A stretch of DNA of 44,268 bases, filler included, from Sphacelaria rigidula (lineage: Eukaryota): NCBI GenBank assembly GCA_964200075.2. It is 2 parts of 2 records of this genome, joined end to end, with 100 filler letters (N's around TTAATTAATTAA, not from the genome) between each part and the next. Parts side by side here need not be neighbours in the genome. Positions count along the whole stretch, not along the records: positions 22,186 to 44,268 come from CAXNAA020000356.1; 1 more part is not named here. One strand, written 5' to 3'. Under the pieces are notes generated by a model that ran no database searches, had not been told where the DNA came from, and saw nothing but the letters and a program-made list of their open reading frames with translations. The stretch's first letter is position 1; each line of letters opens with the position of its first letter. The position numbers and the translations under genes were made by a program. Below, one piece after another: positions 1 through 44,268 of this stretch.

Positions 1-21
1 GAGTCGACTCATCATGCTAGA

Positions 22-68
22 ACCAAGTAATTTTCAGACGAATCATTATTTGTCCGACCGTTGAAATG
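22..68 (+). repeat. Dispersed repeat anchor shared with ~6488-6533 (old non-coding repeat family; full extent unresolved)
   Basis: accaagtaattttcagacgaatcattatttgtccgaccgttgaaa vs atcaagtcatttccagatgaatcattgattcgtccgaccgttggaaa; the flanks are AT-rich with no credible ORFs. Confidence 0.5.
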
Positions 69-2729
69 TTTCCACAATAGCGCACAAATTGGCGATGAGT
101 GTTTTTCCAAGACTGACACAGTAAAAATTATCTCATCTCGAAAAACCGTCGCTGTTCTGGCGTTCAGAAACGCGGCCCTATACGAGCTGGTCCAGCCGAG
201 ACGTAAATTTGTAGTTTGCAGGCTCGGTCTCACCTCAATTTCGAGAGGTGGACTTTCAAAAAGTATGGAAAAAGATTGGGGCATGATAAAACATGTCTTT
301 GTAGGACAGGACGCTCTATTTTTATTTTTTCATGAGTTGACGGCATCTTGACTGAAAACTTATTCTCCCCACGTACCAAAACTTGAAAGTCGAACTCTCA
401 AAATTGGGGTGAAAACGAGCGATGTAGAAAGCGGGCCGGTCGAAATTCCGAACAGTATTCTTCAGGCCACTTACCGTCCCAGACTCGGTACTCGTGCTTT
501 GAAAGTTTGTGTTGGACCTCGCGAGGGAAAAATGTATCAAATAAAATGTGACGGGTTATTTTTTATTCTTTTCATGAATTAAGGACGTTCTACCGTGGTG
601 ACGACTATTTTTGCACGAGAACGCCCTAACCTCTCAAAAACAGAAATGAAGGCCCACTTTAAAATATTTTCTGCACATCTTTGCGATTCTCCATGCTAAG
701 TTTCATATCACAATTCCAAGAATTGAGCTGAAAAACTGAGGGAGGGGCCAAGAACAACGTCCATTTTTTCGTTATACGCCTCTAAAACACGTTTTATTTT
801 CAATAAAACAAAATCTCAAGAAGCTGAAAATTTTGATTTCATGTCCCAGCGATTCTTCACACCAAAGTTCAAAGCACAACTCTCCAGAACTGAAACGTGA
901 AATATAGATTGGGTGCATTTAGTGCCTCTGCTCGTAGTATATTGCCTTTAGTATGAAATATTATGTGCGCCATATCTCGAGATAGATGAAGAATTGGGTG
1001 AAGGTGAGTGTATCGATCGTTTCCCCGTGCTCCAGGGAATGTCCGCAAAAAAAATCGTCGTCATCCGTTGTGCATATCGTTCGGGGTTTCACATAGAATT
1101 TAGTATAGACGCCATCTCCGTACGGTATGAGAATGACTAGACATGGCGCTTAATCAACGCGAAAAATCTATCCACACTCTTGAGCGCATGGACATCTTCC
1201 CCTTGATTGGGCGATTAATTCGATATGCGAATCATGGCCCAACTCGTCTGTTTCATAAGAATGCTTCGAGAGCTTGTACCCGTGTCTACGCTGGACCAAC
1301 CCGTAGTTATTACGCTCCGCTACTGCCGGTGCGCTTCTACTGCGTACGCTATTGGGCGTCGTTTAAACCGAAGACTCAGAGTCTCGCCAAAGGATATGCT
1401 GGAAGTGATTCCGTCTGTACCTACGCCAGAAATGCGGATCTCATTATAACTTTCACCAGTAGGCAAATTTCCGTCCAACAAATGATCGAGAGTGTCTATT
1501 TTCACTCTTCAATTGAGATCTTTCGCGTGAGGGGCGGCCAGGCGGATAACTCCCAACGGAATTGCTCGCTATTTTGTCCCAGAGCATTGCGGCACACTTT
1601 GACGAATTTCGTTCGTGCTGTCTGAGTTCGAATTGAGCACGAAAATTAGTGTGGAAAGTCGCGTCAAATGCAAGTTTTGACCCAAATTCGACACGCCACC
1701 GAGTTCGATGAAGGCGTTTAGTTGACTGAGTTTATGGTAGCCGACCACACCTTGTGAGCTACGTAGGACGTTGATAAATCCGCATTACCGACGTCTACTC
1801 AGGTAGCAATATAAAGTGATCATGACGGCCCCTCGCAAAACCATCATGGTGGTCTGCACTGGGGGTTGTGGACACTAAAGTGGTGATCACCTCCGCCCGT
1901 TCTGTCCCCACATCATGTCGTTCTGCCCCAACCCTTAATCGGGACCGGTTTCCTCTGTTCTTCTCCTTTCGTTCCCTTCATTTTGTTGTCGGTTTTGCTA
2001 TGTTTATTCCATCGTTCTTTTTCATGTTCGTTCGTTCGTTCTATCTTTACATGTTGGAGAGTTTCGGAAAACATTTTTCCCCATCTCAGAGTCCGAGTGG
2101 AAGGAAAGGTACCCGGTAACGGTTTCATTCCACTCTGATTTATTTTTCAGAGCGATTTTTCCAGCGTCAGAGTGCCGTTTGCACCTCTTCATTCTAAAAA
2201 AACGTTGTTCATCTTCAGAGTTCATAGTGGAACGAAGAAGAACTACGCCCATCTTCACCACCATGGTCACGGCCAGTCCAAAATCAATGCACCCTAACAA
2301 GCAAAGTTGGACGTCCATCCGTCACAACTGACATGCTCGTCACAATGGGCCATTCACGAAGTAGACAAGCTTGGCATCACAATCAGAAGACCTCCCTGAC
2401 GCCGCCATGGTATCAGCATTCGCTTTGTTTTGTTGCGTGAAAATTCAAATGCTCGACGGGTACACGTTGCCTTGGGTGCAGTTCCTCACTCTTGTCAGCT
2501 TCAGCTGGAAGAAGACGGTGTGAACGATTCGCAGTCTACAGCGCACAAGCAGTGCTACACCTGGCTTCATTTCCATTATGTTGAGAGATCATGACGTCTT
2601 GCACCACCGTTATGGATGGCATGTTGAAAAATCATCACAACGCGGCCTTGTCTGCTGTTTGAAAGTGCTGCGTACTGTAATCAACTACTGTACAACTGAC
2701 TACGGTGTCGCTGTAGTTCACCGCCCCGC

Positions 2730-2910
2730 AATGCACTGTACTGTTGTAGGGTTCTGCATTGCACTCTCTATACTGCACTGCCTGTACTCCACACTGCACA
2801 ACACTACAGTGCGCTGTAGTGCGTAGTAGTGGATTGAAGCACTGCAGGTGCAGTGAAGCGTAGTGTATAGTACGTACGGTGCCGCAGGGTACGGTACAGT
2901 CAGTGTGGTG
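2730..2910. repeat. Low-complexity (CACTG/CACTA)-rich imperfect fold-back repeat
   Basis: Left arm rich in cactg/tactg, right arm rich in cagtg/tagtg, centred on cactacagtgcgctgtagtg (~2803-2822). Confidence 0.5.
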
Positions 2911-3725
2911 CCGGCCTATGTACTTTCGAACTGGACGCTGGTCGATCGTACGTTTGGCGGGGCAACCTGCGGCTAATCATTGCGACAAAAAAAGTCACGC
3001 CAAGCCACGTCACATCAGCACCCGCTATGAACTTTTCAGCGGTCAGTCTGAAGTTTCAAAGCTTCCACTATGCACTCTGACCCTATGATGAGGAGAAACA
3101 TCTTCCGAAAGTCGCTTTTATCTGTCTCGAGCTTCCTTGAGCGAGTCTTTTCGCTTTGTTCACGTTAGTTTGCGTCTGTCTCGTGACCACGACTGGATCC
3201 ATTGGGAGGGGAATCACTTCATGTGCGATGATCAACCAGTCAATCACTCACTCACTCACTCAATTACTGTCGATCAACGACTCTTGATGGACTACAGCCA
3301 TAATTTGCCCGTCACGTATGAGATACGTTGCAATCGTCTTTATAACCAGTCACGCTCGCTCGCTACTGTAGTTTGCCCTGGTGGAATTGAGGTCAACTCG
3401 CAGTCCAACACCTGAAGCCGAGATATTGGTCACCATCGATCAACCCCAGGAGGCGTTTCAAAAGGTGTACTGTGAAAACGCAGTGGCGGGCACAACACGA
3501 AGTCCCACGAAATTTAGTTTTGTTTGGTCGTTGTCGCGACAAACGGCCAACCCTGTGATGCACAAACTGGCGGAGCAGGCGTCGGTTTCGTGCTTTGTGT
3601 TCTATCCTGTGCGCTGCTTGGGGGAATGGTTGCGAACACCCTACCCCACCGTCTACGCGTGTTTCTCGTCGTCAGCACCCGCCCTGTGTCAAACTGAACG
3701 AATACCATTTCGTCGTGAATCAAAG

Positions 3726-3904
3726 ATTGAGCTTTCTGGAGGATCAAGATATCAACCTTATCCCGCTGGGCGAGCATGATGACAAGCGCAGCAAAAGTTG
3801 GGCACCTGTGAGTGAGGAGACCGTTCTGGCGGCTTTAGAGCGTATCGTGGACTCGAGTCATTACCCACTTCTCATTACGGACGGCACGGGCAAGCACAGG
3901 ACAG
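3726..3904 (+). CDS. PFA-DSP / Siw14-Oca family atypical dual-specificity phosphatase, internal exon containing the P-loop (5' exons not identified)
   Basis: aag| acceptor and |gtaagc donor; encodes LSFLEDQDINLIPLG...VSEETVLAALERIVDSSHYPLLITDGTGKHRTG, matching the PxLIHCxxGKHRTG signature. Confidence 0.85.
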
Positions 3905-4400
3905 GTAAGCGTTGCTGGTGTGGAAGAATGTACAAATGAAACGAGGTGACGCCTCGCTATGTCACGAATACCTGTGCTTGTGTCACATGGGTCGGTCGGC
4001 AACAATTACTCTGTACCACAGTCGCTCAATACGTATGATAACGTCAACGTGAGGCATGTTTCGTGACACGATGAATCATTGCGTGTACTTCTAGCCGATG
4101 ACATTCACCTGCCTGGCCGCTGCTGCTTCATGTGCACGTTGGTGCTTGCACTTGTTTCGTTCGTGAGAATATGCCCTCGCCAGCCATCTCACGAGACGTG
4201 ATAACTTTTCTCAGCGCCGCATGCGTGCACGGAGCCGAGCGTTCACTTGAATTATTTCACTGCAAAACTTTCTCCGCTAAAACCGTCATAGGCGACCACC
4301 TATGGCAGCCGGTATCCTGGGCCCCATGTAATGGACTGAAGTGTCCTCAAGTCTTGCCTAGCCAAGCCACGCCCTTTTTACTCAACTTTAATCACAATGA

Positions 4401-4553
<153 letters not shown>

Positions 4554-4747
4554 TGACCAGGAGCTGTCTCGAGTACAACACCTTCTCAATTTTATCCCCG
4601 GACCCACCAAAAAAATGGAGTTGCATCAAAGTATCGTTTGATTGTATTTGAATGCCCGAGTGTCCATTCTTGGGTGATGAGCATCTAGATGGCGGTAGCA
4701 GCGCGCTCTCGATTGTGACGTTTGGCCCTTGCGTTCATTTGCACCAG

Positions 4748-4840
4748 GTCAGAGTGCAGAATGAGCAATTTATCGAGCTGTTTGATACGGATCTCGTCCA
4801 CTTGCCACCGGAGGCTCCGTCGTACCTTTTGAACCGATGA
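4748..4840 (+). CDS. PFA-DSP phosphatase terminal exon
   Basis: cag| phase 0; VRVQNEQFIELFDTDLVHLPPEAPSYLLNR*, the conserved RxxxEQFIELFD motif. Confidence 0.9.
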   Translation, partial: VRVQNEQFIELFDTDLVHLPPEAPSYLLNR

Positions 4841-7800
4841 AGTGGCGCCGCGACAACAGCGGGATAAAAGCAACCGCGGATTGCACATCTGGCCTTGGTG
4901 ACCAGTGAAAGGTGAGAAAGGTTCTCTTCAGTACATGATAATATGCCGTTCCTTGTCAGTAGGTGCATCTGATAGACCGCGTGGAAGATGTGTTCTTGAT
5001 TCTCTCATATCTAGTAGGGTCGTTTACCGCATAACGAGGCAATCGGAGCTTTCGTGGATGCTACTTGCTGCCATTCTACTCGTCTGGTAACATGCAGCAT
5101 CATGAACGAGACACGTGCGACTCGACGCTAACATGAAGTGTATCTCCTCCACCAGGTGGTGTGCAGTGCTCAGCATGGGGAGCGAGTGACGAAGAGATAA
5201 CTGACCCTCAAGAATTTTCCTGGTCTGTGCCAAGAGCTCATCGTCGCTGTTATCTGATGGAGTTGACGCGTATACCCGGCAGTACACGAAATTTAGTTGA
5301 AAGTGCTCCGATTCAAGGAATGTTGGCATACAATCACAACCCGTGTACGACAGGGGGGTTGGGTGGGTGGAGGGGGGGGGTTGAGGCGGATTACACACGT
5401 AGGGGCGAACAGCGTGTTCAAGGAAGTCCAACCAGGCCGCTTGTCTAGGTAGTATGGTGAAGAAAAAATAGAAGTGGATAATTTTGACAATGTTCGTTTT
5501 GGGCGGCTTATGCGGACTACAGTAGAAGCTTCGCGTCTTATTGGCAGCTGGCGAAGGGATGTAACATCTTCCATGTGTGGACGAGTGCAGGATCAGCAGT
5601 CGCTCTGTCGTGTTGTGCATGCCATCTGACCGAGTAAAGGTCCCATACTATTCACCCGTGTGAGACTCGAAGAGTGTACCAAACACCGGTCAATGAAAGA
5701 GCCTGACGTTACATTTACACCAAAATATACACTTGACGTTTTCGCGAGATTGAGAGAATATCGCTGATTGCAAGTGGGTTTATCATTCCCTTTAAGTTGG
5801 CCATTTTTCCATCCCATGTGTGTGTTTATTTGCCTGTTATCACTGGCATGTGCCGAAAGCTACACGTCGATATCCTACGCGGGGATATCAGGGACTTTAG
5901 CGGTAAGCTACTCCAGAAAGCATATCGGGCCTCGTGGAGGGACATTTCGGAACTGAAACGATCCATTTACAAATTGAACGCTTTTCACTCCCAATCGTAT
6001 CCTCTGCCCTCAATCTCACGAAAACGCTGTTACTTGCCCATGACTTGAGAGAGATGGATACGACCAACGTCGGACATGCTTTGCTATATCCTGCCAAACA
6101 TTGGATCATGCTGAAACGTCTCACTGCTGCACTTACGCTACTTGCGTAATGTTGGGTGCTTTCGCTGGGTACACTGCGTTGGTTCACACTACAGGTTGGT
6201 CCCACTACTGGGAGAAATGAGGTGCCTCCGGGGTGAAGAACCCGAGCAGCAGGCAACGTTAGCACGTGAAAGTACCACGGTTCGGACGAATCATCGCCGG
6301 TTCGAATCACCAATTCCACAATTTTTCAGGCCTAATTCCTCGGAAGAGATAGGAATGTCGACGGCTGGCCGAAAAGGTCTCCACACAATTTTTACGCGCT
6401 TCCACGTGCCTAGGCTGCGAGCGCCTGGTTTGCAACGCTGAAAACAAAGCCTTGGGATCGCTTCGTACGGTACGAATCAATGACACTATCAAGTCATTTC
6501 CAGATGAATCATTGATTCGTCCGACCGTTGGAAAGTACGCTTCCTGCTGTACGCCCAATCTTCCCGGAGCCCGTCGCTCGGCCTAATGATTGTCCGGGCA
6601 CTCGTCATTTCCCACGATGCCTTCATATCTGATACGATCCTGTCGCAGCATTCAGGGGACGGATTGATACAAGGACGAACATGACTGAGTTCCTCCTCGA
6701 TTGGAGGCAAGTCGACTATTTTTTCTCTGCGACCCAGTCACACGGAACCCACCTTCAGGAAAAGAGACGGAGTAATGATATCCTTGAACTGCTCGGTGCT
6801 CATTCGTCTTCAAAATTCAGATCCTGTCGAAAATAGAGTGAGGAATTTCCGAAGACACTCTTGCCCTGAGTAACGAACACTCAAGATTCCAATCTCTCTT
6901 TGAAAATGGGATGTTTATTTGTATTGTCGTCCAACAGAGATCACAGATATATCCCCGCGTGTCATGAAACAATCTGCACCTACGAGATTCCCTTGCCGGC
7001 CGCTATTTTAGGGAGTGAATTATCTTCGATGACGTATGCACAGAAAGAAATATCCATCACCGCAAACCCTGCCTCATTTTACTTTCACAATTTTGAGTCG
7101 AACCTAATCGATGCCCATACTTGAAGAATTGTACGGTGACCGCGGTGCATAGGGATGTGTCAAACATATATGCACCAGGATTTCCCCCCGGGGTCTACGT
7201 CGAAACTGCCATCGACTAATGCCGAGATAGCCCCCCCACAAAAAGTGCACCGGCACCATCCAACGAACCGGCTGCGATCCCACTATTGGACTCGTTTGCA
7301 GTAATTTCTCCCACATGAGAGGCGTGTAGCAGTCCGGAATCAGCTATAACGCCCAAATCAGTCGCATCGTGGAGCACGAAACCAGCCCTAACGGCAGTTA
7401 TTATCATCGCCTCCGTGCACGTTTTTGGCCGGTTTGGGGGGGGGGGCTATCTCGGCAGCAGTCCATCGCGCCGTAAGATTTCAGCACCAGTCTTTCCACG
7501 CTACACTGAACAGGCGAGAAAGGCGAAGAATGTGCGTGGTGGGTGGATGTGCACGGTAAAATGAATATGAGAATGTGAACACTCCACACCGAGAACAAGT
7601 ATCTCTGTACCCTTCATCAACGATAGAAGCTACATTTAGTCGTCAGGTATGCAGACGTTACGAATATCCAGTTTTGATACGCACAGCTCCGGGAGAAATT
7701 AACCACAAGCGTGCAGCCAACGCGAGATCTGCTGCACGGCATATGCCTACTGCGAGTTTTGTCATGGTCATTTGTTCTACACCCTGATTACAGTATCCAC

Positions 7801-8099
7801 TTTCTGTGGTGCGCATCACAGTAGGAGATCCAGTCGAGCAACTGGTGGGTTTGAAACTGTCGGAAAGTTACTTGCATATTGATGCATGCGCTTGATGAAT
7901 GATTGCCTGCTTGATATCCATGCGCCTACATATAGCGTCTTGAGGAAAAAAAAAGAGAGGGATCGGTAGTGCAAATGCGATCTATTTTTTGTAAATGAAA
8001 AAGGGAGTGTTTTTGGGCGCGTGCAAATAGGACGTGGACGCGAGAAGATCCTGCCTGCGAATCGAATACCAGATCACATTCCGTACCCTGTACCCCTTG

Positions 8100-8239
8100 A
8101 TGGAGGATACTCCCATGAGGAGGGAGCTACCCATGCGTCGAAGAGGAAGGGCTCCACCTAAGCCCTTGGTGTCTGCCCAACCAAACCAAGGACCTGGATG
8201 GCAATTGTACCGGTCTTCGAATGGTCTGCCCTTCTACTT
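8100..8239 (+). CDS. WW-domain protein, exon 1 (N-half of WW)
   Basis: ATG at 8100; ...GPGWQLYRSSNGLPFY-TT|gtgcgt donor. Confidence 0.7.
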
Positions 8240-8550
8240 GTGCGTTTCTGTGTTGTGCAGACGAACTGTTGCAAAGCACTCGTCGTGCCATGTCTTGTGG
8301 GAGTCATCGTACGTGCTGCACATTATAGTGAGTACTTGCAGCCTCGACTGCACACCTCTTTAACCAATCCTCCCCGCCTCGCGCTTGTGACGAATGTGCT
8401 CCCCCACATGCATAGAAACAACCCCACTACCATCTCGTCGCTAGGCTCAAATTCATCCCTTGTTCGTCCAACTGTATTTACAGCACGTTTTTGCATGCAG
8501 TCAATTATTGTGAAGATATCGCCTTCGTCTCGCCTCCTTTCCAAATGCAG

Positions 8551-8729
8551 CAACAACATTACGGGGGAATCTGTGTGGGCTCGTGAGTCCAGCCGAGTGT
8601 TGAAGGACGAGGAGGATAGGAAGGAATCAGATAGCAGCCAACCCGATGAAGCACCAGTATCAGCATTCGATTATGTTTCTTCCTCGGGGACGGGCTCCAC
8701 CTCCTCCTCCTCATCGCGTTCATCTTATG
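8551..8729 (+). CDS. WW-domain protein, exon 2 (C-half of WW plus Ser/acidic linker)
   Basis: cag|C completes Phe, giving GWQLYRSSNGLPFYFNNITGESVW (WW consensus, lacking the final WxxP Pro); phase-1 donor |gtgggc. Confidence 0.75.
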
Positions 8730-10000
8730 GTGGGCTAGTGAAGGCCGCAAGCACAACTCGACTGTGCTGTAGAGGCTGGTTCAGGGTGGATGCCCAAAAC
8801 TTATGCCCCACCAGATGCAGAACGCAAAACTGACCCGGAAAACGTATTTGGTACAATAGTAACCCCCACGAGCGAGCGAACAGTGTGACATGGTCAGATT
8901 TTTTCTCGCGTCCTTTGCCGTGGCGCAGGTAGTGGAAACGTTTCTCGGCCAATCAAGGGCCTTCAAACTGTTCTGAAATTACAAAAGCGATTTCCCGACT
9001 CAATTTGTACCCAATCTAATCACCAATCAAACCTTAGTAACCACCATCAGCTACGAAATCAAACACAAAAGCCAGATTTGAAAACGGTATGTATGGGATC
9101 GAGATAAACTCCAAAACGTAGTATTTCGGTGATGTCGAGGTTTGGCGTCGTCGGATTTCCACTGATGATACGCGTCGAAAACCCAGAAAGCCTCTCGGCG
9201 TATTCCCTTGTAACTTCAGTAGAAAAGCTCCGTTTATCCTCAAACTTGGCAGTTTGGCAGATTTGAGTGCTTTGGATGCGGAAAGAAAATCTTTGAAGAA
9301 TATTTCAATATTTCAAAGTGTATCCGCTCTCTACCGGCTTCCGGGAGTCCCAGTGTGAAGACCCCCAAAAATCGGTACAAAATGCTTCAAAATTAGGCAG
9401 CCAAATTTGGCTCGTCCCGAGGTGGTCCAAGAAACGTTTGTGCAAAGTTTCACTACGTAACTCGAGGAGCTGATCCCAAACGGCCGTGAACAACAAGCGC
9501 ACAAGGAGAACGTCGGCGGCATACTTCAATCAAGTGGTTGGGGGGATTCCGTGTGCATTTGTACACGTGAAGGCACACACAGGCGAAAGTTCACGCCGTT
9601 TTTTCGAGTTAGACCTGAAATTTTGCACAATGGTGTTCTGAGATGTGTAGAAAGGCTGTATGAATGGGATCTCTCGACCTTTTTTTGCGCCAGATATCCG
9701 GGGTTCCAGGAGGCGGTGTCCTGAAGTCGACGAAACGGCGTGAGCTATCGCTGGAGAATAAATTCCGGTCGTTCGCCCCGAACCAGCCGATAGGCACCGA
9801 CCGCTTCTCCCCATTGTTCAACAAGTTACTCCTGAATATTCATCGTACTTGGAGCTGTAGGGTAGACGTGGGCATCTCCCAAATCGGCCCGTGATTGGTC
9901 AGTCAACATTGGCCGATGGATTCTATGGATGGCGCCCTTGACGCATGCTCCCAATTTTGTGGGCCCCTCTGTGCCACTAATCAACATCATACCTGCGCAG

Positions 10001-10213
10001 TGTCAAACGGAGAAGAAAGCTCTAACGAGAACGGCTCGTCCTCTACTCAAAGTTCCACGGGATCTGACGATACCACCGACAGCTGGACATATTCAATGGA
10101 AGAGAGGTTCCGTCAGTTGGTTCTTTCTCGAGAAGGAAAGGAGATGCTGGCAATGGAAATCCAGCATCTACTGGCAAAGGAAACTAGACGCAGCGAATGG
10201 TACCTGAAAAAAG
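10001..10213 (+). CDS. WW-domain protein, exon 3 (later exons uncertain; candidate 10525-10635)
   Basis: cag|TG completes Val in phase with exon 2; SNGEESS...SWTYSMEERFRQLVLSREGKEMLAMEIQHLLAKE; donor at 10199 or 10213 is ambiguous. Confidence 0.6.
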
Positions 10214-11010
10214 GTGAAAGCATGCAAAAAATGCATTTTAACCATATTATTCCAATCGACTCATCGTAGCGCATAGGTGTCGCCACTACATACATCGACC
10301 GCCACTACTAATGTATTATCTGCCATCGTGTGGACAGGGTACGCAGGAATTCGACCCCATCTCGTACCACACATGCATGTATTTGATCGCTCACCAGGCT
10401 CACGTCGGGGTTATGCGTGCATGTTCTGGGACCCACAGGGGTAGTCCCGAACGGGATATTATATACGTAATAATGTGGAATTATCCCCGCCACAAGCAAT
10501 CCTTGTCGATTGCGATTTTTCCAGAGAAATTCCTGATTCTGTCACTCGACTCGAAATTGCTCACTCTATGCACCGAGATGGTTTCGTGGATATTTCAGTG
10601 GTGGCAGAATGAGCTCGTGCTTCTCAATGCAACATGTACGTACATAAAAAAATGCAAGGGGACAGGGACTTGGTTCAGGGACGCATTTCCATCTGATCCG
10701 CCGTCACTTTAGATAAACTTGGGCGACTCCTGTAATGGATTTTCCGGACCATTGGTTGCAATCTCTCTTGCAGGATCTTTCGCTGCTGACCAGGCAGGCG
10801 GCAAGACTACTCTGAGATAAAAGAATAGTCGACAGACTCTCCTGTATGGAGACCCATGCGATAACTGCTAGCGCGAGCGGGTTTATCTGACCCAGCGACA
10901 AATTTCAAACACCTACTTGTTGTTGCGTTGTATGTCACATACGAGCCGATGGGAAAACTGTTGCATTACTCTATATCTCGCTGTTGTGGGTTTTGTGCAC
11001 TTGTTCGGCG

Positions 11011-11222
11011 TTTCACGTGGCTGTGGCGCGCTTCCTCGCAGTGCACCGTTTGTAGCAGAGTGAGACTATTGTCACGAGAAATCTTGACAGGTTGAGTAGA
11101 TGACAGACCTGCGTGGGGCGCTGCATCGCCGTGCTTTTTTTTGTTCTTCAGATGCCATCCGCTTGCTTGGTGTACAGCTCAATCTGAACCTTCTCTCTGA
11201 AATTCAGTCCTGAGCCCCAACG
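11011..11222 (-). mobile_element. Second copy of copia PBS plus 5' leader beyond the 3' LTR (truncated tandem element)
   Basis: Aligns to 15267-15478 including ctgagcccca. Confidence 0.7.
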
Positions 11223-11375
11223 TGAGAGCTTACAATGTCAAACTGGGTACAGTAGTGGTTCCCGAACCGTTCCTGTTGGTACCTCGTACTGAATCGTACT
11301 GGCTCCTACCAGGCTGATTGACTACACGCGCGAGAATGCATGTATGAGATCTATGTTCAATACATAATCTGCACA
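11223..11375 (-). repeat. 3' LTR of copia element (TG...CA); PPT GGGGGAG at 11382-11376
   Basis: Homologous to 15479-15663; TG/CA ends; directly preceded on the minus strand by a polypurine tract. Confidence 0.8.
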
Positions 11376-14300
11376 CTCCCCCATGATCTCACAGCGGTAG
11401 CACTGTAATAGAAAGCTGATACAATCACACCCAACGTGCTAGAACATGATTCACGAACTCGACAACATATAACATCTTAACCCGCTTAGTTACGATGTCT
11501 GCGCGCTGCTTGGCGCTCGTTTGTACGCATCGCACGGTGAAGAGCTTCTTCTCGACGTATTGCCATGAACATTTCAGCTTTATATTCACGAGTCTCGTGC
11601 GCCCGTTGAACCTGGTGACTGTAGCCGCCTGGACGGCGCCACGATTGTCGCAAAACCACAGGGTGGTGTCCTATGGAAGTCCCATCTCTTCCAGAATGCC
11701 CCGAATGAAAATGTAATGACGCATACACTGTACCATGGCCGTCCATTCCGCTTCTGGAGAAGAAAGAATGACGGAGGTCTGTAGTTTGGATCGCCACACT
11801 ATCGGAGACTTGTTCATTAGCAAGAGGTAGCCCGTGACGCTCCTGCGTGTTTCGGCATCGTTTGCCCAGTCCGAGTCCGCATAGCCCACCAGTGTCTTCT
11901 GGGTCTTTACGATGCCCATACCATACTGTAGGCAGACGTCAAGCGTACCAGCTAGGTAGCGGAGAACGAGTTGTAGTCCTTGCCAGTGTCACAGGCAGGG
12001 AGAGGCAGCCCGGCGCCCTAGCTCTCGAACACCGTTGGAGAGATCAGGTCGTGTCATTTCTGCGAGGAACATTAATTTTCGAGAATCCTTGCGTACGGGA
12101 ACTGGGAGGTGTCCAGCTCCTCTTCACGTACTTTCCGCTCTGACAGGTCCATACTCGGGTCGAGGGGAGATAGGTTTTCCACACTTGTGTCGAGCCCATT
12201 CCTTCGACGACGATGCTCTCGGCATAGGCGAGTTCGTGTATTTCGCCAAGAGGCATGTCTGCATATGCTGAACCTCTTAGGTGTTGTCACCGGAGAACAG
12301 GACGTCATTCATGTAGGCCATCAGGACAGCGACGCGCCCACCTTTGGCCTGAAGGTGGTAAAGGTATTCGTCGTGGTGGCTGTTGAGCCAGTCTTCGGTG
12401 AGTATCGTGCTCCTCAATTCCTTGAAGCATTGTACGGCGGACTGCTTTAAGTCACAAAGGGCCTTGTCCGCCTTGAACACTCCCTTGTCGGGCAGCTCTA
12501 GCTAGACGTCCTCCAGGAGCGACACATTTAGGTATGCCTGCGTGAAACCCAGCATTCCAGTCCCCCATTCGTGCAGAGCGGCTGTCCCTAGAATGGTGCA
12601 CATGACGTCGAAGCCTACGATCGGGTTAAACGTCTCGGAGAAGTCGATTCACTTGCGCTGAGTGAACCCGCGAGCCACGAGTCGGGCCTTACATCTCTCT
12701 ACTGCTCCGTCGGCCGTGCGCTTGATCTCGTATACGAACCGCGTCTTGACTGGAATCTTATCGCGCGGTAGAGATTCGTTGGTGAACGTCCCCTGATCCC
12801 AGAGACTTTCAATTCCATCGTCTGTGGCCAGTTTCCATCTGTCTGCATCGGGCCCTGCCAGGGCTTCTGTCGCGGTCGACGGTTCTTCTGGTCATTTGGC
12901 GATTTCGCCTACTAATCCGAGCATGCAGAGTGCATCTTCGTCATGATCTTTCAGAAGGGCGACGACAAAATTTCCGTCGTCGGAACTGCTGTCGTCAGAA
13001 CTCCTGAAGCGTTGTTGTGTGTTATCCCCCCGACGCCATTGCGCGAGTCTACTGCACCTGCGCAGTTTACTATCCGAAGGAGAGCACTTCGATGATGTCG
13101 GGTCTTGTGGTGGCTGTCCACCCGGGCCGTCGTCGCGGTTGATTGGTGCTGTTTTCTCCTCTTCCGACGTTTCGCGCTCTCTATCACTCAGCTCGACGGC
13201 CTTCAACTCCCCTACGATGTCTAGAATATTGGCCTCTGATTCGAACGTAATGTGTGAAGACTTCATTAGCTTGAATTTCTGCATTCGCCATACATACCAG
13301 CAGAGCGAGTGCCGATCGTGCCACACCAAGGTACCCCGCTTCGCATATGGGTGAAACTTTAGAGCGGCGCCGCGCTGTTGCTTGTGCTGGTGCATGAAAC
13401 ACTCGGATTTCGAAGCACGGAGCCGATTGTAGTTGAACGGCTTCCTTGTCAGCCTCTCACATGGGGTCTCGCCCTTGAGGTACTCGTGGGGCATCCCTGC
13501 GGTCTTGTATGCCGCGTCCGCTACAGCGAAGAACCAGTAGTCCTCTCCGCGTCCCACTTTCACCTGTTGGCTGCGTACTATCCTCATCAGTTGGTGAATT
13601 GCACGTTCAGCAATTCTATTAAACTGCGGCGTTCTTGGCGGTGAGCAGCGCCACCTGATGCCGCGATTCACCAGCATGCGTTGAAATTTGACCGATCGTC
13701 CAAGTTCCCCAGCGTTGTCTCCACCGACGCATTTGATGGCCACTCCCTCACGGGCCATTTCGTCGATGCAGGCTCCCGTGGCGTCAGTGGTAGCATCTCG
13801 TGTCTTGAGAGTCCAACAACGTGCTTGTCTCGACTAGCTTCGTCCACGAAAACCTGGAAATATTTCATACCCGTGACATCGGCGTGGAAAGGCCCTTCAA
13901 GGTCAGTGTGCACGGCTTCACCTGGTGCTTTGGCACTCCTGCCGCCGCGGCCGTATCTGAGCGCCTCGCACTTGCATTCCCTGCAGACGCTACAGTGTAT
14001 TTCGGACACCACCGTGTTATCAGTTACATCGATCAGCACACGCTTCTCGAGGTGTTTCATGGCAGCCGGATCGGTGTGTCCTAAGGTGTCGTACCATTTC
14101 CTCAACGTGAGGCGTGGCTTCTTATTTGCGTACGAAGAGTGCGTCGACGCCGCATGTTTGCCATTCCCCCGCACGGATGCCGACAGGGTCAGGAACCCTT
14201 CATTTTCGGCTAGGGGGATCTTCGGTCTATCCTCTCTGAACCGAAGGCAGCTCTCCTTCCTGCCAGAGTCCACGAATTCTCCTCGGTGACACCGAATCGT

Positions 14301-15478
14301 TCCCGTGCTCAACAGCCAGCAAGGTAGTCCAAGGACCCGAAGTTCGTCCTTCAGTGTGACCTTTGCCGGAGCCTTCTTGTCCTGAGCGCTGAGGTGTAAT
14401 GGGATCTCCCCCGTTGCCAGCGCCTACAGCTGCCCCTTGTTCCTAAATGTACAGCTTCGATTCACCGTACGCGTATTTCTGATATCCTCTTCCCAGGGAG
14501 TCATGTTGAAATCTCTGTTGAGCCCCGGGTCGGCTTTGATACCGTCGGTTTTCGATTGGAACGTTACTGCCTCGTCACGGCATTCTATGTCGGACGTTAG
14601 GTATGTTGATGATGCTACGACTGTCTGTTGTAGTCTGTCGTACGTTACACCTAGCTGGGTTGTTAGCTGGATGAATACTTGTAGAAGCGCCTCCTTGATC
14701 CCGAGTAAAAGGGCTGCCCTCTTAGTCTCGTCGGCTTTGGCGTTACCACGCGCTTCGAATTCCCCCCAGATGGTGTCCAGCTTCACCAAAAAATGCTGAT
14801 TCCTCTGCAGAGTTGCATTGGAGATCCCGCAATCTTCTTTCCAAGCAAGCAAGTAGTTGCACAGGCCGCCCGTCCTGTGCACGTCCTCCGTAGATCCGTT
14901 CCAGCTCCAGCAAGGCTTCCCTACCGTCGGGGTTGCCACCGTGCTCGAATCGTGCGGCAATGGCTGCGGCTGACCCTTTCGTAGTCTGTGCCAGAAGGAA
15001 CCACAAGGATTGCGTATTGCGTTGGTATGTTTCGTACGCCCTACGTCGGTCTAGTGTTACGGTCGCTGTCGGAAAGCCCGGTGTGGCGTAGTCCGATCGC
15101 AGCAGAGGGTATCGTCCCTTTCCCCCTGCGTATCCCACGATGGCGAGTCTCCATGCATCCCATGTTTCCCCGTCAGTGTCCACCAGCGCCCGTCCAGTTC
15201 GGCAGCTTGAGTGGGTCTGCCTACATACTCTTCGAGGCTCACGAACCTTCGCACATGTGAGATGTGGTTTACGTGGTCGTGGCGCTCTTCCTCGCAGTGC
15301 ACCGTTTATAGCGGAGTAAGATTATTGTCACGAGCAATCTTGATGGGTTGAGCTAATGACAGACCTGCGTGGGGCGCTACATCGCCGTGCTTTTATCGTT
15401 TCTTCAGATGTCACCCGCTTGCTTGGTGTACAGCTCAATCTGAACCTTCTCTCTAAATCTCAGCCCTGAGCCCCAACT

Positions 15479-15663
15479 TTAGAGCTTACAATATAGAGCC
15501 ACGGAGCCGTTCTGGCTCGGGTGAATCACACTGGCTACAATACGGGTTCTCGGACCGTTCCTGTTGGTATCTCGTACTAAACCGTACTGGCTAATACCAG
15601 GCTGGTTGACTACATGCGCGAGAATGTACGTATGAGATATATGTCCAATACATAATATACACA
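15479..15663 (-). repeat. 5' LTR of copia element followed by PBS-like TGGGGCTCAG (~15475-15466)
   Basis: Homologous to 11223-11375 with a ~32-bp insertion; the TGG-starting motif lies 3 nt inside and resembles a tRNA-Pro-type PBS (TGGGGGCTC). Confidence 0.75.
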
Positions 15664-16079
15664 GGTCGATGGTCTTGCAGGTGCCTACTTTGCGAGTACT
15701 GCCCGACACCACTGTACACGATTCATTCGAAGAATATGCAAGAAGCCAACCGCGGGGTCAAAATCCCCCACCCTCATTCCTACCTACTGCTTGGACGAAG
15801 ACGAGGCGTCCGCTTTAAAATCGCAACGGATCCGGGTTTATGATTGCCTTGCACGTCGGTACCGATTTACTGGAGGTACGAAGTACTTCTCCGTTGATCC
15901 TCCCGTGCTTCGTCCGGTGAGTACCGGGCACGCATTGTGCCTCTCGGGTCCCAGCCGAGCCCTTTCTCCGTCGCTGTCTTCATGCCTCCTCTGCTCCAGG
16001 GCTGCGACCGAAAGTGCAGCAAAGGGTCCATCCTACACTATTTTTGCTCGTTCTTCATTTTCTTCAATTCGCAATCTAT

Positions 16080-16260
16080 TGATTGAATGTTCACACATCA
16101 ACTGATCCGCTGCAAGTCCAGTCGCAATCACAAGGTAGACGTTGATTGGTTGATTGATGGTCGCACATGAGCTCATCGTTATCCACAAGAGGGATCCAGT
16201 CGTGGTCGTTTTCCATAGGATAGACGTACCCAAGGTAAACAAGACGGAAACACTCACCAA
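16080..16260 (+). repeat. Dispersed repeat shared with ~44040-44150
   Basis: ttgattgatggtcgcacatgagctcatc / ttgattgacagtcgcacatcagctgatc and acgtacccaaggtaaacaagacggaaac / acgtacacaaggtaaacagaatggaaac. Confidence 0.6.
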
Positions 16261-18209
16261 AGGAAGCTCACGACATATCCAAGGTAACTAAGCGGAACCA
16301 CTTGCTGAAGAAAAGTCGAGAAAGGGGAAAGAAGACAACACAGGAGAGAACAACCGCAACGAACTTGGAACGAGAGCATGAAAATAAAAATACCAAGCAA
16401 AGTACGGAAATAGAAGGAGAAGAACACGAGAAACGCTGGGCTAAGGGCTACTCTTGGCGACGTTTTTGTGTGCGCCGAATTATGGGCATCTCCGGGAATG
16501 ATGGGCAAAACATTCCGCGAGCAGGACCTCCTTTCTTGGTGTACATGACGATAGACTGCGGAGATTTCTGGCCATTCATGGTAGACTGGCATGAGACAGA
16601 CTGGACTTTATACCTAAGCACCGCAAGCCCGCAAATAGCACACAAATTTCCCGAGCACATGATAGTAGTGTCTAGAATCATTAGGACTCGGGGTTTACTC
16701 AGCCGAAAGCTGTCAGCGCGACGTGGCACAAACGCCGCGGAAATTTTCCGACGCTTGGACTGCCAGCGCGAGGTATCTGTCGAGTCGGCATCATCTTCAC
16801 TTGAAAAAGGGCAAGGTCCAGATGACACACTCGCAGTTAAAGGGGTCATATTCGTGATCCTGCAAAGGCGCACAACATGTGGCCTGCGGAGACATCCGAA
16901 CTTTAGCGCTCCTGGGTGCTTTGTTTGAGTCAAGGCCGAAGTCCCCGTTGCAAGGTTAATCGCTCAGCTCATCGCCTACACGATCACTCAAATCTGCCGC
17001 CTTACCGTCAGCTATGCCTGCATCTTTATGTTGTTCAAATTTGGAAAACACTCGCATCATACTCAGACCTGCTCCAAAACCAGAACCAGGTAGTAGAGTG
17101 CAGTACAGCGCCAGCGCAGACACGATTATGGCAAGTGGCACCCGCTCAACAAACCGCGTAGTGCTCGATATAGCGCCCCTGCGATACACACACGCCATCA
17201 CTTTGTTTCATACCAAGGCAAGCTTTCCTGTAACTGTGACTACCTTTGAACCGCGCATAACCGTCACACGATCATCTTAAAACGGAGCACAACTCCCAGT
17301 GATCATCTTTGAAGCGGGTTAGGAACATGGTTAGGTGAAAAAGAAACGTGTGACGCTGGCCATGTGAACAGCCTGGACAGGAAAAACAAAGAGAACAAGA
17401 AGGATCGAGGAGGAAGGGAGGGAGGGAAAAAAGGGAGGAATAAAAAAGAAGGGAGAAAGGAATGAAGGGGAACACGCACGAAAAGAGAAAGCCGAAGCGG
17501 AAACAGAGGAAAGGAAAAGAGTGCGTACTCATTTGTAATTTTCCTTAGCCGTTAGCCCATTGACCATGCACCCCTTCCGAGACGGAGCAAAGGGGGAGGA
17601 ATCTCGAAGTTGAAGCAGAACATGCAGAGGAAACACAGCTAGTAAACATCACCTAAGTTTCAAGTCAAGGGAAAAGGCTAACAAACGATAGGATGGGACA
17701 CAGGATGTGCTGTATAAATGTATATATACATATACATATACACCAGTTTTCGTGCTACTCCAGCCTCCTCTACTCATGCCCACTCAGGGGGGAAGCAGGT
17801 CACTCTCCCGACAACTTCTACGTCGGATTTCTCGCGGGCTGTTTGCTACTGTTGTCATTGCAGTGGCGCCAGCCGTTCTATCGGCGGCTCTGAACACAGC
17901 ACCCCCTTGCTTTCAACGTTGGTCAAGTTGGCGAATGTCTCCGCGTCGCCGCGCCTCCTCCAAGCCTCTGCCTCTTCCTTGACCCCATGTACTTTGCTCA
18001 CATTCTTAGCGGTGGTGACTCAATTTTGAGAGTATTTGATGTAGACACCTTCAAGAACTCACTTCCTTAGTTCTCCCCCACGTCGGAAAGGCCATGAAGG
18101 CACAGAGGTTTGGGGACCTCGAGATTGTTCATGCGACATCCTCCTGTAACACTCACCACAACTACGCGCAGCATTTTCTCCAGCGGCGTCTCTACTATGG
18201 ATTACCGTA

Positions 18210-19700
18210 CTCACCTTTGGCTCATCATCTACGTGTACCAACTCTGAGGCCATGGCCAGCTCTCCTACGAAATGCTACAAGGTACCATCGACCAATGCTG
18301 CAACGAACATGTTGAACAGTAGCGGGGGCGAAACACACGCTTACCTGAGTCCCTGGTAGACGTGGAACCACCCTCGTAGCTCGCCATCATCCAGCTATAT
18401 CCGAGCTCGCGTGACATCTGGAACACAGGCTGGCCGTGATCTTCCGCGGCGGGACTGCAACACGGCAAAGTACCCTCCACAAAAGCGTGCTATCTACGGA
18501 GTCATACGCCTTCTATAGGCAGATTGAGCACATGTCCAATGGAATATTGCTCGCCCATCCCAACTGCTACAGTCGGCTTACTATGAACATGATATCGGTG
18601 GTCGATCGATGGCGATGGAACCCCCACTGTTATTCGGGAATACCCTGCCTCCTCGCAGAAACTACGGAGCTTGTCGGCAACGATTTTGAGTAGAAAGTAG
18701 CAACATGCGGTACGAGGGGAGTGCGCCTATAGTTACTGCACCACTCTCGATCCTCACTAGATCCTGCTGGTCGCCCCGGTGGCTCAGTTGGTAATCTCGA
18801 AACCTCCTGACGGTTGGGTCGAGGGTTCAATTCTCGGAGCGATCTGGGACTTTTTCCCACATCATGCCCAACAGTGGAGAGCGACTACGTCGTGGATACA
18901 CAAAATTCGACTCAACGGTCGATGAGGGAAAGGGACTGCTGAACCCCTCTCGCGATAAAAAATAAAGGCAAGCACCGCAGAAGGAAGGTGGGGTACTAGA
19001 AACAAAAAGGAAAAAAATGTGTTGACCTTCCTCCTGTGTGACCCCGGCTGGTGCACCCACATATAACAAAAGGTGTAGACAAACATCAAGAATAGATGGG
19101 ACGACAACACGCACACACACTAGACGTTTGAAGAGAAACGATGATGTCTTGGCAAGTGGTCCAAGACGTGCTAGGGCTCTCCGAATAATCCAAGCTGGAG
19201 AACTTCAGCAGGCAGCCCATTCGGTCCCATCACTTTGCTGTCAGCCGAAGCTCTCTCTACCTCTTCTGTGCCATCCAGGACTAGCGAAATGCCAAGTGAT
19301 ACGGCTTTTCGGCGCTAGTGTGATGCTCTCGGTGACGGTTAAATCGATAGTTGCCGATGTTTCATTCAGCAAAATAGATAAGAACCATTTCCATCTCTCA
19401 ATGATTGGATTTATGTGCCACAGCACTTGCCCCCTCTCTCCCGTGATGTACTGTTTTCTCTCCAACTTTTTTGCCCATAGCTTCCATGCTCCTTTCAGAT
19501 GCCCGTACCGGCCTCTTAAGTCTCCAATTTCGATGTACACCTGGAGTTCTTGGCATAGGCACCACGTACTTTACTTGTCCAACCTAACTAGGGTAACCTC
19601 AATCAGCCTCCTAGAAGCTGCTCGCCAGGTATGCCAGGTGGGGCTACCTCTCGGTCCTATTCGTGACGCCACACTCACCCTCTCCCGCCCATTCAGGTTC
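18210..19700 (-). mobile_element. Degenerate non-LTR retrotransposon (LINE, RTE-like) ORF2 fragment, interrupted by a SINE
   Basis: Minus-strand remnants QYITGERGQVL..IIERW..FL..LLN, KVMGPNGLPAEVLQLG, NYR, QWGF..RSTTD.MF, KAYDSVD, QGLR*ACVSPPLLFNMF; boundaries approximate. Confidence 0.85.
18762..19117 (+). mobile_element. tRNA-derived SINE (copy 1), candidate TSD CACTAGA
   Basis: Head GGTCGCCCCGGTGGCTCAGTTGG (box A)...GGTTCAATTC (box B); (CA)n tail; homologous to 27536-27911; cactaga at 18755-18761 and 19118-19124. Confidence 0.8.
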
Positions 19701-22085
19701 GTTTAAACTCGACTCGAATCGCAGCATCCTCGAACCGCCCTTGTATACGGAGCTATCGGGTCGTATATGACATTACCATCTCCACGGATCTCAAAAGTAT
19801 GTGAGCAAAATTGGCATCCAATTTGCCGACGGTATATCCCGGATTTCCCTGCCTGAGCTCGACGACGATACGCTGTATGAGCGGCTCACGCCTGTTCGTC
19901 TCAGACGGTATTGTCGGCCCATCTTTGGTTGCGCCCAGTAGGGGTTCGCCGGTATATATTGCGTGCAACTAGGGCAAGTAGCAGTGTGGCGCCCACGATG
20001 TTGTGATCTGAGTCTGGCGAATTTCGACTGTTGAGGGTGAACGGTGACAATTGAACCAGCCGGTGGTGCGCTTGCGGTGTGATGATGTAGTCAGCACATT
20101 TCTCATCGGCGGGGTGGCTTACCATACAGTTGAACGTACGCAACACGCCCCTCTTGGGGGTAGAAAAATGTACTGACCAGGGCAAGCTTGTCGGCAACTG
20201 CAAGTTATAGCAATGCAGAACAAGTGAAAAGTAGTGGACATATCCCGTTAATAAAAAAAACACATCGCTTAAACCAACTTCCAAACAGTAACACTCATTG
20301 AAACATGTGTATCATTCTCTAAAGTCGAGATGCAGCCTCGCCACAAGTCGATCTTCCTTCAATGCTCCGACGCTGCCATCAAGGGGTTATGGAACTTGAG
20401 TTCAGTAGTTGATATTCCACATCAAAAGTCGAGTACTTCGTACCAGCCACACTAGAATGAAGTGACTAACGTGAACCCACCCCGCTGCCCCAGTATTCCC
20501 CGGTCTTTTTTAATTGATATAGTATCGCCGTATTTACAAATATATACGACAGAGTATATAGTCGTAGTCGAAACGACCTACCCCTGATCCACGAGGGGTT
20601 GACCTGCCAACCACCTTTTCATTCTCAGATTGGCGCACCAACGGAACGAGAGGAACTTCGCGGGCGGTGGGCCCCTCTGAAGTAGTGCCTCAGCATCACA
20701 CCGCCAAACGTCTTCCGGAGTTCGTTACAGTATGGTTCAAGGCAAATTATATGGCGACACCTGGAGCACTTGGTGACCGTTGTACAGTTGGTTGATTCAG
20801 TGCACACATGGAGCAAGTGCCGATTTTTAAATCTACGCGAACCCCTGTCTTCGGTTTCTAAGAGATACTTCATATCATACCAGTCGAACGTGACGAGGCG
20901 TTTTGTCGGGTTTTCTGTTCTCAACGAACAAATGCAGAGCGAGACCGGACGGCGATTCCGTGGCCGGGAGAACAAGATTCAGACGTCGAGGCAGCATTGC
21001 TCGAGACAGACGGAGGTGAACAGGGTCTTGGCATTGATAGAAGAGTAGGTAGTCAAGCCACACTTCTGAAAAGGTACGAAAGCTGATGCACCACCTCGCA
21101 TCACGTGTGCGCCCACAGATGGCGAAGAAACGAGTACAATTTCACTGCACTTGAGCAGCGCAAGCGAGAGCTCTCTTCTCGAGGAAGACTTGTTTCTCAG
21201 TCGTCTTGAGCTCTTGGAGAAGACATTAACTATTGCGCGTGACGCCATCGTCACAACATTTCGGACGTCTCGCGGTAAGCGTGTTGCTCATTACGTACGT
21301 GAGATAATAGAGATTGTATCAGTTACAATTGTTCTGAGATTCGTTCCCAGCACACACAGGTGTCACTTTGCTGCATTTCTTTACTTTATATTGGAGTACA
21401 TATCTTTTGGGGCCCTTCCGTCCTCTGAAGCTCTGAGAAGCCAGGATCTCTCCCTACTCTAATTTAGAGTACACTTTTTCGCTGATTATGTATATCAGCC
21501 TCTTCGCTTGCATTTCGCTGGACATTACGGTGCGTCCCGGTTCTGCATGGGTTTAGAGTTCATACGTTTTCCGCGCTGTATTTTGCATGGTGTTTTGACC
21601 TTGCGATGCGTTTCGTTTTATGCATTTCCTCGCTGGACGTCTCGGTGGATCCTTTGACCGTCGGAGATGCCACCTCTCGATCGTGCACAGGCCACTTTCA
21701 TTCGTGAAACCGGCATCGTTTTCACTTGAAAATTGAATCGGCATCATGCTCAGTTGAAAAGCGGCAGTGTGCCATCGCTGCCCGTTCAATTCTCGGGGCA
21801 CACCTCGAGCATATTATTGTGATCTTCCCCGAATGTCGCATCGTCTCGACTGTACTTCCCTTTTTTTACCGTCTCTGGACTGCTGTTTGTAGAGTAGTAC
21901 ACGTACGTGCAGGCCAGGAGGGCTCTATATGTTGTAGCTGCTGCTACTACTCTACCGTACATGCGATACTTTCATTATGAGGCAGGGGGCAGCGAAAAAA
22001 AAAATCAGGACACGTGGGCCCCAAGATCGAAAAATCGAGTTTCTTTGGGGGGGGGGGGGGGCGCGGAGGGGTGAACCCCTGAGTT

Positions 22086-22185
22086 NNNNNNNNNNNNNNN
22101 NNNNNNNNNNNNNNNNNNNNNNNNNNNNNTTAATTAATTAANNNNNNNNNNNNNNNNNNNNNNNNNNNNNNNNNNNNNNNNNNNN
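22086..22185. other. Artificial scaffold gap/linker: 44 N + TTAATTAATTAA + 44 N
   Basis: A six-frame stop linker centred in an exactly 100-bp spacer. Confidence 0.9.
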
Positions 22186-22438
22186 TAAAAAAATGACTCA
22201 CTCAAAGCGAATGATCAAAGCCACGCTCAATCGTATCATCTACTCTCAATCTCACGAAACCGCAGCAGCTGCGGATGATACTGTCAGCACAGTCCACATC
22301 CGTCCCACGAAATAGAACAAACATTGTCATTTTTTTCGATCGACTCGACGACCGCCCCGCAACTGTTCCGATTCCATCCTCACGTATCCATTCGCGGATT
22401 CTCTCGCACCCCCTCTCCGTGCTCGCACGTTTGGTCAG

Positions 22439-23077
22439 GAATCGAGCAGGGGAGGTCTGGGACTGTTTGCGGTGGAGGCGATGAAGCCCGAAGACTCACC
22501 ACCTATGGCGTTGATGGGTTCCTTTGTGGTGTGCGATTTACTTCAGCTAGGGCAGGCGATGGAAACAGATGGTGTGCCTAGATACGAAATCTGTAAAGCG
22601 CCTCAGTTTTCGAAGTTGTTGCAGCCATGGGAGGTGTCGAACGAGGGTTCGACGTTGTACCTGAAACCCGAGCGTAGGACCTTCCTGTATTATATGAACT
22701 CGTCCGAACCTGTCGAGGACGACACGAATGTTGTACCCAGCAGTGTCTTCGCCAAGGAGCACGACACCCCCGTAGTTGATCTTCAAGAGACGAAGTCGAT
22801 ACTGCGGAACAGCATTGAAGGCATAATGTTCAAGGTCACACGCCCTATTGGTATGGGAGAGGAGTTGCTCTGCCAATATCCAATTTTCGACGGGAAGGCG
22901 GATGTGCAACGCGTTGGTTCCCAGGGCGGTTCGCCCAATAGAGACGTAGTAGACGGTACGGTCGATGGCGAGACGAAACGGGGCGGCGAAGAAGAGTCTA
23001 GCAGCGACGGCGGTAGTTCGGACGGCGGTGCTGATGATGAACAGGACCTTGATTATGTTCCATCACGAACGGGATAG
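22439..23077 (+). CDS. SET-domain protein (compact, vSET-like) with acidic tail; terminal exon
   Basis: cag|GAA in frame gives ESSRGGLGLFAVEAMKP (motif I GxGxFA), YYMNSS (NHS-like) and FKVTRPIGMGEELLCQY (GEELxxxY); open frame to TAG 23077. Confidence 0.8.
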   Translation, partial: ESSRGGLGLFAVEAMKPEDSPPMALMGSFVVCDLLQLGQAMETDGVPRYEICKAPQFSKLLQPWEVSNEGSTLYLKPERRTFLYYMNSSEPVEDDTNVVPSSVFAKEHDTPVVDLQETKSILRNSIEGIMFKVTRPIGMGEELLCQYPIFDGKADVQRVGSQGGSPNRDVVDGTVDGETKRGGEEESSSDGGSSDGGADDEQDLDYVPSRTG

Positions 23078-24375
23078 CCGTCCCTGTGCGACGAGGCATG
23101 TTATTTAGTCTTTTTGGTAACGTAGACATCATTCGCGATCCTCTGGTGATGTTCGTGTGTTGAGATCACTTGTGGACTGTCTTCGAGTAGTGATTGCCTG
23201 CCGCTGCCATTCCAGTCTTCGTTGTTGTTTAGTCGCCGATGAAAGGAACAGGGTAGAAGACGACGCCGACAATAATGCAGGAAATCTAGTTGACCGCTTG
23301 ATTCTGTCGTAGCGGGTGTTTCCCGCCATTGGGGGGGGGGCCTTTGCCGCCAAATGCGTCATTTACACAAAATAAAAGGTAAGTTTTTGCTCGAAAATGC
23401 GAACAAGCCTAAAATGACCTCGCGACACAACGGGTTTGTTCGCAAGACAATCGCTTGCACGTAGCCGGATTGAGGGATGGTGCTCCGTCAGTGACAGTGA
23501 TAACTGGATTCCCGACACGGTTTTAGGACTACTTCGCGTGTCTTGTCGGGAACACTTCACGAAATTTGTCTTGTTACCATTGTGTACTATTCACACGCAA
23601 ACAAGCGTGACATCGACACTTTCATGCATGGAGAGTAGTGACGTATCACCAGTTACCGCACCAGGATTCTCCAAAGTCGCAAGCAAGTGTTTTCGCATGA
23701 ATAGCAGAGAAACGTCCAACAGTTTAAACGGCAGGATTTTGCATCAATTTGCGAGGTAAGCGTTTCGTCCATTAATGATGCAGGCCCAACCGACCGCTCA
23801 AAGCCATGAAAAGCCTCCTCTCAAGCCTACTCTCAATCGTATCGAAGGTTCTCAATCTCACGAAAACATTGTTTTTCATAGTCTACGTAGTTTGAGCCCC
23901 ATGAGCTATGAACGTCCACGGTGTTCGGTTCCGAGATTTTGTCCGCTGATGGTCCCGTGAGGTTTTGGGGGGGGATCGTGTTTTGAGGGTGTACAGCGGA
24001 TGGGCGTTAAAACGCACATAGCGAGCGGTTTAGCAGAAGTGACGCGAAACTTTTCAGATTCAGCCGACAGAATGTGCGAGCAGCAGCATGCATGAACAGC
24101 GTTATGTATGTTGTGTTTCGTTTATGAATCAGTCTGTTGTTGTGTGTACTCACATCCTCGCACAGCCGTGTATGGGCGTGTCCACATGTATGTATGCACT
24201 GATGCTGGCACGGCTACCGCTGGGTCCTACTACTTTTCTCTACTGCACTGTACGGTGACGTCCCTTTGGTGGTGGCCGTGTGGTCCATGTACGAATGACG
24301 GTGACGCACGGCATGTGTATGGCGACGCCGTCGTTTGTTTGCATGCGTCAATCGTGTCCATCGAGAACAATATCC

Positions 24376-24630
24376 GAGTGATTCTACGGTAGGGGTGCAT
24401 AAATATTTTTGAGGTTAGAAGTGTTAGGAGCCCTCTACCTCATCCAAAACACTACTGACAAAATAAGTGAGAGTACGCCAGGATTACTATTTCAATGTGC
24501 TAGGACTGTCCCGAATGAATTTGCAAACGGGGATGCCCTGGCCCATGTTCTAGTGCGTCTGGAATCGTTGGGAGCCCCTGAACTAGACAAGATTTTGCGA
24601 ACAAAGTGCACCCGTACCGTAGCATTGCTC
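24376..24630 (+). mobile_element. MITE with ~24-bp TIRs (GAG...CTC) and 4-bp TSD ATCC; Sola2-like
   Basis: GAGTGATTCTACGGTAGGGGTGCA ... TGCACCCGTACCGTAGCATTGCTC, flanked by atcc on both sides. Confidence 0.85.
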
Positions 24631-24751
24631 ATCCTGAACCCTCCCAGAAACGCCCGTCTATTTGGCATCCAAGTAGGGGCCCAAGCGTTTCAAGCGTTGG
24701 TTAACGATTTAAGTGTAGAGATTGGGAGGGGGGTGGGGGCAGCGCGCTCGG

Positions 24752-24932
24752 GAGTGGTGCTACGGAGAGGGTGCAAAAATATATTTCGAGGTTCGAATGG
24801 TTGGAAGCCCTTTATCTCATCCAAGAGACGATAAACGCGATATGTCAGAGCACGCCACGATCAGTATTCCAATGGGCAAGGGATACCCCGAATGACGTTG
24901 AAAATGGGAATGTCCCTACCGTATCATGACTC
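24752..24932 (+). mobile_element. Diverged, internally deleted third copy of the same MITE family
   Basis: GAGTGGTGCTACGGAGAGGGTGCA ... CCCTACCGTATCATGACTC; interior aligns to copy 1; no TSD retained. Confidence 0.65.
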
Positions 24933-25806
24933 TTGCAGTGTCCCTGTGTCGACCTATTACTTCCGGAAAACGATCGCCCGCAGTGGTTTGTTTCCAACAA
25001 AGCCACATATATATGTTTAACGACGAGTGGCGATTTCTTGACTCAAGGAAGACGGTGGCTATAGGCGAAGTCGAAGTCTCGTTGGAAAATGACGAGCTGT
25101 CGGTGGCACCGCCCGCACCCCAGGCTGAAGATGAAAATGAGGTCATCCACCACGTGTCTCGAGCGTTGCGAGCCGCCGGCGGAACGCGTTGGCACCCACC
25201 CGAGTAAAGCGTCGATCCGGAGCTTCGACTGTGTGCGCACCACAGACCTTCACTGATCGATCGCGTCATTGACTGTCGAACATGCTCTACAGATAGATAC
25301 TTCACCAACGATAGAAGCAACACGGCACGAATCTCTACCCTCTTATCCAATTTCAACTCCGCACACACGCCCCACCCCCAGAAAAAAATGATCCCAAAAC
25401 AAATAAACGAATATTTCGGCCAACTCTCACCCCGTAATATCGTTGAACAAAAAACATTCACGGCGAAGTCGATGACTAGGTAAACTAAACCCCCTGATGC
25501 AATGAGCGCCAGAATGTTGGAGGTGTCTCTATTAGGAGTAGGAACGGTGCTCCGTCTNNNNNNATAGTCTCGAAAGGGATGCGTGGTCAATGGTCAAATG
25601 ACTAAGGCAAGCAACAAATGAGTACGCCCCCCCCTGATGCTCGTGCATTGCCGCCCGCAACTTCTATTCATCTGGCTTCACAATCTACGCCTAAACTCTC
25701 TCTCTCTATACAGGAAACACAGGAAGACAGGAACCTCACACTAAATCTCCCGCATACAACACCTTCCCGAGAAAAGTACCCCAGGATATCAAGTGAACAC
25801 ATAGTA

Positions 25807-26064
25807 GAGCAATGCTACGGTAGGGGTGCACTTTGTTCGCGAAATCTTGTCTGGTTCAGGGGCTCCCAACGATTCCAGATGCACAAGAATATGGGCCAGG
25901 GCATCCCCATTCGCAAATTCATTCGGGACAATCCTAGCACATTGGAATAGTAATCCTGGCGTACGCTCACTTGTTTCGTAAGTCGTGTTTTGGATGAGGT
26001 AGAGGGCCCTTCCAACAGTTCTAACCTCAGAAAATATTTGTGCACCACTATCGTAGCACCACTC
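25807..26064 (-). mobile_element. MITE copy 2 (inverted relative to copy 1), 4-bp TSD AGTA; Sola2-like
   Basis: Reverse complement of 24376-24630; agta at 25803-25806 and 26065-26068. Confidence 0.85.
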
Positions 26065-27535
26065 AGTAGTACGACAACGTCACTAGATCGGGCGCAAGGA
26101 TACATTTCCTCGACATCCAATTCACCCAGTAGACGATATTGTACCCGGACCTACGTCGTAAACAACAGAAACGAAAAACACAGATGGAGGTTTTGAATTC
26201 AGTCGCACAGCTCAGAAGCAAAGACAAATGCACCTCCACATGCTACGATTCCCCAGTCGGTCAGGGTGACATAAGCTCTCTACGGCAACCGCCTCCATGT
26301 GGTTCTACACGCAGGTACCTCGAAAGTTATCCCCGTCGACCGAAACACGACAGCAAGCTCCTGTCGACTTCAGAAAATGCACGCAAATCTTGAACCAAGA
26401 AGTCGTCAGGTTCTAGTCAAGCGCCGTCGTTGAACCCTTCGAGTGCCACGACCTTCCTTCTATATATGTAATTTGACAGCTTGCCCTACTGGTTTCATTC
26501 AAGCGTAAAAACAACAACAAAAAATGCTGAATCCGCGGACGTGAACCAAACAAAAAACCTCGGTGGTCACACGTGTAAATACACTTGTCGCTGCGCAACT
26601 TGCTCTTCTTCATGTATGCTGTCTTCTATTCGATGATTCTATCGTCATCTCTCGTCTTCGTCACCGGATGACGCTGCGGCACCGAAAGCCGCCAAGGCGC
26701 CGCGCGTAAAATTGATGGTCCAAATGACCATACCCGCCAAAAAAGTCAACACGGCCACCGTCTCCAACACTTCAGGGGTGGCCAAGATGGCAGCCAAGGA
26801 TCCTGCTCCAGAAAGATCCGCTCCCTTGGGTAAGATCTGAAAAACACATGTATTTCACCAACAGAAAATGGGCGACATCATCATTATACACACAGAAAGA
26901 GGAAAGAAAAAAACGTGGATCATTATTTACGAGTTGGTCGCGACAAAAGGTAGACCGGCGGCAAGAAAACTCGCCTGCGTTTGTAAATAAACTGCTGAAA
27001 GAAATGGTGGACAAAGTCGAATTACCTATCGTCCGAGGCGTCGGAGGGCATTTTTTCGAGACCACAGAAGACGGGTAGTCAAACGCAGTGTGGGACAGAA
27101 TTGGCGAAAATTCTCTGCACCAGCAACGGCATCGAGCGGATAATCAGCGTGGGGGCCAAGCACACTAACCGGGTACACGAGCACCGACCATTGAGCCAAA
27201 CCCATCATGAGAAAAGTCTAGTCGGTACCGACCATGGCCTACACCTGCGCTCTTTCACAGAACCTCACTCGTTAAATCAATCATACGCGTTCAATTGCGG
27301 AGATGTGGAGTCCCACAACACGATACTGGAACAACAATCCCCACCACGCTTGCGAGTACTGTACCCGAACCGTGCCGTCCGAGGATACGACTGGATAGAC
27401 ATCGATCGTTTACGGATATCTCAGTCACCAGGTCTCTCTGTGAACGCACACAGTCAATGAGGGAGGCCCCCTACCTTCCCCAAAAACACCGTCTTATCAA
27501 CCATCACATCCGTGGACCCAGACGAGTGTATATTA

Positions 27536-27911
27536 GTGCGTGTTGTGTGTTGGCATCCCACCCGTTCTGGACGTCAGTCCGCATCTTTCGGTATATGTGG
27601 GTCCATCAGCCGGGGTCACAGAGGAGGAAGGCCAACACATGAGTTTTTTTTTTCTATTATTCTTTGTATTAATTCTCCACCTTCATTCTATAGTGCTTGC
27701 CTTATCCTTTATCGTGAGAGGGGTTCATCCGAGGTTCAGCGGTCCCTTTCCCTCGTCGACCGTGAAGTCGAATTCTGTGTACCCACGACATAGTCGCTCT
27801 CCACTGTTGGTAATGGTCTGAGGAAAAATCCCAGGCCGTGTGACTACACCGAGATTCGAACATACGAGCCAAAGTCAGACGGCTTCGAGGTTACCAACTG
27901 GGGCGACCGGC
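27536..27911 (-). mobile_element. tRNA-derived SINE (copy 2)
   Basis: Reverse-complement homolog of 18762-19117; head at the right end with a small deletion near box A. Confidence 0.8.
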
Positions 27912-28563
27912 AAGTGTACAGTAGTCAATGTATGCGTTAAGCGATTTTTAAAGATTTTCCATAGTTGGATTGCTTTTTTTTCTACAGTCACGGTCAATAA
28001 CACGCCCTGATGAATAGGGATCTTTGCTTCTCATTGCCCCCACAACATCAGCTTGGAAACTACTGTATTCTGAGCACGACCTTCTTCTTTCTCAATATCT
28101 ACAGGCTTTGGCACTTTTGAGTGCCAATGAAGATTAATATGTAAGAATACTCCGAGAAATACTCAACAACGAAAATCACTCAACTACAAGTGTACCGTAT
28201 AGTACAGAGGGATAAACCAATCCCGATCGTTCTTATGGACAACTTCACAGAACCATTTTTTTCGCACTTGTATCTGTTCACTGCGCTAGCGCCGCAGTAA
28301 CGGTGATTTTTGGACCAGTGATGGTTAGTAACACCCCGTGTCAATTTTCAGATTTACCTTTGTTCATCGCAATACTCTTCTCGCTTTCCATCTATTCTTC
28401 AGCACTCAGAAGTGCTCAAGTCGGTACATACAGGGTCGTGATGAACGGTTGTAAGCAAAAAATCTTGAAAAAAAAATGCCCACTACTGTGGAACATACTA
28501 CAATCACTCCCAACACAGAGTTGACTACGGTACTGTCTTGTTCCGTACTACTGTACACCACAC

Positions 28564-29354
28564 CTGCGGAATATTTTGCAGAATAACCCATGTACCGCTG
28601 ATCATGATCGGGAGCGTCACGATGACCCTGATCACCCTTGCCGCGAGACCAACCAGCTGCGCCGCCCCGAACACTCCGAGACCCGTTAGTGGCAGGAGCT
28701 TGGTTATCGTCGGCAACGCGTTTGCGAAGGTAAGGGGCGTCCCCTGGAGTTCCCAAATCGTTTCCGCTGCTAACAGGAGGGACGCTAGCGTGGCGGCTCC
28801 CATTACAGCGTTGAACGCCGTTTTTGTAGCGTCCCCGACCTTCCCCAGCACGGATTTATCCTTCTTTTGCCCCTTCCCTTTCACACTCTTCTCTCGGGGC
28901 ATCACGCTTCCCTCGTCCTCGCTCGTTTCGAGTCCCGCACCGTCGCTACTACTATCGTCACCCTCAGCAAAGTTCAGTCGCTGGTTTATCGTCATTGTTG
29001 TCTCCCCATCCTGTCCCTGTCGTGATCCTCCCACTGCCCAATCGCCGGCCCGCCCGGAGCGCTGTTGTTGCAATCGGGGCCCGTTGTTACGATGTCGCCC
29101 CTGCTCTCGCTGCGGTGTTGCCCACATGACCGGTAGCCCACGTCGTCGACATCGTCGCCCGCCGCGACTCGAGCGGTTCGGTCGCTGGCTGCTAGCTCGC
29201 CGTTGTTCGAATACTGAAGTTTCTCGCTGCAAGTACGTGCTGGATGATCCCGCACACGACTGCGGGGGGACATGTGTCTTCGACGACCTGAACTGGGTGA
29301 TTTCTGTTTGGAGACCGTGTTGCGGTGTTTGGAATGTCGGTCGTGTGCTGAACG
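28564..29354 (-). CDS. Putative plastid-targeted membrane protein, exon 2 (downstream exons unresolved)
   Basis: cag|CG TTC acceptor; 791-nt open exon; S/T/R-rich transit-like N-terminus and hydrophobic C-terminal helices; CAG|gtgtgg donor. Confidence 0.75.
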
Positions 29355-30069
29355 CTGGTGGTGCACAGACGCACAGACGAAGTCAAAACATGCCCACGCG
29401 GCAGACGTTTTCACGCGATCGCAAATTACAAATCAGCGAACATAGAGGAGGGGGAGCGGGAAATGGACTCTGGCGTTAGCGTTACTACTGTATATATATA
29501 TATATATATACACACAGGACCTTGTTGAAGTGAAAGAACGGAACTACCACGTACAACGGAACCGTTTCTCCCTGTTCTCAAAGCGGTCTGTTTACGCCCT
29601 GCGCCGCCGTCGCTTATCATTGCACCGAGTTCATCACGAGAGAAATGCACGCCACGCCTACTGTCGTTCGTACTCGTGACTGCCGTGTGCTTCACTTGTA
29701 TACTGACTGCTGTAGCTGGGCGATTGGACAAAGTTGAAAGTATGAAGTATATCTGCCAACACATGGGCTCCTACAAGTACCAACTCGTACGCTTTGGACA
29801 CGAACTGTGCCGAAGTACTTCTGACGGGCGGACAACACAAGGGCGGTTGCAAGCTGCTAAACGACGCATCCTCCACTTGAATAGCATTGGTGAAGATCCA
29901 TGGCAAGCGCACCAGGATGTATCTGTACTTCTCGGATAGTACAGGTGACTCAAGCTCAGGACAAGATAGGTTGCAGTCACCGCGCCAGCACAGGCCGAGG
30001 TGACTTACTCTAATTTTACATGACTATCGCCGCGGCGGCACATGTAAATATGAGGCATGGCTAGCTTAC

Positions 30070-30190
30070 CTAGCAGTTGCTGGACCTGACAAGTCAAAAG
30101 ACTCACTGCAACTAGAAGCGTGCGATGTACCGGATTTTCTCCTCCAAGTAGTCGAGCACGCAGAGACCAACGATTCCTACGGTTGGCCAT
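30070..30190 (-). CDS. Putative plastid-targeted membrane protein, exon 1 (signal peptide)
   Basis: MANRR...LLVAVSLLTCQVQQLL-G|gtaagc; the phase-1 join gives LLA-F, an ASAFAP-type cleavage motif; start could be a nearby upstream Met. Confidence 0.7.
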
Positions 30191-30955
30191 CATGATGTTC
30201 ATGATACACTGGAGGAGCCAATACACGATAATACAGGCTAACCGCTCGAATCTCGTCACATTTGCCAACAGTTGCGACGCGCACCCGCTAGTAGTCTTGC
30301 TTTTGTGAAAAATAGGTGAACGTCACCTCATCCACATGTTATATAAAACACATGCACTATACTACTGTACTGTACTACTACTGCATGCACCACTACTACG
30401 CTGTGCATGTTGTATGCATATCCGGGAATGGATGTAAGCATCATAGCACATGCTGCCTGTTAGTGTGAACCATATCTTAGTCTTAATTTCAGATCCTAGT
30501 ACGAGCTGGGCCAGCCTAAAAACGGATTTAAGCTCTAAAAGCAATATCTCGTCGACACAAACAAACGAGTTGGGCCGTGATCCGCATATATATGCATCCA
30601 CTGACGTCTCAAGCAATCTGAGCCGAGGGGACTCCGTTCTGAGGGCGTATCGATGGTATTGACCAAAATCCGTATTTTGCTTCGTTTAACTAGCGCACCA
30701 CGTAAAACGTGCCGCCGCTCCGGGACTATGCTGTCTGTGTTGTTGTGGTCTACCTCTGTGCCAAGCTTCAGGCTTGTTCAAACAGACACGGCTGAGAAAT
30801 CCACAAGCAAAATAACCCTTGATTTGTACTGAAAATAAAGTACTAGCCCTGTTGAACCGTCGAAGGATACATGAAGTGCCTATGGTTTTTGTATGCGGGA
30901 ATCTTGGCGTTTCATTTGTTTCTCTTTTTTTTGGCGTAAGACTCAGTGTTTCTGC

Positions 30956-31599
30956 CAGAGTTGTGAACTGACTGCCAGTTTAACTGGTCAGTCACTGTTA
31001 ACTGGTACAACTGGTTAACTTAAGGGTTTCGTCACTACCAATTGAACCCCTTATTTTACCCGATATTGGTATCGTACTCCAAAGCGTTCTGTGTAAATAT
31101 GTGTCATACTCATATCAATAATTCCGAAGAATTGTCGTATTACAATGACCGTGGGGGTGCTGTTACAAAGGCGACATGACCGCACAGCGCATGCACCCAG
31201 ACGCCATGTATGGTGCATTACTGTCTCACCGCTTCGTCTTTTTATTTCACGTCACAAAGTTTGGAGACATTTATCTCCTTTTTTCCATGCATATCTACTG
31301 TTGTGCTGGCGCTAAAGCAGCTAGAATTTACTGCTGGCGCGATTTTGAAGAGATGTGAAGGCATATGGCGTAATTCTTGCCTCCGGCGGCGCGTCCAGCG
31401 GGGCCCTCTCACCAGCTGGGGGGGGGGAACATTTAGGCGACTCCGCCGCGTTGTCTCACCGAGCAACTCTAGCGAAGTCGCGGGGCAGCTTCGCCGCCAG
31501 TTTTCCAGTTTCAACTAACTGTTAACTAACTGTGACTGGTTGTAATTTTTTGCAACCAGTCACCACTTAACTGGTTAGACAAACGAGGGCACAACTCAA
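30956..31599. mobile_element. hAT-like non-autonomous element
   Basis: Ends CAGAGTTGTG / CACAACTCAA; imperfect 8-bp TSD GTTTCTGC / GCTTTTGC; subterminal AACTGG/CCAGT repeat arrays at both ends. Confidence 0.65.
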
Positions 31600-33163
31600 G
31601 CTTTTGCTATAATTTTTGTCGAAGGAAACAATCGGACACAATTCATCAGTTAATGGTATGAGCGGACGAACCTCACCCCCGACCTCTCCAGGGGGGACAT
31701 TTCCCCTGCACCCGCCGCGTGCTACTGGATTTTTTTTCGGTCTTCCGTTATAAAATGGTTGACGCCGACCTTTTGCGCTGTCATTTTTTCCTCTTCGTCA
31801 GGGCTTCTCATAATGAGGCGTCTGGCCCGGGGACAGGAGGGGAGTGTTCCAAAAGGGTTCAAAGCAAATAATAAAACCCACTCTCAATCTCACCAAAACA
31901 TCATGCCGCGTAGAAATCAAGAGTTTCAGGCCTTGTCCTCCCGAGATGATGAAAAAGAAACGGGAACAGGAACAAACGACCGAAAGCAGCACGTTCATCA
32001 GTCGCCGCAACGATAGACCCGCCGGGCGATTGAACAGACTGCTTTCGAACCTTGTTCGTTGTCCCAATTATTTTTTTTGGTCTTCAGAAGATAAAGCACG
32101 AACTTGGGTTACTTCGCGCGTTGAAAATGGGCCCTCTCTTGTTTCCGAAAGCAGTGGATACGCCTCATAAAACAAGTTCAACCCGTTAACCACAAGTACA
32201 AGTGGTTTCCATCTGTCCACCACCAACTGGCATCATCGTTTCGTCGTATACCTGGAAAAAACACCGCTCAACTCAGCATTTCATCTCCGGACGCTCGGAG
32301 GGTCAATTCTCGAACTGCAGGCAACCAGCCTGTTGCTTCATCAGCATTTCTTCCGGCTTCGAAACTTAGTGCGAGATTCACGTGTCCACCAGTACACACT
32401 CGTGGGTCCGAGTCAACCCGCGTAACCGGCGTGTTGTCAAAAGCATCATGCAAGGTACTCCAATGCGGAGACGTTGCCACCACCTATCGGAGGTCCAACA
32501 GATAGATAAAAAACTTCACATGCATGGAAAAAAAGAGTAAAGATATGCTCGGCCGTTAAACCTTTCAAAACCGACTCTATGCCATGCAAGTACCGTTCCA
32601 CCACATGGAAATACCCGGCTCGCTACCAGGACGCTTTCACATGGAAAACTGGAGCAGAAACGAATCACATTCTACAAATCTGTAGCCTATATTTGAATGA
32701 ACACCCCCTTTGACCACCAAAAGGAACACTCAGACGAGACCCAAGCGATTGCAGACAAAGCCGACACGACTCATCCCCTCCAACTCGTGCCCATTCTATA
32801 ATCCACCAGCAAGAGCGCTTCGATCAGCCCGAGTATACTTTTCACGAAGCCAGACACACGTCTCCTGACACACTCTAAACACGATCCACAATTTCAACCT
32901 CATCCGAGATTTGCTCGTGCCGACTGCACTGCATTTCGTTTCTTTGGCGTGAGCTAACGAAAACAATCCTCTATATGACTGCTCCGTGTGAAGCGGACCA
33001 ATCATTGAACATAACAGGATGCACATGTACAGTGAAAATTCTGACTAGAGAAAATGACAGAAAACAAAACCTGCTGTACAACATTGATTTCTTGGCCTAG
33101 AACCAAAGATATCACACGACAGCGATCGGAGTGGTACTACGACAAACAAAAACTATTGAAAAG

Positions 33164-33939
33164 TTAGAACGTCATCTCTTCCTTGACAAATGATTTGCTT
33201 GGAGTAGAACCACAGACGGGGGAGGCCGCAGGCATGCAGTCATCTGTCAACAGCGACAGGAATCCATCGCCGCTTACATCAGCATCGCCATCGCCGGAGA
33301 GAATATCCATAAGTAGATCATCGCAGGCCGCCTCATCATCCTTATCGAAAATGACGACGTGCTGCTGCTCGTCTTGGGCGCCATGCGGGAAAGTAGTATC
33401 TAGGTCGTCGGTCATAAACGGCGGCATTTCCGAGGAAGTCGAACATTCTTCGGTAGTCGTGGAACATGACGTGTATCCGCAGTCTGCCTTGCAGCTGGAA
33501 ACGCTCTCCTCAACATGAGCATAGAAATCCACCGGAGACTGGTCATCATTTTCTTGCATCTCCATCTTGACGAGGCTCGATCGGATGAGCGGTTGAGGTT
33601 GTTTCGTTTGTTCGAGGGTGGGGGGGAAGGATTCCGGTGTGCGAAGCGCATCTGACGCACGAATTGTACGATCTCTCGACACCCTAGGGGCGCGGGGATT
33701 GAATTTCCGAGCGTAGGGCTTGTCGGTCTTAGCAGCGACTAGCTGGTCATCAACGGCTGAAAGTCTCGCTTTTTTGGAGGTGGAGATACAAGTGGGAGAA
33801 CGAGACGACGGAAGGGTAGCGGGATGGGTCATGTTGACCGCTGACGGGTTGTTGGTTTTGTTCCCGCAGGGTGAACGGAAGCCGTTGGTGTTGTCGGTTT
33901 GCGCATGAACGCGGTGACTGTGAGCTGTCGTCTCCACAG
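33164..33939 (-). CDS. bZIP (HAC1/XBP1/bZIP60-like) transcription factor, C-terminal segment translated only after splicing; acidic activation-like domain
   Basis: Long open frame ending ...DDEAACDDLLMDILSGDGDADVSGDGFLSLLTDD...EEMTF*; in frame with the bZIP exon after removal of 34202-33940. Confidence 0.75.
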
Positions 33940-34202
33940 CAGGGAGACTAGTTAAAGTTGGCGTACGAATCACCGTCCATTAACGGACGGCCAACGATGC
34001 CTTAAACGACCTGTTGTTCAAGACGGTCGACTCGGAGCTTTGCCGGCTACCCCCCCCGCCCCCCGCCCTCTCTCGCATCCTCACAAACGCCTTTCCGCTC
34101 AGAAAGACTGAACAGGTGCGGTACAGAGAGGGGGAAAGGATGGGGGGAAGTAGAGGCTTAGACTCCTTCATCTGACCATTTGAACCCGGTCTGCGAATGC
34201 TG
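33940..34202 (-). other. Putative IRE1-type unconventional intron (263 nt)
   Basis: Bounded by GCGAGU-CAG|CAGC-AUUCGC and GUCUCC-CUG|CUGU-GGAGAC hairpins; the excision product is in frame; the interior is self-complementary. Confidence 0.75.
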
Positions 34203-34503
34203 CTGACTCGCGAGAGTTTAAACAGTTCACTGATCCGCCACCGTGCCCTGCGCGTCCCTTCAACGTTGGGTCCCGACTCGCTTCCCTTTTCCTTCCATTT
34301 CCTCCCGATCTCGTCCCACTGCCGGCGCTTCTGCTCGAACCTGGACCTACTCGCCCACCTCCCGACGACGAGACTCTTGGTCTCCCGTCACCACCCCTAC
34401 TGCTCCCGCCACACTGCTGTTGAGCCTGTTGAAGGGTGTCCGATTGCTCGTATCTCAAAAGTCGCTGCCTTAGGTTATCATTCTCCTGATTTAGGCGCGC
34501 CAC
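34168..34503 (-). CDS. bZIP factor exon 3: leucine zipper plus Gly/Ser linker (unspliced form stops at 34168; spliced form leaves after 34203)
   Basis: tccag|GTG; VARLNQENDNLRQRL continues the heptads from exon 2; ends ...NSRESAAFADRVQMVR*. Confidence 0.85.
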   Translation of the reverse strand: MARLNQENDNLRQRLLRYEQSDTLQQAQQQCGGSSRGGDGRPRVSSSGGGRVGPGSSRSAGSGTRSGGNGRKREASRDPTLKGRAGHGGGSVNCLNSRESAAFADRVQMVR

Positions 34504-36144
34504 CTGGAGTCAAAGAAGAGGAAAAAGCAAGCCGGGAATGCACAGGGGGTTGGTTTATTTTGGGGATCGCCATCAAGTCGTTTATTAACGTCGGTCCTGA
34601 CATATTAGTCGTACTGAACAACTGGACCCTCAAAAATGTGACACCCACTCCTCAGGTCTGTGACGATTTCGTCCTGGAAATAGACGACCCTGTCATCTAC
34701 ATATCATTTGGCAATCCTAATCGCGATTCTACTGCCTCCCACTCCACACAAAACATGCAAAATGAACTCTCGGAAGCTGTTGCTTTTGCCAGAGTCATCA
34801 GTGCAACTACCAGAGTGGCACAGGCCCCAGCCAATAGCAATCTCTGATGACGTGAGACGGTCATGCGCAGGTGGCGAGGAATCCGCTCAGAGCACGAATA
34901 ACATTTTTTTCTCGTGTACTTCAATGACTGAGTGATGCATCCCATCTGGCAGTTTTGGGGGTTCAGTGAGTCCCTCATACCGGTACCCGACAGTGGTGCA
35001 CGAGGTGTCCGAACTATTCGCCCTTGCTCTGGACACGGGTATACCCATGCAGAAATACCCAGTTGCGGGTAAGGATTTCTGTACAACCTCCATATCGTCT
35101 CCGACAGGTTCTCCGACGTTCCTCGACAACATGCAGGTAACCGACAGTTACGTACGTTGTGAGATAGCCTTATACCCCACTGAGCATACCCGTACCCTCC
35201 ACAACATCGTTCGTTTCGTACACTCTAGTAGCAACCTCTTGCTAATACTCCAGCTCATGCGAATAAAATCAGTGAGAGACAACATTTGACCCTCACCACA
35301 AAAATTTGGCAAGAAGAGCAGTCTCGTGACCAAATTCGGTGGGGGGGGGGGCGAATGCAACAAGAAGCGGCGGAATCGTGCAAAATACGACCTGAGAGGT
35401 CCACGTCATTCATAGTTCTCAATGATTCATGATTCTCTTGATTCCGCATTTCTGTCCTGGCCACCAACAAAATCGAAGATGTTGACTACACTTCTTCAGC
35501 GTGGATATGCGGCAGAGGAACATGAAAGGAAACTCCACCTCTTTTGGAACACCCCGCCAGACGCCACTCGTTCACAAAGACCCCACACAGTTCATTATCA
35601 TTTACCACCACAACCCTGCAACATAAAGCAGGAACTGATCACGGGAATATATACGGCGGGGTGGTATGTGGTATGTGGCAGTACCGCTCAGATGTCAAGC
35701 GACACTAACAGTTTATAGATTTCTACGATGCAACCCTGCGAGAAAGTGTTCCACGTCGCTCGACATCCAAGCGGTTTTGCCACGTACCATCCCGGAGGCA
35801 GTGTATCCTCTGGTTGCACCAGCACATGGTGCGGGCGAAGCCACAGCAACTTCCGGCGTCAGCGCTACAGTCGCCCGCTGTCATGATTAGAAATAGACCA
35901 CGGACTGGTGAACTAAATATGATGACAAAATAGTGTGTTCGCCAACCCGCTCGGACTGAAACCTGGTGAAACGAGCAAATTCAATCACCAATTCTTCTCC
36001 TTAACTCAATTTCTCCCGAAAAGACACCCCCTCAGCTTCTCACGCGTCGACTGTTGAAACTATGATCGGTTGCTCTGACCACTGAGCTCGTCAAGTCGTT
36101 ATTTTCTCTCAAGCACGTCATTTGTCGACAGCGCGTGGCTTTAA

Positions 36145-36240
36145 CCCTTAGACCGCGAGGTTAGTCTTCTGTCGAATCGGCATCAATTTCGAGTGAAAAA
36201 GTAGGCATGATCCAGAAAGACTAATCTCGCGGTCTAAGGG
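36145..36240. mobile_element. piggyBac-type MITE (96 bp) inside the bZIP intron
   Basis: ttaa|CCCTTAGACCGCGAGGTTAGTCTT ... AAGACTAATCTCGCGGTCTAAGGG|ttac; CCC/GGG ends and TTAA-like target. Confidence 0.8.
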
Positions 36241-36849
36241 TTACTCCCGGAACGAGGAGCTCATTTACGATCTTGTAGTTCACCCACGTCCGGAACATGC
36301 TCGACTTTTCGTTCAACACGATGCACCAGTAGGCAATTTCCGAAAATTTCATACGACCGACTTCGTCCATCATGCGGTCCCCATGACAGTCGCGTCTGTC
36401 ATAGCTGACCATCCTTCAGCATCTACTGCCGGCGCCACATTTCCTGTGGCGACGATAAGTAGCGTCCCGGTATTCAGCATGCCCCTGTTCAATGAAGCCC
36501 CCAGCCTCAGTCACCACTGCCCCAACCTCACTCTGACCGCTCCGCCTGTAGCTTCGGCTACGCACTAGCCTAGCTCGTCACCGGCTGCGGCAGCAACGAC
36601 CGCCTCTGACACCCACAGCGTGCTGGAGGCAAAATCTTTGCCGCAAATGTGCCCTGCAGACACACTCAATGTGCGCCCCATATCGCGGTGGCAAAGCGAA
36701 ACCGTTTTCTTTGGACGCCACGGGTCAGACCCCACACCTTGTGATACCGAAGTCGCGGGGTCTGATCCCCGATTTGGGATGGAAGAGTCATGCTTGGCTT
36801 TTGAATACGCCGACATCAAAGGACGTCAATAAGATCATCTTAGAGTGCA

Positions 36850-37160
36850 CGTCGTGGGTCGGGCCCAACGACTTCGTGTGTACACGATATTACAGGGAGG
36901 GGGAGGGCAAAATCCGCGAAGTACACTGCAAGGTGGTCACGCTTGGTGCATGATTACGTCTGGTATCATCATAGCATCAACGCGAACATAGCATCAACGC
37001 GAACATTAATCGGCGTCAGGGCGCGTCCAGTTCGACTGTCTCACCGTGCACATCGTGGGTCAGGCCCAGCGACTTTGTTTGTTCATGAACTTGCTGGGCA
37101 TCATCCGCGAGGTGCACTGTCACGTGGTCACGCTTGGCGCATGATAATGTCTGTCATCAT
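36850..37160 (+). repeat. Diverged direct repeat (~200-bp period) plus a 17-bp tandem duplication
   Basis: tcgtgggtc.ggccca.cgactt...atccgcga.gt.cactg...gtggtcacgcttgg.gcatgat occurs twice; catagcatcaacgcgaa occurs twice near 36970-37005. Confidence 0.6.
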
Positions 37161-37257
37161 GTGGGCTGAGCAAGGGAGTCTTATTGCGCACTACCTTCAC
37201 ACCCGGGAGGTTCGTGTATTGCACTCATGGGGCTTGATGTGCCAAGTGCACGATAGG

Positions 37258-37651
37258 TAGAGGTCGGAAATAGTTTGTCCAACCATTAACCAGTTGAATG
37301 GTTGCGCGTAGCGCACTCACCAACCAGTTATATAGTGCATGATGGTATGGTCATCGGGCGGCGCAGCCGTGGGCCAAAAAGCCCCCCCCAGAGGGGGTTC
37401 GGCCGGAGGCGCCCCCGGAGGGCCCCGCTGGAGGCGCCGTGCCGGAAGCACGTTTGTACGCGATTTGGTTTCACGAGAACAAAAAAAAACGTAAAAATTG
37501 GGCCAATTTTCAAGGGCTGTATGTAGCATACGCAGCCGGTAACGGTAAACCATGGTTTGAAACCATTATCCAAAACTTTCATATGACCATTACCATTGTT
37601 ACCATTATAATGATAATAGCCGAGTATAACTGGTACCATTTCCGAGCTCTA
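37258..37651. mobile_element. hAT-type MITE inside the bZIP intron
   Basis: TIR TAGAGGTCGGAAATAGT / ACCATTTCCGAGCTCTA (15/17 match); perfect 8-bp TSD ACGATAGG (37250-37257, 37652-37659); ACCAT subterminal repeats. Confidence 0.9.
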
Positions 37652-40030
37652 ACGATAGGGCTATTGCGGTTCAGGACCAAGTATTGGAAATGGGAGGTAT
37701 ATTTTTACACAAGACCAACAGTTCCCGATGGTATCGTTGACAACATCACGAGCTAGTTGACCACATGAACGCAATAATATACTCTCAGATTAGAAAGCCA
37801 CCACTGTCAATCCTTGATGCTGATCGACTTTTGCTTTGAACGACGGGAATAAAACGAGCTTGAAATTGATCATGAGAAGACCTCAACAAATGCCGCCATT
37901 ACATATCAGTAACAACCAGCGTGCCGGCAACTTTGTTTTGTCGTTTATGGATACAAATGTGTTACGCGTCGGTTACTGGACTGAGAACAGATTCACCACA
38001 CGCCACACACACGACCAAGCACGAAAGCCGAACCAGGAGTTGCAGCCCTTCGACGTGTGCATGGAGCTATGGAAGTCAAGACATAAAATAAGTACACGGG
38101 GGGGGGGGGCTTGTTTTCCAACACCTCCAACGATCAACATACCGTGGGTTACACTCGATGCACGGAGGATTATCGATATCTACCAGCACCCAATTGCGCA
38201 ATCGATAGGCGGGTTTTGCAACAAAATGCACCCAAATCCGGGATATCGCCGCTTGGCTTCATGAGCGGTCGACTATACTCGAAAGCCGGCGGCCCATTTT
38301 TACATGAGTCTTTCTCCAGTCTTGACGTTACATGGGAAAGTAAAATTTCTTGCTCCTGTTGCTTCTGGTTTAACAAGGTAAGGACGGCGCGTGTCATGTT
38401 GATAGAATTGAGGATCTTGATCGCCCTCTCGGGGCTTACGAGCTAACGAACGACTCCCCTTCCGTCGAACAAAACGCATTGCCAAGTGTTCTTTGCAATG
38501 TGTACAACAGTTGGGCAGGTGGCGCCAGGAAGTAATACCTTCACTCGTGAAACAGTTTCGCAACAATTGCCCCCCCCCCCCTCACTGCCCCGTCTCCATA
38601 GGAATGCGTGGTCAATGGCCAAACGACCGAGGCAGGCAACAGATGAGTACCCCCGCCCTCGCATGATTTCGAAAAAGTATTTCTGCACCTTGGCACCACA
38701 TCCGTTGTTCCGTGCACACCGTTTCGAATGCAGGTCGTAATATAACTGACAACTAAACATGACTCTTGCGTCGTCCAAAGAGTTGAAAGTATCATGACCT
38801 AACGCTTGACACACGATCTTGCGCAAATGATTGCGGCGGATACTTGCCCTCCACAATCGACCAAAAGGTGTCGTGCTCTCAACAGGATATCCTCACTTAT
38901 GTTTTTCGTGCGGCCGAAACAAATCTTCGGAACTAAGAGGAACAGATGAAAAGAGGGGAGATGTCCAAAATGTCACTTCGACGTTTCCAGCGAGGCGGCC
39001 TTTCGGAACGATATAATCGAGTATGGCGGAACGCCGTCAACCCCGACCCTAGACCCGAGCGGTTTCTACACGCTTTGGCACCAACATTTATAGAGGAATC
39101 TTAACCATGCACTTGAAATGCCTGCGGCATGTCGTCCTCACTGGGTTCTGTGAGTACGTCAGCGACTACCAGTCCCCAACAGTCTGGCAGCGGCGATTGT
39201 GAGAAACCACATTGTTGTGATGGTACAGCGAGCCGGGTGAGTAGTCACGATATTTAACGCGAATCGATCTGAGGACTCATACCCGGAAGATCATATTGTA
39301 CAAATGTAGGACCCCATTAGATCGGATTGGGCGGCGTGGTGTAGTTGTGTAGGCAGCAAGGAAGAGGCGCCGAGTTGACGCAGGCAGACACTTCAACAAA
39401 TAATACAAATGTTTCAGGACCCTTTCAACAGACACCCCGCGCTATCCAAGCACCGGCACCACTGTATGCACTACTTTGCTTCGAAGGGCAGCTGTAACGT
39501 GAGGCGCAGAACAGCAGCTGCCTTACAAGGATCCTCAAGAACACGCGACCGAGAGAAACTCGACCTCTGTTGCCGTGAACGTCTTGAAAGCGAGACACAA
39601 AAATTAATAGCCGGTGGGACACTACAGACACAAAAGTATGGAAGGAAAAAATAAACGCACGTACAAGATCAAGATCGACGGTACGACCTCCACAATTTAC
39701 TTGTCTGCAGTGAGAAAATAACCATCACGGGGTATAAATCTCGTCATTGAAGCGCGACACACCAGAGGACTGATACACAACCCTCAAGCGAGTCGACTCA
39801 ACATGCTCGGAAATACGTCAATCGCCGCCACAGTTTGATGCGGTTTCGGTAAACATCTTGGTCATGTATGAAGCCGGCAGGAAGGAAAGTAGGAGAGGGA
39901 GAACAATCGTGTGTGCATGCTGCGTTTAGGGCTCTTGTAGGAGGACCCGTGTTGATCATGCACGCTTTCAAGAGTAATGTGCTAGTTTTTCTGTAAGGAG
40001 TTGTCAGATGGTACTCGAGATAAAACGCAC

Positions 40031-40192
40031 CTCTTGCTCCAGAGATTCGATCCGGTCTCGTTTCCGCTTGCGGCTCAGAGCGGCAGACTCTCGGTTCCGG
40101 ATCATCCTTTGCTGCTTCTTCCATGCTTGCTTCTCCACCCCGTGGGTCGGCGCGTCCTCTCGTGGTGCGAAAGGATCTGGCTTGGCATCTTC
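40031..40192 (-). CDS. bZIP factor exon 2: basic region
   Basis: KKQQRMIRNRESAALSRKRKRDRIESLEQE (N-x7-R bZIP basic motif); GAG|gtgcgt donor; acceptor at 40192 or 40198. Confidence 0.9.
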
Positions 40193-40843
40193 CTGCACCT
40201 CGTTATGAGTAATAAGAAAAAACACGAGCACACATGAGCACGGACGAAGAACAAAATACACGCAAGAAAAGGCGTGGGTTGCAGAGCTGAGTGTGCCTCA
40301 CCAGAAAAAAAAAAAGTGCATCTTTTATGTATTTCACATCATCAGCGGAGGTGGATGGATTGTCAGTTGTATCACATCAGGCGAGACACCAGCGCGATAT
40401 CCCATGACTTGTGAGATCGACAGATTATGGAACGGGGGGCAGCGGGAGGGGGGGGGGGGGGGGGGGGGGCAGGGGAAGGGCAGGGAAAGGGTAGCGGGGG
40501 GGGTTCATTACGGCGTTACCTCTTTCNNNNNNNNNGGGGGGAAGGGAGCGGGGGTTGGGGTGGAGGCGGGGGGGGGCATGGGTGGGGCGGTGGTGGCCTC
40601 CGGGTGTGGGGGAAGGGCAGCGAAAGGGTAGCGGGGGTGGTTCATTACGGCGTTACCTCTTTCAAAGTTAGCCCCACATCAATTCACCGCCTGTTGTGAA
40701 AAAGCTTCAAAAACGCACATTCCAAATTTTTGGTGCACACCAGACTTCAAAGCCAGACAAAACGTGGCGCATTCTTGAAAGACGTATGAATAAAGCAAAC
40801 CTGTCTCTGCCCCGCCTTCAGAAACCCAACCCCACAAACTCAC

Positions 40844-41185
40844 ATCGTCATCCGACTCTTCCGCACTTGAGTACACCTGATTACGCGCGGCGGCCGCGGC
40901 CGCGGCGGCGAGGGCATTCCTACTCCTAGTTTGCTTTAATTTGAGTGCCCTAGAACGCCGTCTCTCCCCGGCTGCCTCGGGAGACATCAGTACCGATTTA
41001 GGTGAAGCTGCTGCCGCCTCGGCCAGGGACCGGAGGGAGTCCATGGAAGGAGACGATGAAGACGAAGCTGTTGGGGATGGTGGCACTTTGTTTTGCTGTT
41101 GGTGCTGCTGTTGTTTGTGCTGCTGCCCGAGGGTACCGGACGCGACTGCTCCAGTGCATTGCGTCTGCATGTCCAGTGGCGGCAT
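40844..41185 (-). CDS. bZIP factor, first coding exon (Q/S/A-rich)
   Basis: ATG 41185 preceded by an in-frame TAA; GAT|gtgagt donor in phase 0 with exon 2. Confidence 0.75.
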
Positions 41186-41949
41186 TTACTTTTGAACGGA
41201 AGCTGTACCGATAGATGAGCAAGTCGCAGGTCACAGTCCTCTTGTACTGTGAACACCTGTCTATTTTGGTATTTGTTCACCAGTGCCACTTTGTACACGC
41301 CCTTCTATGTACAAAATGCCGTGAAACGACGGGATCCAGTTGCAGCGGATACCGCCTGCAACAATGAAACCCCCCTACTGTGTCTCTGTTCCTCTCTATT
41401 CTCCTGCTCTCTTCTCCCCCCTTCCCCCCCGCCCTGCTTGCAGCAAGCACCGCGTTGACACTGAGCGATAGTACCACAACAGTCTTCGTTTTGTGGCTCT
41501 TCGATCTTGGGTAGGAGGCTACCGGTATGCGCCCTGGTCAATGATGACGGGTTCTTGAAGGTGGTGAGTTGAGCTTAAGCTAAAAACGCCAAAATATCAT
41601 AAACGGGGTTGACATTCTTACCGCATGACATATGGTCATACGTTACGGTGCAGTTTTGCCCGGTCTCCGACTGATGCTACAATACATAAATCCGTGTTTT
41701 TTTATCGTTAAATCATTTATTTTAGCAGTCTAGCATGAAAATAAGCATATTCCCTTCGAGTATTGCAGGTTATTATTGCTCTAATAGAATATATGGGGGG
41801 TACGAATCGTCTTTGTCGTGTTTTTTGTGCTGGATCTCATCTTCGATATATCGACCGCGGGTCTGTACAGCTGTATAATTCGGCAACACGCGGGTGACAC
41901 TACTGTATCACGCTGCCGTCTGCGGCACGCGAACATTACATCAAGCAAG

Positions 41950-42229
41950 ATGATCGCAACTACTCGTGTCGCGGCTATGCCGCTAATAATCTTTCTCTGT
42001 TTTTCCCTGTTTCGACAAGGCAAAGCCTTCGCTTTTCCTATGCGACAGGCTGTCACACTTAGAACACGTGGTTCAGCGCCAGCAGGTGAACAGATATCAT
42101 GGCATCACCGGGCGAGGCACGGGTCGGGGGATGACAGACGAATGGCGTCGAGCACGGGCAAGCTGAGGATGTCGGAGATGCCTGAGGACTATCCCTCAGA
42201 TACTGGAGACGATCGATTCTCGGAAGTTG
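41950..42229 (+). CDS. Putative plastid-targeted protein, exon 1 (head-to-head with the bZIP gene; later exons not found)
   Basis: MIATTRVAAMPLIIFLCFSLFRQGKA-FAF followed by an R/S/T-rich transit-like segment; G|gtgcga donor. Confidence 0.65.
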
Positions 42230-43609
42230 GTGCGAGTTCATACGGTACCACCGGTAGATTCACGTAGTCATCACACGGAAAACGGCCCGCATCTTCAACC
42301 ACATTGCAAACGGTCAGATCGTGAGTTTGACATGTTTCATGTTTCGCCTCACCTGATTTACGCCCAAGGAGCAGCTTGTATAACTAGTTGGCACGGTAGG
42401 TCATTTCTCCATTTCTTGGGGCAGTGTTGTTTATGTGTGATAGAGGGCTGGCTTCTTTACGACCTGCAACGGCGACGGTAGGACACACAACAGGTATGAC
42501 GACGTCGCCAGGATTATACGATCATGGGGGACGACCATCCCGAAGAATCCGAGCATAAGATTCCGGGGGTATGATGCCGTCACAACGGCTCAGGATTCTA
42601 TTTGCACAGACACGGCACAATCAACTGGGTGTAGTACAGGCTGGCGGTATCGCCTCACAGACAGCAAAAGCAGCACACTTATCACACACTGCGCTACCGG
42701 TACATAAACAGCAGCTGTCCATAGCACTCGTGGACTCAATTATTGAGTCTGAAAAAGTGTGCACCAGTACAACAACAGTAGAGTTGGTGACCCATCACAC
42801 CGTAGGGCTCATGGTCGGTCCTGCTTTTGCCCAGATACGATGGGAGCACCCCGAAGCTTGAGCCATCAAAATCTGGAAGTGCTGAAGGGTTCAAATCCCT
42901 TCACGACCAGGTGCATTCATTTATCAAATAATCATCTTGTTCACTTTGTGCATGGCTGTCGGCCATGATGGGTCGTCTTGGGGGGCTCAGCTGAACAGTA
43001 GTTGAGCCAGCAGTCCCGTGGGTGAACAACTCCGTGGGAAACATTTTTCAGGGAGGCGGGGTATTCGGGAACCCGTGCAATGGACCTCGGAACAAGCGGA
43101 ACATTCGCACACCATTGAAAGAGAACGTTACGTTACCGTGCACATGGACATGGACGATAGATGCCGCCTTCAGTAACGATCTGGGACTCTCTGCAATAAT
43201 ATTCATACGTTCAAAAAATTACAGGTTACAGCATCTTCAGTTTTCATGAACGACGTCGCGGACCCGCGGTCAAACGATAGGACAGACACGCTTTTTCAAG
43301 CGTAGACACCCCCCCCTCACTTCCTCTTGGTGTAGGCATTACTGTGATACAGACCCCATCTGGTTCACCTCTACAATATATGTCAAGTTCCATGGTGCTG
43401 AATTACCTGTTTCATCAGCAGCGCTCACTTCCCTGTTCGCCGTTTCACATGACTACATCAATCCGTGACGAAGAGGTAGTTGACGGGATGTCGAAACATC
43501 CACCACGACCGCGGGATACTAGTCATCCAACGGTGCTCAGGATGGAATAGAGCACAGGTCGGACAGATCATCTCCCTTCAGTTCCCTGTAGTTTTATTTT
43601 AGTGCAGCT

Positions 43610-43950
43610 CCCTAGTGAGCTGTGAGAGCTGCATGAGCTACGCTATTTTCACCAGATGAGCTACCAACCCGCAGCTCATCATCGCATAGACTGACTCCCT
43701 GGGTAAGCTGTGAGAGCTACATGAGCCCTGTGTGTTTGTCCTAGATGAACCATGAGAGCTACATGAGCTACGCATGTCTACCCTGGATGAGCTACGAGAG
43801 CTACATGAGCTACGCATGTTTGTTCTAGGTGAGCTACCAACCCGTGGCACATCAGCGCACGTTTCCCCTGGGTGAGCTATCGGGCGTAGCTCACATGTAC
43901 ATGTTTGAGCACAAGTGAGCTACAGCCCGCGGATGAGCTAGCCCACGAGC
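43610..43950. repeat. Minisatellite of ~42-bp GAGCTA-rich units
   Basis: For example ctagatgaaccatgagagctacatgagctacgcatgtctacc followed by ctggatgagctacgagagctacatgagctacgcatgtttgtt. Confidence 0.8.
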
Positions 43951-44268
43951 TGTCCGACATATGGAATCGAGTTCACTTGAGGGTTTATACGACGTGTCGA
44001 TACTCCAGATGTTGTACCATAAGCACCCATTTTTTTCGACCAGTTGATTGATTGACAGTCGCACATCAGCTGATCCCCTAGGTATCCAGCTGCAGGCATT
44101 ATCCACAAGATATACGTACACAAGGTAAACAGAATGGAAACCCTTGCTTCAAAAAGGCTCGAAAATGGAGAATGTGAAAAACGGTAGAGCAAACGGAGTG
44201 GAAGTGAACGAAAAAAGGGAGAAAAATATAACACAATACAAAGCAGAGAACAAGAGGGGTCGGGGGGG

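What the first reader, a model, noticed from the sequence alone, without database searches (positions are those of the whole stretch)
33930..34211. Hidden IRE1-type unconventional splicing switch in a stramenopile bZIP gene (HAC1/XBP1/bZIP60-like)
Seen: on the minus strand, downstream of the bZIP zipper, are two hairpins with 6-bp stems and 7-nt loops. They are GCGAGU[CAG|CAGC]AUUCGC (34211-34193) and GUCUCC[CUG|CUGU]GGAGAC (33948-33930). Cutting after the third loop base and ligating removes 263 nt (34202-33940) and gives ...GAG TCA G|CT GTG GAG (ESAVE). This fuses the bZIP in frame to a 257-aa acidic C-terminus (about 526 aa in total); unspliced RNA stops after ESAAFADRVQMVR (about 279 aa). 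An exon-exon basal stem GUGAACUGU (34230-34222) / ACAGCUCAC (33928-33920) can close the structure. Established: IRE1 cleaves CNG|CNG 7-nt loops in yeast HAC1, animal XBP1 and plant bZIP60; the first hairpin encodes ESAAL in XBP1 and ESAVL in Arabidopsis bZIP60 (ESAAF here), and their 26- and 23-nt introns are 3n+2, as is 263. Inference: this is the UPR transcription factor of a probable brown alga, a lineage where I know of no described IRE1 substrate (literature not checked).
Basis: partly seen in the sequence, partly recalled or inferred. Interest (0 to 1): 0.95.

Follow-up and report, generated by a model that had tools for sequence, protein, structure and literature searches.

The report
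Predicted IRE1-spliced bZIP gene, brown alga
A brown-alga-type transcription factor gene carries, inside its mature mRNA, a 263-base segment bounded by two hairpins that fit the cut sites of the stress sensor IRE1, so it is probably this lineage's counterpart of yeast HAC1, animal XBP1 and plant bZIP60, although the spliced RNA itself was not seen.

Summary
Both 6-bp/7-nt-loop hairpins are there. Removing 34202-33940 (263 nt, 3n+2) joins the bZIP frame to a 257-codon open frame.

RNA contigs confirm a three-exon minus-strand gene. The 5527-nt GT-AG intron is removed. The abundant mRNA contig (depth 685) keeps the 263 nt without a single difference. No contig shows the predicted junction, so splicing itself is not shown.

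Conservation supports function:
- Named brown-algal orthologues keep CLNSRESAAF over hairpin 1.
- Four homologous ORFs and three gene models read LPAVET across hairpin 2, including residues that lie inside the intron.
- A diverged homologue contig keeps only the two hairpin regions, with a 281-nt (3n+2) spacer.

Public gene models stop early or bridge the gap in four different ways. Three use a possible GT-AG intron (window 34207-33948), which is the main rival.

Ten literature searches found no IRE1 substrate described in stramenopiles.

Verdict: probable IRE1-type unconventional intron (about 0.78), a new member of a known kind. IRE1, the ligase and stress induction were not testable here.

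The parts
40844..41170 (-). Exon 1 coding part (ATG at 41170 inferred; ends ..GATGACGAT before GT 40843-40842)
   Evidence: Sequence. The frame is a multiple of 3 with a GT donor. RNA contig loose ends behind 40192 in X1 and X5 spell the reverse complement of the exon 1 end (table 7). ERRRSRALKLKQTRSRNA and YSSAEESDDD match the brown-algal orthologues.
40193..40843 (-). Conventional intron 1 (GT..AG, 651 nt; holds a 9-N gap at 40527-40535)
   Evidence: The acceptor at 40194-40193 was set from the contig loose end at 40192.
40031..40192 (-). Exon 2: bZIP basic region (KKQQRMIRNRESAALSRKRKRDRIESLEQE)
   Evidence: Pfam PF00170 bZIP_1 E 5e-08, 33.4 bits against a cut-off of 27.6. The motif was found at 40096. 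35 homologues, all with precomputed bZIP Pfam domains.
34504..40030 (-). Conventional intron 2 (GT..AG, 5527 nt)
   Evidence: RNA contig joint 34500->40028 (cut +3) skips 5527. Depth is 1144 in X1, 1142 in X7, 5.3 in X5 and 3.5 in X6. Intron depth is about 1-9 outside repeats, against 685 on exon 3.
34203..34503 (-). Exon 3, 5' part: leucine zipper continuation (VARLNQENDNLRQRLL), Gly/Ser/Arg-rich linker, up to the predicted 5' cut after G34203
   Evidence: The heptad register runs on across the exon 2/3 joint (sequence). The junction segment is 17-18 of 19 identical to four Ectocarpus proteins, against 13 of 22 in the zipper.
34222..34230 (-). 5' arm of the exon-exon basal stem (GUGAACUGU)
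   Evidence: Pairs with 33928-33920 in the MFE fold of 33900-34250.
34193..34211 (-). Hairpin 1: GCGAGU-CAG|CAGC-AUUCGC, predicted IRE1 5' cut between 34203 and 34202; encodes ESAAF
   Evidence: SRESAAF is kept in Ectocarpus x4, Discosporangium and Scytosiphon proteins. The region 34193-34232 is matched, with 4 differences, by a diverged homologue contig.
33940..34202 (-). Predicted unconventional intron, 263 nt (3n+2), with a strong internal C-rich/G-rich helix
   Evidence: Length and frame. Fold z -5.49. Retained with 0 differences in the depth-685 mRNA contig.
34168..34170 (-). Stop codon (TGA) of the unspliced reading frame, inside the predicted intron
   Evidence: unspliced product 274 aa, ending ..ESAAFADRVQMVR.
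33930..33948 (-). Hairpin 2: GUCUCC-CUG|CUGU-GGAGAC, predicted IRE1 3' cut between 33940 and 33939
   Evidence: LPAVET is read across it in homologous ORFs P0002, P0003, P0007 and P0010 and in gene models P0029, P0031 and P0032. 33918-33949 is matched by the diverged homologue contig.
33920..33928 (-). 3' arm of the exon-exon basal stem (ACAGCUCAC; encodes T-A-H, kept as [TAS]AH in homologues)
33164..33939 (-). Exon 3, 3' part: 257 codons plus stop, read only after removal of the 263 nt. Acidic end with FDKDDEAACDDLLMDILSGDG..GFLSLLTDD and FVKEE..F
   Evidence: ORF 33164-33979. 12 homologues at E<=0.001, 8 at E<=1e-10. Invariant columns D214 A217 A218 C219 L222 I226 G231 F240 S242 L244 D246 V265 K266 E268. 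The last 133 aa have D+E 31 and K+R 4. No Pfam family.
32700..33163 (-). 3' untranslated region (at least this far)
   Evidence: The same mRNA contig runs unbroken from 34505 to 32700, the edge of the stretch laid (table 8).

Best explanation
This is a three-exon bZIP transcription factor gene of a brown alga or a close relative. Its mature mRNA holds an IRE1-type unconventional intron, of the same class as HAC1, XBP1 and bZIP60.

Shown:
- The spliceosome removes two GT-AG introns.
- The resulting abundant mRNA still contains a 263-nt segment.
- Read as it stands, that mRNA gives a 274-aa protein with a basic region and zipper and a short tail (..ESAAFADRVQMVR), but no acidic domain.

Inferred mechanism:
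1. On ER stress, activated IRE1 cuts 3' of the G at loop position 3 of two 7-nt loops (after G34203 and after G33940).
2. The two hairpins are held together by an exon-exon basal stem and a long helix inside the intron.
3. An RNA ligase of the tRNA-splicing type joins the exons.
4. The 3n+2 deletion shifts the frame, so ..SRES runs on as AVETTAH.. into 257 further residues. These end in a conserved, strongly acidic segment, the likely activation domain.
5. The 521-aa product would turn on ER-stress genes.
For: 1. Both hairpins are at the stated places. Their loops CAGCAGC and CUGCUGU fit the published rule (rule from PMC4891664 introduction, and PMC3216516 passages).
2. The 351-nt fold keeps both hairpins and the basal stem (z -5.49, 0 of 100 shuffles).
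3. The host is a bZIP.
4. RNA contigs remove the 5527-nt intron (joint depth 1144). The 263 nt stay in an unbroken contig of depth 685 with 0 differences (X1 and X7 look like one data set filed twice).
5. Removal gives one open frame of 521 aa.
6. The added part is a conserved family: 12 hits, 8 at E<=1e-10.
7. Hairpin 1 codons SRESAAF are kept in 6 of 11 named or EukProt orthologue models. Three more keep CLNSR up to a GA|GT site. The junction segment is the best conserved part of exon 3.
8. The 4 ORFs and 3 gene models that read through hairpin 2 all give LPAVET. This includes L and P, which lie inside the intron and would not be translated after splicing.
9. A diverged homologue contig (depth 352 and 270 in two runs of one sample) matches the window only at 34193-34232 and 33918-33949. 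It has 261 other letters where the window has 243, so its intron is 281 nt, again 3n+2.
10. This is the pattern reported for fungal HAC1 introns, which are conserved only round the splice sites (PMC6627864 passages).
11. Two unnamed marine-protist transcripts of 188-190 aa with near-identical basic regions end shortly after ESAAF or GSAVF.
Against: - No RNA contig in the 4 runs laid (at most 3 samples) carries the 34203|33939 joint. Contigs drop rare variants and the growth conditions are unknown, so this is weak, but splicing is simply not shown.
- None of the 11 named or EukProt orthologue models has the IRE1-type junction.
- None of the 12 C-terminal hits is fused to a bZIP.
- A GT..AG pair (34207-33948) offers a conventional route to nearly the same protein.
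- Hairpin 1 alone folds no better than shuffles (z -0.98).
- Conservation of the hairpins is inferred from protein translations and from one contig match at 90% likeness or more. The positions of that contig's 3-4 differences per arm were not shown.
- No compensatory base changes could be counted.
- Presence of IRE1 and a ligase in this genome was not testable.
Confidence: 0.78

Rival explanations
1. The segment is an ordinary spliceosomal intron (GA|GTCAGC...AACTAG|T, window 34207-33948, 260 nt, 3n+2). It is mostly retained and is spliced under some conditions, giving ..NSRDLPAVET.. and a 522-aa protein. On this reading the hairpins are incidental or only modulate splice-site access.
For: - The GT and AG are present and the product is in frame with one stop.
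- Three public gene models (Pylaiella P0029, Ectocarpus fasciculatus P0031, Ectocarpus sp. 6 P0032) use exactly this join, CLNSR|DLPAVET.
- Regulated intron retention is a known phenomenon (general knowledge).
Against: - The depth-685 mRNA contig retains the segment unbroken and no such joint appears. The neighbouring 5527-nt intron in the same RNA is removed, with a residue of about 5 against 685.
- The donor has C at +3 and the acceptor has a poor pyrimidine tract. The two confirmed introns of this gene have GTGAGT or GTGCGT donors and CAG|G acceptors.
- The six fused public models bridge the gap in four different ways, and five other models do not bridge it at all. This looks like ab initio guessing, not transcript evidence.
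- This reading does not explain two loops with the IRE1 consensus, the conserved stems or the basal stem.
Confidence: 0.12
2. IRE1 or another endonuclease cuts the hairpins only to destroy or silence the mRNA (RIDD-like decay), without ligation. The downstream open frame would then be reached some other way or not used.
For: The cut-site consensus is the same for IRE1-dependent decay targets (general knowledge, not checked here). No ligated form was seen.
Against: The downstream frame is open for 257 codons and conserved as protein in 12 homologues. It lies exactly in the frame produced by cutting both loops. The 3n+2 length is kept in a diverged homologue (281 nt).
Confidence: 0.05
3. Chance hairpins. 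The gene ends at the TGA at 34170-34168, and the downstream open frame is a separate gene, is reached by ribosomal recoding, or is not coding.
For: Single hairpins of the loose type occur about 4 times per 44 kb in random sequence. A second, apparently meaningless pair lies in intron 2.
Against: - A same-strand CNGCNGN pair arose in 2 of 300 simulations. Here it also sits in a bZIP mRNA and restores a 257-codon frame.
- The hairpin regions are conserved across brown algae.
- The target frame has a TAA at 33982-33980, between the unspliced stop and the conserved part. Recoding would therefore need both a frameshift and a readthrough.
- Both parts lie on one mRNA contig.
Confidence: 0.05

Closest known systems
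Saccharomyces cerevisiae HAC1 mRNA (Ire1p/Trl1p-spliced)
   Same: - bZIP mRNA with two hairpins at the intron borders, cut by Ire1 and ligated by a tRNA ligase.
- Long intron (252 nt there, 263 nt here).
- The unspliced mRNA is the abundant resting form.
- A stop inside the intron ends a short tail (10 aa there, 12 aa here after the cut).
- In fungi the intron is conserved only round the splice sites, and its length varies from 20 to 626 nt (PMC6627864 passages). The 263/281-nt pair seen behaves the same way.
   Different: - The HAC1 intron is 3n and swaps the tail through the in-intron stop. Here the length is 3n+2, a true frameshift as in XBP1 and bZIP60.
- The added domain is 257 aa here, against 18 aa.
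- A rough duplex test gave no sign of the HAC1-type pairing between 5' leader and intron that blocks translation (the transcription start is unknown).
- The basic region here carries the NxxSAxxSR motif (sequence). PMC4736632 (passages) gives that motif as the deeply conserved bZIP signature. It separately reports a cluster of heterokont, ATF6-OASIS, HAC1 and plant proto-B bZIPs.
Metazoan XBP1 mRNA (IRE1alpha/RtcB-spliced)
   Same: - Two stem-loops with conserved bases in 7-nt loops.
- A 3n+2 deletion (26 nt) that shifts the frame and adds a longer C-terminus with the activation domain: 261 aa to 376 aa (PMC3216516 passages). Here it is 274 aa to 521 aa.
- From my recall only: the first hairpin of XBP1 also encodes E-S-A-A in the same codon phase.
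   Different: - Intron 263 nt, not 26 nt.
- The unspliced tail here is 12 aa after the cut, with no obvious hydrophobic membrane-targeting or pausing region like that of XBP1u (recalled).
- The basic region is of a different bZIP subtype.
- Orthology with XBP1 was not tested.
Plant bZIP60 mRNA (IRE1A/IRE1B-spliced); Chlamydomonas bZIP1
   Same: - Twin hairpins with the six key loop bases conserved among orthologues while the amino acids vary.
- A 23-nt (dicot) or 20-nt (monocot) 3n+2 intron.
- The spliced form is a minor species and was absent from Arabidopsis ESTs (PMC3216516 passages). This matches the lack of spliced contigs here.
- An IRE1-bZIP1 pair in Chlamydomonas is named in a review table and reference list (PMC13545648 passages). 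The primary paper is not held.
   Different: - In bZIP60, splicing removes a transmembrane domain and shortens the protein (295 aa to 258 aa). Here it lengthens the protein and there is no membrane anchor.
- The second plant loop has 8 nt; both loops here have 7.
- The intron is ten times longer here.

Membership tests
IRE1-spliced bZIP mRNAs (HAC1 / XBP1 / bZIP60 class) | Host mRNA encodes a bZIP transcription factor | tested here: met
   PF00170 E 5e-08, above the curated cut-off, on exon 2. The zipper heptads continue into exon 3 across an RNA-confirmed joint.
IRE1-spliced bZIP mRNAs (HAC1 / XBP1 / bZIP60 class) | Two stem-loops, each with a 7-nt loop carrying the conserved bases C1, G3 and G6 (cut 3' of G3) | tested here: met
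   Loops CAGCAGC and CUGCUGU on 6-bp stems. Rule as stated in PMC4891664 and PMC3216516.
IRE1-spliced bZIP mRNAs (HAC1 / XBP1 / bZIP60 class) | Segment is not removed by the spliceosome and persists in the processed mRNA | tested here: met
   A depth-685 contig retains it with 0 differences, while the 5527-nt intron is removed. This rests on one organism-A data set (X1 = X7 by size and figures) plus low-depth contigs in X5 and X6. Cytoplasmic location is not testable.
IRE1-spliced bZIP mRNAs (HAC1 / XBP1 / bZIP60 class) | Removal changes the C-terminus and adds an activation domain | tested here: met
   In silico only: 263 nt = 3n+2, and 274 aa becomes 521 aa. The added part is conserved and its last 133 aa are strongly acidic. 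Activation function is inferred.
IRE1-spliced bZIP mRNAs (HAC1 / XBP1 / bZIP60 class) | Hairpin regions conserved among orthologues while the intron interior diverges | tested here: met
   By proxy. SRESAAF and LPAVET are kept in translations. A diverged contig matches only the two hairpin regions, with a 281-nt spacer.
IRE1-spliced bZIP mRNAs (HAC1 / XBP1 / bZIP60 class) | Compensatory base changes that keep the stems | not testable with these tools
   No orthologous DNA could be fetched. Two metagenome scans gave only chance hits, and no eukaryote genomes are held.
IRE1-spliced bZIP mRNAs (HAC1 / XBP1 / bZIP60 class) | Spliced junction present in RNA and induced by ER stress | tested here: inconclusive
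   No 34203|33939 joint in the contigs of the 4 runs laid. Contigs drop rare variants, conditions are unknown, and raw reads were not available.
IRE1-spliced bZIP mRNAs (HAC1 / XBP1 / bZIP60 class) | Cleavage depends on IRE1; ligation by a tRNA-splicing ligase (Trl1/RLG1 or RtcB) encoded in the genome | not testable with these tools
   No whole genome is held for the window. No query sequence for IRE1 was available within the rules.
Spliceosomal GT-AG intron (rival filing) | GT..AG termini with lineage-typical donor and acceptor context, and removal from mature mRNA | tested here: not met
   The termini are present (34207-06 GT, 33949-48 AG). The context is weaker than in the gene's two confirmed introns. 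The segment is retained in the abundant mRNA contig with no such joint.

The most novel reading that the evidence does not exclude
This would be the first IRE1 substrate identified in stramenopiles, and so in the SAR supergroup. It is conserved from the early-branching Discosporangium to Ectocarpales, and probably present in other marine ochrophytes (short transcripts ending after ESAAF or GSAVF).

If my recalled XBP1 sequence holds, the first hairpin lies in the same codon phase and encodes the same E-S-A-A as animal XBP1. The switch also uses a 3n+2 frameshift. That would mean the whole device, two hairpins plus a frame-shifting intron in a bZIP mRNA, dates to the last eukaryotic common ancestor and was not assembled separately in fungi, animals and plants.

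Here it sits on a basic region carrying the NxxSAxxSR bZIP motif, with a long, highly structured intron.
Probability: 0.6. Interest if true: 0.75.

Novelty: new member of a known kind. Interest (0 to 1): 0.66.

Why it matters
IRE1-dependent mRNA splicing is the oldest branch of the unfolded protein response. In the papers I could read, its substrate is known only in fungi, animals, land plants and a green alga.

A brown-algal substrate would matter for four reasons:
- It extends the mechanism to a third major eukaryotic lineage.
- It gives a direct molecular read-out of ER stress in kelps and Ectocarpus, through a junction-specific RT-PCR.
- It bears on whether the twin-hairpin switch is ancestral to all eukaryotes.
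- It shows that current brown-algal gene models for this factor are either truncated or bridged with guessed introns. The active 521-aa-type protein is therefore missing from their proteomes.

Tried and rejected
- Whole-genome search for IRE1 (PF06479): no genome is held for this window.
- Rfam scan of 32700-41300 at E<=10: six weak chance hits, nothing at the hairpins.
- RNA holders: no listed holder is on record as RNA. Four runs were laid. The spliced junction was not seen in contigs. A low-depth X5 contig ends at 34207, which I do not interpret.
- Protein searches for fused or spliced forms:
  - Exon 3 N-part, longer proteins: none of 3257 candidates scored.
  - C-terminal part, longer proteins: none of 1531 scored, although fused models exist. 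These blanks are therefore uninformative.
  - Representative search: 12 hits, none fused to a bZIP.
- Orthologous DNA:
  - Protein-pattern scan of metagenome contigs: 399 stretches, none confirmed.
  - 19-nt hairpin 2 pattern: 92 stretches. 17 have some upstream loose hairpin, and none has tblastn similarity to the three protein pieces. These are chance matches.
- HAC1-like pairing between 5' leader and intron: the duplex energy of 41150-41450 against the intron is no better than shuffled introns (50 of 60 shuffles as good or better). This was a rough test and the transcription start is unknown. A first version of the script timed out.
- Second twin hairpin at 36659/36590: not stable in a fold (z -1.18).
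- Ribosomal frameshifting: rejected, because the target frame has a TAA at 33982-33980.
- Literature: 10 searches. No paper in the held library describes an IRE1 substrate in brown algae, diatoms, oomycetes or other stramenopiles. The oomycete hits concern the plant host's UPR, judged from titles and abstracts only. One search was badly framed and swamped.
- Hooks and Griffiths-Jones 2011 and Yamaoka 2019 are not held. The former's taxon survey could bear on novelty. Supplements were not consulted.
Full report
**What is there**

Hairpin 1 is GCGAGU-CAGCAGC-AUUCGC at 34211-34193. Hairpin 2 is GUCUCC-CUGCUGU-GGAGAC at 33948-33930. The arms GUGAACUGU (34230-34222) and ACAGCUCAC (33928-33920) are also in place.

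- Folded alone, hairpin 1 is unremarkable (z -0.98). Hairpin 2 is good (z -2.69).
- A 351-nt fold of 33900-34250 places both hairpins, the exon-exon basal stem and a long helix inside the intron in the MFE structure. The energy is -154.1 kcal/mol, z -5.49, and 0 of 100 shuffles fold as well.
- Loops CNGCNGN on stems of 6 bp or more occur four times on the minus strand and never on the plus strand of the window.
- In 300 first-order Markov sequences of the same composition, a same-strand pair within 15-700 nt arose twice.
- With the looser loop CNGNNGN a pair arose in 32 of 300. The hairpins alone are therefore not decisive.

**The gene**

A motif scan found one bZIP basic region on the minus strand at about 40096. 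Pfam bZIP_1 scores above its cut-off on that exon. Reading the sequence and laying RNA contigs gives three exons:

| Part | Window coordinates | Note |
|---|---|---|
| Exon 1 | 41170-40844 | ATG inferred |
| Intron 1 | 40843-40193 | GT..AG |
| Exon 2 | 40192-40031 | basic region |
| Intron 2 | 40030-34504 | 5527 nt, GT..AG |
| Exon 3 | from 34503 | zipper continues in register |

The exon 2/3 joint is seen in all four runs laid, at depth 1144, 1142, 5.3 and 3.5. Loose ends behind 40192 spell the end of exon 1. X5 and X6 are one sample.

Exon 3 depth is 685, against about 1-9 in intron 2 outside repeats, so these runs behave as RNA. The key observation is that one contig of depth 685 runs from 34505 to 32700 without a single difference or gap. 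The abundant processed mRNA therefore keeps the 263 nt and both hairpins.

**What removal does**

Cutting after G34203 and G33940 removes 263 nt (3n+2).
- The unspliced message gives 274 aa, ending ..SRESAAFADRVQMVR.
- The cut-and-joined message gives 521 aa with ..SRESAVETTAH.. at the joint.
- The added part is 257 residues. Its last 133 have 31 acidic and 4 basic residues.
- The target frame has a TAA at 33982-33980, so ribosomal recoding would need two separate events.

**Conservation**

The 257-aa part found 12 relatives in an exhaustive profile search of 1.84 billion representatives, 8 of them at E<=1e-10. They share an invariant core around FDKDDDAACDDLLMDILSGDG..GFLSLL.DD and an FVK.E..F end.

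Hairpin 2:
- Four of these relatives are open frames called on unspliced RNA or DNA that start inside the intron. All four read ..[SC]LPAVET[TAS]AH.. across hairpin 2.
- Leu and Pro lie inside the intron and would never be translated after splicing. Their conservation points to constraint on the RNA.

Hairpin 1. The basic-region exon found named brown-algal orthologues:
- Four Ectocarpus proteins of 305-315 aa end ..CLNSRESAAFADRVLQF.
- Discosporangium (255 aa) has INSRESAAFAG and then reads on.
- Scytosiphon keeps ESAAF.
- Against the four Ectocarpus proteins, the 19 residues round hairpin 1 are 17-18 of 19 identical. The zipper is 13 of 22, and the linker about 23-25 of 52-62 aligned.

A diverged homologue:
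- In the runs of a second organism, a contig of depth 352 (270 in the sister run) matches the window only at 34193-34232 and 33918-33949, with 4 and 3 differences.
- It has 261 unrelated letters where the window has 243. Its intron is therefore 281 nt, again 3n+2.
- The positions of the differences were not shown. No compensatory changes could be counted.

Further afield:
- Two unnamed marine-protist transcripts (188 and 190 aa) with near-identical basic regions end shortly after ESAAF or GSAVF.
- This hints that the device reaches beyond brown algae.

**The main rival**

Three public models (Pylaiella, E. fasciculatus, Ectocarpus sp. 6) join CLNSR|DLPAVET. In the window this corresponds to a GT..AG intron at 34207-33948, 260 nt, also in frame, giving 522 aa. 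I rate it at 0.12 for four reasons:
- The abundant mRNA keeps the segment, while a 5.5-kb intron in the same transcript is removed almost completely.
- Its donor (GTCAGC) and acceptor context are weaker than those of the gene's two confirmed introns.
- The 11 named or EukProt models disagree. Five do not bridge the gap, three use this join, and three use three other joins. That looks like ab initio bridging.
- It leaves the IRE1-consensus loops, the stems and the basal stem unexplained.

**What is not shown**

- No contig carries the 34203|33939 joint. Contigs drop rare variants and the culture conditions are unknown.
- In Arabidopsis the spliced bZIP60 form was likewise absent from ESTs and minor by RT-PCR (PMC3216516 passages).
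- IRE1 and a ligase could not be sought, because no genome is held.
- A rough test found no HAC1-like pairing between leader and intron.

**Comparison with what is known**

The published rule is two stem-loops with 7-nt loops and a cut 3' of G at position 3, followed by ligation by Trl1 or RtcB (PMC4891664 introduction; PMC3216516 passages).
- Known intron lengths are 26 nt in XBP1 and 23 or 20 nt in bZIP60. HAC1 has 252 nt, and fungal homologues range from 20 to 626 nt with conservation only round the splice sites (PMC6627864 passages).
- The present case combines a HAC1-like long intron with an XBP1/bZIP60-like 3n+2 frameshift and a large gain of C-terminus.
- The basic region carries the NxxSAxxSR motif. 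PMC4736632 (passages) gives that motif as the deeply conserved bZIP signature. It separately reports a cluster of heterokont, ATF6-OASIS, HAC1 and plant proto-B bZIPs.
- That XBP1's first hairpin encodes ESAA in the same phase is recalled, not checked.

**Novelty**

Ten full-text searches found no description of an IRE1 substrate in brown algae, diatoms, oomycetes or stramenopiles in the held library. Two relevant papers are not held, and supplements were closed.

I file this as a new member of a known kind: a well-supported prediction, not a demonstration. Confidence in the IRE1 reading is 0.78 and interest is 0.66.

Noticed in passing
window 36668-36579, minus strand (inside intron 2): A second same-strand pair of CNGCNGN loops on 9-bp stems rich in G-U. 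The loops start at 36659 (CUGCAGG) and 36590 (CCGCAGC), and cutting at both would remove 69 nt (3n). No simulation of 300 gave two such pairs. However, the MFE fold does not keep them (z -1.18) and RNA depth there is only about 6. Probably chance in Ala-codon-like GCN repeats.
   Followed up: partly
window 36141-36243, 37236-37739, 38496-38747 (intron 2): Short stretches with very high summed RNA contig depth: up to about 20,000 at 36173, with 44-45 contigs and many loose ends. The rest of the intron is at about 5. These look like dispersed repeats transcribed elsewhere in the genome.
   Followed up: no
orthologue proteins P0025-P0037: Public brown-algal gene models for this factor disagree. 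Five do not bridge the gap: four Ectocarpus models end at the unspliced stop and Discosporangium reads on in the unspliced frame. Three use GA|GT..AG|T. Scytosiphon, Undaria and one EukProt model each use another join. None has the IRE1-type junction.
   Followed up: yes
proteins P0040 and P0042: Two complete 188-190-aa transcripts from a marine protist transcriptome collection have the same KKQQRMIRNRESAALSRKRKRDRI basic region. They end 10-16 residues after ESAAF or GSAVF. They may be unspliced forms of the same switch outside brown algae.
   Followed up: no
window 12895-15321, minus strand: Adjacent long open frames of a retroelement remnant. One has a retroviral-polymerase SH3-like domain (PF25597, E 7.6e-07); the neighbours have no Pfam hit.
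   Followed up: partly
window 40434-40663 and 41420-41450: Long C-rich tracts (minus strand) in intron 1, as two 93-nt direct repeats 82% alike flanking a 9-N gap. A G-rich tract lies upstream of the ATG. The unconventional intron holds similar C-rich and G-rich runs that pair with each other. Such tracts seem common in this genome.
   Followed up: no
window 32700 and below: The 2681-nt mRNA contig has only 1806 nt on 32700-34505, and at least one contig runs over an end of the stretch laid. The 3' untranslated region may be well over 460 nt, which is unusually long downstream of either stop.
   Followed up: no

Follow-up and report, generated by a model that had tools for sequence, protein, structure and literature searches.

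In the available portions of the sources, IRE1-type splicing has been reported from animals, fungi and plants and appears to be lacking in early-diverging eukaryotes (PMC12530127, PMC13149111). An IRE1 site requires a stable stem with a 7-nt loop, CNG-CAGN, that is cut between its third and fourth bases (PMC8674358; the hyphen marks the cut), and the nematode xbp-1 sites carry 7-mer CAGCAGN loops (PMC12530127). The introns of the XBP1, bZIP60 and filamentous-fungal hacA mRNAs are short, about 20–29 nt. Each of them lies between two stem-loops whose 7-nt loops are cleaved after the third base (PMC8674358, PMC12530127, PMC6627864), has an outer closing helix and shifts the reading frame on removal. 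Long IRE1-type introns are, in the part of the source available, described only in budding yeasts (PMC6222058), where HAC1 intron lengths are 252 nt in Saccharomyces cerevisiae, 379 nt in C. glabrata, 626 nt in C. parapsilosis and up to 848 nt in the CTG-Ser1 clade (PMC6222058, PMC6627864). A preliminary description of the locus studied here had taken most fungal introns to be 20–26 nt long with S. cerevisiae as the exception; this is out of date, as lengths range from 152 to 848 nt across Saccharomycotina (PMC6222058). In the HAC1 mRNA, the intron pairs with the 5' UTR and thereby silences the message (PMC4891664, PMC6627864). We found no description of an architectural role of long HAC1 introns in the literature text that was available. 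For the lineage considered here, a bZIP phylogeny groups heterokont bZIPs with HAC1, ATF6 and the plant proto-B families, with no mention of splicing in the portion available (PMC4736632), and a kelp transcriptome lists ERN1/IRE1 (PMC6742357). In a search of full-text literature, no paper linked brown algae or stramenopiles to IRE1 or to unconventional splicing.

The window, i.e. the whole stretch of DNA that was analysed, comprises 44,268 nt from the brown alga Sphacelaria rigidula. It contains a three-exon bZIP gene on the minus strand that is most likely an unfolded-protein-response bZIP gene; all features below are on this strand unless stated otherwise and are numbered along the window. 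Exon 1 (41185–40844), identified by reading the sequence, runs from the ATG at 41185–41183 to the donor GAT-GTGAGT, and its translation is identical to the N-terminus of NCBI CAM9156546.1. Exon 2 (40198–40031) was placed by a Pfam match, a motif scan and alignment to the public model P0044, in which the acceptor lies 6 nt later at 40192. It encodes the bZIP basic region (Pfam bZIP_1, E = 5.5e-08, 33.2 bits against a cut-off of 27.6) and ends at the donor GAG-GTGCGT of a conventional GT-AG intron of about 5.5 kb, which lies between the basic region and the leucine zipper. The zipper opens exon 3 at 34503. The upstream part of this exon (34503–34203), aligned to brown-algal orthologues, encodes the zipper and a Gly/Ser/Arg-rich linker up to the predicted 5' cleavage site, so that the putative unconventional intron starts 300 nt into the exon, downstream of the zipper. 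The downstream part (33939–33164), which is read only once the intron is removed, adds 258 aa and ends with the stop at 33166–33164. Its frame is open from 33979 to 33164 and its C-terminal end is acidic. The downstream region had 12 matches among 1.84 billion representatives, and its C-terminal acidic block is conserved, with a mean identity of 0.70 over residues 466–480. All relatives are from brown algae, namely Ectocarpus spp., Pylaiella, Scytosiphon, Undaria and Discosporangium. A tRNA scan of the window gave no genes, and Rfam at the gathering threshold gave no matches across the whole window.

From its length and the switch of frame, the putative unconventional intron extends from 34202 to 33940, i.e. 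263 nt (3n + 2). Removal of these nucleotides joins two frames into one open 528-aa product in which an 11-aa tail and its stop codon are replaced by 258 aa. The product of the unspliced mRNA is 281 aa long, the last 11 residues being intron-encoded, and it ends at a UGA (34170–34168) that sits within the basal helices of the fold-back described below. Both an early in-intron stop and a lack of a hydrophobic anchor in the unspliced product had been anticipated, and both were found: the stop follows 11 intron codons, and the highest 19-aa Kyte-Doolittle mean of the unspliced protein is 0.52. Without a hydrophobic segment, targeting to the ER through the nascent chain, in the manner of XBP1u, is unlikely. 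A stop at 33982–33980 closes the downstream frame, so at least 224 nt have to be removed whatever the exact junction. Weak conventional junctions that keep the frame also exist, as GT (34207) to AG (33948) would remove 260 nt and the annotated GC to AG pair, 8 nt downstream of the predicted cleavage sites, would remove 263 nt; the IRE1-type, GC-AG and GT-AG products differ in sequence at the join. Apart from the 6 nt at the exon 2 acceptor and the intron junction, the joined product and CAM9156546.1 ('unnamed protein product [Sphacelaria rigidula]') have the same sequence.

Each end of the putative intron lies in a hairpin of the IRE1 type. The 5' hairpin (34211–34193) has a 6-bp stem with one G-U pair and the 7-nt loop CAGCAGC (34205–34199), with a predicted cut after G34203. 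The 3' hairpin (33948–33930) has a 6-bp stem and the loop CUGCUGU (33942–33936), with a predicted cut after G33940. Relative to CNG-CAGN, which is a mammalian consensus, the 5' loop (CAG-CAGC) matches exactly and the 3' loop (CUG-CUGU) deviates at position 5; both fit the looser form CNG-CNGN, and each would be cut after the third loop base. Hairpins with 7-nt CNGCNGN loops and a stem of at least 4 bp occur 12 times on both strands of the window (88 kb). With a stem of at least 6 bp the count is 4, compared to 0.97 in composition-shuffled sequence, and two of these four flank the 263-nt segment with the same cut geometry. The fold of the 3' hairpin was better than that of most shuffled sequences (z = −3.1, 4 of 200 as good), and the 5' hairpin alone was not better than its shuffles (z = −1.43, 16 of 200). 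The Rfam model RF04247 ('bZIP non canonical Hac1/Xbp1 intron') matched below threshold, with 18.7 bits against a gathering score of 41 (E = 0.86), and its alignment placed only the 5' hairpin and the outer helices. As the model spans 72 positions and about 260 nt lie before the second hairpin here, a failure on length is plausible. Another pair of hairpins, at 36659–36653 and 36590–36584 within the 5.5-kb intron, was considered as a second pair of IRE1 sites and rejected, as these hairpins look like chance occurrences: four and three of the nine pairs in their stems are G-U, the local fold is ordinary (z = −0.71, 50 of 200 shuffles as good) and the minimum-energy fold lacks the second of them.

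RNA folding of the mRNA strand, with both 7-nt loops held open, showed that most of the intron forms a long imperfect fold-back at 34191–34008, consisting of 69 bp in 14 helices with its outermost pair at exactly 34191/34008. The helices include GACC/GGUC, GUUCAA/UUGAAC, GGAG/CUCC, CUAC/GUAG, CCCUCUCU/AGAGAGGG and a CGCAUC-type top, as well as a C-tract/G-tract helix with five G-U pairs; the C-rich arm lies at 34153–34125 and the G-rich arm at 34073–34047. Every pairing that the preliminary description had listed for this inverted repeat was present in the minimum-energy fold. The second, smaller hairpin, which had been drawn over 34007–33951, fared less evenly. Its CCGUCC/GGACGG core formed with a probability of 1.0, but GUUGGC/GCCAAC and GUUUAAG/CUUUAAC each had a probability of 0.03 or less, and the structure first proposed for the full hairpin has an energy of −8.6 compared to −19.0 kcal/mol for the minimum-energy fold. 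The supported pairs span 34001–33960 around the core GCCGUCC/GGACGGU. In total 176 of the 263 nucleotides are paired, and 11 of the 82 pairs are G-U. The earlier statement that the intron folds 'almost entirely' back on itself was thus somewhat generous. The same intron domain formed within a 2294-nt model of the unspliced mRNA.

Comparison with shuffled controls, the check that had been suggested for this fold, gave a clear result. A 331-nt region folded at −146.5 kcal/mol compared to −115.7 ± 5.8 kcal/mol for dinucleotide shuffles (z = −5.29, 0 of 100 as good). Three elements folded separately were each more stable than their shuffles on the mRNA strand, namely the fold-back (z = −5.97, 0 of 200), the whole intron (z = −4.36, 0 of 200) and the second hairpin (z = −2.90, 1 of 200). 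We also folded 1306 genomic windows of 263 nt from both strands, which gave a mean of −72.8 kcal/mol (sd 12.0; mean of GC-matched windows −83.0); the two lowest energies, −118.5 and −115.4, belong to mRNA-strand windows that overlap the intron. About one-third of the pairs in the fold-back come from C/G tracts of a kind that is common in the window. The tract-free base of the fold-back (34191–34155 with 34044–34008) is itself highly significant (−34.2 compared to −15.2 ± 3.2 kcal/mol, 0 of 1000), so the signal is not merely one of low complexity. The fold-back is more stable on the mRNA strand (−93.9 kcal/mol) than on the antisense strand (−77.7 kcal/mol, z = −3.87), and composition, as judged from the shuffles, accounts for about 6.7 of this 16.2 kcal/mol difference. 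At the E-value threshold, weak matches of Rfam miRNA-precursor and snoRNA models over the fold-back (9.7–16.9 bits against gathering scores of 42–100) were set aside as reflecting hairpin shape only.

The exon sequences on either side of the two hairpins are predicted to pair with each other. Nucleotides 34243–34221 would form 16 bp with 33929–33912 in three segments. This exon-exon stem is marginal, as its energy of −18.7 kcal/mol was equalled by 45 of 1000 shuffles and by 1 of 143 windows from the downstream ORF. A study of an XBP1 'RNA zipper', which reportedly promotes intron ejection, is relevant background for this stem. A 341-nt region, folded with the loops held open, reaches −147.2 kcal/mol and forms a five-way junction of the exon-exon stem, the 5' hairpin, the 69-bp fold-back, the smaller hairpin (34001–33960) and the 3' hairpin. 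The model therefore agrees with the earlier proposals of a long unconventional intron with a looped-out interior, here 263 nt at 34202–33940, and of twin IRE1-type hairpins brought together at a multi-branch junction, and it adds the 16-bp stem that would close the junction from the exon side.

The comparison with other brown algae was made at the protein level. Both hairpins encode residues that are found again in gene models of Ectocarpus, Pylaiella and Scytosiphon and in ORFs from brown-algal contigs. Eleven orthologue models were aligned, and these public models disagree at the junction, which is what an unconventional intron would produce. Four Ectocarpus models (305–315 aa) stop at the in-intron stop, ten residues in, with a nearly identical tail. 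Three Ectocarpales models use a GT-AG pair that is also present here at 34207 and 33948. The S. rigidula model P0044 and a Scytosiphon model place the junction after the intron-encoded residues AAF, and in the window the P0044 junction reads as a GC-AG intron of equal length (263 nt) displaced downstream by 8 nt. Directly ahead of the in-intron stop, the closest relative shares 21 of 21 residues, compared to 53 of 90 in the rest of the exon. At the other end of the intron, 9 of 10 residues are identical in a frame that is non-coding here and that corresponds to the 3' arm of the second hairpin, and all 13 residues following the intron 3' end are identical, compared to 126 of 271 over the whole frame. 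Judged from these peptides, both hairpins and both intron ends appear to be conserved in brown algae above the coding background. In the second hairpin a single base change is inferred, A33976 to G, which turns U-A into U-G and leaves the pairing with U33987 intact. The conserved intron-encoded tail is also compatible with a function of the peptide instead of the RNA structure.

Several brown-algal contig ORFs begin inside introns and read into the conserved 3'-hairpin peptide. In two of these fragments the frame remains open over the 54 and 84 codons that precede the conserved 3' hairpin, and no 5' site is reached, from which it follows that the introns in those algae would be longer than about 170 and 260 nt. 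Thus, the earlier suggestion of an independent expansion stands with respect to yeast, but the expansion is probably not private to Sphacelaria, as its relatives appear to have long introns. A hairpin test by degenerate back-translation of intron-derived orthologue peptides, scored against codon shuffles, had no power, as the intron peptide of the window, used as positive control, did not pass it (z = 1.15, 27 of 200); the values for P0041 (z = 1.4) and P0034 (z = 0.71) carry no meaning.

We consider it probable, at about 0.6, that 34202–33940 is an intron of the HAC1/XBP1/bZIP60 class whose internal fold serves mainly to hold the distant cut sites and the exon ends together. The fold and its statistics, the two hairpins, the logic of the reading frames and the conservation at the protein level are the observations behind this reading. 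Before splicing, the mRNA would encode a 281-aa bZIP protein that stops 11 codons into the intron and lacks the acidic C-terminus. IRE1 would then cut after the third base of each 7-nt loop and a ligase would join the exons, with loss of 263 nt; the resulting frame shift would add a 258-aa C-terminus with a conserved acidic, activation-domain-like end. The interior of the intron would act as a self-contained RNA domain of the 69-bp fold-back and the small second hairpin. Together with the exon-exon stem, this fold would create a five-way junction in which the two cleavage hairpins and the exon ends stay adjacent, allowing a long intron to be cut twice and ligated. An insert of 263 nt may be tolerable only if it is closed on itself in this way, with hairpins and exon ends remaining together. 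Selection of the fold would then have been for juxtaposition of the sites, and the strand asymmetry and the conserved intron ends argue that the fold is kept at the RNA level.

The closest competitor accepts an IRE1-type intron and treats its interior as neutral filler, so that nothing in the fold itself is selected; we regard it as possible but unlikely. The filler could have come from an old palindromic or MITE-like insertion or from slippage-grown C and G tracts, and it would be tolerated only because an insert that pairs with itself does not drive the two hairpins apart. C/G tracts and fold-backs that carry them are also present elsewhere in the window, e.g. at 7208–7469 and 40436–40586, and the folding of the antisense strand, which also exceeds that of its shuffles, is what an inverted repeat at the DNA level would give. 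In addition, yeast intron length is described as varying widely without known functional consequence, in the part of the source available (PMC6222058). However, neutral filler does not readily account for a strand asymmetry of 16 kcal/mol with 11 G-U pairs, for the lack of A-C oppositions among the 1x1 mismatches read from the predicted structure, for basal helices of the fold-back that are of mixed sequence and highly significant (0 of 1000), or for intron ends that are more conserved than coding sequence in the closest relative. The fold-back resembles MITE and fold-back elements in being an imperfect inverted repeat of 184 nt able to fold on both strands, and differs from them in that its arms are about 75% paired, with many G-U pairs favouring the mRNA strand, and in that the tail encoded by its 5' arm is conserved in other brown algae. 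A sensitive blastn search of 33900–34250 against the 44-kb window returned homopolymer-tract matches only, with no second copy of the fold-back. No direct duplication was read in the sequences flanking 34191 and 34008, nor a target-site duplication at 34192/34007, although an old element could have lost one. The MITE-derived expansion raised in the preliminary description thus finds no support in the copy number within the window, the flanks or the strand-biased pairing. Given the C/G-tract fold-backs elsewhere in the window, such as 7208–7469, the fold-back may nevertheless be of old repeat-derived origin.

The long intron might instead act through HAC1-like attenuation, in which the C-rich arm pairs with a G-rich leader tract and blocks scanning until splicing relieves the block. 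We consider this improbable. The candidate partner is a G/purine-rich tract at 41438–41399, 215–250 nt upstream of the ATG. Among 4399 minus-strand windows it is the best partner of the C-rich arm other than the arm's own (−48.4 compared to −49.7 kcal/mol for the G-rich arm), the unspliced product has no hydrophobic ER-targeting segment, and the HAC1 intron itself pairs with its 5' UTR. Against this, three plus-strand tracts pair better with the C-rich arm (17,600 windows) and such tracts are common in the window, 27% of control windows and 73.5% of shuffles gave a duplex with the intron as good as that of the whole 300-nt leader, and the minimum-energy fold of the 2294-nt mRNA model pairs the C-rich arm with its own G-rich arm and the leader tract elsewhere. 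The leader-pairing segment of fungi is, moreover, not conserved beyond close relatives of yeast in the part of the source available (PMC6627864). We keep the predicted pairing with the leader tract as a lead and not as a result. It is part of a more ambitious proposal that we hold to be a long shot, namely that brown algae inherited a long self-folded IRE1 intron from their common ancestor as a second, independent HAC1-style invention, with the fold-back as a switch. In one state the C-rich arm would pair with its own G-rich arm and the hairpins would be presented to IRE1, and in the other it would pair with 41438–41399 and translation would be silenced, replacing the hydrophobic-peptide ER targeting of XBP1u and bZIP60u. 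An ordinary spliceosomal intron with weak or non-canonical GC-AG or GT-AG sites, beside which the hairpins and the fold are incidental, is likewise very unlikely in our view. P0044 does join both ORFs by an intron of equal length 8 nt downstream, the GT-AG pair used by three Ectocarpales models exists here, and the GC-AG and GT-AG alternatives all keep the frame. But the public models are mutually inconsistent and 4 of the 11 aligned ones simply stop in the intron, and the candidate donors GUCAGC and GCAGAC are unlike the two conventional donors of the gene, GUGAGU and GUGCGU. A spliceosomal reading would also leave unexplained the twin hairpins with consensus loops, their identical cut geometry and their brown-algal conservation, as well as a similar motif before a short tail in two MMETSP transcripts.

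An IRE1-type intron at this locus would have counterparts in both described groups. Like the long HAC1 introns of budding yeasts, it is far longer than 26 nt and lies in what is most likely a UPR bZIP mRNA; it also shares with them an early in-intron stop that yields a truncated protein without the activating C-terminus, and a removal that switches the C-terminus. The host, however, is a stramenopile and not a fungus, so a lengthening of the intron here would be independent. The S. cerevisiae intron is noted for pairing with the 5' UTR, whereas the interior of the Sphacelaria intron is one dominant self-closed fold-back. The new C-terminus also differs, with 258 aa in Sphacelaria and a much shorter one in yeast, where HAC1 gains 18 aa. 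With the short XBP1, bZIP60 and hacA introns it shares the twin stem-loops with 7-nt loops and a predicted cut between the third and fourth bases, the outer closing helix and the frameshift on removal, and it is about ten times longer than they are. The unspliced protein differs as well, as bZIP60u carries a membrane anchor and the Sphacelaria protein has no hydrophobic segment. XBP1u, unlike the Sphacelaria protein, has a hydrophobic patch (PMC4891664). Since long introns of this class are known from yeast, intron length alone is not new.

If this reading is correct, a long structured intron in brown algae would provide a natural replicate for asking why such introns lengthen and what keeps splicing possible. 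It would also account for the conflicting public gene models of brown algae at this junction and show how to correct them. The system may extend beyond brown algae, as the two MMETSP transcripts, which come from more distant relatives of the bZIP gene, end shortly after a peptide similar to that at the 5' site.

A public protein model of the bZIP gene from Sphacelaria rigidula (P0044; NCBI CAM9156546.1) contains a GC...AG intron that has the same length as the putative IRE1-type intron, 263 nt, but is shifted 8 nt downstream (window positions 33932-34207). The protein read across this GC...AG junction differs by two residues from that read across the IRE1-type junction. At the same point the models of the orthologous genes adopt at least three different solutions, or else end inside the intron. 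Two MMETSP transcripts (P0027 and P0029), more distant bZIP relatives, end 10-16 residues past a peptide similar to that specified by the 5' hairpin of the brown-algal genes. Judged from these sequences, the splice system of the brown-algal bZIP genes may also be present outside brown algae.

The bZIP domain is interrupted by a conventional intron, roughly 5.5 kb long (34504-40030, minus strand), which separates its basic region from the leucine zipper. Two further hairpins with 7-nt CNGCNGN loops are found within this intron at 36584-36659, on the same strand as the gene and 69 nt apart; both have 9-bp stems, which include four and three G-U pairs, respectively. All CNGCNGN-loop hairpins of the window with a stem of at least 6 bp, four of four, fall in the one bZIP gene. 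The local fold around the hairpin pair was not better than that of shuffled sequences (z = -0.71), and the pair at 36584-36659 is probably a chance occurrence. Several stretches of the 5.5-kb intron fold strongly, among them 36367-36827 and 35575-35903. The intron also holds an inverted repeat of 27 nt, nearly perfect, at 36142-36243.

Intron 1 of the bZIP gene includes an assembly gap (a run of N; 40434-40663) flanked by two 93-nt direct repeats that are G-rich on the plus strand. The run of N at about 22086-22185 is the filler joining the two records.

Elsewhere in the window, an LTR retrotransposon occupies 11012-15663. Its minus-strand ORFs are flanked by direct repeats, 225 and 138 nt in length, that are 86-88% identical and about 4.26-4.29 kb apart, and the ORF at 12892-13833 (minus strand) matches Pfam PF25597, an SH3-like domain of retroviral polymerase (E = 7.6e-07). 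At 24430-26007, two inverted repeats of 201 nt, 93% complementary and spaced by 1176 nt, are accompanied by additional inverted matches (24752-24807 with 26009-26064); this element has the appearance of a DNA transposon or else of a large fold-back element. The fold-back at 7208-7469, with 37-nt arms 188 nt apart, is among the best-folding windows (-109.6 and -105.6 kcal/mol on the two strands). Each of its arms carries a C-tract or G-tract, and its similarity to the IRE1-type intron is confined to these tracts. Finally, a unit of about 42 nt is repeated in tandem at 43616-43860, in 3-4 copies that are 69-89% identical.
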